Assembly: GCA_963847625.1 (NCBI GenBank)
Contig: CAWKAR010000024.1
Location: 64,001-128,000 of the forward strand
Source: a candidate division FCPU426 bacterium
GTDB lineage: Bacteria; Oederibacteriota; Muellerivitia; Muellerivitales; Muellerivitaceae
Reading direction: 5' to 3'
DNA length: 64,000 nt
Program-made: the position numbers and the translations under genes
Part shown: one piece after another, positions 1 through 64,000 of the stretch
Numbering within the stretch: position 1 is the first letter of the stretch
How the letters are laid out: each line of letters starts with the position of its first letter
The notes under the pieces: model-generated
Database searches by the model: none
What the model was told of the DNA's origin: nothing
Seen by the model: the letters and a program-made list of their open reading frames with translations, nothing else

Positions 1-1
1 T

Positions 2-2167
2 TTAAAGATCCTGCCGGAACCCGATGCCATTATCCTCACGAAAAAGTTCGCCCTCCTCCACCATCTCAAGGCCGGGGATAAGGCCCCCTTCCTTTCGGGC
101 GACCAAACCCGGAAACTTCAGGTCGCGGGCTTGTTGTCCGACCAAGGGGCAGGCCGGGCCCTGGACGGCTCTTTCGCAGTCATGGATATCGCGGCGGCCC
201 AGGAGGTTTTCGGCAAGCAGGGCGTCCTGGACGAGATCCAATGGGCCGTGAAAAAAGAGGCGGACCGCGCCCAGTTGGAAAAAGATCTCCGGGAAAAACT
301 TCCCCCTTCTTTTCTCGTGGAGAGGCCTTCCCGCCGCAACTTGCAGGTGGAGAAAATGTTGAGGGCATTCCATGCCAACCTGTTGGCGCTCGCGCTGGTG
401 TCCCTCGGAGTGGGTTTTTTCCTGGTTTACAATTCCATGTCCATCGCCGTATTGCGTCATTCCAGGGACTTAGGGCTATTGCGGGCCCTGGGGCTGAACC
501 GGTCCAAAATCCTGGCCCTCGTCTTGTTTGAGGCCTCGGCTTACGGGGCGGGAGGCGCTTTCCTGGGATTGTTTTTGGGGAAGGCCATGGCTTCTGGAGT
601 CCTGCGCCTGGTGGGCGGCACGGCCCGGGACCTGTATCTTTTCGCGCCGGTTGGAAACCATATTCCGGGGGTGGGTTTTGCGGCCCTCTGGGCTTTCCTG
701 GGAGCGGTCCTCGTGGTAGCCGCGTCTTTCCCCCCGGCCTACTCGGCCTCCCTCATCGAGCCGTCGCTTGCGCTTCGCCCCGGGCACGCGCAGTCGCGGA
801 TGGGAAAAAGGGCCTGGCCCCTGGCAGTCGCCGGATTTATTTGCCTCGCGGCCGGCGGGGGCCTGTACCGATTGCCGCCTTTCCGGGGCCTTCCCCTGGG
901 CGGTTACGCCACGGCGTTTTTTCTCCTTTTAGGCGCGTCGTTCCTGACGCCTTTTTTCATCCGCAGCCTGTTCGGCCTGGCAGAGAAACTGGCCGGAAAC
1001 CGACTGCCCCTCAGCCTCCGGCTGGCCTACAAGAACCTGCTCGCGGGATTGGGTAAATCCAGCGTGGCCGTCAGCGCCCTGGCCATGGGAGTGGCCCTGC
1101 TGGTCAGCGTGACCGTCATGGTGGGGAGCTTCCGCGAGACCGTGACCCTCTGGCTGGGACAAACCCTGAGGGCGAACCTCTACCTGAAACCGGCGTCGGA
1201 TACCGCGGGGGGATTGGAAGGACTCATCATCCCCGGGACGATCTCCGCGGTCGCCGCCACCGAAGGGGTCCAGGCGGTGGAAAGGCTCAGGGGCATCCAA
1301 TACCCCTGGAAGGGAGGCGACCTGTACCTGGCCGCCTTCGACATGGACGTGCTTGAAAAATACGGCAACCTGGTTTTCAAGACCGGGGGGACCCCGGCTT
1401 TCCTGATGGATGGAATCCGGGGGAAAAAGGCGGTGGTAATCTCCGAACCCTTGGAACTCAAGGAACATTTGAAAGTGGGCGACTTTTTCCCCCTGGAAAC
1501 CCCCTCGGGGCCCGTTTCCCTTTTTATCCGGGCCGTTTACTTCGACTATTCCAACGACCGGGGGACCCTGCTGATGGACCGGAAGGTTTACGCGAACCTC
1601 TTCAACGACGAGGGCGTCAACGGAGTGGCTGTTTACCTGAAGCCCGGCTTGGACGCCGAGGCGGCCCGGCAGAAAATCCTGGCCGGATTGCCCCCTGGAA
1701 CCCAGATCTTCGCGCGTTCCAACGCGGCCCTGAAAAAGGAAGTCATGGGGATTTTCGACAGGACCTTCACCATCACCTATGCCATGGAAATCATCGCGGT
1801 CCTGGTGGCGGTGCTTGGCGTCCTCACAACGCTCGCGGCCTTGATCCTGGGCCGGAAAGGGGAAATCACGGTGCTCCGCTGCCTGGGAGCCACCCAGGGC
1901 CAGGTCCAGACGAGTATCTTCTGGGAGGCGGGGTGGATGGGAATCCTGGGAATCGCCCTCGGGCTCGGTTTGGGATTCCTGTTGGCCCTACTTTTGATTT
2001 ACGTCATCAACGTCCAATCCTTTGGCTGGACCATCCAGTGGCACGTGCCCTGGGGTTTGTTGGCCAAGGACATCGGATGGGTGGCGGCGGCCACGCTTTT
2101 GGCGGGAATCTACCCGGCGCGCTTAGCTCTTCGCGTACGCTCCATCAGGGAGGTGAATCCCGAATGA
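2..2167 (+). CDS. ABC transporter permease, FtsX/MacB-like with two permease repeats (5' partial)
   Basis: Frame is open from the window start. Two hydrophobic 4-TM blocks with motifs RDLGLLRALG and EITVLRCLGAT, plus a periplasmic domain. ATGA overlap with the next gene. Confidence 0.9.
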   Translation, partial: LKILPEPDAIILTKKFALLHHLKAGDKAPFLSGDQTRKLQVAGLLSDQGAGRALDGSFAVMDIAAAQEVFGKQGVLDEIQWAVKKEADRAQLEKDLREKLPPSFLVERPSRRNLQVEKMLRAFHANLLALALVSLGVGFFLVYNSMSIAVLRHSRDLGLLRALGLNRSKILALVLFEASAYGAGGAFLGLFLGKAMASGVLRLVGGTARDLYLFAPVGNHIPGVGFAALWAFLGAVLVVAASFPPAYSASLIEPSLALRPGHAQSRMGKRAWPLAVAGFICLAAGGGLYRLPPFRGLPLGGYATAFFLLLGASFLTPFFIRSLFGLAEKLAGNRLPLSLRLAYKNLLAGLGKSSVAVSALAMGVALLVSVTVMVGSFRETVTLWLGQTLRANLYLKPASDTAGGLEGLIIPGTISAVAATEGVQAVERLRGIQYPWKGGDLYLAAFDMDVLEKYGNLVFKTGGTPAFLMDGIRGKKAVVISEPLELKEHLKVGDFFPLETPSGPVSLFIRAVYFDYSNDRGTLLMDRKVYANLFNDEGVNGVAVYLKPGLDAEAARQKILAGLPPGTQIFARSNAALKKEVMGIFDRTFTITYAMEIIAVLVAVLGVLTTLAALILGRKGEITVLRCLGATQGQVQTSIFWEAGWMGILGIALGLGLGFLLALLLIYVINVQSFGWTIQWHVPWGLLAKDIGWVAAATLLAGIYPARLALRVRSIREVNPE

Positions 2168-3306
2168 CGGCGGCGAAAACATCCTCGAGACATCTTCCTT
2201 TCCGTCGAATCGGGTTGGTCCTGCTTTTAACCCTGCCTTTGGTTCCGGGGGGAGAAAGCCGTGCCGGGGCGCCCCAGGGAAAAAATTACCCTCCCGTCAA
2301 GCCGGGATATTCCTGGAAGTTTCCCCGGGATTTCGGAAGCCACCCCGAGTACCAAACCGAGTGGTGGTATTACACCGGCCACCTTCAAACCGAGGAAGGG
2401 AACCGGTTTGGTTTTGAGCTGACTTTCTTCCGGGTGGGGCTGGATCCCGCCGCGCGCAACCCCTCTTCCTTCACGGCCAAGGACCTCTATTTCGCCCATT
2501 TCGCGGTCTCCGACCTCAAAAACCACCGGTTTTGGTACGCGGAAAAAATGAACCGGCCTGGGCCGGGATTGGCGGGGGCCAAAGTCAGCACCCTGGATAC
2601 CTGGAACGAGGATTGGCGCGTTTTCCGGGAAGGCGCTTCCCACCACTTGACCGCGCAAGGGGAACCATTCGGGTTGGATTTGAAAGTCCAATCGTCCATC
2701 CCGGTCATCCTCCACGGTATCAAGGGATACAGCCGCAAAGGTCCCTCGCCCGGGAACACATCCCAGTATTTTTCCCTTCCTTTACTAACGGCCCAAGGGA
2801 CCCTTCGAGTGGGTTCCCGGGACCATCAGGCGGCAGGGAAAGCCTGGATGGACCATGAGTTTTTCTCGGGAAAAATCGACCCCGAAGAGACGGGGTGGGA
2901 CTGGTTTGGCCTGCAATTTTCGGACTCCACGGAACTGATGCTTTACCGCGTCCGCATGAAGGATGGCACGATTCATCCTGTCTCCAGCGGGACCTGGGTG
3001 GACGCCAAGGGCAAGGCCGTTCATTTGGACAGCAAGGCCATCCAAACGGAAGTTTTAAAAACCTGGAAGAGTCCCCGCACGGGGGCGGTCTATCCCATCC
3101 GGTGGAAAATCAGCGTTCCGACCCTTCATTTGGATTTTGAGGCCGCGGCGGATTTTCCGGATCAGGAACTCGACACAAACCAAAGCACCCGATTGGTTTA
3201 TTGGGAGGGATCGGTCGGCGTGAAGGGAAAAAGGGGGTGCGAGCTCCTCCAGGGCGAGGGGTACATGGAACTGACAGGGTACGACAAGAAGTTCAATGGG
3301 TTTTAA
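2164..3306 (+). CDS. Secreted lipocalin-like / CrtC-AttH family hydrolase
   Basis: Motifs FPRDFGSHPEYQTEWWYYTG, AWMDHEF, GWDWF, YWEG and GYMELTGY. Signal-like N-terminus. ATG at 2164 overlaps the permease stop; the ORF-track start at 1933 is an over-extension. Confidence 0.85.
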   Translation: MTAAKTSSRHLPFRRIGLVLLLTLPLVPGGESRAGAPQGKNYPPVKPGYSWKFPRDFGSHPEYQTEWWYYTGHLQTEEGNRFGFELTFFRVGLDPAARNPSSFTAKDLYFAHFAVSDLKNHRFWYAEKMNRPGPGLAGAKVSTLDTWNEDWRVFREGASHHLTAQGEPFGLDLKVQSSIPVILHGIKGYSRKGPSPGNTSQYFSLPLLTAQGTLRVGSRDHQAAGKAWMDHEFFSGKIDPEETGWDWFGLQFSDSTELMLYRVRMKDGTIHPVSSGTWVDAKGKAVHLDSKAIQTEVLKTWKSPRTGAVYPIRWKISVPTLHLDFEAAADFPDQELDTNQSTRLVYWEGSVGVKGKRGCELLQGEGYMELTGYDKKFNGF

Positions 3307-3397
3307 TTTTGGAATTTTGGAAGTTTACCAAACACTTTTGGGATTAAACGCTTTCTGGGGTTTGAGCTTTGGTAAAGGTTTTTGATGCTTACATAAT

Positions 3398-3433
3398 AAA
3401 AAAAGCCGGGGGCCTTTCGGGCCGCCCGGCTTT
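3398..3433 (-). terminator. Intrinsic terminator between convergent genes
   Basis: AAAAAAAGCCGGG...CCCGGCTTT hairpin, giving a U-tract on the minus strand. Confidence 0.75.
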
Positions 3434-3456
3434 CAACAACATTTCAGTGATAGTGA

Positions 3457-3840
3457 TTATTGAGTGGGTGGCGCTGGCTCGGGGTTTTTCTCGTCGTAGA
3501 TGCTCTTGGATATTTCATTCAACTCCTGGTTGAGCTGCTTGAGCTGGTCCTCGGTCAATTCCCTTTTGCCGTTGGCTTGATAGTCCGCGAACATTTCTTT
3601 CTGGATCGACTTCAGCTGCTGGCGAAGGGCCTGGGCCTGCTGCTTGGTGAGCTTGCCGGTTTTGACCCCTTCATGGATGCGAAGCAATTGGTTCTTCATG
3701 CGCCAGTGGACCTCGCGGATGCGCGGATGGGGGTGCGCTACGGCGGGGCGGATCGCCGGGGCTTGGGTTCCGTCGGCCAAGGCAAAGCCAGCGGGAATCA
3801 GGAACAGCGAGGACAACGCTAAAACAATCAGTTTTTTCAT
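3457..3840 (-). CDS. Small secreted helical protein
   Basis: Signal peptide MKKLIVLALSSLFLIPAGFALA, GGAGG RBS, and a GKLTKQQAQALR motif. Paralog of the truncated ORF at 32632. Confidence 0.8.
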   Translation of the reverse strand: MKKLIVLALSSLFLIPAGFALADGTQAPAIRPAVAHPHPRIREVHWRMKNQLLRIHEGVKTGKLTKQQAQALRQQLKSIQKEMFADYQANGKRELTEDQLKQLNQELNEISKSIYDEKNPEPAPPTQ

Positions 3841-4061
3841 GACTTCCTCCGTGAAAAATTAAATTTCCGAATCCACCCTATTAGACGTTCTGGGGCGGGG
3901 GAAAAGTTGCATGGAAAAAGCCCTTAAACCCTGTGGTTTGGAAGGACTTTTAATTATTTTTCAACGGGTTGTCATCAGGCAGTGGGGGATTGGCTTAGAA
4001 ACAGGCTTTCAAGCCGGGCAGATCAGCCCTTGTTTTAATCTATGACGATATGCCCAGTTCT

Positions 4062-5036
4062 CTACTCGATGTTGTAAACCAGGCCGAAAGAGAAACCCTT
4101 GAAAGGCTGGCTGGTGGGGGTGGCATAGGTCACAGTCTTGCCCAATATATAACTGTAAACCGTGCCGGCGGGGTAATCTTCCTGGCCCGTTTGACCCGAT
4201 ATTTCGAACTCGAAATTTTTAAGGAAGGTGAGGTTCACGCCAAAGGTGATGGAACGGACCTTGTCCTCTTGGTTCAACTTTTTTACAATCGTATGAGTGA
4301 TGTTCTGAGCTTGATAAGTATCGTCGTAGGCCTGCTGGGACGACAGGGTCAAGGTCAGGAAATCCGCCGGAAGTAAAGTCAGGAAGATCCCCGGCGTAAA
4401 GTTACCCCCGTCTATTTCGATGATCTTGTCGGAGGAGCCCAATATCTGGGAAAGGGGGCCCTGGTGACTATTCAATCCTCCCGCAAGGGTTAACCCGGCC
4501 TCCAGAGGATCCCAGATCATGAATCCGAAGGTCAGGGTGGCGGTGTTGGAATTAAGCGCGGAAGCGCCCCTCTGTAAATCCATCTCCAAAGAAGGCAGGA
4601 ATGAACCCAAACCCAAGCCGCCCGCCATGGTCAGCTCTCCATAAGCCGTGTCCGCTCCTTCCACTTTTTGTTGGCCACCCACAAGGCCCACGGAACTGTA
4701 ATGACCGCTCTCGGTGAAATTGTAAGTGCCGGTAAAATTCATTTCCCGGGTGATTTGCCCCTGGCCCGCTTGGCTGGGCTGGTTGGAATAAGTAAGGCCC
4801 ACTTGGCCGGTCCAATGGGGAGTAAAGTTGTTTACCTCCTTTTCTATTTGATCCAGCAGTTTCACATCCTCGGCAGCATCATTGTCCGCCTGGGAGGATG
4901 AGGAATTCGGAGCGCTTTGGAGGGTTTTTCCCCCGTTGACGTTCGCTCCGGCTGCCCCGTGGGCATAGGCCGCAATCGCCAATAAAATCGCCAGCATGAA
5001 TGGCGAAAGAAATAAAAAACGAAAAGATTTATTCAT
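4062..5036 (-). CDS. Putative outer-membrane beta-barrel protein
   Basis: AAGGAG RBS before ATG 5036, signal peptide, alternating beta-strand pattern, C-terminal FSFGLVYNIE. Confidence 0.6.
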   Translation of the reverse strand: MNKSFRFLFLSPFMLAILLAIAAYAHGAAGANVNGGKTLQSAPNSSSSQADNDAAEDVKLLDQIEKEVNNFTPHWTGQVGLTYSNQPSQAGQGQITREMNFTGTYNFTESGHYSSVGLVGGQQKVEGADTAYGELTMAGGLGLGSFLPSLEMDLQRGASALNSNTATLTFGFMIWDPLEAGLTLAGGLNSHQGPLSQILGSSDKIIEIDGGNFTPGIFLTLLPADFLTLTLSSQQAYDDTYQAQNITHTIVKKLNQEDKVRSITFGVNLTFLKNFEFEISGQTGQEDYPAGTVYSYILGKTVTYATPTSQPFKGFSFGLVYNIE

Positions 5037-5256
5037 TGATGATCGCTCCTTTAGACTTGCTTTAAATGCGTAAGGCTTTTGGCGGTCAAAGCATGGAGTG
5101 CGTATTAATATGACGATTTTAAACCAATTATGTTTCACCCATTACAAAAGTTTGCGTTGACGGATACACGCCTTCGTGGCAATCTTTGGACCTGTTTTTT
5201 CCTGGTATTCACAACTGGGGAACAGGCCTTCATCTTTAAATAAGGGGAATTCATAA

Positions 5257-6294
5257 GTGAAACCCACATTAAAATCGACGGTTTTCGAAATCGTTCTTTG
5301 CCTGGGCATGGTTGGAAACGCCTCCGCGGGGTTGGAACTGAAAGGATCAGGTTCCTATATAGCTGCTCCCCTTTGCGCCCGCTGGTTGGAGGAATACGCC
5401 CAAGGCCATTCGGGAATCAAGGTCAAGTTCGACGCCAAAGGCGCTTCCGACGCGGTCGGCCAATGGCTGGGAAAGGGAGTGGATTTCGCCGCGTCCGAAA
5501 CACCCTTGACCACCATGGAGGAAAACAAGGTCCGGGGGAGAGGCCCCCTTAACCTGCCCCTGGCCCTGGAAGCCTTGGCCGTCACCTATAACCTGCCGGG
5601 AATCCAACCCGGCCTCAAGATTTCCCCGGCGGTTTTATCCTCCATTCTCAACGGCACCGTCAAGAAATGGAACGATCAAGCCCTGGCTATAATGAATCCG
5701 GGAATTACCTTACCCGATATGGACATCATGGTCGTGCGCGAGGAACACCAAAACACCCTGCATGATTTCCTCCCCTTTTATCTTTCCAAGTTGGATTCCA
5801 AGTGGACCCTCCGGCATGAGAAGGACAAGAACCTGCATTGGCCCGTGGGGGTCCATGTGAAGGGAAACAACAAAGTCCTGGAAAGATTGCGCCGCTACCC
5901 GGGTACGCTCGCGGTGGTTGATTTTTCCTATGCCGCGCAAAAGGGGATGCCGACGGCCCAGGTCAAGAACGAAGCCGGGAAGTTTGTGGGGCCATCGGTA
6001 GAATCCATCCAGGCTTCCACCTCGGACCTGGTCAACCTGCCGGATGACTTCAAGGTGTTTTTAACCCGTTCCCGCGGCCCCGAAGCCTATCCCCTCTGCA
6101 CCTTTTTATGGCTTTTGACCTACCAGGAAAACACCAAAGTCATCCATAACTCCGCCCGCAGCAAGGCATTCGCGGATTTTCTTCAATGGGTTTCGGGTGA
6201 CGAGGGCCAGAAACTCGTGAGCGAATGCTCCTATGTTCCCCTGCCGGATTCGTTTTTAGCCCAAGTCCGGCAAAAGATTCAAGCTATCCGGTAG
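5257..6294 (+). CDS. PstS-like periplasmic substrate-binding protein (divergent)
   Basis: LKGSGS, VDFAASE, YNLPG, KKWND and AYPL motifs of the PstS family, with a signal peptide. Confidence 0.8.
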   Translation: MKPTLKSTVFEIVLCLGMVGNASAGLELKGSGSYIAAPLCARWLEEYAQGHSGIKVKFDAKGASDAVGQWLGKGVDFAASETPLTTMEENKVRGRGPLNLPLALEALAVTYNLPGIQPGLKISPAVLSSILNGTVKKWNDQALAIMNPGITLPDMDIMVVREEHQNTLHDFLPFYLSKLDSKWTLRHEKDKNLHWPVGVHVKGNNKVLERLRRYPGTLAVVDFSYAAQKGMPTAQVKNEAGKFVGPSVESIQASTSDLVNLPDDFKVFLTRSRGPEAYPLCTFLWLLTYQENTKVIHNSARSKAFADFLQWVSGDEGQKLVSECSYVPLPDSFLAQVRQKIQAIR

Positions 6295-6399
6295 TGGTAA
6301 TAAGGGTTCCGCCGTCCTCCCGAAGAAAGGCCAAAGAGAAGCTTGAAAGTGAGGGCCCTCCTTTGGTGAAATGGCTTACCAGCGCCGATAGAACATGAG

Positions 6400-7941
6400 G
6401 TGGCCATGCCTGACCGGATACCATTGGTAAACCCCCTTCGCGAAGGTTTGTTCAACGATCGCGTGCCAGCCCCCTGCAGCCTGGTCATCTTCGGGGCTTC
6501 CGGGGACCTGACCCACCGGAAGCTTATCCCCGCTCTTTTCGACCTGTTCAAGAAGCACCTTCTCCCGGCCTCTTTCAACCTCGTGGGGCTTTCCAGGACC
6601 CGCATCAGCGACTCCGAGTTCAAGGATAAACTCAAGGAAAGCTTCAAGGAAAGCGAGCCGGGCTTGTCAGATCCCCTTTGGGAAAGTTTCTCCCGGAATT
6701 TCCACTATCTTTCCGGCGGTTACGATGACCCGAAAACCTATCAAGAGCTTTCCAAAACGCTCGGGAATTTGGACAAAAAAAACGGCACCCTGGGTAACCG
6801 GATTTATTACCTGTCCACCCCGCCCAACGTTTTCGCGACCGTCCTGGGAAACCTGGGCGCCACGGGGTTGGCGCGGGAGGAAAAGGGCTACGCCCGAATC
6901 GTCATCGAGAAACCCTTCGGCCGAGACCTCAAGTCCGCCAGGGAATTGAACGCGAAGGTGAGGGAATCCTTCAAGGAAAAACAGGTCTACCGCATCGACC
7001 ATTACCTGGGGAAGGAAACGGTCCAGAACCTCCTCATCATGCGGTTCGGCAATTCCATCTTCGAGCCCATCTGGGACCGCCGGTACGTGGACCACGTGCA
7101 GATCACAGCCTGCGAGGACCTGGGTGTGGGAAGCCGGGCGGGTTACTACGAGAGCTCGGGCGTGCTCAGGGACATGTTCCAGAACCACCTTTTGCAGGTG
7201 CTTTCCCTGGTGGCGATGGAGCCGCCGGTCGACTTCGCCGCCGACCCCATCCGCGACGAGAAATTGAAGGTCCTGCAGGCCATCCATCCCTTCAAGGGTG
7301 AAACCATCCGCCAGTGGGCGGCCCGGGGTCAATACGGCCCGGGTTTCCTGGGAGGGGAGAAGGTCCCGGGCTACCGGGAGGAACCGGGAGTGGATCCCAA
7401 GTCCAACACCCCCACCTTCGCGGCGGTGAAGCTCTTCCTGGATACCTGGCGCTGGCACGGAGTGCCGTTCCTGCTTCGTTCCGGGAAACGCATGCCCAAG
7501 CGGGCCACCGAAGTGGCCATCCAATTCAAACAGCCGCCCAACCTGCTGTTCAAGGGCAACCTCAACGAGATGGCGCCCAATATCCTGGTGGTCCGGATCC
7601 AGCCCGACGAGGGAATCACCCTCAAGTTCGAGACGAAGGTACCCGGCATCACCCTGGAGGCGCGCACCGTCAACATGGATTTCCGTTACAACACGACCTT
7701 CGTGGAGGGGACCTCCGAGGCTTACGAGCGCCTGCTGTTGGACTGCATGCTGGGGGACGCCACGCTTTTTATCCGGGGCGACGAAACCGAGGCGGCTTGG
7801 GGCGCCTTGATGCCCATCCTGGAGGAATGGGAATCCAAACCCCCCGAGGAGGCCTTCCCCAATTACGAGGCGGGCACCTGGGGCCCGGCCTCGGCGGACA
7901 GCCTGCCGGGAGAACCCTGGCGAAAATGGAGGCGGTTATGA
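6400..7941 (+). CDS. zwf: Glucose-6-phosphate 1-dehydrogenase
   Basis: GASGDL, IEKPFG, RIDHYLGKE, RDMFQNH and EAYERLL motifs. Confidence 0.98.
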   Translation: MAMPDRIPLVNPLREGLFNDRVPAPCSLVIFGASGDLTHRKLIPALFDLFKKHLLPASFNLVGLSRTRISDSEFKDKLKESFKESEPGLSDPLWESFSRNFHYLSGGYDDPKTYQELSKTLGNLDKKNGTLGNRIYYLSTPPNVFATVLGNLGATGLAREEKGYARIVIEKPFGRDLKSARELNAKVRESFKEKQVYRIDHYLGKETVQNLLIMRFGNSIFEPIWDRRYVDHVQITACEDLGVGSRAGYYESSGVLRDMFQNHLLQVLSLVAMEPPVDFAADPIRDEKLKVLQAIHPFKGETIRQWAARGQYGPGFLGGEKVPGYREEPGVDPKSNTPTFAAVKLFLDTWRWHGVPFLLRSGKRMPKRATEVAIQFKQPPNLLFKGNLNEMAPNILVVRIQPDEGITLKFETKVPGITLEARTVNMDFRYNTTFVEGTSEAYERLLLDCMLGDATLFIRGDETEAAWGALMPILEEWESKPPEEAFPNYEAGTWGPASADSLPGEPWRKWRRL

Positions 7942-9032
7942 GCCCCCTTTCGGCCCAGGAAGTGGAAAAGGAACTGGCAGATCTTTGGAAACCGGGACCC
8001 CAGGAAAAGGCGAAAGACCTGGGTTTGCATAGGGTTTACACCACCAACCTTGTGGCTTACGTTCCCAGCGCCGAAGAGGGAAACCGGGTGGAGCGGATTT
8101 TAAACGACCTGGTCGAGTTTCACCCGGGACGGTACATCCTCATCAAACCCACCGCGGGGGAGGCCGGTCATCCTTTGAAACACTCGGTTTCCGGCCACTG
8201 TGTCCTCGGAAGCGGGCGGGCGAAGAGCGTTTGCTGCGACTTGATCAAGCTGGAGGCGGGAGAGGCGGTCCTGGAGAACCTCTACGGGTTCACTTTTTCC
8301 CTCCTGGTGCCGGACCTTCCGGTGGAATTCTGGTGGGCCGGGGACCTTCCATTGGGCCATTCCTTCTTCCACCACATGGCCGAGGAGGCCAGCCGCGTTT
8401 GGGTGGATTCCTCCCGGTTCAACCGGGTCATTCCCACCCTCGCTTCCTTGGCCGGCACATGGCACCTCCGACACCCCCGAACCCTCCTGGGGGACTTGAA
8501 TTGGCTTCGAATCCACAGGTGGAGGGCGCTCATCGCGGAGTTGTTCGACGGGGACTGGACGCGTTTTATTCCTGAGATCCGGCGGTTCACGGTGGAATAC
8601 GGGGAAGGGTCCCAACCCGCAAGGAGTTTTTACCTGGCTTGCTGGCTCGCCTCCCAACTGGGTTGGAAATACAAGGGCGACAGGATTTCAAAGTTTAAGG
8701 ATGAACTCTGCTTCGAGGGCCCCCGAGGGCCGGTGGAGGTGATCCTGAAGCCTGTCCCGGTTCAGGACGTGAAAAGGGACAGGATTTTTTCAGTCCGGAT
8801 CGCCACCGGGGGGGATACACCCGCATCTTTCACGGCCATGCGGGACCGGGATCCCCAGTGTGTGTCGGTCCAATCCGAGGCCGGCAATCAGGAAGTTTTT
8901 TCCAGGACGGTATCCTTCCAGCATCTTCACAGCAACGAGCTTCTCAACGAGGGCTTCAGGCACCTGGAGCAGGACCTGGTGTGGAACAAGACCCTTCAAA
9001 TGGTGGGTACAGTTCTGGAGAAATCCTCTTGA
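7938..9032 (+). CDS. opcA: G6PD assembly/allosteric effector protein OpcA
   Basis: ATGA overlap with zwf. Motifs HPGRYI, LLVPDLPVEFWW, VDSS, DLNWLRIHRWR and WLASQLGW. Confidence 0.85.
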   Translation: MSPLSAQEVEKELADLWKPGPQEKAKDLGLHRVYTTNLVAYVPSAEEGNRVERILNDLVEFHPGRYILIKPTAGEAGHPLKHSVSGHCVLGSGRAKSVCCDLIKLEAGEAVLENLYGFTFSLLVPDLPVEFWWAGDLPLGHSFFHHMAEEASRVWVDSSRFNRVIPTLASLAGTWHLRHPRTLLGDLNWLRIHRWRALIAELFDGDWTRFIPEIRRFTVEYGEGSQPARSFYLACWLASQLGWKYKGDRISKFKDELCFEGPRGPVEVILKPVPVQDVKRDRIFSVRIATGGDTPASFTAMRDRDPQCVSVQSEAGNQEVFSRTVSFQHLHSNELLNEGFRHLEQDLVWNKTLQMVGTVLEKSS

Positions 9033-9066
9033 ATCTTGAATTCGTTTAACTCGTTTTATTTAGTTC

Positions 9067-10119
9067 CCGAGTTCCATAAGTAAGTGCAACACTTAGTGTC
9101 TGAAGAAGGCCGCATGAATAGGATATGCGGCTATGAAAAAGAAATACAAGCATTTAAGCGTTGAAGAAAGAGATCATTTATCCGTCTTGAAAGGAAAGGG
9201 TCTTAGCCTTCGAGCAATTTCACGCGCCTTGAAGAGGTCTCCTTCCACCCTCTCCAGGGAACTCAAGCGCAATGCTCCCCCTATCCGTTCTGGTTATTAT
9301 CTTTCTCATCGAGCCCATCAACGGTATGTTGACCGCAACCAACAACGAGCACGCCGTTTACGCCTGAAAACAAAACGAATTCGTGCCTACGTCCGTCGTC
9401 AATTGAAACGAGGCTGGTCTCCAGAACTCATTTCAGGTCGATTAGGTCACCTACGGCCTAAGCAAACCATTGGTCCTGAAGCTATCTATCAGTGGGTTTA
9501 TGCTGAAGCCACTGAGCTGATTCCTTGCCTAGTTCGACACCACCGGCGACGATTCTCATTTGGCCATAGCCGTAAGCACGCCAAAAACCATATCCCAGGC
9601 CGTGTTTCCATCGATAAGCGCTCCGAGATCGCCAATCAACGCAAGCAATTCGGCCATTGGGAAACCGACACCATGGTCTCTCGTCAGAGTAAAGTTGCTA
9701 TGCGGGCTCTCGTCGAGCGTCAAAGCCGTTTTTCCAAGTTGGGAAAGCTCAAACGAAAGACCGCTCGCCAAATGAGTCATAGCCTCAACCGCGCTTTATG
9801 CCGCTTCCCTCAAGACGCCCGCCTGAGTCTGACCTATGACAACGGAACCGAAAACACCAACCACTTGGAAACCAACCACGTGCTTGGTACAAAATCCTTT
9901 TTCTGCGCCCCTTTCCACAGTTGGGAAAAAGGTACGGTGGAAAATACTATCGGTCTTGTCCGCCGCCATTTGCCTAAAAAGACTGATCTTGCTAAAGTGT
10001 CCTTCAAAGAATTCAGGACCATAGAAAGATGGCTCAATAACAGGCCCAGGAAATGTTTGGGCTTTAAAACTCCGGCGGAAGTCTTCCGGCGAAGTGTTGC
10101 ACTTACTCCGTGAATTCGG
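9067..10119 (+). mobile_element. IS30-family insertion sequence
   Basis: Imperfect 28-bp terminal IRs: CCGAGTTCCATAAGTAAGTGCAACACTT (9067-9094) and AAGTGTTGCACTTACTCCGTGAATTCGG (10092-10119). No clear target duplication. Confidence 0.85.
9133..10113 (+). CDS. IS30-family DDE transposase
   Basis: N-terminal HTH (RSPSTLSRELKRN), WSPELI, GHWETDT, TYDNGTE, WEKGTVENTIG and NNRPRKCLG. Confidence 0.95.
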   Translation: MKKKYKHLSVEERDHLSVLKGKGLSLRAISRALKRSPSTLSRELKRNAPPIRSGYYLSHRAHQRYVDRNQQRARRLRLKTKRIRAYVRRQLKRGWSPELISGRLGHLRPKQTIGPEAIYQWVYAEATELIPCLVRHHRRRFSFGHSRKHAKNHIPGRVSIDKRSEIANQRKQFGHWETDTMVSRQSKVAMRALVERQSRFSKLGKLKRKTARQMSHSLNRALCRFPQDARLSLTYDNGTENTNHLETNHVLGTKSFFCAPFHSWEKGTVENTIGLVRRHLPKKTDLAKVSFKEFRTIERWLNNRPRKCLGFKTPAEVFRRSVALTP

Positions 10120-10319
10120 CGTTATTAAAGCTAAAAAACATAAAAAAGAGAATTTCAAGGCAATCTCAGCGATGTTTGAGCCTTGGATAGGTTGGAAAGG
10201 AGAACTCAGGTTGGTACAATATAAATGGAAAGGCGGTTGAAGCCGTTTTTCCTTTCACAACCGAGGGTACGGGTGCCGGGCGTTTTTTTCTCGTTTCATG
10301 CGGTTGAAAGGCCAATTCC

Positions 10320-11189
10320 ATGAGTCCAACTAAAAAGAAAACCGAGACTCTTCCCAAGAAAAAAGCGGTTAAGAAACCAAAAGAGAAAAAAGCAGCATCT
10401 TCTCCCCTGAAGACTACCTCCTCCCCCGTTTCAAAACCAAAAACAAACCAGTTCTCCCCTGAAATCAAGGTCTTCCCGAGCGCCGGGAACCTCTACGAGG
10501 AAATGGCCCCGATGGTCATGATGGCGGCCCGGGAGGCCGTCGACGCCCGGGGCCGGTTCATCCTGGCGCTTTCCGGCGGCAACACCCCCAAGCCGCTTTA
10601 CCAACAGCTTGCCGAGGAACCCTATGTCAACCTGATGCCCTGGGCCAAAACCTTTATTTTCTGGGCGGACGAACGGCACGTGCCGTTAGACAGCCCGGAA
10701 AGCAACTATCGGCTGGCCCTGGATCACCTTTTCGGCAAAGCGCCCATTCCCAAAACCAATCTCTTCCAGGCCGCCTACCCCACCCTGCCGGTGGACCAGG
10801 CCGCCTACCAATACGAGAGAAAGCTCAAGAAATTTTTCGGGCAGGCCGAAATACCCCGGATCGATTTGTGCCTGTTGGGCATGGGGGAGGATGGCCATAC
10901 CGCCAGCCTTTTTCCCGGCGTCCAGCAACTCAACGAACAAAAGCATTGGGTGGAGGGCTATTTCGTGAATGACAAGAGGAAGGAGCGAATCACCCTGACT
11001 TTCCCGGTATTGAACGCGGCCGGGTTGGTATGGGTGCTCGCGACCGGTAAAAAGAAGGCTGAAATAATAAAAGAAGTGTTGGAAGGCCCTTCGGACCCGC
11101 CCCGGTACCCCATCCAGTACCTTCGACCCACGGACGGCAAGCTCCTATTCGCCTTGGACAACGAGGCGGCGTCTTTGCTCAAAAAGTAA
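10320..11189 (+). CDS. pgl: 6-phosphogluconolactonase with Lys-rich N-terminal extension
   Basis: LSGGNTP, DERHVP, SNY, LLGMGEDGHTASLFP and RITLT motifs. Confidence 0.95.
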   Translation: MSPTKKKTETLPKKKAVKKPKEKKAASSPLKTTSSPVSKPKTNQFSPEIKVFPSAGNLYEEMAPMVMMAAREAVDARGRFILALSGGNTPKPLYQQLAEEPYVNLMPWAKTFIFWADERHVPLDSPESNYRLALDHLFGKAPIPKTNLFQAAYPTLPVDQAAYQYERKLKKFFGQAEIPRIDLCLLGMGEDGHTASLFPGVQQLNEQKHWVEGYFVNDKRKERITLTFPVLNAAGLVWVLATGKKKAEIIKEVLEGPSDPPRYPIQYLRPTDGKLLFALDNEAASLLKK

Positions 11190-11262
11190 GACTCGTCTAC
11201 CGCTTTTTTCCCCAACCCTCAATCCCGCCATTGACCTTTCGAAAAATTGGAGAAGGTGTGCC

Positions 11263-11838
11263 TTACCAGCGCAAATCCGCGTAGGAGTAAAGCAGCCATA
11301 GCCCATGGAAAACGCAGATGACGAGCAAGGCCACTTGTGCCCGGGGTTTGAGCCCCCTGCGCCAAAGCAGGATGGTGCAAAGAAAAACTAAAAACCATTC
11401 GAAGGGAGCGAAGAAATTGCCGTAATGGTTCGGATCCCAAAAAGAGATGGGGCTGTAAAAACGCCAGTTGCTGAGGGGAAGGAAATGGCGGTGGACGAAA
11501 TCCGCGTGGACCGGCAGGTCCTCCAGGTCATGCAGGGCCATGGCGGCGAAAAAAAAGACGGCTTTCCGGTATTTCAACAGGAGGCAAAGGAGCATTCCCG
11601 CCAGGGCCAAGGGGATGGAATGGGCCCAATCCACCCAAAGTAAACGGTAATGGAATTCGGAAAGAGCTGTTTTCCCCGTGCCGCTCCAGCGCCATTGGTG
11701 AAAGAAAAGCAGAAGAAAATAAAACATCATGGGTGTGTCGGGGATGAAAGATCCCAGGACCAAGGGCCAATTCCTCTCGGGATGCTTCTTGCGGCCCAGG
11801 ATGGTTGTGTTCAATAAGATGTGGGTTGTTGTAATCAT
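11263..11838 (-). CDS. Membrane protein, putative metal-dependent hydrolase
   Basis: TTH, PD, HS and HDLEDLPVH His/Asp motifs between TM helices. Confidence 0.65.
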   Translation of the reverse strand: MITTTHILLNTTILGRKKHPERNWPLVLGSFIPDTPMMFYFLLLFFHQWRWSGTGKTALSEFHYRLLWVDWAHSIPLALAGMLLCLLLKYRKAVFFFAAMALHDLEDLPVHADFVHRHFLPLSNWRFYSPISFWDPNHYGNFFAPFEWFLVFLCTILLWRRGLKPRAQVALLVICVFHGLWLLYSYADLRW

Positions 11839-11927
11839 GGAAACTTGCGCTCTGGTATGGAATTAAAAGAATAAAAAAAGCCTAAATTAACCGGGACCGA
11901 AAAATCTCAAGTCATTCAATAACAAAC

Positions 11928-13937
11928 TTATTTTAAGGACTTGAGGCTTTCCTTGGCGGCAGACACCACTTTTTCCGGGGTAAAGCCCAGGTTTTTCATG
12001 GCTATGGGGCCGGGGGCGCTGGCTCCGAAACGGTCCAAAGTCACAAACCGGCCATTCGGGCCGGCCCAGCGGTGCCAACCGAAAGAAACAGCCGCTTCCA
12101 CGACGACCCGTGCCGGGAGGGATGGAGACAACACCTCATCCTGGTAAGAAACAGGTTGGGCGGCGAACAATTCCAGGGAAGGGGCGCTGACCACGCGGGC
12201 CGGAATCCCCTCTTTGGCCAGTAATTCCTGGGCTTTCAGGCAAAGTTGGACCTCCGAGCCGGTTCCTATCAACACGACCTGGGGTTTTCCGCCCTTCGCC
12301 TCGGACAGGATATAAGCCCCTTTCAGGAGGCCCGACGGGGGGCCAAGGTTTGACCGGTCGAAAGTGGGTACCGCTTGGCGCGTGAAGACCAGGGTGGTGG
12401 GCGCGTGCTTTCGCTCCAGGGCGACGAGCCAGGCGTAGGGAACCTCGCTGGCATCGGCGGGCCGGATCACACAAGCGTTGGGGATGGACCGCATGGAAGC
12501 CAAAGTCTCCACCGGCTGGTGGGTCGGGCCGTCCTCACCCTGGCCGATGGAATCGTGGGTGAAGATGAAAATAGACTGGACCCCCATCAAGTGGGCCAAA
12601 CGGAAGGCGGGTTTCATGTAATCGTTGAACATCATGAAGGTTCCGCCGAAGGGAATAATCCCCCCATGCAAGGCCATTCCGTTCATGGCCGCGGCCATGG
12701 CATGCTCCCGAACCCCGAAATGGAATATCCGACCCTGGTATTGGCCCGCTTCGAAATCGCCGCCGCCCTCGATGAGTGTGTCGTTGGAACCGGCCAAGTC
12801 GGCTGAACCTCCCATCAGGAATGGGATCTCCTTGGCCAGGAAGTTAATGACCTTGCCGGAGGCCGTTCTGGTGGCCATGCCCTTCTCATCGGGTGGGAAT
12901 GTGGGAAGCATTTTTCCCAAATCCGCCGGCAATTCCTTGGAAAGCGCCGCCTGGTACAGCTTGTAGGGGCCGGGTTGGGTTTTGGCAAAAGCGTCGCGGT
13001 GGGCGTTCCATTCCGCTTCGGCTTTCTTCCCTTTTTCCACCGACTCCACACACCGTTTTTTCGCGTCCTCGGGGATGAAAAAGGTGGGTTCCTGGGGCCA
13101 CTTGAAGAATTCCTTGGTCTTTTTGATGTCCTCGGGAGGCATGGCTGATCCGTGGACCTTGGCGGTATCCTGGAGGGGGCTTCCATACCCGATATGGGTG
13201 CGAACCGCGATCAAGGTGGGGCGTTTCGTTTCCGCCTCGGCCTCGTCCATGGCCCGATCCAAAGCCTCCAGATCGTTACCGTCAGCCACCCTCAAGGTGT
13301 GCCAACCGTAAGATTCGAAGCGCTTCAGGGCGTCCTCGCTGTAAGCCAGGTTGGTATCTCCCTCGATGGAAATATGGTTATCGTCGTATATCACCTTCAA
13401 GCGGGAAAGTTTCAGGTGGCCCGCCAGGGAACAAGACTCGTGAGACACACCCTCCATCAGGTCCCCGTCGGAGGCGATGACCCAGGTCCTGTGGTCCACC
13501 AGGGCGTCCCCGAACCGCGCGGCCAGGAACCGCTCGGCCATGGCCATGCCGACGGCGGTGGCGATGCCCTGCCCCAGGGGGCCGGTGGTGGTTTCCACGC
13601 CCTCGGTGTGGCCCACCTCGGGATGGCCGGGAGTCTTGCTGCCCCATTGCCTGAAGTTTTTTAGTTCCTCCAAGGAAAGGTTATATCCATGAAGATGGAG
13701 AAGCGCGTAGAGAAGCATGGAGCCATGGCCCGCCGAGAGCACGAAACGGTCCCGGTTCTCCCAATGGGAGTTCCCGGGGTTATGCCGCAGGTGGCGGCTC
13801 CAAAGCACGTGAGCGGCTGGGGCCATGCCCATGGGCATGCCAGGGTGGCCCGAATTAGCCTTGCGGGTGGCGTCCACAGCCAGCATCCGGATGGTATTAA
13901 TGGCAAGTTGATCGGCTTGGTCGAAAGGCCTGGGCAT
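11928..13937 (-). CDS. tkt: Transketolase
   Basis: [36 protein letters not shown] and EDGPTHQP motifs. Confidence 0.98.
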
Positions 13938-14151
13938 CTGAAATTCCCCCGGGTTTTTAGTCAGCCCCGGTCAAGGGGCCGGTTTTTAGGCGTACATATT
14001 AGGCGGAAGGCTTCCTGAAGAAAAGGCCCCAATGGAAGGTATTTGCATCACGGCCAAATCCCGAGGCCAACCCCCGGGGTGTTTTCAACTACTTGCCTGT
14101 TATTCCAGTATAATGAAACAGGTTTTTAAGAAACGCTCAAGGAGAAAGGAA

Positions 14152-14457
14152 ATGGCAGAAGGGGATTATCAACAAAGATTGAAAACGGGCCGGAACGAGC
14201 CTTGTCCCTGCGGGTCGGGCAAGAAATACAAGAAGTGCCACCTCGAGGCGGACGAGAAGGAACTGAGCCGGGTTTTGGCCAAGACCAACGCCGAGGCGGC
14301 TTCCAAGGTGAAGGCGGAGGATAAGGACCATGACCATGCAGGCCATGACCATCCCCATGACCACCACAAGCACGAAAAAGGGGGGCCGGTCAGGCCCCAG
14401 GCTCCCACCAATTTCCAAAAGCAGGTGAACGCGCCTCGCAAGACCGGGGTGGCATAA
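14152..14457 (+). CDS. SEC-C motif protein with His-rich tail
   Basis: [18 protein letters not shown] followed by [30 protein letters not shown] before ATG 14152. Confidence 0.85.
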
Positions 14458-14533
14458 ATCCTATTCGAACTGGAATTTTGGATATTTAATTTTTCGGGCC
14501 TCAACGGCTCAGGCCCGCGACGGGGAATATTTC

Positions 14534-15046
14534 ATGGAACCATCAAAGATTTCATTCGAGGATAAGGGAAGCCCCCGGCCCTACCAGGTTTCCGATAAGG
14601 AAGCTTGCCTCGACATTTACGACGGAAACTCCCCGAAATTTCTCATCCCCGACGAACGGGAAAAATTCATCGCTTACCTGGATAGTGAGCCCAAGAATTT
14701 TTCCGTGGTGGAGGATGGGGCGGGAAAAGTCGTGGCCTGCGGGGGTTATCTATTGGGCGATGACGGCGGATCGGCCACTCTTTGCTGGGGGATGGTCCAC
14801 CGGGAATTCCACGGCCAGAACATGGTTCAGCTTCTCCTCCAGAGCCGCCTGTCGGCGCTGGCCCAAGACCCGAAGGTGAAAGTGATCCGGCTGGACGCGA
14901 GCCAGGCCAGCGTGGAATTTTTCGTGAAAATGGGATTTGTCACCTACCGGATTACCCAGAATCACTTTGGCCCTAATTTGCACCGCTATGAGATGTACAT
15001 GGTCATGGACGAGGATAAAATTAAGGAAATTTTATCCAAAAAATAG
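14534..15046 (+). CDS. GNAT family N-acetyltransferase
   Basis: VVACGG, WGMVHREFHGQ (motif A-like) and FFVKMGF. Confidence 0.8.
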   Translation: MEPSKISFEDKGSPRPYQVSDKEACLDIYDGNSPKFLIPDEREKFIAYLDSEPKNFSVVEDGAGKVVACGGYLLGDDGGSATLCWGMVHREFHGQNMVQLLLQSRLSALAQDPKVKVIRLDASQASVEFFVKMGFVTYRITQNHFGPNLHRYEMYMVMDEDKIKEILSKK

Positions 15047-15183
15047 ACCGTCATTTTTAAAAAAGCTCCTTTTGAAATCGAAGCCCCGACCCTGCCGGAT
15101 GAAAATCCGTTCATATTCCCCTAAATCCATCCCATGAAATGGGCCTACCCGATTTAAAAGGGTTTGGATAAAATGCCTTCCTC

Positions 15184-16341
15184 ATGTACCCATGCCCCCA
15201 TTGCGGCCAAGCCCTCGTGAAAAGGCAGAGCGATTACGGCCTCTTTTGGGCCTGCGAGGGTTGCAACCATTGGCTGGTGAGCCTGGCGATCCTGAGACGC
15301 ACCATTGAAACCTCATTCTATTCCAAGCTTTGGCAGGAAGTCCGCAACAGCGGGGAAGGACAGGGTGCGAATTGTCCCATGTGTTCCAAGCCCATGAACC
15401 AGGTATTCATGGGCACTCCCGAATCCCCGCTGACATATCTTGTATGTAAAAACTGTGTTCTCAGCTGGCTATCCCCCGAAGAAAGGGCGGCCATGCCGGT
15501 GCAGGCGGCTCCCGTCCCCAAGGAGCCGGCACCGGAGGAACCCAAAGAAAAGGTTTTGCCCCAGGAAGCGGCCCAATTGCTGGCCCTTCACAAGGTGGAA
15601 TTGCTCGGCGAAAGGGCCAGCCGGGAGAGGCAATTCGACGCAAGCCACCTCCCCTATTGGCAAAAATTCCTGGCCATTGTCGGCATGCCGATTGAGGATG
15701 ATCCCGGGGCGATGATTAAATTCCCCTGGCTGACGGGGCTTTTAACGTTGGTTACCATCGGCTGCAGCCTTTATTTTTTCGGGGATTTCCGCGCGCCCGA
15801 GACCATCGGATTTGTCCCGAGGGATTATGACCAAGAAGGAGGGATCACTTTTCTCACCAGCTTCCTCATTCACGGGGGTTGGGTCCACCTGCTGACCAAC
15901 ATGTATTTTCTTTTCGTGTTCGGGAGGGTGGTCGAAGATAAAATCGGGGGATTCCTGTTTTTAGCCCTGATCCTATTTTCCACCATCGGGGGCAACGCCA
16001 TGACTCTTTGTTTTGACCCCCAGTCCGACATCCCCCACGTGGGGGCCAGCGGCGGCATCGCGGGCGTTTTATTGTTCTATGCCTTCACCTTTCCCCGCAA
16101 GAAATTGGTTTTCTTTTTCTCCACTTACGGCGGTTTGCTGATGCCCAGGTTGGTCCGCATTCCGGCCTGGGCGGCTTTGGTGATGTGGGTCGCGCTCCAA
16201 CTGTTCGGGGCTTCCTTTCAAAAGGTCGGCATGTCGTCCGTTTCTTATTCCGCCCACCTGGGAGGGTTTTTGGCCGGGCTCTTGTTCTGGCTGGCCTGGA
16301 AGGCGTTAAAGGGAAAGGTGGTGTTGGAAAAGCTGGGATAG
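15184..16341 (+). CDS. Rhomboid intramembrane serine protease with N-terminal zinc ribbons
   Basis: Four CxxC pairs at the N-terminus. HLLTNMYFL, GASG and AHLGG catalytic motifs. Confidence 0.9.
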   Translation: MYPCPHCGQALVKRQSDYGLFWACEGCNHWLVSLAILRRTIETSFYSKLWQEVRNSGEGQGANCPMCSKPMNQVFMGTPESPLTYLVCKNCVLSWLSPEERAAMPVQAAPVPKEPAPEEPKEKVLPQEAAQLLALHKVELLGERASRERQFDASHLPYWQKFLAIVGMPIEDDPGAMIKFPWLTGLLTLVTIGCSLYFFGDFRAPETIGFVPRDYDQEGGITFLTSFLIHGGWVHLLTNMYFLFVFGRVVEDKIGGFLFLALILFSTIGGNAMTLCFDPQSDIPHVGASGGIAGVLLFYAFTFPRKKLVFFFSTYGGLLMPRLVRIPAWAALVMWVALQLFGASFQKVGMSSVSYSAHLGGFLAGLLFWLAWKALKGKVVLEKLG

Positions 16342-16401
16342 GGTGTTTTAGAGTCTGGAAATTTTTTGCCGTTGGTTCTTAATCCGATCAAGGAGGATGT
16401 T

Positions 16402-16794
16402 ATGCGCAAGATTTTATTCGCCGTTTTGGTGTTACTCCCGTGGTTGTCGATGGCTTGCATGGATTCCCACGAGAACATGAGCCCGGTCAAATGCTTCGAG
16501 ACGGCCTACCAATTGGGCATCGAGGGGAAATATGACCAAACCGCCCCTTATTTCACCGACGCGATCCTGGATTATATGAAGAAGAACCCGGACATGACCC
16601 TCCAGAAGATCTGGGATGCCAAGTTGAACGGCGGTACCGTCAAGCTCGCCAAAGTCATCGAGAAGCAAGCCGACGATAAGAATTGCGACGTCAAATTCAT
16701 GATCAACGGTCCCGACGGCATGACGGATGCCGAGGACACCCTGGTCTTTGAGCGGGGTTCGTGGAAGTTCGATAAGATGACAAGAGTGAGGTAA
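16402..16794 (+). CDS. Putative lipoprotein (NTF2-like)
   Basis: AAGGAGG RBS, lipobox SMAC, C-terminal LVFERGSWKF. Confidence 0.65.
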   Translation: MRKILFAVLVLLPWLSMACMDSHENMSPVKCFETAYQLGIEGKYDQTAPYFTDAILDYMKKNPDMTLQKIWDAKLNGGTVKLAKVIEKQADDKNCDVKFMINGPDGMTDAEDTLVFERGSWKFDKMTRVR

Positions 16795-16858
16795 AGCCGG
16801 CCGCATTTCACCGTCTCGGTAAAAAACCGAAAACTTTTGGAGGATTCAAGGAGGGTTC

Positions 16859-17335
16859 ATGGGCCATTTATGGATTCCCGACATACCCATTTGGGAAAAA
16901 ATATTTCGTTCCTTCGTCGTGTACCTGTTTATTCTTCTGGCCTTCCGCTTTACCGGTAAAAGACAAGTGGGGCAGTTGACGCCTTTTGACCTCGTGGTGC
17001 TTTTAATCATCTCCAACGTGGTACAGAACGCGGTCATCGGCAACGACAACTCCTTGGGCGGGGGACTGATCGGGGCAGTGGCCATCCTGATCTTGAATTT
17101 CTTCGTCGTGGAGGTTTCCTACCGTTTCAAACCCGCGCGGCGCTTTTTGGAGGGGGGCCCCACCCTGCTGGTTCATAACGGGAAAATCCTCTATCAACGT
17201 TTGGAGAAGGAGCGGATCACCCTGGAAGACCTCCAGGGGGCTTTACGGCGAAGCGGGGTGGGAGAGGTTGAAAAAGTGCGCTTCGCGGTGCTGGAGGAAA
17301 ACGGGCAAATCAGCGTTATTCCCAAGGATAAATAA
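16859..17335 (+). CDS. DUF421 / YetF domain membrane protein
   Basis: GKRQVGQLTPFDLV, LEGGPTLLVHNG and AVLEENGQISVI. Confidence 0.9.
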   Translation: MGHLWIPDIPIWEKIFRSFVVYLFILLAFRFTGKRQVGQLTPFDLVVLLIISNVVQNAVIGNDNSLGGGLIGAVAILILNFFVVEVSYRFKPARRFLEGGPTLLVHNGKILYQRLEKERITLEDLQGALRRSGVGEVEKVRFAVLEENGQISVIPKDK

Positions 17336-17541
17336 GCAAATCGGGAAGCTGTAAAAAATCCGGGAAACGGATTTTTATACTGCCTAAATGATGGCATTGA
17401 CCGCCGGTACTTGGAGTTATACTATCGATATTTGCTGAGTACCTTTTTGCTCCGGATATCGAACATGGCAAAATATCTTTTACCCTTAAAAAATAAAGGA
17501 TTTCGACCTTTCCCATTTTCTGTTCCCGGAAAGGCCGGCCG

Positions 17542-19074
17542 ATGAAGCCCCAAAAACCCCGAAAAAATATCAAGCTTCCCAACCGGAAATCCGCTTCCAC
17601 GCGAACCTCAAAGGAATCCCTCAAGCTTTCGGAAGAGAAGTTTCGAAGCCTGATCGAGAATTCAAAGGACATGATCGCAATCGTGGACACAAGGGGTGTG
17701 GGTTATTTCGTGACGCCTTTAGCCCCCCAGGTCCTGGGGTATGAAATCGGGGAAAGGAACGGCAAAAGTTTCCTGGAATTGGTCCATCCTGAGGACTTGG
17801 CCCGCATCCGCGGGTTGTTCAGGAAATTGACCCGGAGAAAGGGCGCCACTGTTTCCGCCGAACTGAGGATCAGGCACAAGGACGGATCCTGGAGGTTTAT
17901 TGAGAGCCAAGGGACCAATTACCTGGACCATCCTTCTATACAGGGCATCGTCTTGAATTTCCGGGACGTAACGGAAAAAAGAAAATCCGAGGAAATGATC
18001 CTGCATCAGCAGCGATATTTCCAGGCCTTGATTGAGAATTCAAACGATGTGATCGGCTTGGTCGACCCCTCCGGACGGTCCGCTTACATCAGTCCCTCCT
18101 ACGAGAAAATCCTGGGGTACCGCATCCAGGATCGACTAGGCCGGTCCTTTTTCGAGATCATCCACCCCGAAGACCTGCCCGGCATCCGTCAATCCTACGG
18201 GGAACTGGCACGCACCCCAGGAGCCACCTTCACCGGCCGGTTGCGCCTCAAAAACTGTAAGGGTGAATGGCGCTATTTCGAAGCCTCCGCCACCAACCAC
18301 ATGGAAAACCCCCTGGTGAGGGGGATCATCCTCAATTTCCGGGACGTCACCGAAAAGAGGGAGGCCGAGAACGCTCTCCTGAAGTACGAACGCCTGGGAG
18401 CCATCGGGGAAATGGCGGCCGGCTTGGCGCATGAGATCCGCAACCCCCTCTCGGGGATATCCCTTTCCGCCCAATACCTGATGAAGAAGTTCCAAGAAGT
18501 ACCCGAAGCAACGGAACAGCTCCGGAACATCCTGGATCAAACCGAGAGGCTCAAAGAATTGGTGAACGGCACCCTGGATTTTACCCGGGATAAATCCACG
18601 GAGGAAAAGCGCCGCCTGGACGCCATGGATCTTTTCAGCACCTCCCTGCGCCTGGCGCAGGTTCAATTCGGCCCCAGCCACGCCGGATTCAAAATCCATT
18701 GGGAATTCGTCCGGGGAAAGTTTTTCCTAAATATCAACCCGTACCGGGTCCAGCAGATCCTGGTAAACCTCATCTTGAACGCTTTCCAGGCCATGGGCAA
18801 AGACGGTTCTCTGGTGCTGGGATGCGAAAAGGAAGGGGATTGGATCAAATTCAAGGTGAAAGATGACGGTTCCGGCATCCCCGAAGACGCGATGGCGCGG
18901 ATCTTCGAGCCCTTTTTTTCCACCAAGAAAAGGGGATCGGGCTTGGGCCTTTCGGTGTGCCAGAAAGTGGCTCATGGCTACGGAGGCGAGATTGAAGTGG
19001 AGAGGGTTTCACCCCGCGGCATGTTGTTTGTATTGAAGCTTCCGTTGAAAGAGGAGGGCCCTGTCCCTGTTTAG
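17542..19074 (+). CDS. Cytoplasmic PAS-PAS sensor histidine kinase
   Basis: Two PAS repeats (VHPEDL and IHPEDL, each with LNFRDVTE). H-box AHEIRNPL, N-box NLILNA, and G boxes DDGSG and GSGLGL. No response regulator adjacent. Confidence 0.93.
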   Translation: MKPQKPRKNIKLPNRKSASTRTSKESLKLSEEKFRSLIENSKDMIAIVDTRGVGYFVTPLAPQVLGYEIGERNGKSFLELVHPEDLARIRGLFRKLTRRKGATVSAELRIRHKDGSWRFIESQGTNYLDHPSIQGIVLNFRDVTEKRKSEEMILHQQRYFQALIENSNDVIGLVDPSGRSAYISPSYEKILGYRIQDRLGRSFFEIIHPEDLPGIRQSYGELARTPGATFTGRLRLKNCKGEWRYFEASATNHMENPLVRGIILNFRDVTEKREAENALLKYERLGAIGEMAAGLAHEIRNPLSGISLSAQYLMKKFQEVPEATEQLRNILDQTERLKELVNGTLDFTRDKSTEEKRRLDAMDLFSTSLRLAQVQFGPSHAGFKIHWEFVRGKFFLNINPYRVQQILVNLILNAFQAMGKDGSLVLGCEKEGDWIKFKVKDDGSGIPEDAMARIFEPFFSTKKRGSGLGLSVCQKVAHGYGGEIEVERVSPRGMLFVLKLPLKEEGPVPV

Positions 19075-19197
19075 CCCTTGATCGTTCCGAGGATCTTCGG
19101 AAAATTTGATGCGGCTAATTCAAAGCCCGCCATAAACCGCTTTAATGGATCAAAATCCAGTGTTTTCCGCGCGCATAGCTTGATTTAAAATACATCA

Positions 19198-20844
19198 ATG
19201 CAATTCACCCGAAAATGGATCTCTTTTCTTTGGCTTTTTACTTTCCTTCTCGTTTTTTCTGCGCAAGTCATTCCGAGAATTATGAATGAGTCTCCAACGA
19301 ATGATGAACCTCTTGATCTTACTGGGGGTTATTTTTATTGGAAAGGCGATGTCGTTTCATGTAAATTCCATCCCCCTTTTTCCAAAATGCTCCAGTGCCT
19401 TCCTTTAAGGTTTCTGCCAGTAAAAGATGACTCGGGACCAGGGCCGCCCCCTTTCGAATTCCAATCTTACCGGTTTGTCTTTCTTTTAAACCATGATCGT
19501 TTTGAGTGGATGACCCGGGTGGGCCGGCTGGTGACCTTGTGTTTTGGCCTCGCCATCGGGGGTGTTTTGTTTTTCCTCACCCGGAGGGAGACGGCCATTA
19601 TCCGTTTCACCGTCATGACTTTATGGGTTTTCGAACCAACCTTACTCGCTTTTTCAGGGCTAGTCATGGAGGAGATACCGGCAACTTTTTTATTTTTAAT
19701 CTCGGTCTTGGCTTTCAAAAAATGCCTGGAAAACGATGGTTTCTTTTGGCGCTCCTCGGTTGGAATAACTTCTGCTTTTGCCGTTTGCTCCAAGTTCTCA
19801 GCCCTCATCCTGGTTCCCGTATTTGTCTTGTTGGAGGCGCTAGATTATATCCGGCTGAAAAAATCCAATAATCTCCCGAAAATTTATGGCTGGAAAACCG
19901 CTAAAGATTGGTTTTGGGGCGCATTTGTTTTTTTTACCGTCATATTCCTCCTTTATCTGCCAGGAACCTTTCACGAACCGGACCATCTCTTTCCATTGGC
20001 CTACTTTTTTGACGCGTTAAAAACCATTTTTCAATATTCTCATTTTCAACATCCCACTTATTTCCTTGGGCAGGCCTCCCGGGAAAGCCACTGGCTTTAT
20101 TTCCCGGTGGCTTTCCTGCTCAAAAGCACAATCCCCTTCCTGGTCCTGGTCTTTTTAGCCATTGGAATGGGTTTGAAAAAGAAGCTCCATCTTCCCCCCT
20201 GGATGTGGGTGCCTCCTATTCTTTTTTTCCTTTCGATCATTCCCGGCCTAAATACAGGCGTTCGTTACCTATTGCCGGCTTATCCATTTTTAATCCTGAT
20301 GGCTTCCCGTATGGCGGGCCAACTTTGGACCGGCTGGAATTCCGTCTGGGGCCGCAGCGGAAAATTAGCGCTTGGGGGATTGCTTCTTTGGCATGCCACG
20401 AGTGTGCTGGCGAACGCGCCGAATATGATCAGCTATTACAACGATTTGATCCCACAAGAAAAAAAGATTTATTACTTAGGCGATTCCAACTTGGATTTTG
20501 GCCAGGACGTTAAGCGATTGGCGCAAGTGGGCCAGGAGAGGGGTTGGAAAAATGTGAAATTGGCCCAGTTTGACGGCATGTCCGATCCATCTCTTTACGG
20601 GCTGTCCTGGTCACCTTGGACCGAACGGGACTTGTTGAAACCGCAACCGGGTTTTGTCTATGCCATCAATTTGAACCTCATCCAATTAGGCCCAGTTTTT
20701 TTTCCGGATTTTTATCCCATCGCGAAAAGCTGGGTTTTAAATATTCCTCCAACGGGCAGGGTCGGGGATACTTGGCTTTATTTTGAAATACCTGGGAAAC
20801 CGGAACCGGATTCTTCTCCGCCCTTACACAGTGTCCGTCTTTGA
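19198..20844 (+). CDS. GT-C fold (PMT/ArnT-like, GT39) glycosyltransferase
   Basis: TNDEP, HPP, SKFS, GVRYLLP and LGDSNLDFGQD. Multiple TM helices. Paralog of 61940-63631. Confidence 0.8.
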   Translation: MQFTRKWISFLWLFTFLLVFSAQVIPRIMNESPTNDEPLDLTGGYFYWKGDVVSCKFHPPFSKMLQCLPLRFLPVKDDSGPGPPPFEFQSYRFVFLLNHDRFEWMTRVGRLVTLCFGLAIGGVLFFLTRRETAIIRFTVMTLWVFEPTLLAFSGLVMEEIPATFLFLISVLAFKKCLENDGFFWRSSVGITSAFAVCSKFSALILVPVFVLLEALDYIRLKKSNNLPKIYGWKTAKDWFWGAFVFFTVIFLLYLPGTFHEPDHLFPLAYFFDALKTIFQYSHFQHPTYFLGQASRESHWLYFPVAFLLKSTIPFLVLVFLAIGMGLKKKLHLPPWMWVPPILFFLSIIPGLNTGVRYLLPAYPFLILMASRMAGQLWTGWNSVWGRSGKLALGGLLLWHATSVLANAPNMISYYNDLIPQEKKIYYLGDSNLDFGQDVKRLAQVGQERGWKNVKLAQFDGMSDPSLYGLSWSPWTERDLLKPQPGFVYAINLNLIQLGPVFFPDFYPIAKSWVLNIPPTGRVGDTWLYFEIPGKPEPDSSPPLHSVRL

Positions 20845-20965
20845 AGACGGAGCCGGGGAAATGGGAATAGGGCCCCCGGGACCAATCGGGTTTCATGGCT
20901 CAGGGAACCATGAACTATCGTATGAGTTGTTTTTTCCGGGACTAATTTGGGCGGTTTTTTCCGAA

Positions 20966-21775
20966 TCAATTGTCAACGGAGGCATTTCCGCCATTGGCCC
21001 GGCGAGGAGCGGTGCGGCGCGGGTGGGTTTTGGTGGCCTGGGCTAGGCTTACCGGCGGGGCCTTCAACAATTCCTCCACGATGGGCAAGACGACTTGGTT
21101 GGGTTTCAGCATTTGTTTGCGTAAATTTGAAAAAGTGGTTTGGGGCCAACCCTGTTGGAACCAATTGACCAGCCACTTGGGCACACCCCCCTTGGGATCG
21201 CAGTGGATCTCCGCTTCCACATAGGTCTCGTCCGAAAAAGTCATGGGAACCAGCTTGTAAACGCAAGTCATCACCCCTCTCACGTATTTTTTCAAGGGCG
21301 GCGCCAGGGAGTCTTCCGCCGGGAGGAACTTCACCACCATCCGGCGCGTCCTGGGATCCGATTCGATGGTGACATGGGAGACGAAATCCCGGTTGGCCAT
21401 GATGAAGGGGGTTCCCACGTGGTCGTACTCGATGAACTCGGTTGGCGATAGGGGCCGCACGACGCGGGATTCCAGGAGGCTATCGACCCACTCGGTTCCC
21501 CGGTTGGTGTCGATCATGACCGAGGCCACCTTTTCGATGGGCGCATCCACGATCCCGTCGCCCTTGAAGGCGATGATGGGGCTATGTTCCACCTTGCTCC
21601 AGTAGAGATTGATGCCGTTCGTGGTGCAGGATTTCTTCCAGTGAAAAGCCGATTCGGGAATCGCGCCGACATCCAGCGGGCCGGAGACGGCCGAACTGCC
21701 GGTATCCCCCTCTCCCGGGAAAGCCATCGCCGGGAGCCAGATTAAAGCCGGTAATATTAATTTGGAAAATTTCAC
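20966..21775 (-). CDS. Secreted START domain lipid-binding protein
   Basis: Signal peptide, NRDFV and DPKGGVPKWLVN. Confidence 0.85.
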   Translation of the reverse strand: MKFSKLILPALIWLPAMAFPGEGDTGSSAVSGPLDVGAIPESAFHWKKSCTTNGINLYWSKVEHSPIIAFKGDGIVDAPIEKVASVMIDTNRGTEWVDSLLESRVVRPLSPTEFIEYDHVGTPFIMANRDFVSHVTIESDPRTRRMVVKFLPAEDSLAPPLKKYVRGVMTCVYKLVPMTFSDETYVEAEIHCDPKGGVPKWLVNWFQQGWPQTTFSNLRKQMLKPNQVVLPIVEELLKAPPVSLAQATKTHPRRTAPRRANGGNASVDN

Positions 21776-21900
21776 TTCATCCTCGCTTGGGAAAATAGGT
21801 GGGCATGATAACCGGATTTTTCCCCAATTTCACCAGTCGTTTGTGGCGCCAGGTATGGCCCGCGTCCGAGGGAAGCCCGGCGAGGAGCGATTTGGATCAG

Positions 21901-23997
21901 CTATTTCAACGCTTTAAGCACATCCTTGGCCGGTGTCAGGTCCAATGGCGCCCGAGAGGCCCACTCAAACGCCTTTTTGGCTTCCGATACGTTTCCCACC
22001 GTCAGCCATAATTGGCCCCATTTATAGAAAAGGTCAGCCGTCGGATAACCCTTCAGGGCCGCTTGTTGGTAAGCCTGAAGGTGGGCTTTCAAGTCCGACT
22101 TCCCGTAATCATAAGCGGCGGTCTTATCCCAATAAACCGATTCCAGGAAACGGTCCCCTTCAATGGAAGGAGCGGCACCCCGGAGGATTTCCAGGAGCGA
22201 GTCAAAATTTTCGGTGTCCTGAAGGTATCTTTCCAAGTCGGCCCGTTGGAAGGCGTCATGCGCCGATAACCAACGCTGGAAAGTCCCGCGATTAGCGTCC
22301 GTGACCGGAATAATCCCCAGCAGGTAACCACCGTCAGGGGACTTGAGCCCCCGGCCCACCCATTCCCACCGGCCTTCGGGAAACCGGCCGTGAAGAAAGG
22401 GAAGAAAATGAACATTCACGAAAACCGCGGCCCAACTCGCCCGAGAGGGGTCCAGGCTTCGATTCCGCGCCGCGTTGAAAGGATAAACCGCCGCCGAAAG
22501 GGTGTGGTCGTTGAAGGAGTTTGGGTCGAAATCGGTGAAGACCAGGCCCGGGCCCTTTTCCCGGCTTTCGGAAGCCAGAAGTTGGTAGGCCTCGAGCCTT
22601 TCCGCGGATTTCACGGGGCGGCCGAAGTCTTCGGGGTGTTGACGGTAATCCACCAGGGGTTGAATCAAGTTATAAAGGTCGACCGAGGTCGAGATAACCA
22701 GTATTAAAAAGAGAGTTCCCCAACGTTTCGAGGGGGGAAGGGGCGCCAGCGCGGAAAGCAAACCGCAGGCCGTCACGAAAAGTAAAAGAGGGAGGACCTG
22801 GACGATCCGGAACGCCTCCACGTTCATGGAAAGCAGGCCGGGAAGCATCAGGACGGGGATGGAACCCAAAACCCATTTCACCCAGGGCCGGGTCCGGAGG
22901 GAGACCAGTTCCAACAACCCCAGCCAAAAGAATGCGCCTAGGAGGGGGTTAAGAAAGCCCCATCGCACCGGCGTATAGGCGGCTTCCGCATCAAAGGAAC
23001 CCCAGAAGAGGCAGGTGAAATAATGCCAAAGGGTGGCTCCTTGGTGTTTCCAAGGAAACCAGCCGCTCCAGGCCGCGACGGAGGAAATATGCCCGCCGAA
23101 ACCCTGGGAAAGAACGCCCAGGAGAAAAGGGGAAAACCCCGCAATCAACCCGGTTAAAAACCAAAAGAAACTTCGGGGACGGTCCGTTTTTTTCCCCTTG
23201 GGGAGGAACCAAAAGACCGCCGACAGGAGCAGGCACACCATCAACCAGGGGGTGAAACTCACCGAGCCCAACCCGGCGCAGAGGCCGAAAAGGAAAGCGT
23301 TCATTCTTACCGATTTTGGTTTTTTGGAATGCAGGAAGGCCCCGAGGATCAGAAGGCAAAGGAACTCAAAGAGGGGAATGGAAATCCCCTGGTGGCAGAT
23401 CCTCCCGATCAAGAGGGGCCAAAAGGAAAATCCCAGCAGGCAGGAGAAAATAAAAGCGAGGGATTTGGGGAGGAAATGTTTGGCCGCCCAATATCCCGAA
23501 AGGAGAGTCAAAACCGATACCAAAGCCGCCGGAAGCCAGAGGCCCAGGAACGGGTTGGAGCCGAGCCTGAATAGGGAAGCCGTCAACCAGACGGTCAAGG
23601 GAGGGCTTTGGCCGAAGGTGAAAAAGAATTTCCAGCGCCAATGGCGGCTCAACTCCAGCGCCAGGGTGGTGATCCAGCCCTCGTCGAGGTTGGGCCAGCC
23701 TGGAAGGGTTTGGAGACCGATGAAGCGTAGCGCCAAGGCAACCGCGAACACCAACAAGAATATCCAGGATGGGACAGGCCTCCAGGAATCCACAGTGGCA
23801 AAAGGTCCCGCGCCCTTCGCGGACGGGGTTTTCCAAACCACCCAAAGCGGGATGCCCACCCCGAACAAGGCCAGGATAAACTGGGAAGATGCGCTCAATG
23901 TGAGGCAGGAGAGGGCGAGATTCAGTGATAAAAAAAAGACGAGATATAGGATTCTGTTGTTTTGATAGCCGGGGGAAAGCGGATGTGGCTTCAACAT
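21901..23997 (-). CDS. GT-C fold (ArnT/PMT-like) glycosyltransferase with C-terminal TPR-like region
   Basis: ALRF...NLDEG and PPL motifs, many TM helices, helical TPR-like C-terminus. Confidence 0.7.
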   Translation of the reverse strand: MLKPHPLSPGYQNNRILYLVFFLSLNLALSCLTLSASSQFILALFGVGIPLWVVWKTPSAKGAGPFATVDSWRPVPSWIFLLVFAVALALRFIGLQTLPGWPNLDEGWITTLALELSRHWRWKFFFTFGQSPPLTVWLTASLFRLGSNPFLGLWLPAALVSVLTLLSGYWAAKHFLPKSLAFIFSCLLGFSFWPLLIGRICHQGISIPLFEFLCLLILGAFLHSKKPKSVRMNAFLFGLCAGLGSVSFTPWLMVCLLLSAVFWFLPKGKKTDRPRSFFWFLTGLIAGFSPFLLGVLSQGFGGHISSVAAWSGWFPWKHQGATLWHYFTCLFWGSFDAEAAYTPVRWGFLNPLLGAFFWLGLLELVSLRTRPWVKWVLGSIPVLMLPGLLSMNVEAFRIVQVLPLLLFVTACGLLSALAPLPPSKRWGTLFLILVISTSVDLYNLIQPLVDYRQHPEDFGRPVKSAERLEAYQLLASESREKGPGLVFTDFDPNSFNDHTLSAAVYPFNAARNRSLDPSRASWAAVFVNVHFLPFLHGRFPEGRWEWVGRGLKSPDGGYLLGIIPVTDANRGTFQRWLSAHDAFQRADLERYLQDTENFDSLLEILRGAAPSIEGDRFLESVYWDKTAAYDYGKSDLKAHLQAYQQAALKGYPTADLFYKWGQLWLTVGNVSEAKKAFEWASRAPLDLTPAKDVLKALK

Positions 23998-24034
23998 CCG
24001 CGCGACTCGTGGAAATATCCGGGATCCGAAGCCA

Positions 24035-25708
24035 TTAAAGGTAACTGACGGATCTTTTGGGGGACTCGGGTTCGGCCTTCTTGGTTTTCCGGCGGCGCGA
24101 GGTTTTGGCGTCTGATTTCTGTTTATAGTGGAGGATCAATAGGATGCCGGCCACCAGCAGGTACATGATGCCGAACTCCGGGGCGGCCGTGAAACCAAAT
24201 TTGTTCTGGAGGCCCGTTTCAGTCAGGCGGTAGGCGTGGATCAACCCCAGGAAAGACAGGACCGAAGCCGCGAAGGTCCACTCACTGGCTTTCAGGAATT
24301 TCCTCTCGATCATGTAGACCATGATGGCCGCGAAGATCATGGAGGTTAGAAGGAACCCCTGGCTCAGGAAAATCACCCCCCGGATGTAAAGCAGGCTCCC
24401 GAATTTATCCGCCGCCGCGAAAAGCGAGGACCCCGAGATGGCCAGCGTGGGCTCAATCACCATCTGGAGAACGAAGGCCGCGAAGGCGGGGATCAAGCCG
24501 AAGGCGACTGCCAGGGCATGGGCCTTGGGGATTTCCTGGAAGGCCTGCGCGGTGATGATGATGGCCACCCAAAGCAGGATTCCCAGGATGCATTCCTGCG
24601 GGATCACCTTAAGAAACAGGCTGATGCCGCCGAAAAGGCAAAGCAGGGTGATGATCACCCCGTTCAAGATGGAATAACCGTGCCGGGCGCCCATGGCCTT
24701 CCAACCCGGATGACCGATATAGATGGTGGTGGGAAAGGCGCTGCCTAGGAGGGCCGCCGCCAGGGTGGCCACGCCGTTGGTCATGAGGGAGGACTTCGTT
24801 TGGAAGCGGTCGCCGGCGGCCTCGGCGCTTTCCAGGTTCTGAAGGGACCCGATGACGTTAAAGAGACCCATGGGGAAAATGACCGCGAGGTATTTCCAGC
24901 CCATGGGGCTCAGGAGCAGGGCGAAAAGATCGCCTGGCACGGGCCGTGGCGGGTAGAAGGACCATTGGATCGGGTCGGTGGAGACGTTCAAGGGGATCCC
25001 GATAATGGCGTGGAAAGCCCAGGCCAGGAGGGTGCCCAGCAAGACCGCCAGGAACCCCCCGGGCAGGGAAAAGGGCCACTTGATCCGGGAGGAATAGGAG
25101 AGAAGGATCATCATCATGGGCAGAAGGCCGACCAGGGGGGAGGCAAAGATCTGGAAAATGAAACCCATCGCGATAAAGGTGATGGCGATGCCGGCCAGCG
25201 CGCAAAGCAGGGCCGCTCGGGGGGTGTTGCGCCTCAACCAATCCCCCACGAACGCGCCCGCGAATTCCATCACCCCGCTCAGGAAGCACGCGAGGAGGCC
25301 GGCCTGCCAGGCCAGCCGGGAGTCATGGGTTTCCTGGAAGATGGGGGCCATGACCAGGAAGATGAAGGCGATCAGGCTGGGAGTGTTGATGCCGAAGGGA
25401 AGGGCAGTTACGTCGGGACGGCCGGTGGAGAGGGCCAATCGGCGGGCCTGCCAGGCGTAGAAAAGATTTCCCAGGAGGATGGAAACAGCCGCTCCCGGGA
25501 GAATATGGCTGGTGATGAAATCCCCGGGAAGGCCGCAAAAGGCTTTGCAGAGTCCCATGACCAGCATGAGTTGGAGGAGATTGTCGATGAAGAGGCCGAA
25601 GAAACCGTCCAAGTCCCCCCGGGTGAACCAGGGAAGATACGGGGTTCCCGGTTTAACCCCCGAGCGGGAGAGTGGGGGAGCCGTGGTATTTTCTGGAACG
25701 TTCGGCAT
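24035..25708 (-). CDS. NCS2/AzgA-like permease
   Basis: GDLDGFFGLFIDN, VTALPFGINTP, ESAEAAGD and YIGHPGWKAMGAR. Confidence 0.85.
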   Translation of the reverse strand: MPNVPENTTAPPLSRSGVKPGTPYLPWFTRGDLDGFFGLFIDNLLQLMLVMGLCKAFCGLPGDFITSHILPGAAVSILLGNLFYAWQARRLALSTGRPDVTALPFGINTPSLIAFIFLVMAPIFQETHDSRLAWQAGLLACFLSGVMEFAGAFVGDWLRRNTPRAALLCALAGIAITFIAMGFIFQIFASPLVGLLPMMMILLSYSSRIKWPFSLPGGFLAVLLGTLLAWAFHAIIGIPLNVSTDPIQWSFYPPRPVPGDLFALLLSPMGWKYLAVIFPMGLFNVIGSLQNLESAEAAGDRFQTKSSLMTNGVATLAAALLGSAFPTTIYIGHPGWKAMGARHGYSILNGVIITLLCLFGGISLFLKVIPQECILGILLWVAIIITAQAFQEIPKAHALAVAFGLIPAFAAFVLQMVIEPTLAISGSSLFAAADKFGSLLYIRGVIFLSQGFLLTSMIFAAIMVYMIERKFLKASEWTFAASVLSFLGLIHAYRLTETGLQNKFGFTAAPEFGIMYLLVAGILLILHYKQKSDAKTSRRRKTKKAEPESPKRSVSYL

Positions 25709-25946
25709 GGAAAGAGACTAAACGCACCGGGGAATCCGGTCAAGAAATTTCAACCCGTTATTTTCAAAGCCCAAACGGCAATCAGAAGGCCAATATTGTT
25801 TCCTGGTAAAGGCGGCCGAACCGGGTGGAGGATTCCACACGAAAGGTTTCCAGGCTATTAAAAAAAGAAAAGGCTTTCCTGTCCTTGATCCGGCCGTTCT
25901 TTTTTTCTGTCAGGTTGTTTTGCATTTTAAAAAAACGCAGGAGGTC

Positions 25947-25983
25947 TTGACACGGGTTCAGATAATCAGTATTACTGATTATC
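25947..25983 (+). promoter_or_regulatory. Sigma70 -35 box and palindromic operator upstream of marR
   Basis: TTGACA at 25947-25952. Perfect 11-1-11 inverted repeat GATAATCAGTA-T-TACTGATTATC (25961-25983) covers the expected -10 region. Confidence 0.75.
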
Positions 25984-26013
25984 CTTAAGCTGATGAAAAG
26001 GATTATCAACTAA

Positions 26014-26520
26014 ATGTCAACTTCCTTGACCAAAGAAAACAAGGCCGAAACCTGCGGGGGAAAGTGCGATTTTTCGGAGACCCTCCTGAGCCAAATGGGT
26101 TTCCTCATGGGGCGGGCCTCCCAGAAACTGCAGGAATTCCAAGCGGGGGTCTTGGGACCCATGGGATTGATCGGCAAACACCTGGGAATCCTCCTGACCC
26201 TCCAGGAAAAGGGCCTCATCAGCCAGCAGGAAATCGGCAAGTGCGTGCAAATCGACCGAACCACCATGGTGGACATGATCGACCATTTGGAAAAACTGGG
26301 TCTGGTGGAGCGCCGGGAACATCCCACCGACCGGCGATCCCACTCGGTGGCCCTGACGGAAAAGGGGAGAAAGACCCTGCAGAAGGCCCGGCAACTGGCC
26401 CAGGGGATCCAAACGAAATTTTTATCAGTGCTGTCCCCCGGGGAGCAGAAGAAACTTCTTCAGCTTCTTAGGAAATTGGTGTTAACCCATTACGCCCGCA
26501 AAACCGCGGGGAAGGGATGA
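26014..26520 (+). CDS. MarR family transcriptional regulator
   Basis: IDRTTMVDMIDHLEKLGLVER and DRRS...LTEKG. Confidence 0.93.
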   Translation: MSTSLTKENKAETCGGKCDFSETLLSQMGFLMGRASQKLQEFQAGVLGPMGLIGKHLGILLTLQEKGLISQQEIGKCVQIDRTTMVDMIDHLEKLGLVERREHPTDRRSHSVALTEKGRKTLQKARQLAQGIQTKFLSVLSPGEQKKLLQLLRKLVLTHYARKTAGKG

Positions 26521-27881
26521 GGCGCATGAATTGTCGAAGGATTCTATTCGTTTCAATCTTGGCCGCAAGCACGGCGGGTTGGGCCCAGGACCAGCCGCTC
26601 CCGGCGGGACAGACCCTGACCGTGGAGGAAGCCCAGCAGGAGGCGGTGGAGCGTTCCCCGTTTTACCACCAGGCCCAGGCTGCGGAAAGGGAGGCCTCCT
26701 GGGGCCAATTCGAGGCGCTTTCCCAAGGTTTCCTTCCGCATGTTTCCATCGGCGGAAAATATTTCATGAGCGAAAAATATGGGCAAGAAATGATTGCCTT
26801 TCCGGGCTCCGGCTCGATCCCTTTCATTGAGAATTTTCCAGTCGCCACCCTGGCTTTGGACGCGCAATATGACCTATTCGACGGATTGCAGAATATCCAC
26901 AATCTTAACGCCGCCAACCATAGGCATGAAGCCGCGAAAATCCTTTCCGACTGGGCCGAATTCCAGCTGAGGGAAAACCTGCGGCTGGCCTTCTGCCAAG
27001 CCATGGCCGCCAAGAAGATTTCCGACATGGCGGACCAGAACGTGAAAACCCTGGAGGACCACCTTCGCATCGTTAATGACCAATTAGAGAACGGCCAGGC
27101 TACCAAGTACGACGTGCTTCGGGTGGAAGTCCAGCTCTCGGAGGCCAAAACGGACCAGATTTCCGCCCATGACAACGTCATCCTGACCCGGGAGAACCTG
27201 GCGCGCGCCATGGGGCTGAAGAAGGACGACCGTCCCCTCTCGGGGGAATTACCGGTCCTGGACGCCGCCGCCATCATGGCTGACGTCCAAACCGTGGATT
27301 TCAAGGACCGCCCCGACCTGAAGGCGAAGGAACTCCAAGCGCAGGCCGCTTTGGACCAGAGCGCGGCCGCCCATTCCTTCTGGTTTCCCCGGATTTCCCT
27401 CATGGGGGAATGCCAATGGTATGACGCCCAGGATTATTCTTCCTTGAACCCTCCAGTCATTACCAACTCGGGGAACTTCAATAATAGTTATTTTATTGGT
27501 GCCGCCGCCACCTGGGACATCCTGGACGGGGGTTTGTCGGTGGCGAAGGCCAACGAGGCCAGCGAGAAGGCGAAGGAATCGAAGGATGACCTGGAAGCCT
27601 CCCAATTGGACGCGCCCTACAACTACGACCTTTGGAAGCGGCGGCTGGTGTCCAACGTGGCCATTTACCAGGCCAAGCTCACCGACATTGACAAGGCCCA
27701 GGAAAGCGTCCGACTGGCCACACTGGGTTTCAAAGCGGGAACCCGGACCACCACGGACGTCCTGGACGCAGAGCTGGACCTGTTCCGGGCCTCCGCGGGG
27801 GTGGTGCAGGCCCAAGTCTCCGCCATCGAGGCGTTGGTCAACCTGGAAATGGCGGTGGGAAAGAGGATCGGCCATGAGTAA
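26517..27881 (+). CDS. TolC family outer-membrane efflux protein
   Basis: Signal peptide, two OEP repeats (GQATKYDVL and GTRTTTDVLDA), overlaps with both neighbours. Confidence 0.9.
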   Translation: MRRMNCRRILFVSILAASTAGWAQDQPLPAGQTLTVEEAQQEAVERSPFYHQAQAAEREASWGQFEALSQGFLPHVSIGGKYFMSEKYGQEMIAFPGSGSIPFIENFPVATLALDAQYDLFDGLQNIHNLNAANHRHEAAKILSDWAEFQLRENLRLAFCQAMAAKKISDMADQNVKTLEDHLRIVNDQLENGQATKYDVLRVEVQLSEAKTDQISAHDNVILTRENLARAMGLKKDDRPLSGELPVLDAAAIMADVQTVDFKDRPDLKAKELQAQAALDQSAAAHSFWFPRISLMGECQWYDAQDYSSLNPPVITNSGNFNNSYFIGAAATWDILDGGLSVAKANEASEKAKESKDDLEASQLDAPYNYDLWKRRLVSNVAIYQAKLTDIDKAQESVRLATLGFKAGTRTTTDVLDAELDLFRASAGVVQAQVSAIEALVNLEMAVGKRIGHE

Positions 27882-28728
27882 CGGGAGGAAAAATTTATTC
27901 ATTAGGGGAGCCGTTATTATCGCGGCGGTGCTGGCCGCGTTTTTCATCGTGCGCGCATACCTTTGGGAATCCACCGACGACGCCTATGTCCAGGCCCATT
28001 CCTTGATGCTTTCGGCCCGGATCGGCGGGACCGTTCAAAAAGTGCTGGTGGACGAGAACGACAAGGTCAAGGCGGGCCAACTCCTGGCGCAAATCGATGA
28101 CCGGGACTACTCCGCGGCCTACAACCAGGCGGTGGCCGACGAGGCCTCCATCCAGGCCGACTTGGAGCAGGCCTCGCTTGATTACGAAAGAGTTTCAAAA
28201 CTTTACAAGGAAGCGGCCGTCTCCAAACAGCAATATGACGCGGCCCTGGCCCGCTTCCGGAACCTCCAGTCCCGGCTGAAAGCCGACCAGTTCAAGGCCG
28301 ACCAAGCCAAGCTGAACCTGGGCTACACCCAGATCACCGCGCCTGAGGACGGGGCCATCGCCAAGAAGTCGGTGGAACCCGGCATGGTGATTCCTCCCGG
28401 CCAGGCTTTGTTCGGTTTTGTGAGTTCCCAGGAACGGTGGGTGACGGCTAATTTCAAGGAAACCCAGCTTTCCCGCGTCAAGATCGGGCAGAAAGTGGAC
28501 GTCGAAGTGGACGCGCTGAACGGGAAGAAATTACAGGGAGTGGTGGATTCCATAGGTTCCGCCACGGGTTCCACCTTCACACTGCTTCCCCCGGACAATT
28601 CCACGGGTAACTTCACCAAAGTGGTCCAGCGGGTACCGGTCAAGATCAAGCTCTTGAACCTGACTTCAGAGGCTATCGACCGCTTGGCGGCGGGCCTTTC
28701 CGCGGTCGTGGACGTTCGGGTCCATTAA
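27874..28728 (+). CDS. EmrA-like HlyD family membrane fusion protein
   Basis: STDDAYV, ANFKETQL and LLPPDNSTGNFTKVVQRVPV. Confidence 0.93.
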   Translation: MSNGRKNLFIRGAVIIAAVLAAFFIVRAYLWESTDDAYVQAHSLMLSARIGGTVQKVLVDENDKVKAGQLLAQIDDRDYSAAYNQAVADEASIQADLEQASLDYERVSKLYKEAAVSKQQYDAALARFRNLQSRLKADQFKADQAKLNLGYTQITAPEDGAIAKKSVEPGMVIPPGQALFGFVSSQERWVTANFKETQLSRVKIGQKVDVEVDALNGKKLQGVVDSIGSATGSTFTLLPPDNSTGNFTKVVQRVPVKIKLLNLTSEAIDRLAAGLSAVVDVRVH

Positions 28729-28830
28729 TATTCGGTTGGGATATCAGGCCCGCCTGTGATCGGGTTTAATCCCAAGTTGAATATAAAGGGTTCTTCTTAT
28801 GAAATCCGAAAAAGGGATTCCCCCGAACCC

Positions 28831-28968
28831 GGCATGCCGGGATTCAGCAAGACCCTGACGGACGATCAGGTCTGGAAGCTGGCCCTTTTCCTCTAGCACA
28901 TGGATTCCTTGCCCGCCAAAGCGCAGATCGCCTGGAAAGCTATCCCTAGCGCCGCGAATCTGCCCTGA
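28831..28968 (+). pseudogene. C-terminal remnant of a class I cytochrome c
   Basis: Translates as GMPGFSKTLTDDQVWKLALFL*HMDSLPAKAQIAW with an in-frame TAG at 28894. No CxxCH or start upstream. Confidence 0.55.
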
Positions 28969-29067
28969 GTGGTTCGATTGGGCTCACCACTGGTTTGTCG
29001 AACGGGCCAGTACGCAAGGCCTGCAATCCAGTTCCTGATACTCAGTAACCCAATTCCGAGCACCCAA

Positions 29068-29164
29068 AACCCATTAAAGGGCCTCAACCCCCTAAACGGA
29101 ACCGGACGAACCCATTAAACGGGGCGGAACCCATTAAACGGAGCCGGGCGAACCCATTAAACGG
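29068..29164. repeat. Five AACCCATTAAACGG-like direct repeats
   Basis: Copies at 29068, 29086, 29109, 29128 and 29151, with alternating spacing 18/23/19/23. Confidence 0.85.
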
Positions 29165-29166
29165 GA

Positions 29167-29654
29167 GATAAACTGCCCACAAACCCAGTGTCATTTGCCG
29201 GTAGGGGAGGATAACCCGCCCACAAATCCAGTGTCATTTACCGGCAGGGGAGGATAACCCGCCCACATTCCCAGTGTCATCTGCCGGAAAGGGAGGATAA
29301 CCCGCCCACAAACCCAGTGTCATTTGCCGGTAGGGGAGATAAAGTGCCCACATTTCCAGTACAGGGGAGGATAACCCGCCCACATTCCCAGTGTCATTTG
29401 CCGGAAGGGAGGATAAACCGCCCACATTTCCGGTGTCATTTACTGGCAGGGGAGATAACCCGCCCACATTCCCGGTAGAATCTGTCGGCGGGGGGGATAA
29501 ACTGCCCACATACCCGGTAGACACTATCGGCAAAACCGGTAGACAAGCCCGAAAACCAGTAGACACCGTCGGCAAAACCGGTAGAAAAAGCAGAACCGCT
29601 AGAATGCACAGGAGGATAAACGCCCACATTCTCGATGTCATTTGCCGGTAAGGG
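29167..29654. repeat. Degenerate 42-43 bp tandem repeat array (about 10 units)
   Basis: Consensus GATAACCCGCCCACATTCCCAGTGTCATTTGCCGGTAGGGGAG. Units start at 29167, 29210, 29253, 29296, 29338, 29370, 29412, 29454, 29496 and 29615. Confidence 0.9.
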
Positions 29655-29888
29655 GCCTGTCTACCGAAGCCGCCTGTCCCTCGACCAGTCTTCCGTAGCT
29701 TTTAGCGAAGGAAGAAGCTCGAAGAGCGTAGTGAGATAGCGAAGGTGGGTCAATACTGGTACCACGGGCTTCGAGACTGTGTCATAACTCAGTTTTGGAC
29801 AACCGGACCCATTTATTTATTGAAGTTTTGGGCCATGAAGTCTTCAAAAAAGCTTTTATGACACAGTCTCTTCGCTCGTGGGGCTCCA

Positions 29889-30077
29889 TTGGACCATGTC
29901 CAGCGGAACGGCCAAGTCAAAACCGGCGCTATGGTGGATGCCTTGGGAAGTCCAAGGCGGACCGTGGTCCGTAACCTGAACAAGTTAATCGCCGATGGGC
30001 GGTTGGTCAGGGAAGGCAATGGCGCCGGCGCGGTTTACCGGCTCAACAACAACCTGAAAGAAGATAGGTTTAATTAA
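29889..30077 (+). pseudogene. Isolated winged-helix fragment (Fic/DeoR-like C-terminus)
   Basis: RRTVVRNLNKLIADGRLVREGNGAGAVYRL. No RBS or N-terminal domain visible. Confidence 0.5.
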
Positions 30078-30146
30078 CCATCCAACTGGGTCCGAATTAC
30101 TTAAAATGTTGTCTGTCAGCTAGGCCCCATAAATTTACATTGTTGA

Positions 30147-31679
30147 ATGTTCACTATCGTCCGTTGCGGAGCGGGTGATCAGGCACCTTTTTTTTGGTTG
30201 AACGTCTCTGAACTTAGTGGAAGGGCGGTGGGTTGGAACTACGACGACCTCTACCGTTTGATCAACGAGACGGTCACAAGTCCAAAACCAGCCGACCCGA
30301 CGGGAGGGGTGACCTACACCTATGACCCCGTGGGGAACCGGCTAACGAGAAATTCGAGTTTAACAGGCATTTCAAACCAAAACCTCGTATATGACGGTAC
30401 CGGGGATGATCGGATGACCTCGGATGGAGCCTCACCCTCGGCAAATTATAGTTACGACCTCAACGGCTCAGTCACCCAGGCCGGGCCTTCAGGGTCTGTG
30501 ACGGTTTACACCTATGACAGCTTGGCCCGGTTGACAAGTGTTACGGCACCGAGCCTAGCGGAAACATTTATCTATGACGGGGATGGAAACAAAGACAGCC
30601 AGACTATTAACGGTGTAACCACTAATTTCCTGGTCGATACCCATAGCCTGACCGGCTATGCACAAGTGGTAGATGAAATACAAAATGGAAGCGTAACCCG
30701 CACCTACACTTATGGAACTAGCCGCATTTCTGAAGACCAATTCAATGGAACAAGCTGGAACTTGAGTTACTTCGGCTATGACGGTCAGGGCTCTGTTCGT
30801 TATTTAATGGACTCAAACGGAAATATAACTGACCAACTGGACTATGATGTCTTTGGAACGCTGATAAATCAAACCCACGTGGGAACACCAACACCAAATG
30901 TTTATTTCTATGATGGAGAACAATTAGACGAGGATACCGGGAACTACTATTTAAGAGCCCGCTGGATGAATCCTGGAATTGGAAGATTTCAGACGATGGA
31001 CACGTTTGAGGGTGATCCAAATGATCCTCTGACATTACATAAATATTCCTTTGGCTCTAATAATCCGGAAAATATGATTGATCCAAGTGGTAATGAAGGA
31101 GAAGAAGGTAATCCTACAATTAATGTCCAATTACCAAAATGGCCTGCTAATGAAGTTTCTAATGTCATGAATGCAGTGGAGGGGATAGGATGGAATAATC
31201 AGCAAATTCAAAATTCTCTTTATAGAGAATGCGGAGATTTTTTATCTGGGGTTGATGACGTATTCCTTGTTTACCTGGATAAAGCTCACGTGGAAATAAA
31301 CGACCAAAAATGGTCTCGAAAATACAATCTGCCACTTCCGCCAGTTCAACCTCCTTTTTTAACAGCTGGTCAACAAAAAGAACTTACTGATGATCCAAAT
31401 GCTATGGACCGATATAACAATATAGGTTTGGCTGTGGCACAAGCAAGGCAGGAAGATAGTAATGGATCTGATCCAACATTCAATGCAATCTATTTCCGTG
31501 ATAGAACCACCTCTAGTAAAGTTAACACTGTAGATACAGATAAAAATGGGGTACAGCATATAAATAATTATGATGGTTTTTTACACACGCAAAGACATGT
31601 TAAAGGGCTAGAAGAAAAAAAGGTGCTTATACTCACAAATATACAGATATATGGGCTTGCACTTTCGGGAGGCCATTAA
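30147..31679 (+). CDS. Orphan Rhs core fragment with C-terminal toxin domain (N-terminally truncated)
   Basis: YD repeats, Rhs-associated core YDGEQLDEDTGNYYLRARW...GRF, and NPENMIDPSG boundary at about 31080, then an AT-rich tail of about 195 aa. Rhs-like sequence starts at about 30196. Confidence 0.9.
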   Translation: MFTIVRCGAGDQAPFFWLNVSELSGRAVGWNYDDLYRLINETVTSPKPADPTGGVTYTYDPVGNRLTRNSSLTGISNQNLVYDGTGDDRMTSDGASPSANYSYDLNGSVTQAGPSGSVTVYTYDSLARLTSVTAPSLAETFIYDGDGNKDSQTINGVTTNFLVDTHSLTGYAQVVDEIQNGSVTRTYTYGTSRISEDQFNGTSWNLSYFGYDGQGSVRYLMDSNGNITDQLDYDVFGTLINQTHVGTPTPNVYFYDGEQLDEDTGNYYLRARWMNPGIGRFQTMDTFEGDPNDPLTLHKYSFGSNNPENMIDPSGNEGEEGNPTINVQLPKWPANEVSNVMNAVEGIGWNNQQIQNSLYRECGDFLSGVDDVFLVYLDKAHVEINDQKWSRKYNLPLPPVQPPFLTAGQQKELTDDPNAMDRYNNIGLAVAQARQEDSNGSDPTFNAIYFRDRTTSSKVNTVDTDKNGVQHINNYDGFLHTQRHVKGLEEKKVLILTNIQIYGLALSGGH

Positions 31680-31680
31680 A

Positions 31681-32577
31681 ATGAAAATATTATCTTTTAC
31701 CATCTTGATTTTATTAACGAATCTCGTTTTTGGTCATAACATAATTAATGAAATGAAATATGTGGATTCTGCTCTTAAAGTAACTAGGTTGTTCGACGAT
31801 AAAAATGAGTATAAAAAATTAAAAATAAATATAGATAAAGAAATAAAATTTGATTCCATCCATGGTGGGCACGAAGGCGCATTTTTAATAATTAGAACAG
31901 ATACAAATCGGGCGTCTTTTTTGAATTTATATTTTGATGCACAAGATAAAATTACAGTAATGATGGATGCAGACGTTGATATTAAAAAAGATGGGACGTT
32001 TATAATTGGCGATCATGGCGGCCCAATTGAAAGAATCGATGATTCCATTAAAAATTTATTAAAGTGTGTACCAAATTTATTTCTATTGGATATAGAAGTT
32101 AAACCAAATATTATTTTAAAGATGAAAGAAAATTATCTTACCGATAAACAAATAAAAATATTGAAATATATATTTGAAACCTACAGCACTTATCCCCATG
32201 GCCGTGATGAAATGGATGCAGAGAACTGGTCTATATATTGCAAATCCACCAAAAATTTAAAATCCAATCTAAATCAGGATGTTACAGAAATTTTTGCAAT
32301 CTATAAAATGCCAATAGGGGTGAGAGGAAATGGTGGCATATTTGGAACTTTTAGCATGGAAAATGATAACAAGATTAATCCAATTTTGTTTGCAGGTATT
32401 AATACAGAAGATAAAACAAATAGGAAATTAGAAGTATTTGAGGATCGTGATACACCGAGAATTGGTAATTTAAAAGAAATTAATAAAGAATTAAAAATAA
32501 TAAAAGATATCAATCCGGTTAAGATTCAAATCACTCGAAAAGTTAACCGCCAAATTATTTTGAAACCATTAAAATAA
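31681..32577 (+). CDS. Putative Rhs immunity protein (exported)
   Basis: ATG 1 nt after the toxin stop, GGAGG RBS, very AT-rich, signal-like MKILSFTILILLTNLVFG. Confidence 0.65.
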   Translation: MKILSFTILILLTNLVFGHNIINEMKYVDSALKVTRLFDDKNEYKKLKINIDKEIKFDSIHGGHEGAFLIIRTDTNRASFLNLYFDAQDKITVMMDADVDIKKDGTFIIGDHGGPIERIDDSIKNLLKCVPNLFLLDIEVKPNIILKMKENYLTDKQIKILKYIFETYSTYPHGRDEMDAENWSIYCKSTKNLKSNLNQDVTEIFAIYKMPIGVRGNGGIFGTFSMENDNKINPILFAGINTEDKTNRKLEVFEDRDTPRIGNLKEINKELKIIKDINPVKIQITRKVNRQIILKPLK

Positions 32578-32631
32578 TGATTTCAGGCTATTAATGACTT
32601 TTTATAATCAATTGAAAAAGAAGATGATTTC

Positions 32632-32832
32632 ATGAAACATTTAATGTTTATTTTGATTTTAGTTATTCCTCAAGGGGTGGCCTTAGGGACGGCACTGCCC
32701 ACACCCGTCAACGTTCACATTCAACGTTCTCCCATGGACAAGATTGTCATCCGTCTCCGACAACAGAATATCCAAATCCAACGGGATTTAAGGGCGGGCA
32801 AGCTGACCAAGGACCAAGCCAAAGCCCTTAAG
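32632..32832 (+). pseudogene. Secreted protein paralogous to 3457-3840, truncated by IS1380
   Basis: RLRQQNIQIQRDLRAGKLTKDQAKALK aligns with RMKNQLLRIHEGVKTGKLTKQQAQALR. Similarity stops at the IS1380 boundary. Confidence 0.75.
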
Positions 32833-34536
32833 CCCGGATTTCCCAGATGAAATTACCTTTCGAGTATAATAAGGCGTCGTTTGGCCATACAAACAAAGGT
32901 TTTTCTTCACTTTGGGGACCACGAGAGGGGGGAATGCAATGGGTGAAAGGGGAAAAGACGCTCTTCGGGTGGTTTTTGATCCTGGTCTCAAGCTGGAGTT
33001 CCATGGCGCGAAGGTCACTTCCGATGGCGGGTTGATTCCCTATCGTGAACTCGATGAAGCCTTTGGTTTGACTGACAGAACGGAAAACCTTCTGAGGGAT
33101 CGGCGAACCGGCAAGAATACGCAACATACGATGACGGCGCTTTTGCGGCAATCAATCTACAGCCGCCTAGCCGGTTACGAGGACACCAACGACGCAGAAC
33201 GATTGAGTGTTGATCCGGCGATGCGGCATGTGATCGGAGGACGGGCCAAGGAAAAACAAGCTGCCTCCACCAGCCAGATGGGACGTTTCGAGACGGAAGT
33301 TCTCACCCAGTCGAAGAACCAGACCGGTCTGATTGACCTATCTGGCCAATGGATTGATGGTGTCCATGAAAAAAAGCCCATCCAGCAGATTATTCTCGAC
33401 ATGGACAGCTCCGTGAGTGAAACCTACGGGGACCAAGAAGGTTCCTTGTACAACGGTTACTTCGGCTGTACCTGTTACCATCCCCTGTTTTGTTTCAACC
33501 AGTTTGGCGATTTGGAACGGGCAATGTTGCGCAACGGCAATGTGGCCAGCGCCCACGAGTGGCGGTCGGTTCTTGAACCAGTGGTTGTCCGTTATCGGGG
33601 TCTTTCCATCAGCCGTTTTTTCCGGGGTGACGCGGCCTTCGCCCGTCAGGAACTATACGAGTACCTAGAAGACGAAGGATACCTTTATGCGATCCGCCAA
33701 CCCGCCAATGGCGTGCTACAAAGAGAAATTGAGCCATTTTTGACCCGTCCCGTGGGCCGCCCTTCCCACAAGCCGGTTGTCCGGTATCACAGCTTCCAAT
33801 ACCAAGCCGTCAGCTGGGACAAACCCCGCCGCGTGGTGGCGAAGATTGAGCATCACAACGGCGAACTTTTCCCGAGGGTGGGTTTCATCGTGACGAACAT
33901 GCGACGACCGGCACCCCAGGTGGTGAAGTTCTACAACGGAAGAGGTACGGCTGAGCAATGGATCAAGGAGGGAAAGTACGCGATGAAGTGGACAAGACTA
34001 AGCTGCCACGACTTCGCGGACAACCAAGTAAGGTTGCAACTATTTGCACTGGCTTACAACTTGGGCAACTTCCTTCGCCGTCTAGCCCTGCCAGAACTGG
34101 TGAAGCATTGGTCGCTGACGACGTTGCGAGAAAAACTTATCAAAATCGGAGCTAACGTTATCCGCCATTCGCGGTACGTGGTTTTCCAGATGGCGGAGGT
34201 GATGGTTACCCAACGCCTGTTTGCTGAAATCCTTGGACGGATAAGGCTACTGGCGATGGTAAGGCCGCGAGCGCCAGTACTGCGATAACCGCAGGAACAC
34301 TTCATGGCTTCAACCGGATCAACCATCGTGGGATAGGTGTGCGTTCACAACGAGAATTGGCTTTCTGGAAGGTCATTTTCAACTTTTTTGGGGCACAGAA
34401 ACCCTTTTTTGGGCTCATTTCGCTGGCCTTGGGCCAGAAAATTCCGGATACGGGTGGAAGAAGCGGGGGGGGGGAATATAATGAGAAACAAATTACCCGG
34501 CAATGTTTTCAGAGAAGGTCATCTGGGAAATTCCGG
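32833..34536 (+). mobile_element. IS1380-family insertion sequence
   Basis: IRs CCCGGATTTCCCAGATG and CATCTGGGAAATTCCGG. 5-bp target duplication TTAAG at 32828-32832 and 34537-34541. Confidence 0.92.
32939..34288 (+). CDS. IS1380-family transposase
   Basis: VTSDGGL, GYEDTND, LDMDSS, RGDAAF and YNGRGTAEQWIKEGK. Confidence 0.95.
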   Translation: MGERGKDALRVVFDPGLKLEFHGAKVTSDGGLIPYRELDEAFGLTDRTENLLRDRRTGKNTQHTMTALLRQSIYSRLAGYEDTNDAERLSVDPAMRHVIGGRAKEKQAASTSQMGRFETEVLTQSKNQTGLIDLSGQWIDGVHEKKPIQQIILDMDSSVSETYGDQEGSLYNGYFGCTCYHPLFCFNQFGDLERAMLRNGNVASAHEWRSVLEPVVVRYRGLSISRFFRGDAAFARQELYEYLEDEGYLYAIRQPANGVLQREIEPFLTRPVGRPSHKPVVRYHSFQYQAVSWDKPRRVVAKIEHHNGELFPRVGFIVTNMRRPAPQVVKFYNGRGTAEQWIKEGKYAMKWTRLSCHDFADNQVRLQLFALAYNLGNFLRRLALPELVKHWSLTTLREKLIKIGANVIRHSRYVVFQMAEVMVTQRLFAEILGRIRLLAMVRPRAPVLR

Positions 34537-34546
34537 TTAAGAACGG

Positions 34547-34810
34547 ACAAAGATAGCATGTATGGGCCAGCAACCTACGTAGTAGCTTTGATCAATAGTA
34601 GCTGATCAAAATAACGCGGGTTGCTCCTGGTAAGGAGCCTATCCGCATACGGAGGGCTGACCCATGGGAAATAATAGGAACAAAGATAGCATGTATGGGC
34701 CAGCAACCTACGTAGTAGCTTTGATCAATAGTAGCTGATCAAAATAACGCGGGTTGCTCCTGGTAAGGAGCCTATCCGCATACGGAGGGCTGACCCATGG
34801 GAAATAATAG
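34547..34810 (+). repeat. 133-bp tandem duplication of the IS110 left end including the first 14 nt of the ORF
   Basis: 34547-34677 is identical to 34680-34810. Start codons at 34664 and 34797. Confidence 0.92.
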
Positions 34811-35903
34811 CACGGTGGTAGGGCTGGATGTTCATAAGGAAACGATCACGATTGCAGTTTTAAGGCCCGACAAGGATCGTCCTGATCCCTCGGTTACGGT
34901 TGAAAATCAGCCATCAATCATTGAAAAGAAAGTACGGGAACTTAATCGCCGCCATGCCCCACTGGAATTCGTTTATGAGGCTGGGCCTGGGGGATTTGCT
35001 TTGTATAGGCAGATTACCCAATTGGGACACCCTTGTGCGGTGATTGCGCCCGCATGGATGCCGATGAAACCTGGGGACCGAGTCAAGACGGACCGAAAGG
35101 ACGCAGAAAAGCTGTCTTGGTATTGGCGCATGAGGGATTTGAAAGAAGTCCGGGTACCCACGCCCGAAGAAGAATCCGTGAGGGATTTGCTGCGTGTCCG
35201 GGAAGATGTTCTCGCAAACCAGTTGAGAGCCCGTCATCGGTTATTGAAATTCCTGCTTAGGCAAGGCCGGATTTATCGGGGTGGCAAACACTGGACCCAA
35301 GCCCATAGGGAATGGTTGAGACACCAGAAGTTTGAGCTGCCAAATCTCGTAAAGACCTATGAAGCGAATTACCGAATTTTGGCTGAGATTGACGTGCACT
35401 TGGCTGATTTGAATTGTGAAGTTGAATTGCTGGCACAAGACGAGAAATATCGAATTGCTGTCAGCTATTTGAAATGCCTGAAAGGCGTTAACACACTCAC
35501 GGCCATGACTTTATTAGCAGAAAGCGGAGATTTCAGGCGGTTTAAAAACGCCCGCAGTTATATGCGATATACGGGAATGGTCAGTTGGGAAGACAGCACC
35601 GGAAGCCATGTTTACCGGGGCGGGATTGTCAAATCCGGAAATGCCCATTTGAGGCGAGTGCTAGTCCAAGGGGCATGGACCTATCAGCTACGAAGCCTTG
35701 GGAGTCCAACACTCGCTAAACGGAGAAAAGGTTGTCCCCCGGAAGTTATACATTTAGCACGAAAAGCTGATGAACGTTTGCATTTGAAGTTTCGGCGGAT
35801 GGTAAGCCGAAACAAACGGTCTCAGGTGGCGGTAGTGGCCATCGCACGGGAATTGGCTGGCTTTATCTGGGCGATTGGACAGATGATCCCATCCGATCAG
35901 TAA
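34797..35903 (+). CDS. IS110-family DEDD bridge recombinase
   Basis: GLDVH, YEAG and KTDRKDA (DEDD residues), EDSTG catalytic-serine loop, KSGNAHLRR and AIARELA. Confidence 0.96.
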   Translation: MGNNSTVVGLDVHKETITIAVLRPDKDRPDPSVTVENQPSIIEKKVRELNRRHAPLEFVYEAGPGGFALYRQITQLGHPCAVIAPAWMPMKPGDRVKTDRKDAEKLSWYWRMRDLKEVRVPTPEEESVRDLLRVREDVLANQLRARHRLLKFLLRQGRIYRGGKHWTQAHREWLRHQKFELPNLVKTYEANYRILAEIDVHLADLNCEVELLAQDEKYRIAVSYLKCLKGVNTLTAMTLLAESGDFRRFKNARSYMRYTGMVSWEDSTGSHVYRGGIVKSGNAHLRRVLVQGAWTYQLRSLGSPTLAKRRKGCPPEVIHLARKADERLHLKFRRMVSRNKRSQVAVVAIARELAGFIWAIGQMIPSDQ

Positions 35904-35931
35904 TAGATCCGATGAGAAGAAAAAGAAGGAC

Positions 35932-36133
35932 GAGCTCTGATTTCAGGAGCGTGGCGCGGCACGGAGAACCCTCGACGACCCCTTGTGCAATGAAGTCTTA
36001 TTTCATGACGCACGGACAAAGATCGAGGCAGCTCCCGACGACAGGTCATCATGCGTCCCTGCCCTTTGGGGTAATACGCGAATATCAGTTTGATCAACCG
36101 TCGGAAATGGCTACGCTCTTGGAATCAGGGCTC
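35932..36133 (+). ncRNA. Predicted bridge/seek RNA of the IS110 element
   Basis: 35932-35955 pairs with 36110-36133 and encloses two stem-loops. Their internal loops carry matches to the target (GACCCCTT, GGACAAAG) and to the donor junction (ATATCAG). Confidence 0.8.
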
Positions 36134-36198
36134 TGTCGTGCTGGTCCGTGAAAAGACCAACACCCTAGAATCTGAAGGTTGACTGGCCCATACATATC

Positions 36199-37215
36199 AG
36201 GGGTCAGGCCTACAATTTACACTTTATAACCACTGATTATTTAATAAAATACCGATATGCCAAGGCCAAAACGGATTCATTATGAAGGGGCCGTGTATCA
36301 CGTCACTTCCCGCGGGAATGAGCGCCGCAAGATAGTGATGGATGACTCGGACCGATGGTTATTCCTGAGAATTCTCGGGGAAATGATCGGGGAAAACGGG
36401 ATCGTATGCCACGCCTGGGTTTTAATGGACAATCATTACCATCTTTTACTGGAAACCCCGCAAGCCAATTTATCCGTGGCCATGAAACATCTGAACGCCC
36501 AATATACCCAGCGATTCAACAAGAAACACCACAGGACTGGTCATTTATTCCAAGGCCGGTATAAGGCCATCGTTATCGAGAAGAACAGTTATTTACAGGA
36601 ATTATGCCGGTATGTGGTATTGAATCCCGTCCGGGCCAAGATGGCCAAGCAACCGGGGGGATGGAAATGGAGCAGTTACCGGGCCACGGCAGGCCTGGAA
36701 AGGCCGGAACCATGGTTGGAGGTGGATTGGATCTTGGGACAATTTGGGAAAGAGAGGAAAAGAGCCCAAAAGGCCTATAGGGAATTTGTGGAAGAGGGAA
36801 TGGGGAGAAAAGAAACGCCATGGGAAAGGTTGCATTCCAGGGTTTACCTGGGCGGGAAAGAATTTTTAGACCATGTCCATGAAATGGGACAAAAACACAA
36901 ACACTTGGATATTCCGAAATACCAAAAACATGTGGTGAAACAAAACCCGGAAGCCTTATTAAAAAAGGTGGGGGAAATATACGGTATGAAGCCCGGGGAA
37001 ATACTGAAAGCGGGGAAAAGAAGGAGCGAAGCGAGGGAGGCGGCGGTATATTTGCTGAAGAAGGAAGCGGGATTAAGCCTGAGGGAAATAGGGGAAAGAA
37101 TGGGAGTGGGTTTTTCAGCGGTGGGGAACCAATGGGCAAAGGTCAAAAAGAAGCTGGGGACGGATAAAAGGTTTGCTCAAAGACTTGTAAAGTGTAAATT
37201 GTAGGCCTGACCCCT
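36199..37215 (+). mobile_element. Core of a RAYT-like element bounded by inverted repeats
   Basis: AGGGGTCAGGCCTACAATTTACACTTTA (36199-36226) and its exact inverse (37188-37215). The outer GGACAA/TTGTCC parts are displaced to 34545-34550 and 38731-38736 by the IS110 copies. Confidence 0.8.
36257..37204 (+). CDS. REP-associated (RAYT-like) Y1 HUH tyrosine transposase with C-terminal DnaA_C-like HTH
   Basis: YHVTSRGN, LMDNHYHLL (HUH), GHLFQGRY, RYVVLNPVRA, WSSY and C-terminal SLREIGERMG. The stop codon lies inside the right IR. Confidence 0.92.
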   Translation: MPRPKRIHYEGAVYHVTSRGNERRKIVMDDSDRWLFLRILGEMIGENGIVCHAWVLMDNHYHLLLETPQANLSVAMKHLNAQYTQRFNKKHHRTGHLFQGRYKAIVIEKNSYLQELCRYVVLNPVRAKMAKQPGGWKWSSYRATAGLERPEPWLEVDWILGQFGKERKRAQKAYREFVEEGMGRKETPWERLHSRVYLGGKEFLDHVHEMGQKHKHLDIPKYQKHVVKQNPEALLKKVGEIYGMKPGEILKAGKRRSEAREAAVYLLKKEAGLSLREIGERMGVGFSAVGNQWAKVKKKLGTDKRFAQRLVKCKL

Positions 37216-37280
37216 GATATGTATGGGCCAGTCAACCTTCAGATTCTAGGGTGTTGGTCTTTTCACGGACCAGCACGACA

Positions 37281-37482
37281 GAGCCCTGATTCCAAGAGCG
37301 TAGCCATTTCCGACGGTTGATCAAACTGATATTCGCGTATTACCCCAAAGGGCAGGGACGCATGATGACCTGTCGTCGGGAGCTGCCTCGATCTTTGTCC
37401 GTGCGTCATGAAATAAGACTTCATTGCACAAGGGGTCGTCGAGGGTTCTCCGTGCCGCGCCACGCTCCTGAAATCAGAGCTC
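37281..37482 (-). ncRNA. Predicted bridge/seek RNA, second copy
   Basis: Reverse complement of 35932-36133. Confidence 0.8.
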
Positions 37483-37510
37483 GTCCTTCTTTTTCTTCTC
37501 ATCGGATCTA

Positions 37511-38617
37511 TTACTGATCGGATGGGATCATCTGTCCAATCGCCCAGATAAAGCCAGCCAATTCCCGTGCGATGGCCACTACCGCCACCTGAGACCGTTT
37601 GTTTCGGCTTACCATCCGCCGAAACTTCAAATGCAAACGTTCATCAGCTTTTCGTGCTAAATGTATAACTTCCGGGGGACAACCTTTTCTCCGTTTAGCG
37701 AGTGTTGGACTCCCAAGGCTTCGTAGCTGATAGGTCCATGCCCCTTGGATTAGCACTCGCCTCAAATGGGCATTTCCGGATTTGACAATCCCGCCCCGGT
37801 AAACATGGCTTCCGGTGCTGTCTTCCCAACTGACCATTCCCGTATATCGCATATAACTGCGGGCGTTTTTAAACCGCCTGAAATCTCCGCTTTCTGCTAA
37901 TAAAGTCATGGCCGTGAGTGTGTTAACGCCTTTCAGGCATTTCAAATAGCTGACAGCAATTCGATATTTCTCGTCTTGTGCCAGCAATTCAACTTCACAA
38001 TTCAAATCAGCCAAGTGCACGTCAATCTCAGCCAAAATTCGGTAATTCGCTTCATAGGTCTTTACGAGATTTGGCAGCTCAAACTTCTGGTGTCTCAACC
38101 ATTCCCTATGGGCTTGGGTCCAGTGTTTGCCACCCCGATAAATCCGGCCTTGCCTAAGCAGGAATTTCAATAACCGATGACGGGCTCTCAACTGGTTTGC
38201 GAGAACATCTTCCCGGACACGCAGCAAATCCCTCACGGATTCTTCTTCGGGCGTGGGTACCCGGACTTCTTTCAAATCCCTCATGCGCCAATACCAAGAC
38301 AGCTTTTCTGCGTCCTTTCGGTCCGTCTTGACTCGGTCCCCAGGTTTCATCGGCATCCATGCGGGCGCAATCACCGCACAAGGGTGTCCCAATTGGGTAA
38401 TCTGCCTATACAAAGCAAATCCCCCAGGCCCAGCCTCATAAACGAATTCCAGTGGGGCATGGCGGCGATTAAGTTCCCGTACTTTCTTTTCAATGATTGA
38501 TGGCTGATTTTCAACCGTAACCGAGGGATCAGGACGATCCTTGTCGGGCCTTAAAACTGCAATCGTGATCGTTTCCTTATGAACATCCAGCCCTACCACC
38601 GTGCTATTATTTCCCAT
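37511..38617 (-). CDS. IS110-family DEDD bridge recombinase, second copy
   Basis: Same 368-aa protein as the left copy except VLVQ to VLIQ (G35664 vs T37750). Confidence 0.96.
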   Translation of the reverse strand: MGNNSTVVGLDVHKETITIAVLRPDKDRPDPSVTVENQPSIIEKKVRELNRRHAPLEFVYEAGPGGFALYRQITQLGHPCAVIAPAWMPMKPGDRVKTDRKDAEKLSWYWRMRDLKEVRVPTPEEESVRDLLRVREDVLANQLRARHRLLKFLLRQGRIYRGGKHWTQAHREWLRHQKFELPNLVKTYEANYRILAEIDVHLADLNCEVELLAQDEKYRIAVSYLKCLKGVNTLTAMTLLAESGDFRRFKNARSYMRYTGMVSWEDSTGSHVYRGGIVKSGNAHLRRVLIQGAWTYQLRSLGSPTLAKRRKGCPPEVIHLARKADERLHLKFRRMVSRNKRSQVAVVAIARELAGFIWAIGQMIPSDQ

Positions 38618-38792
38618 GGGTCAGCCCTCCGTATGCGGATAGGCTCCTTACCAGGAGCAACCCGCGTTATTTTGATCAGCTACTATTGATCAAAGCTACT
38701 ACGTAGGTTGCTGGCCCATACATGCTATCTTTGTCCCGTGTGAATTGATTACTTAAATATTGGCTTATTTAAACGGCATAAAGAGGTGTTAA

Positions 38793-39830
38793 GTGATAAA
38801 AAAATTTTTTATATATATAGTTGTTGTTGGCTTTTCGTTACCTGTGCTTGCTGAGTCACCAGTGGCGCCGCCAGATAATGGTCTTCCTCCACTTCAACAA
38901 TCGAATAACAATTTGACCTCTGCCCTAGGTAATGATTATTTCCAAAACGTCTATGATGACCTTCCCCCTGCTCAAATAATGGACGCGAGTTTACTTCCAA
39001 AACCAACCCCTATAGTTACCTATCACAATTATTCTAATGGGAGCAGTATTCCAATTCGTCAACCAACACCCACTTTTTGCCAGGAAATTCAACAAGCCAG
39101 AAAAAACGATCCTCATTGGGTTAGTGATTTTTCAACCGTTATTTCTCATGGAAAGGGGGATTTAATGTTGCGCTCTGATATTTTTTCTTCGGATTTAATA
39201 ATATTACATCGTCTTTTTAATGACCCATTAGCTGATGTTTTTATGAAGTTAACTGCTGCCGCAGGAATCGCTGATTTATGGGACCAACTAAATAAAAAAC
39301 ATCCTTCAGATAAAGCCAGAGCCAATTTTGAGGCTTGGACAAAATATTTCACGCAGTCATGGAATTCGGTAGATATGGGGCAAGCTTGGGACGTAAATGA
39401 TAAATGTATTGCAACCCGAAACCTCCTTTATGGGTTGGAAAAGAATCTCAATAGTGATTATGCAAATACCCCGGAAGGTAAAACGGAAGCGAAAAGTAGT
39501 CCCCATTGTTACGATCCCATTGATTTGATTGCGAAGGGGATGGCCTTGAAAGGGAAATTAGTCTGCGGAAGATTTAGAGTAATCCAAAAAATTGATGAAA
39601 AAAGTTACCTTGTAGGACTGCCATATACAGGAGAACCGAGTATTGACAATAGCTCATTTGTGGTTTTTGGTAACTCGAAAACGGATAGCGATTTTGATTA
39701 TTACGATAATGAAATGGTGAATCTCATAGTTATCGTCGCAGGAACTTATAGCTATCTGACTGTGACCGGAGCCAATGCCACAGTTATTAAACTCAAAGAT
39801 TGGAAAAAAAATACAGCAAACAATAACTAA
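38793..39830 (+). CDS. AT-rich secreted hypothetical protein
   Basis: 345-aa ORF, GAGG RBS with GTG start, signal peptide ending PVLA. Confidence 0.65.
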   Translation: MIKKFFIYIVVVGFSLPVLAESPVAPPDNGLPPLQQSNNNLTSALGNDYFQNVYDDLPPAQIMDASLLPKPTPIVTYHNYSNGSSIPIRQPTPTFCQEIQQARKNDPHWVSDFSTVISHGKGDLMLRSDIFSSDLIILHRLFNDPLADVFMKLTAAAGIADLWDQLNKKHPSDKARANFEAWTKYFTQSWNSVDMGQAWDVNDKCIATRNLLYGLEKNLNSDYANTPEGKTEAKSSPHCYDPIDLIAKGMALKGKLVCGRFRVIQKIDEKSYLVGLPYTGEPSIDNSSFVVFGNSKTDSDFDYYDNEMVNLIVIVAGTYSYLTVTGANATVIKLKDWKKNTANNN

Positions 39831-39842
39831 TTTGTTGGCCCT

Positions 39843-40007
39843 CACACAAAAAAGTCCAGGCCAACATTTGACACTTTACAAAAAAGCTCGCCCCTTAGAA
39901 ACTTATTTATGCCTTGACTCAAGAGAATCCGTTATGAAGGTGCCGTTTACCATGTGACGAATAGGGGTAACGAGCAAAAAATCTTTTGGGATGATACAGA
40001 TCGGTGA
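39843..40007 (+). pseudogene. Decayed RAYT remnant with degenerate terminal repeat
   Basis: 39909-40007 reads MP*LKRIRYEGAVYHVTNRGNEQKIFWDDTDR*, against the intact MPRPKRIHYEGAVYHVTSRGNERRKIVMDDSDR. Upstream ACAAAAAAGTCCAGGCCAACATTTGACACTTTA resembles the IR. Confidence 0.85.
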
Positions 40008-40332
40008 AAAAAGGGGCCTGGCCAACGCAAAAGGTGCTTGGCACCAAGCTCCTCAGCTTGTTGCAGGGCCCCGCTCCGCATGCAGACCTTCCTTAAACCA
40101 TTCAAAGAGGTCTGTATAGTACCGATTTCCATCAATAATCCCGGCCATAGGCCGGGATTAACACATGGATGAATCGGCACAGCGAGTGGCAGTTGAACAC
40201 TCAACACTTTAAATATTAATTAGCTCCTACAATAGAGCTTTAAACATTCGCAAGATAAGTTTTTCCACTTGGAAAGCCTTATCGCGTACTAGAGTTTCAA
40301 AAGAGACGTATAAAAGACGGGAGGGGAATGAA

Positions 40333-40983
40333 ATGAAAAAGGCCATAATCCTGATTCTGGCGGGTTGGGGATTCGCGGGCGGCCTCCTGGCCGGAACGGT
40401 CGGGATGGGGGTGAAAGGAGGGGTGGATTTCGCGAGCCAGACAAGCCCGAATCCAATCGTGGAAAACTTAATCGGTATTACCGGCGGGCTTTACGTGGAT
40501 ATCCCATTGAACGATGTTTTATCCCTCCAACCCGAAGCCGATTTCGTCATGAAGGGGAATCAAATCACGGCACATGGGGTGCCGATTACCGATAGCTATG
40601 GAAACATTATTGGCATAACTAACGTGAACCAGACTGAGCGTTTCAACTATCTGGAATTTCCCCTCTTATTGAAGGCGAAAGTCGGCGAAATTTCGGATTG
40701 GAAAGTTTACGTGTATGGCGGGCCTGAGATAGCGACACTTTTGAATGAAACCACAAGTATCACCAATACGGCATGGCCAAACCCAGCTCCCTCGGACAAT
40801 ACGCGATATTATCCCGGAACGGATTGGGGGTTGGTCCTGGGGATCATGGCGGAGGTTCATCGATTTGTGATGGAAACACGCTACGACCTGGGTTTGAGTT
40901 CAGCTTCCATGAATGCCGTCGCAGACAGGTCCTCCGGAGAAAACAGGGTCCTTTCCGTACAGGTGGGTTACCAGTTATATTAA
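40333..40983 (+). CDS. Porin-family (OMP beta-barrel, PorT-like) protein
   Basis: Signal peptide, GVKGG, SLQPE, NYLEFPLL, RYDLGL and C-terminal VGYQLY. Confidence 0.8.
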   Translation: MKKAIILILAGWGFAGGLLAGTVGMGVKGGVDFASQTSPNPIVENLIGITGGLYVDIPLNDVLSLQPEADFVMKGNQITAHGVPITDSYGNIIGITNVNQTERFNYLEFPLLLKAKVGEISDWKVYVYGGPEIATLLNETTSITNTAWPNPAPSDNTRYYPGTDWGLVLGIMAEVHRFVMETRYDLGLSSASMNAVADRSSGENRVLSVQVGYQLY

Positions 40984-41035
40984 AGAGTAAGGGGACGTGA
41001 GAAAAAAGGAATCAGACTCGACCTGGACGAAGTCC

Positions 41036-41497
41036 TTAACGCGGGGATTGGATTTGCCGGAGGGCCTCATAAAGAACGATGCCCACCGAGGTGGAGAGGT
41101 TCAAGCTCCTGATGGAATCGTCTTTCTGGGGGATCCGGTACAGCTTTTTTTTGTAGGTCTCGTAAAAACCTTTCGGGAAACCCGCCGTTTCCTTGCCGAA
41201 AACCAGGTATCCCCCCTTTGAAAAGTCCGCCTCCCAGAATAGTTTCGATCCCTTGGTGGAAAAGAAAAACAAAGGAACCTGGGGCGGCAGGGACTTGAGG
41301 AAATCCTCCCAAGTGGTGTGGCGGTGGAGCGGGACCTTGTCCCAATAATCCAAACCCGCCCGAACGACTTCCTTGTTGTCCAGGTGGAATCCCAGCCGGC
41401 CTACCAGGTGCAATTCTGCTCCCGCGCCCAGGCAGGTTCTGCCGATATTTCCCGTATTCCATGGGATTTCCGGTTCAATTAACACGATGTGAAGCAT
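41036..41497 (-). CDS. trmL: tRNA (cytidine/uridine(34)-2'-O)-methyltransferase
   Basis: PEIPWNTGNIGRTC, RAGLDYW, FGKETAG and RSLNLS. Confidence 0.95.
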   Translation of the reverse strand: MLHIVLIEPEIPWNTGNIGRTCLGAGAELHLVGRLGFHLDNKEVVRAGLDYWDKVPLHRHTTWEDFLKSLPPQVPLFFFSTKGSKLFWEADFSKGGYLVFGKETAGFPKGFYETYKKKLYRIPQKDDSIRSLNLSTSVGIVLYEALRQIQSPR

Positions 41498-41582
41498 ATT
41501 CTCCCTTTAGGTAATGCGACCTTTTCAGTCCATCATCCGTCTAAATTATACAGGTTGGAAAAACATGGGCGGGAGGAAGAAG

Positions 41583-41858
41583 ATGAAAAAGTTTATTTTT
41601 TGGATGGTTGTTTTGGCTTTCATTGCCAGTGTCGGACCGGTAATGGCCAAGGGTGGAGGAGTTGCTTCCGGCAAAGGATTCGTGTCAGGATCTTCCGGTA
41701 CCGGTGGAACCGGCGGTGGTAAAGCAGCCCATAAAGGGAGTCCCAAGAAACACCACAAGAAGCCGAGGAAGAGCGCCAAACCAGGAAACAATAACGGGGC
41801 TACTAACAAGCAAAACACTGAAACCACTACTAGTTCCTCGACAGGCGCGAAACAGTAA
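41583..41858 (+). CDS. Small secreted Gly/Lys-rich low-complexity protein
   Basis: GGAGG RBS, signal peptide, followed by a terminator. Confidence 0.6.
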   Translation: MKKFIFWMVVLAFIASVGPVMAKGGGVASGKGFVSGSSGTGGTGGGKAAHKGSPKKHHKKPRKSAKPGNNNGATNKQNTETTTSSSTGAKQ

Positions 41859-41879
41859 ATCTTAAGTCCAATAGAAAAT

Positions 41880-41910
41880 AAAAAAGGCAGGAAATATTCC
41901 CGCCTTTTTT
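41880..41910. terminator. Bidirectional intrinsic terminator
   Basis: AAAAAAGGCAGGAA-ATA-TTCCCGCCTTTTTT between convergent genes. Confidence 0.75.
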
Positions 41911-42005
41911 CATTCCTGTCGAAATTCTAACTTCCCCTCAATCTCCCTCTTTCGGAGGGGGAAACTTCTAAACCAAACCCCATTTACCAAAGATGTATCG
42001 GACAA

Positions 42006-42719
42006 TTAAGGCGGGGCATAGGCCGCGTGAAAAGTTTCCCGGGCGTGGATTCCACGGCCGGTGGCCGGGTCCCTGGCCACGGTTTCATTGAATTGATTGC
42101 CGATGAAGCTGAAATGCCTCCGGTGGATGCGCGGAGGTTTTCGGGATCCCGAGGCGTCGATATAGGTCACCACCCAGTTTCGAAAGCTCTCCACGATGCC
42201 CGCGTGCGTGAACTTGTCGCGGTCGTCGATCCTCCCGTCGTGGTTGATGTCGTAGGTCTTGTTGAAAATGAGGATGTCGCCAGGCTGGATGTCCGCAGCC
42301 CTTTTTCTCCGGGCCTTGCGCTGGGTCAGGTAGTAGTTCAGGTCGTAAACCAAGTTATGGTTGTATTTGCGACGGTTCAGGAAGGCGTTCATGCTCCTGG
42401 AATGGTAGCAAGCCAGTACGAAATGGGAACAGTCCACTTTCCAGTTGGGACGGGTTTTCAGGAATTCCTCGGCGTTGTGAATAGCCTCTCCAGCGGAGGC
42501 CGCCTCTTCGGTTTCACCCATCTCGTACCGGATTGGAGCGCATCCCGATAAGTAAGCCGCCAAGAGAATAAGAAGAAACCAAACCGGACCCGCCTGTGGA
42601 TGGCGATAGGTTAATATCAATTTTAAAAAAATCGGTTTTTTTTGTTTATTATTCTGAAGGGTTTTCATAAAAATTTCCGGTTTAAAACGAGGAAGTCCTA
42701 CTTCTATTCCTGGCGGCAT
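42006..42719 (-). CDS. NlpC/P60-like lipoprotein (start uncertain)
   Basis: Lipobox LSGC, DCSHFV, IQPGDILIF and THAGIV. TAATG overlap with the mprF stop. Confidence 0.75.
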   Translation of the reverse strand: MPPGIEVGLPRFKPEIFMKTLQNNKQKKPIFLKLILTYRHPQAGPVWFLLILLAAYLSGCAPIRYEMGETEEAASAGEAIHNAEEFLKTRPNWKVDCSHFVLACYHSRSMNAFLNRRKYNHNLVYDLNYYLTQRKARRKRAADIQPGDILIFNKTYDINHDGRIDDRDKFTHAGIVESFRNWVVTYIDASGSRKPPRIHRRHFSFIGNQFNETVARDPATGRGIHARETFHAAYAPP

Positions 42720-45289
42720 TATTTTTTTAAACCGATACGGTTTCCTCGGGCGATCAAGGAATGAATATTAGCGAAGGCCACGGAGAGGGCGAGGTTGCTC
42801 GAGGTGGCCAGGTATTTGGGAACCCATGCGGGGCTGAAGCAGCCCATTCCCTTGCGGATATCCCCCATGTTTGGCCCTTCCACGTGCGGGGAAAACATTC
42901 CCAACATTTGGGCCTTAAAGGGAGCCAGGGGGCTTTCCTCCAGGTCCAGTAGGGAGGCCGTCCCCAAGTTGAACCAGTGGTATCCTTTTTCCTTGGCCCA
43001 AATCATCGTTTCTGTCAGAAGATAATCCTCAAAGACCGGGCCTTGCTCCGTCGCGGACCTCAGAAGGTCCACGGCCAATTCCTCACGGCCGCTGGCCGGG
43101 AGCAGGTTGGCGAATGCCGCCACACGCCCCTCTTCCCGGAGAAGAGCCAGGGGGAATTTCTCAAGGTAGACGGGATGGAAGAAACCCATGGAAAAACCCT
43201 TCTCGCGGGTCTTGTTGCGGCTTAACCAGCTCTCTGACGCGGCTTTCAATTCCTCCCAGGGAATCCCCTTTGCTCCCGGTTCCAGGACCTCGAAGGAATA
43301 GTCCTCATTTCCCTTCAACCTTTGCCGGATTTCCCTCAGCTCGGATGGGAGGGTTGTTTCGGCTTTGAATTTATCCAGGGAAACCCTCGCTTCCTCCCCG
43401 ATCTTCTGGACCGTCATTCCCAAGTCCAGGTAAAACTGGAAATGATCCTTGTCCACCAGGTAAAAGAGGGCCCAGGCCTTCTTGCGGCGGCACAGGTCGC
43501 GGAACTTTTGGGCCAGTTCCTCCCCCTCCTTCGTTCCCCCGACCGGATCACCCAGGGCGGTCCAACATTTGCCCTCGATGGCGTACATCACGAAGGCATC
43601 CCCTTTTTTATTAAATAAGAGGGCCTTATCCCCGAGCAAGGCCAGGTGTGGATAGGAACGGCGCGATTTCCCGATGGGTTCCAGGACTTTTGAAAGATCG
43701 GAAGGGCTTGGGAACTCCGTTTCCGGCTGGGAAGGAGAGAGCAATGTCACTATGGAAAAAATAAGAAGGGTCATGGCCGTGGCCAGGTTGGATCTCAGGA
43801 ACCTCGCGGCGTCCTCGTCCAGGGCGAAGGTGGTCCAAAGGTCGTTTGAATAATCCTCGATGTAGCGGTAATTAAAAACACCCACCCAGATGCATCCCAA
43901 CCAGACAAAAAGCACCGCGGCCACCCAGAGGGGAGGATAGCGCTGCTGGATGAGGGAGGATTTCCTGGGGAAATAGGCCCGGGTGGGCAGGAGGAGAGCG
44001 AAAAGAATAAGAAGCACGAGGGCTTCCGTGTAGTCAAAGCCCTTGAAAAGGCACCCGAGGAGTCCAGCCCCCAGAAGGATGAGCGAGAGGGTGTGGGCTC
44101 CCTCCAGGCGCTGCTGGAGGCCACGGGCAGCCACCATCAACAGTGCCCCCACAAGCCCCACGAGGAGGTGGGAGGATTCCAGGAAGGGTAGGGGAAGGTA
44201 CTCCGAGAGCCAGGCCATCTGCCGGGGAGCCTCGGGGGACGCGTTCGAGTAAAGAACCAGCGCCCCGCACAGGAACAATAGCACCGAAAAGACGTGAGGC
44301 GCGAAATCGGGCGCCCAGCGGTTCAGGATCTGCAGGGCCCTCTTGAAGCCTTGTTTGTTCCGGATGATTTCGTTCCCCGAGAAAAGCCCCAAGCCCAGGA
44401 CGAAGGGAATAAGGTAATAAACCATCCGGAAAGCCAGGAGAGCCCCCAAGACGTCCGCGGCATGAAGCACGGGGGAAAGGAGGACCACGATGATGGTTTC
44501 TAGGACCCCTAGGCCTCCCGGCACCTGACTGGCGAAACCCACCAGCTGGGCCAGGAGGTAGATGGCCATAAAAGAGGGAAAGGACACAGAGGAGTGGGGT
44601 AATAAGAGGAAAAGCGCGGTCCCGGAGCAGGTCCAATCCAGGCAGCCGGCCGCCATTTGTCCCAAGGCGATTCCCAGGGAAGGAGTGGGGAAGGACCATT
44701 TCCAAATGCGGATGGTTTTCTTGAAGAGCACGCACGAGAGGAGATACAGGGCGATCACGGCCAGACAGAAGACCCCGGCGGAAAAAACAGAATTGAAGGG
44801 AAGGTGGATGGTTGGGGGCAGGTCGGGGGGCTGCAGGAAGAAGAAGACCGCCCCCATGGTCAGGAATCCAATCCAGAAGGTCATGCCGCAAACCAGCAGA
44901 ACATTTGCGGTTTCACCTACGCTCAGGCCCCAGGCAGAGTAGAGCCGGTAGCGCACGCTGCCCCCGGTGAGCAGAGAAGCGCCGATGTTGTGGCTGAAGG
45001 AATAAGCGATGAAGGAGGTCAGAGCGGTGCGGGCATAGGAGAGTTTTTTCCGGATATGCTTGAGGCCCAGGAAATCGTAAAAGGTCAGGGCCAGGTAGCT
45101 TCCCATGGAAAAGAGGAACGCCAGGAGGAAGCTCCGATAGGGAATCTGCTTGAGATACTGGAGGATGTCCTGGTAATGGCTGGCCCTCACCTCCCGCCGC
45201 AGGACCCAGAGGGCCGCGTAAAAGAGAAGCAAGGGCAGAAGGATGCCCAGGGTTTGAATGACCTTGTTTCGGGTTTGGGACTGTTCCAT
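42719..45289 (-). CDS. mprF: MprF-like aminoacyl-phosphatidylglycerol flippase/synthase
   Basis: N-terminal TM flippase (GGSVRYRLY, VPGGLGVLE). C-terminal GDK, ALGDPVG, KIGEEA, EKGFSMG and VDLLR. Confidence 0.9.
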   Translation of the reverse strand: MEQSQTRNKVIQTLGILLPLLLFYAALWVLRREVRASHYQDILQYLKQIPYRSFLLAFLFSMGSYLALTFYDFLGLKHIRKKLSYARTALTSFIAYSFSHNIGASLLTGGSVRYRLYSAWGLSVGETANVLLVCGMTFWIGFLTMGAVFFFLQPPDLPPTIHLPFNSVFSAGVFCLAVIALYLLSCVLFKKTIRIWKWSFPTPSLGIALGQMAAGCLDWTCSGTALFLLLPHSSVSFPSFMAIYLLAQLVGFASQVPGGLGVLETIIVVLLSPVLHAADVLGALLAFRMVYYLIPFVLGLGLFSGNEIIRNKQGFKRALQILNRWAPDFAPHVFSVLLFLCGALVLYSNASPEAPRQMAWLSEYLPLPFLESSHLLVGLVGALLMVAARGLQQRLEGAHTLSLILLGAGLLGCLFKGFDYTEALVLLILFALLLPTRAYFPRKSSLIQQRYPPLWVAAVLFVWLGCIWVGVFNYRYIEDYSNDLWTTFALDEDAARFLRSNLATAMTLLIFSIVTLLSPSQPETEFPSPSDLSKVLEPIGKSRRSYPHLALLGDKALLFNKKGDAFVMYAIEGKCWTALGDPVGGTKEGEELAQKFRDLCRRKKAWALFYLVDKDHFQFYLDLGMTVQKIGEEARVSLDKFKAETTLPSELREIRQRLKGNEDYSFEVLEPGAKGIPWEELKAASESWLSRNKTREKGFSMGFFHPVYLEKFPLALLREEGRVAAFANLLPASGREELAVDLLRSATEQGPVFEDYLLTETMIWAKEKGYHWFNLGTASLLDLEESPLAPFKAQMLGMFSPHVEGPNMGDIRKGMGCFSPAWVPKYLATSSNLALSVAFANIHSLIARGNRIGLKK

Positions 45290-45346
45290 TGGATCCCTAT
45301 TCCTAAATTCTGCGAACTACGATAATTGCGTGGTTCATTTAATTAA

Positions 45347-46147
45347 TTACGGTGAAAGCCGTTCCCGGAACCACCTGCCGGAAGAACGGCGAGTGTAGCA
45401 CAACCGGTCATGGAGGCGGTTGGGGCGGCCGTTCCAAAACTCGAACCGGTCGGGTACCAAACGATACCCCCCCCAATAGGGCGGCCGGGGAACAGGTCTT
45501 CCCTTGAATTTCTTTTCGAAATCCGCCATTCGCGTTTCCAAGGTTATCCTCCCGGGAACGGGGGTGCTTTGCCGGGAGGCCCAGGCCGAGAGTTGGCTTC
45601 CCCGTGGGCGGCTACCGAAGTACTCATCCGACTCCACCGCCGAGACCTTCTGGACCTTGCCGTCAATGCGCACCTGCCGGACCAGGGTGGGCCAATAAAA
45701 GAGCAGGCAGGCGGAACCCCGGCGGCTGATCTCCCTTCCCTTCAGGCTTTCATAGTTGGTAAAAAAAACGAATCCTGTTAAATCAAAATCCTTCAAAAGC
45801 ACGGTTCTTAAGGATGGGCGGGAATTCTTCCCCAAAGTGCCCAGGGTCATGGCGTTGGGGTCCAGAACCCTGGACCGCACCGCATCTTCGAACCAATCCT
45901 GGAAAAGAGCGTAGGGCTCGGCCGGTGCGGATTTTTCGGTGAGCCCCCGGGTGTTGTACTCGTGTTTCATGACCGAGATGACCCGTAGGAGCTGCTGGAA
46001 CCAGTATTTGGAGAATTGAAAGGCGTTGATGCGGTTTCCCCACCGTGTTTGGCCCGTTGCGTTGTACTCCCGCCGCATCTGGGAAACGGCCGGGCGGTAG
46101 GGATGGGAAGGGCCTTTTCGGCCCCGGGAATGTCGGGCGATCGTCAT
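45347..46147 (-). CDS. pdxH: Pyridoxine/pyridoxamine 5'-phosphate oxidase, copy with extended N-terminus
   Basis: RTVLLK, FFTNYESLKG, RQVRIDG, SRPRGSQ, PPYWGGYR, EFWNGRPNRLHDR and RLSP. Confidence 0.93.
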   Translation of the reverse strand: MTIARHSRGRKGPSHPYRPAVSQMRREYNATGQTRWGNRINAFQFSKYWFQQLLRVISVMKHEYNTRGLTEKSAPAEPYALFQDWFEDAVRSRVLDPNAMTLGTLGKNSRPSLRTVLLKDFDLTGFVFFTNYESLKGREISRRGSACLLFYWPTLVRQVRIDGKVQKVSAVESDEYFGSRPRGSQLSAWASRQSTPVPGRITLETRMADFEKKFKGRPVPRPPYWGGYRLVPDRFEFWNGRPNRLHDRLCYTRRSSGRWFRERLSP

Positions 46148-46151
46148 GGTT

Positions 46152-46799
46152 TTAGGGGGAGAGCCTCTCGATTTTCCATTTTCCGGTTGGTTGCAGGCTG
46201 TATCGGATGCGGTCGTGTAGGCGGTGGGAACGGCCCTTCCAGAACTCGTAGGTTTCCGGAACCACGCGATAACCGCCCCAGTGGGGGGGCCGGGGCACGG
46301 GCTTGTTCCTATATTTCTTTTCCAGGAGCCTCATGTTTTTCTCCAGGACCCCCCGGCTGGAGATCACCCGGCTCTGATGGGAAGCCCAGACGCCTAACTG
46401 GCTGTCGCGCGGCCGGATGCGGAAATATTGGTTGGATTCCTTGACCGGGACTTTTTGCGCCTTTCCGTCGATTCGTACTTGCCGTTTTAAAAGAGGCCAG
46501 AAGAAGAGCATGCTCACTTGGGAACGCTTGGCCAGGTCCCGAGCTTTATTGCTTTCGTAATTGGTGTAAAAAACGAATCCCCGCGCATCGAAGCCCTTCA
46601 AGAGAATAGCCCGTATCGTGGGCCTTCCCTGGGGGGAGACGGTGGCGAGAGTCATGGCATTCACGTCCAGGAAATTGGCATTCAACGCTTCCTTGAACCA
46701 GCGGTCAAAGAGGACAAGGGGATTCCTTGGGGCGTCTTTTTCCAGCAATCCAGTGGTGGAATATTTCCGCCTTAACTGGGAGATGGGCACTCTTTTCAT
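46152..46799 (-). CDS. pdxH: Pyridoxine/pyridoxamine 5'-phosphate oxidase
   Basis: FYTNYES, RQVRIDG, PPHWGGYR, EFWKGRSHRLHDR and RLSP. Confidence 0.93.
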   Translation of the reverse strand: MKRVPISQLRRKYSTTGLLEKDAPRNPLVLFDRWFKEALNANFLDVNAMTLATVSPQGRPTIRAILLKGFDARGFVFYTNYESNKARDLAKRSQVSMLFFWPLLKRQVRIDGKAQKVPVKESNQYFRIRPRDSQLGVWASHQSRVISSRGVLEKNMRLLEKKYRNKPVPRPPHWGGYRVVPETYEFWKGRSHRLHDRIRYSLQPTGKWKIERLSP

Positions 46800-47112
46800 G
46801 GGCTTTCACCTCGAAAAATAGGGGATTCCCCTTGATGAATCCAGGGCACCTATATGATAGCAGAGGGAGCTTTATCCTAAAGAAGGCATTTGCTGCCGTT
46901 TAGCGCGGATAAATACTGACTTTTGGATAAGTGGATAAATAACCCATGAAAAATTGGCTGAAACTTGTCCAAAACTCGCTTTATCTTCTACAATAACTTC
47001 TCATTCTGGATCAGATTCAAAACACTTTAGAGATCGTATTTGATACGGTTATTTTTAAGGACCGAAAAGGGCATCAAAAGTTTGCCTTGCGGTTATGTTT
47101 AGGTTTTTACTT

Positions 47113-47202
47113 GGAGAGATGGCAGAGTGGTCGAATGCGGCTGACTCGAAATCAGCTTTACGCGAAAGCGTAACGGGGGTTCGAATCCCTCTCTCTCCGC
47201 CA
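47113..47202 (+). tRNA. tRNA-Ser(CGA)
   Basis: GGAGAGA/TCTCTCC acceptor stem, anticodon arm GCTGA-CTCGAAA-TCAGC, long variable arm, GGTTCGAATCC, encoded CCA. Confidence 0.97.
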
Positions 47203-47238
47203 TAAAGGGTGGCATCCAAAGGGTGCCACCCTTTATGG
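47200..47238 (+). terminator. 18-bp hairpin directly after the tRNA
   Basis: CCATAAAGGGTGGCATCC-AAA-GGGTGCCACCCTTTATGG followed by TTT. Confidence 0.7.
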
Positions 47239-47358
47239 TTTAGAAACAGGGGATTTGAACCCCCAGGGTTCGGCGCCCCAAAGGGGCGGGACGAAAATAA
47301 TCATCGAGAATAAAATCCAGTTAAATGTTATTTTCGTTCTGAGCTCTCTCTCCCTATT

Positions 47359-47907
47359 TTACGGTTTCTTTTTTTGCACCTTGATTTGCGTGACGATCAT
47401 CCGAAGTTTTTTGGCGGCGTCAAAAATGCGGTCATCGCGGTAAAATTCCCCGTAATAAATGGCTTTGATCCCGACGTTGGCAACCATTTTAAAACAGTTC
47501 CAACAAGGGGAGGCGGTCACGTAAATTTCCGCACCCTCCACCCTTACCCCATTGCGGGCCGCTTGGATGATCGCGTTAGCCTCGGCATGTATGGTCGCCA
47601 CGCAATGGCCGTCCTGGATCATGTGGCCCATGTCGTCGCAATGCGGCAGGCCCCTGACACTTCCGTTGTACCCGGTTGAAAGAATGGTTTTGTCCCGCAC
47701 AATAACCGCCCCCACATATTTGCGGTCGCAAGTGGACCTGGACGCGACTTCGGTGGCGATATTCATGAAATATTGATGCCAGTCCACCCTGATCCGGTGG
47801 GAGGGTTTTACTGAAATCCTGGCTTGCTCCCGGGAGGATGGTACTTTCCGTTTTTTTAACCGATGGATAGGTTGTTTCTTGAATTTGATTTTCACCCTGG
47901 AAGCCAT
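47359..47907 (-). CDS. dCMP deaminase / ComEB family protein
   Basis: RSTC, VGAVIV, GYNG, HAEANAI and PCWNC. Confidence 0.92.
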   Translation of the reverse strand: MASRVKIKFKKQPIHRLKKRKVPSSREQARISVKPSHRIRVDWHQYFMNIATEVASRSTCDRKYVGAVIVRDKTILSTGYNGSVRGLPHCDDMGHMIQDGHCVATIHAEANAIIQAARNGVRVEGAEIYVTASPCWNCFKMVANVGIKAIYYGEFYRDDRIFDAAKKLRMIVTQIKVQKKKP

Positions 47908-47976
47908 GGTAACCTCGTATGAAATTTTTGAATTTTTAGATTCAAGCTATCCGATTATCCCATAATTCCCGGCGGA

Positions 47977-48918
47977 TTAAACTGGATCCACCACGTAGAT
48001 TTGCAATTTCCGGATGGGGTGCCAATATTCCTTGGATTGAGCCAGGCTCAAGAGGCCCTCGGCGTCCCCCGTATTGATGAAAGAATAATCCCCAGCCTGC
48101 TGCCTGCAAACATTGGCGAATATATAAGAGGATAACCCCTTCACGCTCAAGTCGGTCACTTCCAGGTAAATCCCGAATTGATCGGGCCCCAAAGAAGCCC
48201 CCGCCGAATAAGCGGCCAACCGATCGTCCAGCAATACCACCCAAGCCTCTAGGCCCCAATCCCGGCCTTGCTCCAGGGCCCGAAGATGGGCTTGCCGGGA
48301 GGAAAGAAGCATTTTTTCAGCCATGCTCCCGGCCGCGGCCGGGAGCCGCTGGCTCTTCCAGAGCTCGAATAACTCGGCGCAAGGTTGGAAATCCGTTGAG
48401 CGGTAAGGCCGGAAAACAACCGCATTCTGTTTCAACAAATGATTGATTTCAGCCCGCTTGGCCCGGAAGGAATCGCCGTGAAGCCCGGTTAACCGGGAAC
48501 GCTCATAAACAAATTCAGTGAGAGTGGGACGGGTTTGATAGTCCCATTTTTCAGCGGTCACCTTTTGAGCATCCGTCATTCCTTCCACGCGGGAAACGCC
48601 TTTGCCCGGCCCGTTCACTTTTTTCATGTAAGCAAAGGCAGTTTCCAACGACTCGGAGGTCAAGGGATGGGGCGGGATGGGGAAGTAAACATACCGGTCG
48701 TAATATGCCGCGATGAAATGAAAAGGACCTTTGGACACCAGGACGTAAAAGTATTCATGCCCCCACATTAAGAAAGAGGGGAGGGAAGCCGAGAGCGAGG
48801 AAGCCGGAAAAAAAAGTTTCGACGCTTCCTCCAAGCGGGAATCCAGGGGTTCCGCTCGGTCAAAAAAATCCTGGTGGGGAATTCGGTTTACGGGCAAGGG
48901 AAGCCGCCCCAAAGACAC
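47977..48918 (-). CDS. DUF2156 (aminoacyl-tRNA transferase-like tandem GNAT) protein
   Basis: EFVYERSRLTGLHGDSFRAKRAEIN and FINTGDAEGLLSLAQSKEYWHP. Start codon uncertain. Confidence 0.75.
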   Translation of the reverse strand: MSLGRLPLPVNRIPHQDFFDRAEPLDSRLEEASKLFFPASSLSASLPSFLMWGHEYFYVLVSKGPFHFIAAYYDRYVYFPIPPHPLTSESLETAFAYMKKVNGPGKGVSRVEGMTDAQKVTAEKWDYQTRPTLTEFVYERSRLTGLHGDSFRAKRAEINHLLKQNAVVFRPYRSTDFQPCAELFELWKSQRLPAAAGSMAEKMLLSSRQAHLRALEQGRDWGLEAWVVLLDDRLAAYSAGASLGPDQFGIYLEVTDLSVKGLSSYIFANVCRQQAGDYSFINTGDAEGLLSLAQSKEYWHPIRKLQIYVVDPV

Positions 48919-48985
48919 AGGAACCGCGAATAAAAACGAAAATGTTTCCTAGTTCCTGTGCCCTTGCGGCTTGACTCCTGAGACA

Positions 48986-49744
48986 TTATTGCCCCGTGAT
49001 GACCCTGGCGATCTCGCGGCGAAGGCCGTAACTTAGCCGGCTGGCGCGGGAGGGAGGCCGATAATTCTGCAAATATTGCGGCAAGGTGTTCAAATCCACC
49101 ACGCCTTGCTCATGGTTGACGACAGCCGAGGCGTCCCCCTGCGGGTGGGCAAAAACCACCACCCCTTGGATCCAAACATGCGTGCATTCCTGGGCCCAGC
49201 GCGCCGGAAGGTTGGCTTCCAAATGGCTCCGAAGGTGGTAAATCTGGGTGGCCACCTGTTTCAACGGATTGTAAAAACCCCGTTTGTAGCGGGACCGGGT
49301 TTTTCGCGCCCTCTTGTGAAGGGTCCATTCCCTGTCCAGGACCTCGCCCGCGATGCGTCCGCGGAGGTACTTGGTCTCGATGCAGAACATGGCATTAGGG
49401 GTGATCAAAAGGTGATCGATCTCCCGGGCCTTGTCGCCGGAAAAAAACTGCACCGAATGCAGAACCCGGGCGTTTTCCATCTGCAGGTTGTCCAGGGCGC
49501 TTGCGACCAGGGCCTCGCCTTCGGACCCTTCCCCTACGATCCGGTTCCGATGACGGGCGACCAGATAGCTCCAGCCTGAGAAGGCCAGCAGGGGCACGCA
49601 AAACAATATGATGAAAAACGGGTGGTTGTGCAGCAACATCCCGGCGGCCAGAGCGACCGCCAACGAACTGATTGAAAACCATCTCCAACGAGTCACCCAC
49701 CGCATCGCCCGAGGCGGTTGCAGCTTTTGCAAAGTGGCGACCAT
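48986..49744 (-). CDS. Membrane-anchored NERD-domain nuclease
   Basis: Two TM helices, then GSEGE, EIDHLLI, IETK and NPLKQ. ATG at 49744. Confidence 0.85.
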   Translation of the reverse strand: MVATLQKLQPPRAMRWVTRWRWFSISSLAVALAAGMLLHNHPFFIILFCVPLLAFSGWSYLVARHRNRIVGEGSEGEALVASALDNLQMENARVLHSVQFFSGDKAREIDHLLITPNAMFCIETKYLRGRIAGEVLDREWTLHKRARKTRSRYKRGFYNPLKQVATQIYHLRSHLEANLPARWAQECTHVWIQGVVVFAHPQGDASAVVNHEQGVVDLNTLPQYLQNYRPPSRASRLSYGLRREIARVITGQ

Positions 49745-49749
49745 AAAAC

Positions 49750-50274
49750 CTAAACCTTTCCCAGCGACAGCTTGCGCACCTCCACAACCTCTTCCTGGAA
49801 ATCGCCTATAAATTGGGGATATTTTCGAACGAGGGACGACAGGGATGTGCTTTCCAAGTGTCGCTGCAACCAGATTAAATAATCCTTGAATTTCACGGCC
49901 ACTTCCGGCCGAGAAAGGGCCGGACATTTTGTGTCCGACCCCAACAGAACCTGATTTTGATCCTTACTGCGCATGATGACCGCGGGATACATCGAGCAAT
50001 CCAGTGGGCGGGCCTCGTAAACAAGGCACGTTTGATCCTCAGGATTGAAAAACGAACAGGCGAACCCGTGCCCGCAGGCCACAAGTTCAACCTTGGAAGC
50101 CATTTCCTTGACCGGCTCCCGAAAAGAATGATTTGATAGGAGTGAATCGACCTGAAACCTTTCCTCTGGGAAAAAGAAGGGGGAGAGGGCCGCCTGCTTT
50201 TCCGGAAAATGACAACAGACGGGACATTCCAGGCAAATCTCACTCGCGATCAACTGGGGCATCTGTGGACGCAT
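49750..50274 (-). CDS. YkgJ family (CxxCxxCC) Zn/Fe-chelating protein
   Basis: CLECPVCC and CLVYEARPLDCSMYP. Confidence 0.88.
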   Translation of the reverse strand: MRPQMPQLIASEICLECPVCCHFPEKQAALSPFFFPEERFQVDSLLSNHSFREPVKEMASKVELVACGHGFACSFFNPEDQTCLVYEARPLDCSMYPAVIMRSKDQNQVLLGSDTKCPALSRPEVAVKFKDYLIWLQRHLESTSLSSLVRKYPQFIGDFQEEVVEVRKLSLGKV

Positions 50275-50286
50275 GAAGTCCTTGAC

Positions 50287-50478
50287 TTAAAGGTTGTATA
50301 TCCCAATGCCGATAACGACCAGTCCCCCGATGATCAAAATGGGCGCGAGAGTCATGGAACCCGTGGCTAGAAACATGTAACCCGCCACCAGGATGCCCAC
50401 TCCCACGCCAAGTGTGGTTTTGCCTGCGCTGCTCATTTTGGGTGCAACGGTTTGAACTTTCTCGTTTTTATCCGCCAT
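50287..50478 (-). CDS. Small two-TM membrane protein
   Basis: GGAGG RBS and two hydrophobic helices. Confidence 0.65.
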   Translation of the reverse strand: MADKNEKVQTVAPKMSSAGKTTLGVGVGILVAGYMFLATGSMTLAPILIIGGLVVIGIGIYNL

Positions 50479-50876
50479 GAAGACGAACCTCCGGCAATTG
50501 GTTAATCGCCCCGTATTGTAGCAGAGGTTTCGCGTAAAATTAAACCGATGTCAATTTTTAGCCATTTATCCAAAGAACTTCAGGGGGTTCGGGTTAAACA
50601 GGTAAAGCGACAAGGAAAAATATGGAATTTTGTCATTTATTCCCTTATAAGCCCAAAGACGAATGAATATAAGACGGTAAATTGTTTAAAAATTAAGAAA
50701 ATGCGAATAAATAATTTCTTAAAACATGAAAAATATTGAAAAGAAGGCCTTTTGGCAATTATGGGAAAAAACGGTTCCGATTAGTTTCATGCCTTTTCAT
50801 GCTTTTAAAATCATATTTTCTTGTTGGAATTTAAAGATGGAATAAATGAATTAGAGGTGAAAAAAAGGGGAATGCT

Positions 50877-52151
50877 TTATGAGACTGGACGAAGGATTTC
50901 CAGCCCGCCCAAGTAGGGACGAAGCGCCTCTGGTACTATGACGGAACCATCCGCTTGTTGATAATTTTCCACTATAGCCAACCAAGTGCGGCCGACCGCC
51001 AAACCGGATCCGTTCAAGGTATGCACTAACTCGGGTTTGGAACCACCTTCCCGTTTGAACTTGATGCCCCCCCGGCGGGCCTGGAAATCCGTGCAGTTGC
51101 TGCAGCTTGAAATCTCCCGGTAAGCGTTCTGGCTGGGAACCCAAACCTCCAAATCATAAGTTTTCGCCGCGCTAAAACTTTTATCGGCAGTGGCCAGCAC
51201 CACCACCCGGTAAGCCAAGCCCAGTTTTATCAGAACCTCCTCGGCGTCCGAGGTCAGTTCCTCCAGGGCGTCCATGCTCTTTTCCGGGTCCGCGAATTGA
51301 AACAATTCCACTTTATTGAATTGATGCAAGCGGATGAGGCCCTTTGTGTCTTTCCCGTAACTTCCGGCCTCCCGCCGGTAGCAGGGGGTATAAGCCATGT
51401 ATTTTTTGGGCAATGAGCCGGGAGGCAGGGTTTCAGCGCGGTGAAAGTTGGCCAATGAAACCTCGGCTGTGGGAATCAGGTAAAAATTGTCTTTTTCCAC
51501 GGCAAAGGACTGGTCGATGAACTTCGGAAACTGTCCCGACATTTCCATGGAGGAATAATTAACTAAGTGCGGTACCACCATTTCCCGGTAGCCTTTGGAA
51601 GTGTGCAAATCCAGCATGAAATTAGTCAGGGCCCGCTCCAACCGGGCCCCTGGACCGGAAAGCGTGAAGAACCTCGCACCCGAAATCTTGGCGGCCCGCT
51701 CAAAATCCAGGATTCCCAGGGCTTGACCCAATTCCTCGTGGGATTTGGGCTTGAACCCGAATGCAGGCGGCTTACCCACCCGCCGGATTTCTTGATTGGC
51801 TTCCTCCCCGCCAACGGGAACACTTGAGTGGGGCATATTGCAGACCATGAGTTCGACATCGTGAAAATCCTTTTCGACCGAGGTGATTTCCCCGTCCATC
51901 TGCTTGATTTCATCGGACAGTTCCTGGAGCTTGGCCCGATATTGGGAGATGTCCTTGCCTTCCTTCTTCATGCGGCCCATTTCCTCGGAAGCCTGGTTCA
52001 GCCTGGCTTTTCGCTTGTCAGCCGAAAGCATCAGGTCCCGACGCCGGCGGTCGAGATCCAAGTAGAGAGACAGGTCCACTTTGGACCGGCAATCTTCCAG
52101 GGCCTTTCGGACTTCAGACTCATGTTCACGGACGAATTTGGGGTCGAGCAT
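50877..52151 (-). CDS. serS: Serine--tRNA ligase
   Basis: MLDPKFVR, LIPTAEV, RREAGSYG, RLHQFNKVE, EISSCSNC and HTLNGSGLAVGR. Confidence 0.98.
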   Translation of the reverse strand: MLDPKFVREHESEVRKALEDCRSKVDLSLYLDLDRRRRDLMLSADKRKARLNQASEEMGRMKKEGKDISQYRAKLQELSDEIKQMDGEITSVEKDFHDVELMVCNMPHSSVPVGGEEANQEIRRVGKPPAFGFKPKSHEELGQALGILDFERAAKISGARFFTLSGPGARLERALTNFMLDLHTSKGYREMVVPHLVNYSSMEMSGQFPKFIDQSFAVEKDNFYLIPTAEVSLANFHRAETLPPGSLPKKYMAYTPCYRREAGSYGKDTKGLIRLHQFNKVELFQFADPEKSMDALEELTSDAEEVLIKLGLAYRVVVLATADKSFSAAKTYDLEVWVPSQNAYREISSCSNCTDFQARRGGIKFKREGGSKPELVHTLNGSGLAVGRTWLAIVENYQQADGSVIVPEALRPYLGGLEILRPVS

Positions 52152-52298
52152 ACTTTCCCTTATTATGATTTCCGGCAGACAGACTCAAAGTTTAAATCCT
52201 TTCATGAAGAATCTGAAATAAAATCGGAGGAGCGGATGAGTGTCTTTTAAAAAGCCTTAAATCCCGAAGCCGAGATGAGGGGTGGGTATTGCGGATCT

Positions 52299-52598
52299 CT
52301 AAAGTTTGCGAAGGACCGAGGCCACTTTGTCAATAGGAAGTTGGGCCTTGTCCTTGCGCTCATCCAGCTTGATGACTGTATAAACCCTTTTAACCCCCTT
52401 GGAAAAGGGGATTTTGTGCATGGCGGCTGCCAACCTCAAAAGTTGATCCGCCTTGCCGGTCACAATGGTTCCCATGCCGTTCAGTTCGAATCGAACGCCT
52501 TTTTGTCTGTGAAGAAATTTAAGGATATCAGCCACATAAAGGCTGACCGAGGGTTTTCCCGTCCCCAAGGGGATCACGCTGATTTCCATCATAGCCAT
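52299..52598 (-). CDS. MTH1187/YkoF thiamine-binding family protein
   Basis: MEISVIPLG, SVSLYVA, MGTIV and IKLDERKDK. AAGGAG RBS. Confidence 0.88.
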   Translation of the reverse strand: MAMMEISVIPLGTGKPSVSLYVADILKFLHRQKGVRFELNGMGTIVTGKADQLLRLAAAMHKIPFSKGVKRVYTVIKLDERKDKAQLPIDKVASVLRKL

Positions 52599-52749
52599 GT
52601 CATTTCTCCTTCGTTTTTTAATGGGAAAAGCGAGTATATCGAAAGCCGGATGGAATATATAGGCTGCCTCTGGACACTTTAAAAAACTGTCCGGCGGATT
52701 AAATAAAGAATATACTTTTAGGGCTTCTAATCCAACATGGGAGGGCGCC

Positions 52750-53472
52750 ATGCGCAAAATGAACCTTAATTGGTTAATTCCGGGGTTATTGTTGTTGGTC
52801 GCGCCGTTGTGGGCTGCGGAAAGGACCGGGGTATTACTCCCTTATACAGCTCCGGAAAAAGCCGGTGAAATAAAAAAGATACAAGACGACGCCATGTTTA
52901 AACTTCACGAGGGCAACAAGTATTTTGTGAAAAATAATAAGGATCAGGCCGCCAATCCATCCATCATGGTGGTCAGCTGCGCCGATGCCCACACTCCTCC
53001 GGAAACCGTCTTCAACATGAAGACCGGAGAGCTTTTCACCAACCGGGCTTTCGGCAATGTGGTGGACAAAGTCATCTTGGGCAGCCTGGAATACGGCGCC
53101 CAGCACCTGAACTGCCGCGTCCTGGTGGTCATGGGTCATTCGGGTTGTACCGCCATCAAGGAAGCCATTGAGGAGTACCACCATTCCCGTATTTCCTGGG
53201 TTTCCATGAACCAAGAGGCTTTGTACGATAAAATCAAACCTGCCATTGCTGAAGTGGAGGAAACCCAGAAACAAATGAAAGCCAAGACCGACCATGAACT
53301 GAAAGGGGAGGCTTTTGACGAGGCGGTGGTCCGGGTAAATATTCTAAGCACCATGCGCTACATCCGCGAACAAAGCCCAATTCTTTGGGATCTGGAACAT
53401 AAGGATATATTAAAAATAGTTGGATGCATTTATCACAAGGAAACCGGGAAAGTAGAGTGGATTAAGGAATAG
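52750..53472 (+). CDS. Secreted beta-class carbonic anhydrase
   Basis: Signal peptide, SCAD, GELF, GNVV, GSLEYG, MGHSGC and VRVNI. Confidence 0.88.
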   Translation: MRKMNLNWLIPGLLLLVAPLWAAERTGVLLPYTAPEKAGEIKKIQDDAMFKLHEGNKYFVKNNKDQAANPSIMVVSCADAHTPPETVFNMKTGELFTNRAFGNVVDKVILGSLEYGAQHLNCRVLVVMGHSGCTAIKEAIEEYHHSRISWVSMNQEALYDKIKPAIAEVEETQKQMKAKTDHELKGEAFDEAVVRVNILSTMRYIREQSPILWDLEHKDILKIVGCIYHKETGKVEWIKE

Positions 53473-53661
53473 AGGTTGTTTCAAGAAAGAATTCTTATTC
53501 CGGCGGATAAAAAAAACTGAAGGATGATTTATATCCTTGTGAGTCTTTTCTTATCAACCCAGGATAGGCGGTTGCGGTTAAGCGTATTTTCTATACAAAC
53601 CTGGCGTTATCTCGGTAAAAATCTTTCGCTTCAATCGCAATAACTCTTCCGGAGTACAAGC

Positions 53662-54753
53662 TTGATCATTGGTGTGCCGAAAGAAATCAAAGACAATGAA
53701 TTTAGGGTGGGAATTGTCCCGGGCGGCGTTGAAGAACTGGTTTCCGCAGGGCATCAGGTCCTCTTGGAAGGCGGCGCGGGGAAGGGAAGCGGAATCCCGG
53801 ATCAGGATTATCAGGAAGCGGGCGCCAGGATCTTGGCCGACCGCGAGGAATTATTTCACCGCTCAGAAATGATCCTGAAAGTCAAGGAACCCCAACCCTC
53901 CGAGTTCGGCCTGCTGAGGAAGGGCCAAGTCCTCTTTTGCTACTTCCATTTCGCCTCCTCCAAGGAACTGACCCAGGCCATGATAAAGGCCAAGATCGTG
54001 GCCTTCGCCTATGAAACCATCTGCCTTCCTTCTGGGGAGCATCCGCTCCTGACACCCATGAGTGAGGTGGCGGGAAAAATGGCTATCCAGGAAGGCGCGA
54101 AATATTTGGAGAGATCCATGGGCGGCAAAGGGATCCTCTTGGGCGGGGTCACGGGCGTCAAACCCGCCAAGGTAGTGGTGCTGGGAGGCGGCGTGGTCGG
54201 GGCCAACGCGGCCAAAACCGCGGCCGGGTTAGGCGCTTTCGTGACGGTGCTGGATGTGAACCCGACCCGCCTGAGGCATTTGGAGGATATCCTGCCCAAG
54301 AACGTCGCGACGATAGTTTCCAACCGAAGGGTCATCCGGGAGGAAACCCGCGAGGCGGACCTGCTCATCGGTGCAGTTTACGTGGAAGGCGCCAAGGCCC
54401 CGCGATTGGTAAGCGAAGATTTAGTGAGAAAAATGAAACCGGGTTCGGTTATCGTGGATGTGGCCATCGACCAGGGCGGCTGCGTGGAGACATCGCGGCC
54501 AACTTCCCACAGCCATCCGGTTTACCTGAAACACGGGGTAGTGCATTACTGCGTCACCAATATTCCCGGTGCCGTTGGCATGACCTCCACCTACGCCCTG
54601 ACAAATTCCACGCTCCCATTCGTCTTGGAAATAGCCCGGCATGGCTGGCGGGAAGCTGTCAAGCGGAATCCCGTCATTCGCCACGGGCTCAATATCGACC
54701 ATGGAATCCTCGTGCACCCCGGTGTTAAATCGGCATTCAAGAAGAACGTTTGA
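53662..54753 (+). CDS. ald: Alanine dehydrogenase
   Basis: IGVPKEIK, KVKEP, PLLTPMSEVAG, GGGVVG, DVAIDQGG and HYCVTNIPG. Confidence 0.97.
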   Translation: MIIGVPKEIKDNEFRVGIVPGGVEELVSAGHQVLLEGGAGKGSGIPDQDYQEAGARILADREELFHRSEMILKVKEPQPSEFGLLRKGQVLFCYFHFASSKELTQAMIKAKIVAFAYETICLPSGEHPLLTPMSEVAGKMAIQEGAKYLERSMGGKGILLGGVTGVKPAKVVVLGGGVVGANAAKTAAGLGAFVTVLDVNPTRLRHLEDILPKNVATIVSNRRVIREETREADLLIGAVYVEGAKAPRLVSEDLVRKMKPGSVIVDVAIDQGGCVETSRPTSHSHPVYLKHGVVHYCVTNIPGAVGMTSTYALTNSTLPFVLEIARHGWREAVKRNPVIRHGLNIDHGILVHPGVKSAFKKNV

Positions 54754-55075
54754 ATACGGTCCTGGAAGTTTGAAGTGCCTACGGTCTTCGCGGTTTTTAA
54801 GTATTAAGCCTTTTTTCCTTGCCCCGGGAGTTTCAGCATCCGGGAAACCCTTGAAGAGTGAGGGCTTTGATTGTTATTTCAGGGCCTGAATGCCATCTTT
54901 TTTCCTTTCCTTCGGGGAAAATCGGCTAAAATGACGCCCCTGTGCCACTTTCCCGGTACTTGAATCGTCGAAAAATCGGTACATTTAACCCGATTTGAAC
55001 CTGTGGGGTCTTCACCCTTTCATTATGAATTTCAAATGAAAATAGTGGACATAAGCTTCTAAATTGAGGAATCGC

Positions 55076-55819
55076 ATGAAATTTTTTTCTTTTTTAATTT
55101 TTCTGTTATCGACCTTTCTGGCCCTGGGAACCGGGGCTTGGGCCGACGGCCCGGGTGATTACCTTCATTCCCGCACTTATGTCGGTGTAGTCGCAACATC
55201 CATCAGCATCGAAAAAAGCGGCGAATTTTCCGGAACGAACTACTCCAGGGTGGATAACCCTGGTTATGAAATCACAGTTATTCCCTCACTGGCGCAGAAT
55301 TTCGGTTTTGGTTTTCTCCTGGGCCACCGGGAGGAAGCTTATGCGCTTGAGCTCAGTTATTGGCAATCCAACCACTTGGCGACTTTCGGGCCCGCCACCA
55401 TCGGATCCATTTCCGGGCAATCCGCAACCTTAAGCGGTTCCTATCAAAGTTCGGCCGTGCTTCGCTCCGTGAACATTGATTTTAAAAGGTATTTTTTCAC
55501 GGATTTAAATCTCCAACCGTTTCTCAACCTAGGTGTGAGCTTTCCATGGATCTGGGTGCCGGACGCGGACTCGGATGGCGCGGGACATATCTATCCGGTA
55601 ACCCTGGCCGGCTTGGGTTTCAATTTGGGCCTGGGGGTGGAATACTACCTATCGCCCACCCTTTCCTTTACTGGGAGCGCCGCCAGGCGCTGGGCCAGTT
55701 TCGACCAGTTTAAAGGGTACCAGGGTCTTTATAACCAGATCGCGCAGTACGGAAGTTCCAGCGGCGACAGCGCGGGGGGTTTTATATTCACGGTTGGGAC
55801 TACCCTCGGTTTTGAGTGA
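55076..55819 (+). CDS. Outer-membrane beta-barrel protein (paralog 1)
   Basis: Signal peptide ending AWA, GFNLGLGVEYY, C-terminal VGTTLGFE. Confidence 0.75.
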   Translation: MKFFSFLIFLLSTFLALGTGAWADGPGDYLHSRTYVGVVATSISIEKSGEFSGTNYSRVDNPGYEITVIPSLAQNFGFGFLLGHREEAYALELSYWQSNHLATFGPATIGSISGQSATLSGSYQSSAVLRSVNIDFKRYFFTDLNLQPFLNLGVSFPWIWVPDADSDGAGHIYPVTLAGLGFNLGLGVEYYLSPTLSFTGSAARRWASFDQFKGYQGLYNQIAQYGSSSGDSAGGFIFTVGTTLGFE

Positions 55820-55863
55820 CGCGGGATTGCGGTAATTGGCATAAATATTCAGGAAGGCTGTTC

Positions 55864-56898
55864 ATGAAAAAGTTTTGGCTTTTGGGTTTGTTCTTCATCT
55901 TGATGGGGCTCACCCTTCTGATCGGGCTTGCCTGTTCGGCCAATCCCACTGGGCCCACTCTGCGCCCCGCGGTCCAAACCATCGTAGCGGTAAACCCCAC
56001 TTTAACACCCACCAATACCGCAACCCCGACCAATACCCCGACTATAACCGCCACGCCTACTCCATATATGACCACGACGCCTTGGGTTTTCTTCAAAAAT
56101 CCCTCAGGATTAGCGGTGGACCCGGCTGGAAACATTTATGTTGCGGACACGGGCAACAACGAGGTCGAAAAATACTCCCCCAACGGCGTTCTTTTTTATA
56201 ACTGGGGAAACGGGGGCAAGGGGAAGGGAAGGATCTATATTAACCAGCCCCAGGCCGTGGCGGTTCAAACTGTGACGATTATGGGGGTTCCGGTCACCTA
56301 CCTTTATGTGCTCAATACAAAGGGCGTAATTAAATTTGACGAATGGGGGAATCCCGCTGCCCAAATCACCCCTATCAGCGTGACCTTTACCAGCCCCCAG
56401 GGTGTTGCGGCAGACGTTAACGGAAACGTTTATGTCAGCGACAACGTGTCGGGAGTGCCTCAAATTGTGAAATTTTCTTCCTCCGGCTCTCCGGTGGCGA
56501 ACTTTGGAACATCTCCGGCCACCGTGATTTACGGCCTGGCCGTGGATAATTCCCTGAACTATATTTGGGCCGCTGTCTCTAACATTAACGGATCCCCGTA
56601 CGGAGCCATACTGGAAATGGATGTCAACACGGGCGCGATGGCCGCCACGATCTTAGGCTTTAACAATCCCCATGGGATCACTTTTGACCTGGCCGGAGAT
56701 TTATTTGTCGCGGACTCAGGGAACCATCAAGTCGAGGAATTCCTTTCTTCTGGTTCTTTTACCGTCCCATCGTTGATATTCAACGATGGAGGAAAACTAT
56801 CAAATCCCGTTGGGGTGGGGGTTGATTCTTACGGCAATATTTATGTTGCGGATTCGAACTACCAAACTAACGGGGCGATTTTCCGGTTTACGCCGTAA
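55864..56898 (+). CDS. Lipoprotein with Thr/Pro stalk and NHL beta-propeller
   Basis: Lipobox GLAC, TPTNTATPT tract, NHL repeats such as PSGLAVDPAGNIYVADTGN. Confidence 0.85.
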   Translation: MKKFWLLGLFFILMGLTLLIGLACSANPTGPTLRPAVQTIVAVNPTLTPTNTATPTNTPTITATPTPYMTTTPWVFFKNPSGLAVDPAGNIYVADTGNNEVEKYSPNGVLFYNWGNGGKGKGRIYINQPQAVAVQTVTIMGVPVTYLYVLNTKGVIKFDEWGNPAAQITPISVTFTSPQGVAADVNGNVYVSDNVSGVPQIVKFSSSGSPVANFGTSPATVIYGLAVDNSLNYIWAAVSNINGSPYGAILEMDVNTGAMAATILGFNNPHGITFDLAGDLFVADSGNHQVEEFLSSGSFTVPSLIFNDGGKLSNPVGVGVDSYGNIYVADSNYQTNGAIFRFTP

Positions 56899-56927
56899 CT
56901 TGCAGGGAGAGGCGGAGGATTAGGAAC

Positions 56928-58178
56928 ATGAGGAAAAGATTTTTACTGGTTGCCATTCTTCTCACCACGGGTTTGCCTTTGACCTTTTCGTGCAAAAACT
57001 CGTCCAACCCCACCTCTCCCGCTCCGACCCCCACCAATTGGGCGGGCTATACGAGCACTGCCACTTCCACTAAAACTAATACTCCCACGATCACCCAAAC
57101 CCCCACGATTACCTTAACCCCCACGATCACAGCATCTCCCACGATCACTCCTACGAACCTCGGCGGGTTTACTTCAACGGCCACAGTCTCCTATACCAGC
57201 ACCTCTACCGTAACCTCTACCTTCACCGCGACCTTTAACACACCCACCATGACCTTTACCCCGACCCAGACCTTTGTGACCACTCCCTCGGTGGGGTTTA
57301 AAAGTTCTTGGCTGGTCTCACGCCCTAACGGTTTGGCCTTGTTGGGCAACTCCAATGCGGGCACGCTATTCGTGGCGGAGGGGGAGAATTCCGAGGGAGC
57401 GCAGGTTGAGGCATTCAAAATCGTCAACCACTTAATGGCGGGGGCTGTTACAACTTGGACAAAATGGGGCCCGACCTCCCTTGTTTCTCCGGAGGGAGTC
57501 GCTGTCAGCCCAACTAGTCAGGTTTACGTCTTGGACGCAGGTTATGGTGGAAGCGGGACTGTTTTTGTTTTTAATTCTGATGGAACCCCCGTCACATATT
57601 GGTCGTCTTGGTCCGGGGGCACGGTGACCGCCTTCAACGATCCGACCGGAATCGCGGTGGATGCGAATGGGAATGTTTACGTGGCGGATGCGGGAAACAC
57701 AACAATAGAAGAATTTAGTCAATCGGGAATTCCTGTGACACAATGGAATAATCCGGTGACGCAATGGAATACAGGAGGTATTGCCGGGTTATGTCCGGTC
57801 GCTGTGGCTTGCGGTCCTGGAACGACACTTGCCACCGTAGACGATGGAAATGGGTCTGGTGCTGCCACGATTAATCTTTACAGCTACCCTTACCCTGCCC
57901 CGACACCATTTCCGGCTGTTCCCGGTGCCGATCTATACGGCCTGGCATTTGATTCCAGCGGCAATCTATATGTTGCGGATTCCAGCCTCAATCCGACAGG
58001 CCAGGTTGAATATTACAGTGCGGGCTTGGAGCAATATGCCTTAACCGGCGGTACCGGCAGTAACGCCTTTGTCAGTCCGGACGGGGTAGTTTATGACATA
58101 TCCACCTTATACCTTTTCGTTTCCGATTACGGAAACGGTTCAAATGGGCAGGGTACCATTGAGGTTTTCGGCCCTTAA
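56928..58178 (+). CDS. Lipoprotein with long Thr/Pro stalk and NHL beta-propeller
   Basis: Lipobox TFSC, repeated TPTIT, PTGIAVDANGNVYVADAGN. Ends in VFGP. Confidence 0.85.
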   Translation: MRKRFLLVAILLTTGLPLTFSCKNSSNPTSPAPTPTNWAGYTSTATSTKTNTPTITQTPTITLTPTITASPTITPTNLGGFTSTATVSYTSTSTVTSTFTATFNTPTMTFTPTQTFVTTPSVGFKSSWLVSRPNGLALLGNSNAGTLFVAEGENSEGAQVEAFKIVNHLMAGAVTTWTKWGPTSLVSPEGVAVSPTSQVYVLDAGYGGSGTVFVFNSDGTPVTYWSSWSGGTVTAFNDPTGIAVDANGNVYVADAGNTTIEEFSQSGIPVTQWNNPVTQWNTGGIAGLCPVAVACGPGTTLATVDDGNGSGAATINLYSYPYPAPTPFPAVPGADLYGLAFDSSGNLYVADSSLNPTGQVEYYSAGLEQYALTGGTGSNAFVSPDGVVYDISTLYLFVSDYGNGSNGQGTIEVFGP

Positions 58179-58399
58179 TTTAATTAACCAGTCATCATTT
58201 CAGCCATCTTTCAGCTTTTCCCCGAATGAAGATGGGTTTTTCCCGATTTTCCCTTTTGGCTTTTACCCCAAACCGCAAATCAAAGTTTTCCTTATATTTT
58301 CAAGGTTTCTTGAGTTAAAATAAATTTCTAACAAAGGCCTTGTGGGAATTTCGGCCTGTTTCCGCAAATGTATTAAAATCCTGGAGGGTGGGACAACGA

Positions 58400-59200
58400 A
58401 TGAAACTGAATAAAATCGGCCGGTTCATGGTATTTGTTCTTATTTTCGGGGCGGTCACCACGGCAGTTCGGGCTGAAGATCCATGGGCGGAATGGTTTGA
58501 AGGCTCCCCCACGGACTATATCAAATCCAGGACCTATATTGGGTTTTTGGGAACATCATCCACCATCGATCAATGGGGTGATTTTAATGGAATTAATTGG
58601 TTGCAATCTGTTCCATCTACTGTATCGGGGAGTGTTACCACCTTTTATCCGGAACAGGATCTCATCCCGTCCATTAACAGGAAGTATGGCTGGGGTGCCC
58701 TCGTTGGCCATAGGGAAGGCCCCTGGGCGCTTGAAATCAGTTACTGGCGAAGCGACCATACTGGTACTTTTACCAACGGCGTAACTGTTTCAAATCCAGC
58801 CAGTTATCAATCCCTTAATTTTGATTTTAAACGTTACTTGTTCACCCAGCTGCCTACCCAACCTTTCATTCAATTAGGACTCAGTTTGCCATGGTTATGG
58901 TTCCGCCAGGGATCGTATCAAGTGGATACTAGCACCACACCACCTACTGTTTTTAATGTGAATGACGAGACCATTTCGGGCGTCGGTTTTAATTTGGGAG
59001 CGGGCTTGGAAATTTACATAGGTAATAACTTTTCGATCATGGGGGCGGCCTGTCAACGCTGGACAGGTTTCAACCAAGTCAACGGTGCCTCGAAGGTGGC
59101 GAATAACAATTTATACTTTGATGGTAACTCCTCTGATGTTGGGACGTACGAAGGGGACGGCCTTAATTTTTACGTCGGTACGACTTTCGGCTTTCAGTAA
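58400..59200 (+). CDS. Outer-membrane beta-barrel protein (paralog 2)
   Basis: Shares SRTY, GHRE, ALE.SYW, DFKRY and GFNLG with paralog 1. C-terminal VGTTFGFQ. Confidence 0.75.
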   Translation: MKLNKIGRFMVFVLIFGAVTTAVRAEDPWAEWFEGSPTDYIKSRTYIGFLGTSSTIDQWGDFNGINWLQSVPSTVSGSVTTFYPEQDLIPSINRKYGWGALVGHREGPWALEISYWRSDHTGTFTNGVTVSNPASYQSLNFDFKRYLFTQLPTQPFIQLGLSLPWLWFRQGSYQVDTSTTPPTVFNVNDETISGVGFNLGAGLEIYIGNNFSIMGAACQRWTGFNQVNGASKVANNNLYFDGNSSDVGTYEGDGLNFYVGTTFGFQ

Positions 59201-59323
59201 GGCGGAATTTCCGGGAAGTTTGAATTTTTGGCCCAATGCCAAGTTTTCAAGGGTTTGGTTAAATTGCCTAAAACGGGGTAAAATATTATGAAACATTTTG
59301 ACAAAACCTTTTCGAGGGGGAAA

Positions 59324-60589
59324 ATGAAAAACTTTCTGATGCTGGGCATTATCTGTCTGGGAATACTCATACCTTTGGCTTGCGCGGACAACAACAACAA
59401 CCCCACGAAGCCGAAGGCGCCGCTAACCGGCGGGACTGTTACTGTGACTGGCACAGTTACTGTTTCAATTTTCACCACCACGAACACGCCTACTCCGACT
59501 GGAACTGTTTTTACAGCCACCCCCACTATTACCGGAACTGTTTTTACGCCCACGAATACCACTACGCCCGTACTATCTCCAACCCCGCCTTATGATTTTG
59601 ATACCGGAACTTCGGCCGAACCCAATGGGATGTATTACGATAAAAATGGAAAAGTACTTTATGTTACGACAGGTGAATATAGGGTTAACGGTGATGTAAC
59701 TATGTTCGAGGCATATAGCGTCATTGGTTATAATCTTTCCGGCGGAGTACAGGGAAATACATATGTTATTGGTTATCCAACCCCGGGAGCTGACCCGCCT
59801 TGGCAGGGAACCACATTGGTAGCGACTTATCCGCAAGGTTTTGCTTATACGCCCTGGAATGGTGGTCATTATGCAATGTTAGACTCTTCGGCAGCTGGCA
59901 GCGCAACTTTGTTCGAGGGTTGTAACGGTTTTCTTCTCGGACAGGTGCCTGTCGGCGATTCCCAATTTCCTACGTACACAGCTGTCGGCTATGGAGGCAG
60001 TCCCTTTATAGCTCCAAGAGCTGTAGCCGGAGATTCTCAAGGAAACTTTTATGTCGCGGATACGGGCAATGGATATATTGATGAATTTGATTCTTATTGT
60101 CGTACCGGACCGCCTCCCAACCCGGATTGGGAACACCGATGGAATGGAATATCCTCCGGAACTCCATTCATAAAACCGGTTGCTGTGGTGGTGGATGATT
60201 TCGACAATGTTTATGTGGGCGATTCTGGATATACTCCATCCATTGTCCAGGAATATTCCTCGGGCGGAACGACTATATTGGGTAGTTGGAAATTACAGCC
60301 TAATTGCATCATTAATGGTTTGGCGGTTGACAGCCTCGGTGATTTTTATGTTTCGGACATCTATGGAGCCGCCACAACGGCTGGTGGCAACGTGGAAGAA
60401 TACCATATCAATAGTTTTAACTCCGCGACTTTAGTGAGGGAGTGGGGCGACCCCCATGGCGTGCATGAATTCCAACCCTTTTATCCTTCTTGTATCGCCC
60501 TTGTTCAACCTTCAGGTGTCCCTGTTGTTCCTTCATTCATCATTGTGGGAGATACCAATAACGACCTACTCAACGTTTTTGGACCTTAG
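59324..60589 (+). CDS. Lipoprotein with Thr/Pro stalk and NHL beta-propeller
   Basis: GAGGGGG RBS, lipobox PLAC, T/P tract, GNFYVADTGN. Ends in VFGP. Confidence 0.85.
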   Translation: MKNFLMLGIICLGILIPLACADNNNNPTKPKAPLTGGTVTVTGTVTVSIFTTTNTPTPTGTVFTATPTITGTVFTPTNTTTPVLSPTPPYDFDTGTSAEPNGMYYDKNGKVLYVTTGEYRVNGDVTMFEAYSVIGYNLSGGVQGNTYVIGYPTPGADPPWQGTTLVATYPQGFAYTPWNGGHYAMLDSSAAGSATLFEGCNGFLLGQVPVGDSQFPTYTAVGYGGSPFIAPRAVAGDSQGNFYVADTGNGYIDEFDSYCRTGPPPNPDWEHRWNGISSGTPFIKPVAVVVDDFDNVYVGDSGYTPSIVQEYSSGGTTILGSWKLQPNCIINGLAVDSLGDFYVSDIYGAATTAGGNVEEYHINSFNSATLVREWGDPHGVHEFQPFYPSCIALVQPSGVPVVPSFIIVGDTNNDLLNVFGP

Positions 60590-61056
60590 AAGAATAGAAA
60601 ATCACCAAAACAAAATTTAACCGATATCCATCCTCGAATTCTCATGATTATTGTACTTGGCATTTTCGCCAATTGTCTTCTTTACCCTGCTGTGCGAGGC
60701 CGCGGCTAACTCAACTGTTCGGAACTTTTTCCACTGCTGGCTATATCGGAACTGGGTAACGTTTAGATATTCCATTCCACCATCAACCATTGATTCAGCC
60801 TAGCTGTGAATGTGGCCCTTACGGTGATTTTTGTGGGATTTTATTTTACAAGTGGACATTGACGCCATGAGTAAGGTAAAAAAGATGGACTTGGTCTGGG
60901 GTTTGAGGTACGGTTGTGGCGAGGTAGCCACGGTCACCTCGTAAAACGCACATTTATACCCGCTGAGGCGGGTGAAAATCCGGTGACGTTAAGGATCATC
61001 CTACGGGGCCGGGATAATTTGAGGACCAACTCTTTTCTCAAGAGGAGCGATTTCTC

Positions 61057-61785
61057 ATGAAGATTTCCCTGAAAATAATTTTAAGCGTCTTTCTCATTCT
61101 GCCAAGCCTGGTAGGCTCGGTCCGTGCCGGACAGCAAGTTTACCTCTCACAATCCCCTAATAACCGCTACCGGATCATGGTGGAACAGATCATCGACCGC
61201 CGGGTCGGGGAAAAGGTGTTCTTCCGCTATCCCATCAGCCTGGTCAACTCCAAAAATGGGCGCCATTTCGAAATTCAGGAGGCCACAACCCCCTTGGTCC
61301 GGGAAACCGAACGCCAAACCTTCCAAGTGCATTGGGATTCCATCCATTTCGACTGGGCCAAGGACAGCTTGAAGCTTTTCATACGGCTGGAAATTATTGA
61401 GGGCACTTGGCGCACATTATTCGTGGACGTGAACAAGGGAACAACGACGGACATCACTGCCGATCTGGAACAATTCATGGTCCAACGGGTCGATTTCCAC
61501 GATTGGGCCTGCCAGGAACCAACCACCGTGCAGGTGGTCCAATGGACCAAACCCTATCTGGCTTTTTTGAAGGTGATAGATATTTGCGGAAAGGACAAGG
61601 AAAAGGAAAACAAGACTCTTTTTTACATGAACGATTCCCTCCTTTTCGACACCCACTTGGGCAAGGCGGTGACTCATTGCGCGGATTGCAAGGATGAAAA
61701 AGCCCTGAAAGTATTCGAGAAGTATTTCCAGTCAACCCAGGCCACACCGACGCCCACCCCCGAGGAAACCCCCGCGGCCCAATAA
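61057..61785 (+). CDS. Secreted hypothetical protein with C-terminal TPTPTP tail
   Basis: GAGGAG RBS, signal peptide ending VRA. Confidence 0.75.
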   Translation: MKISLKIILSVFLILPSLVGSVRAGQQVYLSQSPNNRYRIMVEQIIDRRVGEKVFFRYPISLVNSKNGRHFEIQEATTPLVRETERQTFQVHWDSIHFDWAKDSLKLFIRLEIIEGTWRTLFVDVNKGTTTDITADLEQFMVQRVDFHDWACQEPTTVQVVQWTKPYLAFLKVIDICGKDKEKENKTLFYMNDSLLFDTHLGKAVTHCADCKDEKALKVFEKYFQSTQATPTPTPEETPAAQ

Positions 61786-61939
61786 GCCCGGGGGAACCTT
61801 CAAATGCGAATATATCCCTCACACTCGGTATGCATTTGATTGACGTGCATACCTGCCTTTGCCCGATTCGAGATTTCTTCCCATTTATTGCCAACGTTTT
61901 AAAATTGGTAAAAATGTTCCGGCCTCTTAAACTAAAGGC

Positions 61940-63631
61940 ATGAAAATCTTCCAATCCCCCGGCTCTTTCAGCCTTTACCTCGTCTTTGCCCTACTTTTTT
62001 CCCTGCAAGTGGTTCCTCGAATCGGTTGGGATTCCCTCACGCAGGATGAGCCGACTGACATTACCAATGGCTATTATTATTTGACCCGAGGGGATGTAGC
62101 AACACCCCACAACCATCCACCCTTAGCGGGGGCACTCCAAGCCTGGCCACTGCTTTTCATGCACCTTAAAACCTTTCCTTTCCAAGGAGACGTTATCGAC
62201 CGCGGACATTATTTTCTTTTTGATTGGAACCTGGACCGGTTAGAAGCCATCACTTGGGCCAGCCGCTTGATGAGTTGGGCAATAGGCCTGGGTATAGGGT
62301 TTTTATTGTGGGCGGTGTTAAAAGGCAATCCGGGCTGGCTTTTTTGGGCCTTGTTTTTTTGTACATTCGAACCAATTTTTTCCGCCCTATCCGGTTTGGC
62401 CAAGAGCGATATCGCCCCGACTTTTTTCTTTTTCTTCTCGGTCCTGGCTTTCCAAAATGCGGTTCGGAAACCCTTTTGGGGTTTCTCCTTGGCGGCGGGG
62501 ATCATTTCAGCCATGGCCGTCACTTGTAAATTTTACTGTCTGGTTTTGATCCCGCTTTTCGCGGCCCTGGAATTTTTCAATGAAAGGGAACATCTCAAAC
62601 CGCAGCAAATAACCTGGAAAAATCTACGGCAAATCCGACGCCGCTGGATCATTGGGCTGGCGGGCTTCTTTTTGTGGATTCTTGTGCTTTATCTGCCAGG
62701 AACCCTGTTCCAGCCGGATCATCGCTGGCCTTTCGCCTATTTCATCGACAAATTCAAGGAGGACCTTGTTTTCGCTGGCTCTTCCCATGTGGTTTTTTTC
62801 CTGGGTCACACCGGACTGCAAAGTCATTGGTATTATTTCCCTGTCGCTTTCGTATTGAAGGAACCCCTTCCATTCCTGTTCCTTTTGGCCGTTTGCGTTT
62901 ATTTGCAAATAACCGGAAGAATCGTCCTATCGGCCTGGCAATGGGTTTCCCCTCTGTTTTTTGCCCTGGCGGTTTTGCCTGCTCCGAACTTGGGGGTGAG
63001 ATATCTTTTGCCGGCTTTACCATTTCTCTTCTTGATGGGGGGCAAAACCGCTTCCGCCCTATGGCAATCGGCAAAAGGCCAAAACGCCAAAGCAGGGAAA
63101 CTATTAGTTGGGGGTTTGGCGCTTTGGCAGGTAACCAGCGTTTTGTTAAGCTTCCCGGGCGCGATCGGTTACTTCAATGACCTGGTTCCGGATGGAAAAA
63201 AAATATCCCTACTCGGCGATTCCAACCTGGATTGGGGGCAGGATTTAAAAAGGCTCGCCGCCGTGGCTGGAGCCCGGAAATGGAAAAGGGTTAAATTAGC
63301 GTATTTAGGAAGCGTCGACCCGAAAGTGTACGGCCTCGACTGGGAACCCTGGTCGCCGGCGGATTTGAAAGGGCCCCTAGCGGGAACAGTTTACGCCGTG
63401 AACTCGGGGTTCCTGCAATTGGCCCCGTTGAGCTATCCAACCACGCGGGCAATTGCCGAAAGCTGGATCCGCCAGGCAACACTTTCCGGGAAAGTGGGGG
63501 ATAGTTGGTATTTCTTTGAGGTGCCCGGCCAGCTCTCAAAAGATAAGGAGAAAAACTTTCTACCCTCTGCGCCTTTTTTACAGTACAGGGGTTATGTCCC
63601 CTATCCTCCGTCGGGCCCGGCGGTTCAGTAA
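61940..63631 (+). CDS. GT-C fold (PMT/ArnT-like, GT39) glycosyltransferase
   Basis: TQDEP, HPP, CKF, GVRYLLP and LGDSNLDWGQD. Paralog of 19198-20844. Confidence 0.8.
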   Translation: MKIFQSPGSFSLYLVFALLFSLQVVPRIGWDSLTQDEPTDITNGYYYLTRGDVATPHNHPPLAGALQAWPLLFMHLKTFPFQGDVIDRGHYFLFDWNLDRLEAITWASRLMSWAIGLGIGFLLWAVLKGNPGWLFWALFFCTFEPIFSALSGLAKSDIAPTFFFFFSVLAFQNAVRKPFWGFSLAAGIISAMAVTCKFYCLVLIPLFAALEFFNEREHLKPQQITWKNLRQIRRRWIIGLAGFFLWILVLYLPGTLFQPDHRWPFAYFIDKFKEDLVFAGSSHVVFFLGHTGLQSHWYYFPVAFVLKEPLPFLFLLAVCVYLQITGRIVLSAWQWVSPLFFALAVLPAPNLGVRYLLPALPFLFLMGGKTASALWQSAKGQNAKAGKLLVGGLALWQVTSVLLSFPGAIGYFNDLVPDGKKISLLGDSNLDWGQDLKRLAAVAGARKWKRVKLAYLGSVDPKVYGLDWEPWSPADLKGPLAGTVYAVNSGFLQLAPLSYPTTRAIAESWIRQATLSGKVGDSWYFFEVPGQLSKDKEKNFLPSAPFLQYRGYVPYPPSGPAVQ

Positions 63632-63833
63632 CCTCTTTATTGATTCTCGAGGATCAAATCGGCCAAGACGAACCCATGGTTAAAATAATCCGTAGAAGGT
63701 TTCCGATTTGAGATAATGGGAATGGGCGTACTCGAAAAGGGATATTCGCCCTTTGACTGCATTATTGGGATTTGGCGTCAAGTATCCATGTTTTTGATTA
63801 AATAAAATCTTCGAAGTTCCAGGAGAAGGATTC

Positions 63834-64000
63834 ATGCCCATTTTTGACCTGCCGTTAAAACGGCTTAAAACCTACAAGGGGACAAATCCCAAACCCAAGG
63901 ATTTTGAAAGCTATTGGGACCGGGCTTTGAAGGAAATGAAATCCATTGATCCCCGAGTGGAGTTATCGCCCAACAAAACCATTAAGGCCGGCTTCGCTGA
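63834..64000 (+). CDS. Acetylxylan esterase / cephalosporin-C deacetylase (CE7), 3' partial
   Basis: Not in the ORF track. AGGAG RBS, then MPIFDLPLKRLKTYKGTNPKPKDFESYWDRALKEM. Confidence 0.8.
   Translation, partial: MPIFDLPLKRLKTYKGTNPKPKDFESYWDRALKEMKSIDPRVELSPNKTIKAGFA

What the first reader, a model, noticed from the sequence alone, without database searches (positions are those of the whole stretch)
34545..38736. RNA-guided IS110 element occupying both terminal repeats of a RAYT-like transposon, forming an inverted IS110-RAYT-IS110 composite
Seen: two near-identical IS110 elements lie tail-to-tail around a HUH Y1 transposase. Removing each IS at its duplicated AG core restores the same 34-bp sequence on both sides, GGACAA-AG-GGGTCAGGCCTACAATTTACACTTTA, which is the RAYT terminal inverted repeat hit twice at the same base. 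Known: IS621 targets enterobacterial REPs, and IS4321/IS5075 target Tn21-family 38-bp IRs. Inference: this element is a programmed parasite of a RAYT element's ends. It may disable both ends, or create a 4.2-kb unit that can invert the RAYT gene or move as a composite. I do not know of this host-target pairing being described.
Basis: partly seen in the sequence, partly recalled or inferred. Interest (0 to 1): 0.9.

Follow-up and report, generated by a model that had tools for sequence, protein, structure and literature searches.

The report
Guided insertion sequence hitting a transposon's ends
Two copies of an RNA-guided insertion sequence sit in both terminal repeats of a small tyrosine-transposase element, because the guide RNA matches the repeat's outer tip, a new example of a known habit of this insertion-sequence family.

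Summary
Two copies of a 1,515-bp IS1111-type (IS110 family) element, differing at one base, lie tail-to-tail around a Y1/HUH gene. Removing them at the AG core restores the same 34-bp inverted repeat on both sides.

The central unit is a known class: a TIRYT gene with GGGGWSAS-headed terminal repeats (a "TIRtron", Di Nocera 2013), conserved without any IS in related genomes.

The IS has nine copies in this genome. All nine right flanks start GG(G/A)T(C/T)AG. Three copies flank TIRYT genes and six sit at dispersed repeats headed by the same motif. So the target is a 12-13-nt tip (GGACAA-AG-GGGTC), not the 34-bp repeat.

The 3' non-coding region folds into a stem with an 8x8 internal loop. One side is complementary to AGGGGTC and the other is identical to GACAAAG. 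A sister-species copy (88% nt identity) differs in exactly these loops and sits at a different site.

The inverted arrangement follows from orientation-specific insertion into inverted repeats. Composite mobility is unlikely because both outer ends are left ends and the unit is single-copy.

A 133-bp tandem duplication of the left junction is unexplained, and the assembly could not be checked with reads.

Verdict: new member of a known kind, moderate interest.

The parts
34545..34552 (+). Outer half-site / leader of the left terminal repeat (GGACAAAG, ending in the AG core)
   Evidence: Read. Identical to the B-guide segment of the IS non-coding region.
34553..34677 (+). Extra partial left end of the IS (IS nt 1-125). 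With 34545-34552 it forms the first unit of a 133-bp tandem duplication.
   Evidence: the repeat finder family D1; BLAST hit C24:98553-98677; sequence.
34678..34685 (+). Second leader GAACAAAG, directly before the complete left IS copy
   Evidence: The same variant leader (GAACAAAGGGGTCAGG) occurs at terminal repeats in relatives.
34686..36198 (+). Left IS1111-type IS copy, body of 1,513 bp. AG cores lie at 34684-34685 and 36199-36200. It has 13-bp subterminal inverted repeats ATGTATGGGCCAG / CTGGCCCATACAT, a 7-bp left extension AGATAGC and a 3-bp right extension ATC.
   Evidence: Features compared with PMC11187229.
34797..35903 (+). Transposase/recombinase gene of the left copy (368 aa, DEDD plus Transposase_20 domains)
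35963..36035 (+). Predicted seekRNA / bridge-RNA target-binding module: two stacked stems enclosing an 8x8 internal loop and an apical hairpin
   Evidence: strand folding and fold_alignment with the sister-species IS. 19 pairs are predicted, with 1 compensatory G:C to A:U change.
35977..35984 (+). T guide GACCCCTT (complement of target top strand AAGGGGTC)
   Evidence: It differs at 4 of 8 loop positions in the sister IS.
36014..36021 (+). B guide GGACAAAG (identical to the target top strand, so it pairs with the bottom strand)
   Evidence: It differs at 3 of 8 loop positions in the sister IS.
36200..36226 (+). Left terminal inverted repeat of the TIRYT element (GGGGTCAGGCCTACAATTTACACTTTA). 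The first G is shared with the IS core.
   Evidence: The head fits the published GGGGWSAS motif.
36257..37204 (+). TIRYT gene: Y1/HUH tyrosine transposase with a DnaA-C-like helix-turn-helix tail. The HYH motif and the RYVVLNP tyrosine motif are present.
   Evidence: Class assignment rests on passages of PMC6006769 (subclass 2.1) and PMC3733652.
37188..37214 (-). Right terminal inverted repeat of the TIRYT element. It overlaps the last 7 codons and the stop codon of the gene.
37216..38728 (-). Right IS copy, body of 1,513 bp. Cores lie at 37214-37215 and 38729-38730. The tnp gene is at 37511-38617; mirrored guides lie at 37430-37437 (T) and 37393-37400 (B).
38729..38736 (-). Outer half-site / leader of the right terminal repeat (CTTTGTCC, the complement of GGACAAAG)

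Best explanation
A 1,515-bp IS1111-type member of the IS110 family is guided by a seekRNA/bridge RNA encoded in its own 3' non-coding region. The guide directs insertion to the sequence GGACAA-AG-GGGTC.

That sequence is the outer tip of the terminal inverted repeats of a TIRYT element: a RAYT-like Y1 tyrosine transposase flanked by GGGGWSAS-headed repeats, called a 'TIRtron'. The same tip heads a dispersed family of solo copies of such repeats in this genome.

Insertion is orientation-specific and the two repeats of the TIRtron are inverted. Two independent insertions therefore give an IS-TIRYT-IS structure with the IS right ends facing inward. The structure is a by-product of targeting, not a functional composite.

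Shown here: IS anatomy, copy number, flank consensus, guide/target complementarity, divergence of the guide loops in a sister-species IS that sits at a different site, and the existence of the same TIRtron architecture without IS in relatives.

Inferred: that the RNA is made and guides the recombinase (by analogy with ISEc11, ISKpn4, ISPa11 and IS621), that the two insertions were separate events, and any effect on TIRYT activity.
For: 1. Copy number and flanks.
- The genome holds 9 full copies differing at 3 positions or fewer.
- All 9 right flanks begin GG(G/A)T(C/T)AG, and 7 of them begin GGGTCAG.
- 7 of the 9 copies have an assembled left flank, and all 7 end in AAG. A left-end fragment at a contig end (C26) follows CGACAAAG.

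2. IS1111 hallmarks (criteria from passages of PMC11187229).
- Perfect 13-bp subterminal inverted repeats with 7-bp and 3-bp extensions.
- A 295-nt non-coding region downstream of tnp, against 111 nt upstream.
- The top-strand-complement segment lies 5' of the bottom-strand segment.

3. Guide segments.
- GACCCCTT and GGACAAAG are the longest target matches in the non-coding region.
- Both reach 8 nt or more together in only 40 of 20,000 mononucleotide shuffles. The rest of the IS gives at most 6-7 nt.
- They lie on opposite sides of an 8x8 internal loop closed by the stem CCUCGA/UCGAGG.

4. Natural retargeting.
- The same-genus genome G001 has one copy at 87.6% nt and 92% aa identity. It sits at CATACC-AG-TATTA.
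- The last 128 nt of the two non-coding regions are identical. Inside the module, differences fall on the two loops (4 of 8 and 3 of 8 positions) and the apical hairpin, plus one compensatory stem pair.

5. Fit to the repeat tip.
- The 13-mer GGACAAAGGGGTC does not occur intact anywhere in the genome. It is reconstituted only at the two occupied TIRtron ends.

6. The host element is a native unit.
- TIRYT homologues occur in 27 of 40 related genomes, with 22 matches in G001.
- In 11 of 19 fetched relatives' loci, GGGGWSAS-headed repeats flank the gene on both sides in inverted orientation, often with an (A)ACAAA leader and with no IS.

7. A second, 35%-identical TIRYT at C39 has its own inverted repeats, GGGGTCAGGCCTGAAAA(T/A)AGAAAATT. 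The left one is occupied by the IS. The right one has CG where the AG core should be and is empty.
Against: - There is no RNA evidence. Rfam 15 gives no match in 34300-39000, and the fold is not better than shuffles (z = -1.36).
- Targeting is loose on the left side. The C39 site matches only 8 of 13, while 14 empty sites with 2-3 mismatches exist. Base pairing alone therefore does not predict occupancy.
- The covariation rests on a single sister IS with a single insertion, whose own site matches its predicted target at only 8 of 13.
- A third variable patch in the non-coding region (CCCTTTGGGGT here, CAATGTTGGC in G001) is unexplained.
- The 1.5-kb IS copies are near-identical and some contigs break inside them: C26 ends at IS nt 122, C34 at nt 1, and C19 starts at nt 9. 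Which outer flank belongs to which copy, and the orientation of the core, rest on the assembly alone.
- The 133-bp tandem duplication of the left junction has no explanation in this model.
Confidence: 0.82

Rival explanations
1. The 4.2-kb IS-TIRYT-IS unit is a functional entity. Either it is a composite transposon that moves as a whole, or it is an invertible cassette in which the paired IS copies flip or regulate the TIRYT gene.
For: Two 1.5-kb inverted repeats differing at one base are a good substrate for homologous inversion of the 1-kb core. IS110-family recombinases can catalyse inversion between inverted sites (Durrant et al., PMC11208160; passage seen).
Against: - Both outer ends are IS left ends and both inner ends are right ends, so no left-right pair in direct orientation spans the cargo.
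- The 1,011-bp core occurs once in the genome.
- No IS-TIRYT-IS unit was seen in the 19 relatives' TIRYT loci fetched from 40 related genomes, and the IS itself was found in only one relative.
- The arrangement is fully predicted by orientation-specific insertion into inverted repeats.
- Inversion was not tested. No raw reads of the source were available.
Confidence: 0.08
2. The structure is an assembly artefact, or the product of one inverted duplication (IS plus adjacent repeat copied to the other side), and not two independent insertions.
For: - Contigs break inside IS copies, and the copies are 99.8-100% identical.
- The left junction carries an odd 133-bp tandem duplication.
- The metagenome contigs laid on the region never span a whole IS.
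Against: - Relatives carry both terminal repeats at the same distances from the gene without any IS. The second repeat is therefore native, not imported with an IS.
- The identity between the two arms stops exactly at the inner end of the 27-bp repeat and at the 8-bp leader.
- The right copy has a private base at position 979.
- Short contigs from two peat-metagenome runs bridge the TIRYT 3' end, the repeat and the IS right end at 37092-37307 and 37099-37403. This is weak support: low depth, 4-7 differences, possibly related strains.
Confidence: 0.07
3. Target choice is made by the protein or by DNA structure (for example recognition of the repeat or its hairpin-bearing variants), and the matches in the non-coding region are incidental.
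For: - Occupancy does not track the number of guide matches. An 8-of-13 site is filled while 11-of-13 sites are empty.
- A 2026 preprint reports a structure requirement in addition to base pairing for ISPpu10 (10.64898/2026.03.19.712850; only the search listing and the start of the abstract were seen).
Against: - Both 8-nt matches together arise in 0.2% of shuffles.
- They sit in the loop positions expected of a target-binding module, and they change in the sister IS while the flanking 128 nt stay identical.
- The family mechanism has been shown experimentally for other IS1111 members (PMC11187229, passages read).
Confidence: 0.03

Closest known systems
[quoted passage not shown]
   Same: An IS1111-type element with subterminal inverted repeats inserts at one fixed position and in one orientation within the terminal inverted repeat of another transposon. 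Both ends of a host element can therefore carry inverted copies.
   Different: The host here is a Y1/HUH (TIRYT) element rather than a DDE Tn3-family transposon. The site straddles the outer tip of the repeat, and the same tip also heads a dispersed solo-repeat family.
IS621, ISPpu9 and ISPpu10 (IS110 group), which insert into REP sequences, the repeats associated with RAYT transposases (Choi 2003 reference entry; PMC8450116 and PMC12288879 abstracts)
   Same: An RNA-guided DEDD recombinase IS uses a multicopy repeat linked to a Y1 tyrosine transposase as its landing site.
   Different: Those elements belong to the IS110 group, with the bridge RNA in the left end, and their targets are palindromic REPs. 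Here the element is IS1111-type with a 3' guide RNA. Its target is the tip of a non-palindromic terminal repeat, and the copies flanking the transposase gene itself are hit.
ISEc11 / ISXne4 natural reprogramming of the seekRNA (Siddiquee et al. 2024, PMC11187229; passages read)
   Same: Two related IS keep the RNA stems but differ in the two short target-matching segments, and they sit at different targets. The top-strand match lies 5' of the bottom-strand match, and the two matches overlap in the target.
   Different: The pair here is closer (92% aa against 72%) and occurs in two species of one genus. Nothing has been tested experimentally.
TIRtrons / TIRYT genes (Di Nocera et al. 2013, PMC3733652; Quentin et al. 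2018 subclass 2.1, PMC6006769; passages read)
   Same: A RAYT-like Y1 gene with a C-terminal DnaA-C-like helix-turn-helix, flanked by terminal inverted repeats carrying GGGGWSAS (here GGGGTCAG). The downstream repeat overlaps the 3' end of the gene, and a moderately abundant solo-repeat family is present in the genome.
   Different: In the passages I read, those papers do not mention any IS occupying the repeats.

Membership tests
IS110 family, IS1111 group | DEDD (RuvC-like) N-terminal domain plus the Transposase_20 C-terminal domain | tested here: met
   PF01548 (E = 1.2e-12) and PF02371 (E = 2.1e-17). NF033542 at 204.6 bits against a cut-off of 140.
IS110 family, IS1111 group | Subterminal inverted repeats of about 11-13 bp, with terminal extensions of 7 (or 6) bp on the left and 3 bp on the right (PMC11187229) | tested here: met
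   ATGTATGGGCCAG / CTGGCCCATACAT (13 bp, perfect), preceded by AGATAGC and followed by ATC.
IS110 family, IS1111 group | The longer non-coding region lies downstream of tnp | tested here: met
   111 nt upstream against 295 nt downstream.
IS110 family, IS1111 group | The seekRNA has a top-strand complement 5' of a bottom-strand complement, and the two overlap in the target | tested here: met
   GACCCCTT (35977-35984) precedes GGACAAAG (36014-36021), and they overlap at AAG. That the RNA is expressed was not tested.
IS110 family, IS1111 group | Site- and orientation-specific insertion without a conventional target duplication beyond the shared core | tested here: met
   All 9 right flanks share the motif, and all 7 assembled left flanks plus C26 end in AAG. 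Orientation relative to the repeat is constant.
TIRYT / TIRtron (Di Nocera 2013) | A RAYT-like Y1 HUH tyrosine transposase | tested here: met
   PF01797 (E = 4.1e-13); NF047646 at 86.2 bits against a cut-off of 80. HYH and Y..NP motifs were read in the translation.
TIRYT / TIRtron (Di Nocera 2013) | The gene is flanked by terminal inverted repeats, not REP hairpins, and many carry GGGGWSAS | tested here: met
   A 27-bp perfect inverted repeat headed by GGGGTCAG. The same architecture appears in 11 of 19 relatives' loci.
TIRYT / TIRtron (Di Nocera 2013) | C-terminal helix-turn-helix (Bac_DnaA_C / HTH_23 / HTH_28), as in subclass 2.1 of Quentin 2018 | tested here: inconclusive
   Bac_DnaA_C gives E = 8.2e-06 but 26.2 bits, below the 31.5-bit cut-off. 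A weak DnaA C-terminal match is also seen in NCBIfam.
Classical RAYT / REP (REPtron) | Flanking repeats are short GTAG-tagged palindromes (REP/REPIN) present in high copy | tested here: not met
   The 27-34-bp repeat flanking this gene is not self-complementary. The family has roughly 25-30 members, not hundreds. Some long-form members do carry an internal hairpin.
Composite transposon | The outer IS ends form a pair competent for transposition, and the whole unit is found at more than one place | tested here: not met
   Both outer ends are left ends. The core is single-copy in the genome. Mobility itself is not testable with these tools.

The most novel reading that the evidence does not exclude
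This IS lineage is a specialised hyperparasite of the TIRYT repeat system, and it retargets within that system. Here its guide loops are set to the tip of the TIRtron terminal repeat. In the sister species G001 the loops predict GTACCC-AG-TATTG. That sequence occurs once perfectly and at least 70 times as CAACCCAGTATTG, in ~53-bp tandem arrays that abut TIRtron repeats at four loci. If real, RNA-guided IS would be tracking, and possibly restraining or rearranging, a family of Y1-transposase elements whose own biology is unknown. The inverted IS pair could also make the TIRYT gene an invertible segment.
Probability: 0.15. Interest if true: 0.65.

Novelty: new member of a known kind. Interest (0 to 1): 0.4.

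Why it matters
This is a clean natural example of how an RNA-guided insertion sequence chooses a multicopy 'safe' landing site, namely the tip of another mobile element's terminal repeat. It comes with a closely related copy in a sister species that carries different guide loops.

That pair is a ready-made test case for reprogramming rules in the less-studied IS1111 branch: loop length, tolerance to left-side mismatches, and the requirement for the AG core.

It also draws attention to TIRYT elements. These are widespread and multicopy in this bacterial family (27 of 40 relatives), and their mechanism is unknown. IS-occupied and empty repeats offer natural variants for asking which part of the repeat the tyrosine transposase needs.

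It does not reveal a new kind of system.

Tried and rejected
- Rfam 15 scan of 34300-39000 at E <= 1 gave no family, so the guide RNA had to be found by hand.
- The search for related loci with the transposase in genome contigs returned 26 loci, the best at 55% identity. The 5 loci where plausible IS1111-type ends could be placed (L017, L020, L024, L025, L030) sit at unrelated sequences. These loci were too distant for covariation.
- Sequencing runs: no run held half or more of the sampled words. The best were peat-metagenome contig sets at shares of 0.26 and 0.24. When laid they gave only short pieces. Parts without cover say nothing. No piece spans an IS, the left outer junction or the 133-bp duplication, so the assembly, the orientation of the core and the duplication remain unverified.
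- I looked for a donor-binding pair of guides like that of IS621. ATATCAG in the non-coding region equals the right-end tip. A candidate complement of the left end (CATGC) does not change where the sister IS's left extension changes (AGATAGC to AGATAAT). I therefore make no donor-loop claim.
- I tried to explain the 133-bp duplication in four ways: slippage at ATAGCA or ACGG microhomology, self-insertion at IS nt 125, unequal exchange at AG cores, and contig chimerism. None reproduces the observed junction AATAATAG-GAACAAAG-ATAGC. The simplest account is a plain tandem duplication plus one G-to-A change.
- I checked whether a second IS110-family element (355 aa, 3 copies) also targets the repeat. 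It does not. It lies about 125 bp downstream, in a different repeat.
- The idea that the second terminal repeat was carried in with an IS was rejected on the relatives' architecture.

Full report
**What is there**

The window is G000:C24:64001-128000. Between 34545 and 38736 lie two copies of a 1,515-bp insertion sequence (1,513-bp body plus one AG core) in inverted orientation, right ends facing inward. They surround a 1,015-bp unit that carries one gene.

- The repeat finder gives inverted arms of 1,553 nt at about 100% complementarity. The two IS bodies differ at one base, position 979.
- Each IS encodes a 368-aa protein with the DEDD and Transposase_20 domains. It is called 'IS110 family RNA-guided transposase' by NCBIfam, at 204.6 bits against a cut-off of 140.
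- The central gene (36257-37204, 315 aa) is a Y1/HUH tyrosine transposase. It matches PF01797 and NF047646 'REP-associated tyrosine transposase' (86.2 bits against 80). It also has a sub-threshold DnaA-C-like helix-turn-helix tail.
- Read directly, the outer flanks are GGACAAAG and its complement. The inner flanks are GGGTCAGGCCTACAATTTACACTTTA and its complement.

One feature was not reported. The left junction (GGACAAAG plus IS nt 1-125) is present twice in tandem, at 34545-34677 and 34678-34810. The second leader reads GAACAAAG.

**What kind of IS it is**

The element has perfect 13-bp subterminal inverted repeats (ATGTATGGGCCAG / CTGGCCCATACAT). These are preceded by 7 bp (AGATAGC) and followed by 3 bp (ATC). 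It has 111 nt of non-coding sequence upstream of tnp and 295 nt downstream.

These are the hallmarks given for the IS1111 group, as opposed to the IS110 group, by Siddiquee et al. 2024 (PMC11187229, passages read) and Durrant et al. 2024 (PMC11208160, passages read). More distant relatives from other phyla (32-55% aa identity) show the same end pattern (AGAC...ATGG ... CCAT-ATC-AG) at unrelated targets.

**Where it goes**

The genome holds 9 full copies: 8 complete and 1 cut by a contig start. They differ at no more than 3 positions, so the expansion is recent.

- All 9 right flanks begin GG(G/A)T(C/T)AG. Seven begin GGGTCAG, one GGGTTAG and one GGATCAG.
- 7 of the 9 copies have an assembled left flank, and all 7 end in AAG. 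Four read (G/A)(G/A)ACAAAG, and the others read GCAAAG, AAAAAG and ATAAG.
- A left-end fragment at the end of contig C26 follows CGACAAAG.

Only 3 of the 9 copies lie next to a Y1 gene: the two in the window, and one at C39 that sits 61 bp upstream of a 35%-identical paralogue. The other six sit at dispersed copies of a repeat family with three parts:
- an A-rich leader followed by GGGGTCAG(G/A)(C/T)(C/T);
- optionally an internal hairpin of the type CACGCACCGCAGCGTG, sometimes with further insertions;
- a tail like AACATTCAACACTTTA.

By eye the family has roughly 25-30 members. A loose head search gave 99 sites, of which 9 are occupied. Fourteen empty sites are within 2-3 mismatches of the 13-mer, and 11 of these look like family members.

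So the IS recognises a short tip shared by the family, not the 34-bp repeat.

**The guide RNA**

Rfam has no matching family, so I searched the IS for matches to the reconstructed site.

- The longest matches lie in the 3' non-coding region. GACCCCTT (35977-35984) is the complement of AAGGGGTC. GGACAAAG (36014-36021) is identical to the left half-site.
- Both reach 8 nt together in 40 of 20,000 mononucleotide shuffles of the non-coding region. The remaining 1.2 kb of the IS gives at most 6-7 nt.
- The order (top-strand complement first) and the overlap in the target (AAG) are as described for IS1111 seekRNAs.
- Folding places the two segments on opposite sides of an internal loop. The loop is closed by CCUCGA/UCGAGG and GGAG/CUCC and has an apical hairpin between the segments. 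The energy is not better than shuffles (z = -1.36).

The strongest support comes from the sister species. Among 40 related genomes, only G001 (same genus) has a close homologue, in one copy at 92% aa and 87.6% nt identity. It has the same ends but sits at CATACC-AG-TATTA.

- Aligning the two non-coding regions gives 92% mean identity. The last 128 columns are identical, and differences are concentrated in a few short patches.
- In the 83-nt module, the consensus fold has 19 pairs and one compensatory G:C to A:U change.
- The two 8-nt loop sides read CGACCCCU / GACAAAGA here and CAAUACUU / UACCCAGA in G001. That is 4 and 3 changes.
- The G001 loops predict GTACCC-AG-TATTG. The actual G001 site matches the central 8 nt (CCAGTATT).

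This is the same kind of natural reprogramming reported for ISEc11 and ISXne4. It rests on one pair and one insertion.

**The host element is a known class**

Di Nocera et al. 2013 (PMC3733652, passages read) described RAYT-like genes flanked by terminal inverted repeats instead of REPs. Many of these repeats carry GGGGWSAS, some overlap the gene's 3' end, and some have solo-repeat families. The authors named them TIRYT genes and TIRtrons. Quentin et al. 2018 (PMC6006769, passages read) equate them with subclass 2.1, whose members carry Bac_DnaA_C or HTH tails.

The window element fits. Its head is GGGGTCAG, its 27-bp repeats are perfect, the downstream repeat covers the last seven codons and the stop, and it has a DnaA-C-like tail.

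- TIRYT homologues occur in 27 of 40 related genomes and are multicopy in some: 22 matches in G001 and 14 in G006.
- Of 19 relatives' loci fetched, 16 have at least one GGGGWSAS head beside the gene. Eleven have heads on both sides in inverted orientation at the same distances as here. None carries the IS, and several have the leader (A/G)AACAAA.

The core is therefore a native TIRtron and the IS copies are additions. This also rules out the idea that one repeat arrived with an IS.

**How the structure arose**

The exact 13-mer GGACAAAGGGGTC does not occur intact anywhere in the genome. It is reconstituted only at the two ends of this TIRtron, which are thus the best-matching sites and both filled.

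Insertion has a fixed polarity relative to the site and the two repeats are inverted. Two hits must therefore give left ends outward and right ends inward. The second TIRtron at C39 illustrates the rule: its left repeat (with AG) is filled, and its right repeat, which has CG in place of the core, is empty.

The AG core is present on both sides of the IS, so the inner junction reads ...ATC-AG-GGGTCAG. The GGGGTCAG head is preserved, and only the GGACAA leader is separated from it. Whether that impairs the TIRYT is unknown.

**What the composite probably is not**

Both outer ends are left ends, so the recombinase has no left-right pair in direct orientation around the cargo. The 1,011-bp core is single-copy. 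I therefore rate composite transposition as unlikely. Homologous inversion between the 1.5-kb arms is plausible but untested.

**Limits**

- The genome is a 63-contig draft and some contigs break inside the IS.
- No run held half or more of the sampled words. The peat-metagenome contig sets that held parts gave only short pieces.
- Two of those pieces bridge the TIRYT 3' end, the repeat and the IS right end (37092-37307 and 37099-37403, with 4-7 differences).
- One piece shows a 95%-similar left repeat preceded by ...TAAAGACAA instead of the IS. That is an empty site with the leader GACAAAG.
- One piece joins the IS right end to another long-form repeat.
- These pieces are weak hints that occupancy is polymorphic. 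They may come from related strains or paralogues.
- The 133-bp duplication is unexplained (see Tried and rejected).

**Comparison and novelty**

Functionally this works like two known cases: IS4321/IS5075 in the terminal repeats of Tn21-family transposons, and IS621/ISPpu9/ISPpu10 in REPs.

I found no description of an IS110/IS1111 element in TIRYT repeats. The searches were:
- 'TIRYT': 3 papers hold the term, 2 listed;
- 'IS1111' with 'RAYT': 1 unrelated paper;
- 'IS110' with 'REP' and 'RAYT': 16 papers, 14 listed, none on this from the listing;
- 'bridge RNA', 'IS110', 'repetitive extragenic palindromic', 'natural target': 14 papers.

The library lacks most subscription journals, and I did not see supplements.

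I class the finding as a new member of a known kind: a new IS1111-type element with a new class of host-repeat target, plus a natural retargeting pair. It adds context only and I did not test it.

Noticed in passing
window 34545-34810: A 133-bp tandem duplication of the flank/left-end junction of the left IS copy (GGACAAAG plus IS nt 1-125, then GAACAAAG plus the full IS). The junction AATAATAG-GAACAAAG-ATAGC fits none of the simple mechanisms I tried. Contig C26 also ends at IS nt 122.
   Followed up: partly
window 32828-34540: An IS1380-family element (tnp 32912-34288, NF033539) with 14 further BLAST matches in this genome, 10 of them near full length at 99.8-100% identity. Its right end lies 4-5 bp from the TIRtron leader, it interrupts a small ORF on its left, and I could not see a target duplication.
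   Followed up: partly
window about 39846-40025: Remnant of a second TIRtron 1.1 kb downstream. It has a degenerate repeat (AAAAAAGTCCAGGCCAACATTTGACACTTTA) and a 33-aa N-terminal TIRYT fragment at 39909-40004. A head-like AAAAAGGGGCCTGGCC with a hairpin-bearing long form follows.
   Followed up: partly
G001 loci L075, L085-L088 (for example G001:C3:193331-193498, C6:193955-194550, C11:132998-133261): About 53-bp tandem arrays rich in CAACCCAGTA(C/T)... abut the terminal repeats of TIRtrons in the sister species. The target predicted from the sister IS's guide loops (GTACCCAGTATTG) occurs once perfectly at the end of one array and at least 70 times with two mismatches inside arrays. The one IS copy there is not in an array.
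   Followed up: partly
G000:C21:17529-18897, plus copies on C30 and C14: A different IS110-family element (355-aa transposase, 3 copies) sits about 125 bp downstream of a solo terminal repeat, inside another repeat (ACAATGAATAATGGACAATGA...). A 36-nt piece of its left end lies inside a long-form terminal repeat at C13:124078-124112.
   Followed up: partly
G000:C3:32913-33986 and C13:3913-4986 (L073, L074): A second IS1111-type element in 2 copies, 50% aa identity to the one studied. It has 13-bp subterminal repeats ATGAATGAGCCAG and sits at a different target (right flank ATCTAA(A/C)C).
   Followed up: no
G000:C21:19620 and 24979, C32:32091, C57:37512: Long-form terminal repeats carry further insertions inside their hairpin: about 170 nt in three C21 copies (16240, 19620, 24979) and about 40 nt in the C32 and C57 copies. 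This suggests the hairpin loop is itself an insertion site for small elements.
   Followed up: no
G000:C39:50395-50470: A solitary 76-nt fragment of the IS left end (93% identity) with no transposase behind it. It follows ...GGTAACCCAG, so it is an old, decayed copy at a site that does not resemble the repeat tip.
   Followed up: no

What the first reader, a model, noticed from the sequence alone, without database searches (positions are those of the whole stretch)
35932..36133. Readable bridge/seek RNA: the target-binding loop spells the insertion site
Seen: in the 297-bp non-coding right end, 35932-35955 pairs with 36110-36133. Inside it, stem CCTCGA (35970-35975)/TCGAGG (36023-36028) and inner stem GTGC (35985-35988)/GCAC (36010-36013) frame an internal loop. 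Its strands are GACCCCTT (35977-35984) and GGACAAAG (36014-36021). These are 8-nt exact matches to opposite strands of the two halves of the target CCTGACCC-CT-TTGTCC, and both cover the CT core. Known: this is the left/right target-guide architecture of IS621 bridge RNA, and IS1111-group elements encode the RNA downstream of the ORF. Inference: a reprogrammable recombinase ortholog with a long (8-nt) right target guide, so a specific 13-14 bp target.
Basis: partly seen in the sequence, partly recalled or inferred. Interest (0 to 1): 0.88.

Follow-up and report, generated by a model that had tools for sequence, protein, structure and literature searches.

The report
RNA-guided jumping gene with retargeted guide
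This is a new member of a known family of bacterial jumping genes that carry a small RNA whose loop spells out where they insert; here the loop was recently rewritten to aim at the end repeats of another mobile element, and the site it reads is about 10-11 letters, not 13-14.

Summary
Window 34686-36200 is an IS1111-type IS110 element (9 near-identical copies in the genome) whose 297-bp right end encodes a structured RNA. All stems lie at the stated coordinates, and 22 of 24 outer-stem pairs show two-sided changes in 43 homologs. Across homologous loop types the loop follows the insertion flanks: 5 left-guide and 3 right-guide positions plus the CT core.

The '8-nt right guide, 13-14 bp target' is not supported. 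The outer base of each 8-mer is a conserved scaffold U-G pair, and only 1 of 7 copies with both flanks matches all 13 bases. The working target is about 10-11 bp.

- a donor-binding arm with handshake covariation;
- a circle-junction promoter;
- recent natural reprogramming relative to a 92%-identical sister;
- a one-base register shift of the left guide;
- the target is the GGGGTCAG end of TIRYT terminal repeats.

Two target bases kept in 9 of 9 sites are not encoded by the guide and remain unexplained. No RNA data were available. Verdict: new member of a known kind (ISCARN28-like clade).

The parts
34686..36200 (+). IS1111-type IS110 element (IS-A), 1515 bp including one copy of the AG core; 9 near-identical full copies in the genome
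34684..34685 (+). AG core at the left junction (CT on the strand the guides copy); the second copy is 36199-36200
34691..34703 (+). left subterminal inverted repeat, 13 bp, 7 bp in from the end counting the core
   Evidence: sequence
36183..36195 (-). right subterminal inverted repeat, 3 bp before the core; overlaps the -35 box TTGACT (36179-36184) of the predicted circle-junction promoter, whose -10 box TAGCAT is 34687-34692
   Evidence: 24 of 24 loop types with both ends give TTGACN-N17/18-TANNNT
34797..35903 (+). DEDD recombinase, 368 aa; D11, E61, D99, D102 and S267 lie in the motifs that align with the IS621/ISCro4 catalytic motifs
35932..36133 (+). predicted bridge/seek RNA: a 24-bp closing stem around a target-binding arm and a donor-binding arm
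35975..35983 (+). left strand of the target loop: AC, left target guide GACCC (35977-35981), core CT (35982-35983); the core sits one position later than in 38 of 45 loop types
36015..36023 (+). right strand of the target loop: GACAA (3-4 bases effective), core AG (36020-36021), handshake AT (36022-36023) matching the first bases of the left end
36036..36103 (+). donor-binding arm: right donor guide ATATCAG (36082-36088) equals the right end 36194-36200; handshake bases TT (36089-36090); left donor guide not identified with confidence
36201..36226 (+). target half-site and terminal inverted repeat of the neighbouring TIRYT element; the mirror copy lies at 37188-37213
36257..37204 (+). Y1 tyrosine transposase with a DnaA-type C-terminal HTH (TIRYT / TnpA-REP subclass 2.1 type); both of its terminal repeats carry an IS-A copy
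   Evidence: family description in PMC6006769
37214..38728 (-). second IS-A copy, inverted; differs from the first at 1 of 1515 positions
34547..34677 (+). tandem duplicate of the left end, 133-bp period; its left flank is the exact GGACAAAG; real duplication or assembly join not resolved

Best explanation
IS-A is a recently active IS1111-type element of the ISCARN28-like clade. Inferred from known family biology: it circularises, the end junction forms a sigma-70 promoter, and the transcript supplies the recombinase and the right-end RNA. Shown by covariation in homologs: the RNA's first internal loop picks the target by pairing with both strands around a CT core, about 5 bases on the left and 3-4 on the right, a 10-11 bp address. 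Partly shown: the second arm engages the element's own right end and makes handshake pairs, so the RNA most likely works as a full bridge RNA. Inferred from the tree and the sister element: this lineage recently rewrote both guides to aim at the GGGG end of TIRYT terminal repeats. In doing so the left guide slipped one base towards the inner stem, and the donor-arm handshake base stayed in the sister's state (T, where the present target calls for G).
For: Left-guide positions match flank positions -1 to -5 in 91, 91, 87, 74 and 66% of 32 loop types, against 29-35% in 2000 shuffles; no shuffle reached these values. Right-guide positions match in 95, 85 and 62% of 22 types against 65, 31 and 34%. 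In 12 hand-picked pairs, where guides differ the flank follows its own guide 74 times, the partner's 6 times and neither 13 times. The donor-arm handshake base matches the first flank base in 81% of 32 types against 29%; the target-loop handshake base matches the left end in 24 of 24 types against 67%. 22 of 24 outer-stem pairs have changes on both sides. Against the sister G051 (92% aa), 7 of 18 loop bases differ but only 22 of 184 elsewhere in the RNA, p 0.006, and its flank follows its own left guide. In the shifted register the 5 left-guide bases match 43 of 45 site positions; in the usual register 18 of 45, with a core mismatch. The order of guides is the IS1111 order described in PMC11187229.
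Against: No transcript or activity evidence was obtained. The left donor guide showed no clear covariation in the close clade, and elements whose left end starts TT keep the same ATC. The donor-arm scaffold and ATATCAG were fixed by my search pattern, so their invariance is by construction; right-donor covariation rests on 3 exact cases and 2 one-mismatch cases read by eye. Target positions -6 and -7 are kept in 9 of 9 sites but match the loop in 0 of 9. One site (C39) matches only 8 of 13. The A-rich left flanks are partly a property of the target repeats, which inflates right-guide matches in this genome. Loop types are related by descent, so the p-values overstate.
Confidence: 0.88

Rival explanations
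1. Seek-RNA-only mode: only the target arm guides, and the donor ends are bound by protein through the 13-bp subterminal repeats; the second arm is structural or a precursor part.
For: For ISEc11 a short 82-nt RNA was enough for movement (PMC11187229). No left donor guide covaries here. IS-A has spread to 9 copies although its donor-arm handshake base mismatches all 9 right flanks.
Against: The donor-arm handshake base covaries with the target in 81% of 32 types. The right donor guide changes with the right end in L014, L022 and L128 (by eye).
Confidence: 0.2
2. One reading: both guides are 8 nt long and define a strict 13-14 bp target.
For: The exact GGACAAAG flank occurs at 2 of 9 left ends. 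No unoccupied 12- or 13-bp perfect site remains in the genome. PMC11208160 notes longer right guides in some orthologs.
Against: The outer bases are a conserved scaffold pair. Flank position -5 matches in 3 of 9 and -6 in 4 of 9. There is no covariation beyond -3. 6 of 7 complete sites are imperfect.
Confidence: 0.07
3. Base pairing is only part of target choice: an extra determinant (protein contact with the two bases beyond the left guide, or with the TIRYT repeat or its transposase) directs IS-A to the repeats. This adds to the best explanation rather than replacing it.
For: 9 of 9 occupied sites have AG after the guide match, against 9 of 63 empty AAAGGGGTC sites (Fisher p 6e-7) and 8 of 24 outside long ORFs (p 9e-4). 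L046, an 89%-identical relative from a metagenome contig, also sits in the repeat just before a TIRYT-like gene. A structural gate is reported for ISPpu10 (10.64898/2026.03.19.712850).
Against: There is no hairpin enrichment in 45 nt of flank (p 0.17), and the two window sites have none. Among 5 metagenome relatives with this left guide, only 3 keep T at -6 and 3 keep C at -7. The clade shows no general bias at these positions. Purging of insertions elsewhere, or copying between repeat arms, could give the same pattern. The ORF mask is crude.
Confidence: 0.35
4. The loop-flank match is chance, or a hairpin without guide function.
For: No direct RNA evidence. No Rfam match at E up to 1.
Against: Position-specific covariation across 32 and 22 loop types and in sister pairs; compensatory changes in the stem.
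Confidence: 0.01

Closest known systems
ISCARN28 (ISfinder; one of six elements given a predicted bridge RNA in PMC11208160 Fig. 6d / Extended Data Fig. 10c)
   Same: By eye, its aligned domains in that paper's Supplementary Table 1 share the clade motifs of this protein (DVHKETI, EAGP-G, GDRVKTDR-DA, EDS-G, G-I-K-GN-H-RR). It is listed there among elements with predicted loop-target pairing.
   Different: No alignment or tree with it was run, and I could not see the figure, so its RNA fold, target and register were not compared. My 13-base scaffold motif was not found in the searchable supplements (one file unreadable, one cut).
IS621 / ISCro4 bridge recombinases
   Same: DEDD plus serine catalytic set, CT core covered by both guides, left and right target guides on opposite strands of one internal loop, handshake bases after the right guides.
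   Different: Only distant protein similarity (E 1e-10 and 6e-7). The RNA lies in the right end, not the left, and is closed by a 24-bp stem. The left guide is 5+2, not 7+2. There are long subterminal repeats, and the left donor guide is weak or absent.
ISEc11, ISPa11, ISKpn4 seekRNA systems (IS1111 family, PMC11187229)
   Same: Downstream non-coding region, subterminal repeats with 7 and 3 bp extensions, junction promoter, same guide order, natural reprogramming between close relatives, targeting of repeats of other elements.
   Different: The protein is 368 aa against the 330-350 aa given there for typical IS1111 proteins. Here the target is a TIRYT terminal repeat. Processing to a short RNA was not testable.
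TIRYT / TIRtron elements (TnpA-REP subclass 2.1; PMC3733652, PMC6006769)
   Same: The neighbouring gene has Y1_Tnp plus a Bac_DnaA_C-type HTH and terminal repeats fitting GGGGWSAS. This is the target, not the element itself.
   Different: A search for IS110 together with TIRYT listed only the classification paper; I saw no report of an IS110 element aimed at these repeats in the library searched.

Membership tests
IS110 family (broad) | DEDD RuvC-like domain plus Transposase_20 domain with catalytic serine | tested here: met
   PF01548 and PF02371 above cut-off; NF033542 204.6 bits against cut-off 140; motifs located
IS110 family (broad) | site- and orientation-specific insertion with a 2-bp core and no further duplication | tested here: met
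   9 right ends all read AG then GG; empty repeat sites carry a single AG
IS1111 group | subterminal inverted repeats of 11-13 bp, 7 bp from the left end and 3 bp from the right | tested here: met
   13-bp perfect repeat at 34691-34703 and 36183-36195; definition
IS1111 group | long non-coding region downstream of the transposase gene | tested here: met
   297 bp right against 111 bp left
IS1111 group | transposase falls in the core IS1111 clade across its length | not tested
   No tree with reference IS1111 proteins was built. By eye it is like ISCARN28 and unlike ISAzs32; its 368 aa is above the range given.
IS1111 group | circular intermediate with an active junction promoter | tested here: inconclusive
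   Promoter consensus is present in 24 of 24 joined ends, but its -35 box was part of my end-finding rule; no circle joint was seen in 4 contig sets.
bridge RNA | target-binding internal loop with left and right guides that covary with the target and both cover the core | tested here: met
bridge RNA | donor-binding loop with right and left donor guides | tested here: inconclusive
   Right guide is a 7-nt match, with covariation in 3 distant elements by eye; no clear left-guide covariation.
bridge RNA | handshake bases after the right guides pair with the non-cognate DNA | tested here: met
   Met for the clade: 81% against 29% and 24 of 24 against 67%. IS-A itself lacks the donor-arm handshake.
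bridge RNA / seekRNA | RNA is made, binds the recombinase and is needed for recombination | not testable with these tools
   Needs bench work; no RNA run was listed.

The most novel reading that the evidence does not exclude
IS-A is a natural snapshot of retargeting. It shows that an IS1111-type target loop tolerates a one-base shift of the core-pairing register and loss of the donor-arm handshake. It also gains two bases of specificity beyond its guide through a non-pairing contact with TIRYT terminal repeats or their transposase, making it a dedicated parasite of TIRYT elements.
Probability: 0.25. Interest if true: 0.62.

Novelty: new member of a known kind. Interest (0 to 1): 0.4.

Why it matters
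RNA-guided IS110 recombinases are sought as genome-editing tools, and rules for IS1111-type RNAs are thinner than for IS621. This clade gives a guide map from natural variation (about 5 + CT + 3, with handshake positions) and a naturally reprogrammed sister pair. It corrects the hope of a long, highly specific guide: 10 perfect 10-bp sites lie unoccupied in this one genome. The register shift and the two unexplained target bases are directly testable and bear on how much specificity lies outside base pairing. The principle itself is published.

Tried and rejected
Rfam: no match at E up to 1. Two pattern scans of viral contigs found nothing. Sequencing runs: no RNA holder listed, which says nothing about expression. 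Four DNA contig sets laid on 34400-37200 gave no joints and did not bridge the duplicated left end. No promoter or terminator signal above chance inside the linear element. A hairpin gate on the target flank was not supported (p 0.17). A left donor guide in the 14 nt before the inner donor stem showed no clear covariation. Extending the left guide by bulging four bases out of the CCUCG stem was considered by eye and dropped: it would open a stem paired in nearly all 43 sequences and does not fit several relatives. RNAalifold's small hairpin over the right donor guide has only unvarying pairs, and single-sequence folds mostly leave that stretch open. The CGCGAATATCAG hits L117 and L118 were unrelated sequence. 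The plasmid search gave 698 records, all under 60% identity; none was fetched. Three look-ups of earlier findings returned nothing.

Full report
OBSERVATION. All quoted strings are at the quoted places. The 24-bp closing stem has 20 Watson-Crick and 4 G-U pairs. The + strand folds far better than shuffles (z -6.07, 0 of 200) and better than the - strand (z -1.78). The region is the 297-bp right end of an element at 34686-36200. It encodes a 368-aa IS110 recombinase with the catalytic motifs in place and has 13-bp subterminal repeats 7 and 3 bp from its ends, the IS1111 pattern described in PMC11187229. The genome has 9 full copies at 99.8-100% identity and 2 extra exact left-end pieces, so the element moved recently.

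NATURAL SITES. The 9 right flanks read GGGTCAG in 7 cases, with one change each in the other two. The 9 left flanks are looser: A at -1 in 9 of 9, A at -2 in 8, C at -3 in 7, A at -4 in 7, G at -5 in 3, G at -6 in 4. The exact GGACAAAG is found at 2 of 9. Both are in this window and are most likely the two arms of one inverted repeat. The flagged copy itself is preceded by GAACAAAG, because 131 bp of the left end are duplicated in tandem; I could not tell a real duplication from an assembly join. Of 7 copies with both flanks, matches to the 13-bp site are 11, 12, 13, 11, 11, 8 and 9.

HOMOLOGS. Sources were 26 loci from genome contigs, relatives in 99 genomes of the phylum (4 with a match, own genome included) and 67 metagenome loci found with a pattern from the donor arm. 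60 of the 67 have a related transposase upstream, 49-100% identical over all parsed loci with long hits. 86 loci carried the pattern. I dropped 1 partial duplicate, 2 without the right anchor, 3 without the left anchor and 2 with 10-nt loops, leaving 78 loci and 45 loop types. Left-end calls that gave implausible element lengths were discarded, except the window locus with its duplicated end.

STRUCTURE. In 43 aligned RNAs, 22 of 24 outer-stem pairs show changes on both sides, and no shuffle or slid control approached the observed values. The target loop is 9 x 9 nt, bounded by CCUCG/CGAGG and a U-G pair (38 of 43 U-G, 2 C-G, 3 unpaired). The last T of GACCCCTT and the first G of GGACAAAG are therefore scaffold; that G is present in 45 of 45 types while flanks have G there in 18%.

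COVARIATION. The four shifted-register types were left out. Loop positions 6, 5, 4, 3 and 2 match target positions -1 to -5 in 91, 91, 87, 74 and 66% of 32 types (shuffled 29-35%; 0 of 2000 shuffles as high); position 1 does not (16% against 23%). Right-strand positions 5, 4 and 3 match in 95, 85 and 62% of 22 types (shuffled 65, 31, 34%); positions 2 and 1 are not significant. The types are kin, so I also compared 12 hand-picked pairs, some sisters on the tree and some more distant: own guide 74, partner's guide 6, neither 13. The working address is about 5 + CT + 3, perhaps 4 in IS-A. Ten perfect 10-bp and five perfect 11-bp sites are unoccupied in the genome. A second element in the same genome (50% identical, 2 copies) has the same scaffold, other guides and flanks that follow them.

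DONOR ARM. Its loop holds ATATCAG, identical to the last 7 bases of the element. My pattern fixed this word, so its invariance proves nothing. By eye, three distant elements change it together with their right end (L014, L022, L128) and two differ by one base (L005, L126). The base after it was not fixed by the pattern and equals the first flank base in 81% of 32 types against 29%. The base after the target loop's AG equals the first base of the left end in 24 of 24 types against 67%, though the T-type elements form one clade. These are the handshake positions described for IS621 (PMC11208158). A left donor guide showed no clear covariation. Joined ends give a sigma-70 consensus in 24 of 24 types.

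RECENT RETARGETING. The sister element in G051 (92% aa) differs at 7 of 18 loop bases but at 22 of 184 elsewhere, and its flank follows its own left guide. 38 of 45 types have the core CT at loop positions 7-8. IS-A has it at 8-9, and its sites fit only that register (43 of 45 against 18 of 45). The tree places the shift after the split from G051 (support 95/81). A few other C-run loops also look shifted, so slippage in C runs is a likely cause (inference). IS-A keeps the sister's handshake T, which mismatches all 9 of its own sites.

TARGET. The two window copies sit in the two terminal repeats of a Y1 transposase gene with a DnaA-type HTH. This fits the TIRYT class with GGGGWSAS repeats (PMC6006769 and PMC3733652). 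A third copy sits in the 5' repeat of another such gene, whose 3' repeat lacks the AG core and is empty. Several other copies sit in stand-alone repeats of the same family, judged by eye, and the family also has empty members. A metagenome relative (L046, 89% aa) has the same arrangement. Positions -6 and -7 are kept in 9 of 9 sites but are not in the guide; empty guide matches have them in 9 of 63, or 8 of 24 outside long ORFs. A hairpin gate as reported for ISPpu10 was not supported (p 0.17), and only 3 of 5 metagenome relatives with this guide keep each base. Selection after insertion, copying between repeat arms, or a protein contact remain open.

COMPARISON AND VERDICT. It works like IS621 bridge RNA and like the IS1111 seekRNAs, and it meets the IS110 and IS1111 features that I could test. 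Its nearest named relative by eye is ISCARN28, which already has a predicted bridge RNA. It is a new member of a known kind; interest 0.4.

WHAT I SAW OF EACH PAPER. PMC11208160: passages and supplement search hits (one file unreadable, one cut, figures not seen, so its ISCARN28 model may already show features described here). PMC11187229: parts 1-3 of 9 and passages. PMC11208158, PMC6006769, PMC3733652: passages. 10.64898/2026.03.19.712850: part 1 of 8 and passages. 10.64898/2026.08.31.748434: part 1 of 6; its half-match idea may explain the weak C39 site. That no IS110 aimed at TIRYT repeats and no register shift were seen in print rests only on the listings of searches. The labels IS-A and IS-B are mine.

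Noticed in passing
window 34547-34677 / 34680-34810: Tandem duplicate of the element's left end (133-bp period). Its length is close to that of a left-end piece at a contig end (C26), so it may be an assembly join.
   Followed up: partly
window 32846-34537 (approximate ends): An IS1380-family element with inverted ends, flanked by TTAA, lies directly left of IS-A and appears to interrupt a small gene starting at 32632: three mobile elements nested at one spot.
   Followed up: no
G000 C3:32588-34105 and C13:3588-5105: Second element of the same clade (50% aa, 2 copies) with the same RNA scaffold but other guides; possible cross-talk between the two RNAs and recombinases in one cell.
   Followed up: partly
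G000 C14, C21, C30: Third, distant IS110 element (29% aa, 3 copies) with its own downstream non-coding region; not analysed.
   Followed up: no
window 29067-29654: Array of about 9-10 degenerate 42-43 bp direct repeats without unique spacers, next to a short open frame; possibly a coding repeat.
   Followed up: no
window 30147-32577: Rhs-repeat ORF (510 aa, looks 5'-truncated) followed by an overlapping 308-aa ORF without Pfam match: looks like a polymorphic toxin and immunity pair.
   Followed up: no
L059, L081, L092: Right-end RNAs left without an intact transposase gene upstream (truncated elements); could act in trans.
   Followed up: partly
L136, L138, L008, L009: Distant relatives whose right end appears to finish in AA rather than AG, with TT in the left guide: the core itself may covary (by eye).
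   Followed up: no
L093 right junction: A 13-base duplication spanning the right end and the target half-site.
   Followed up: no
G000, several contigs: A family of stand-alone GGGGTCAG...ACACTTTA repeats, often with an inner hairpin and an A-rich left flank: probable non-autonomous TIRYT derivatives.
   Followed up: partly
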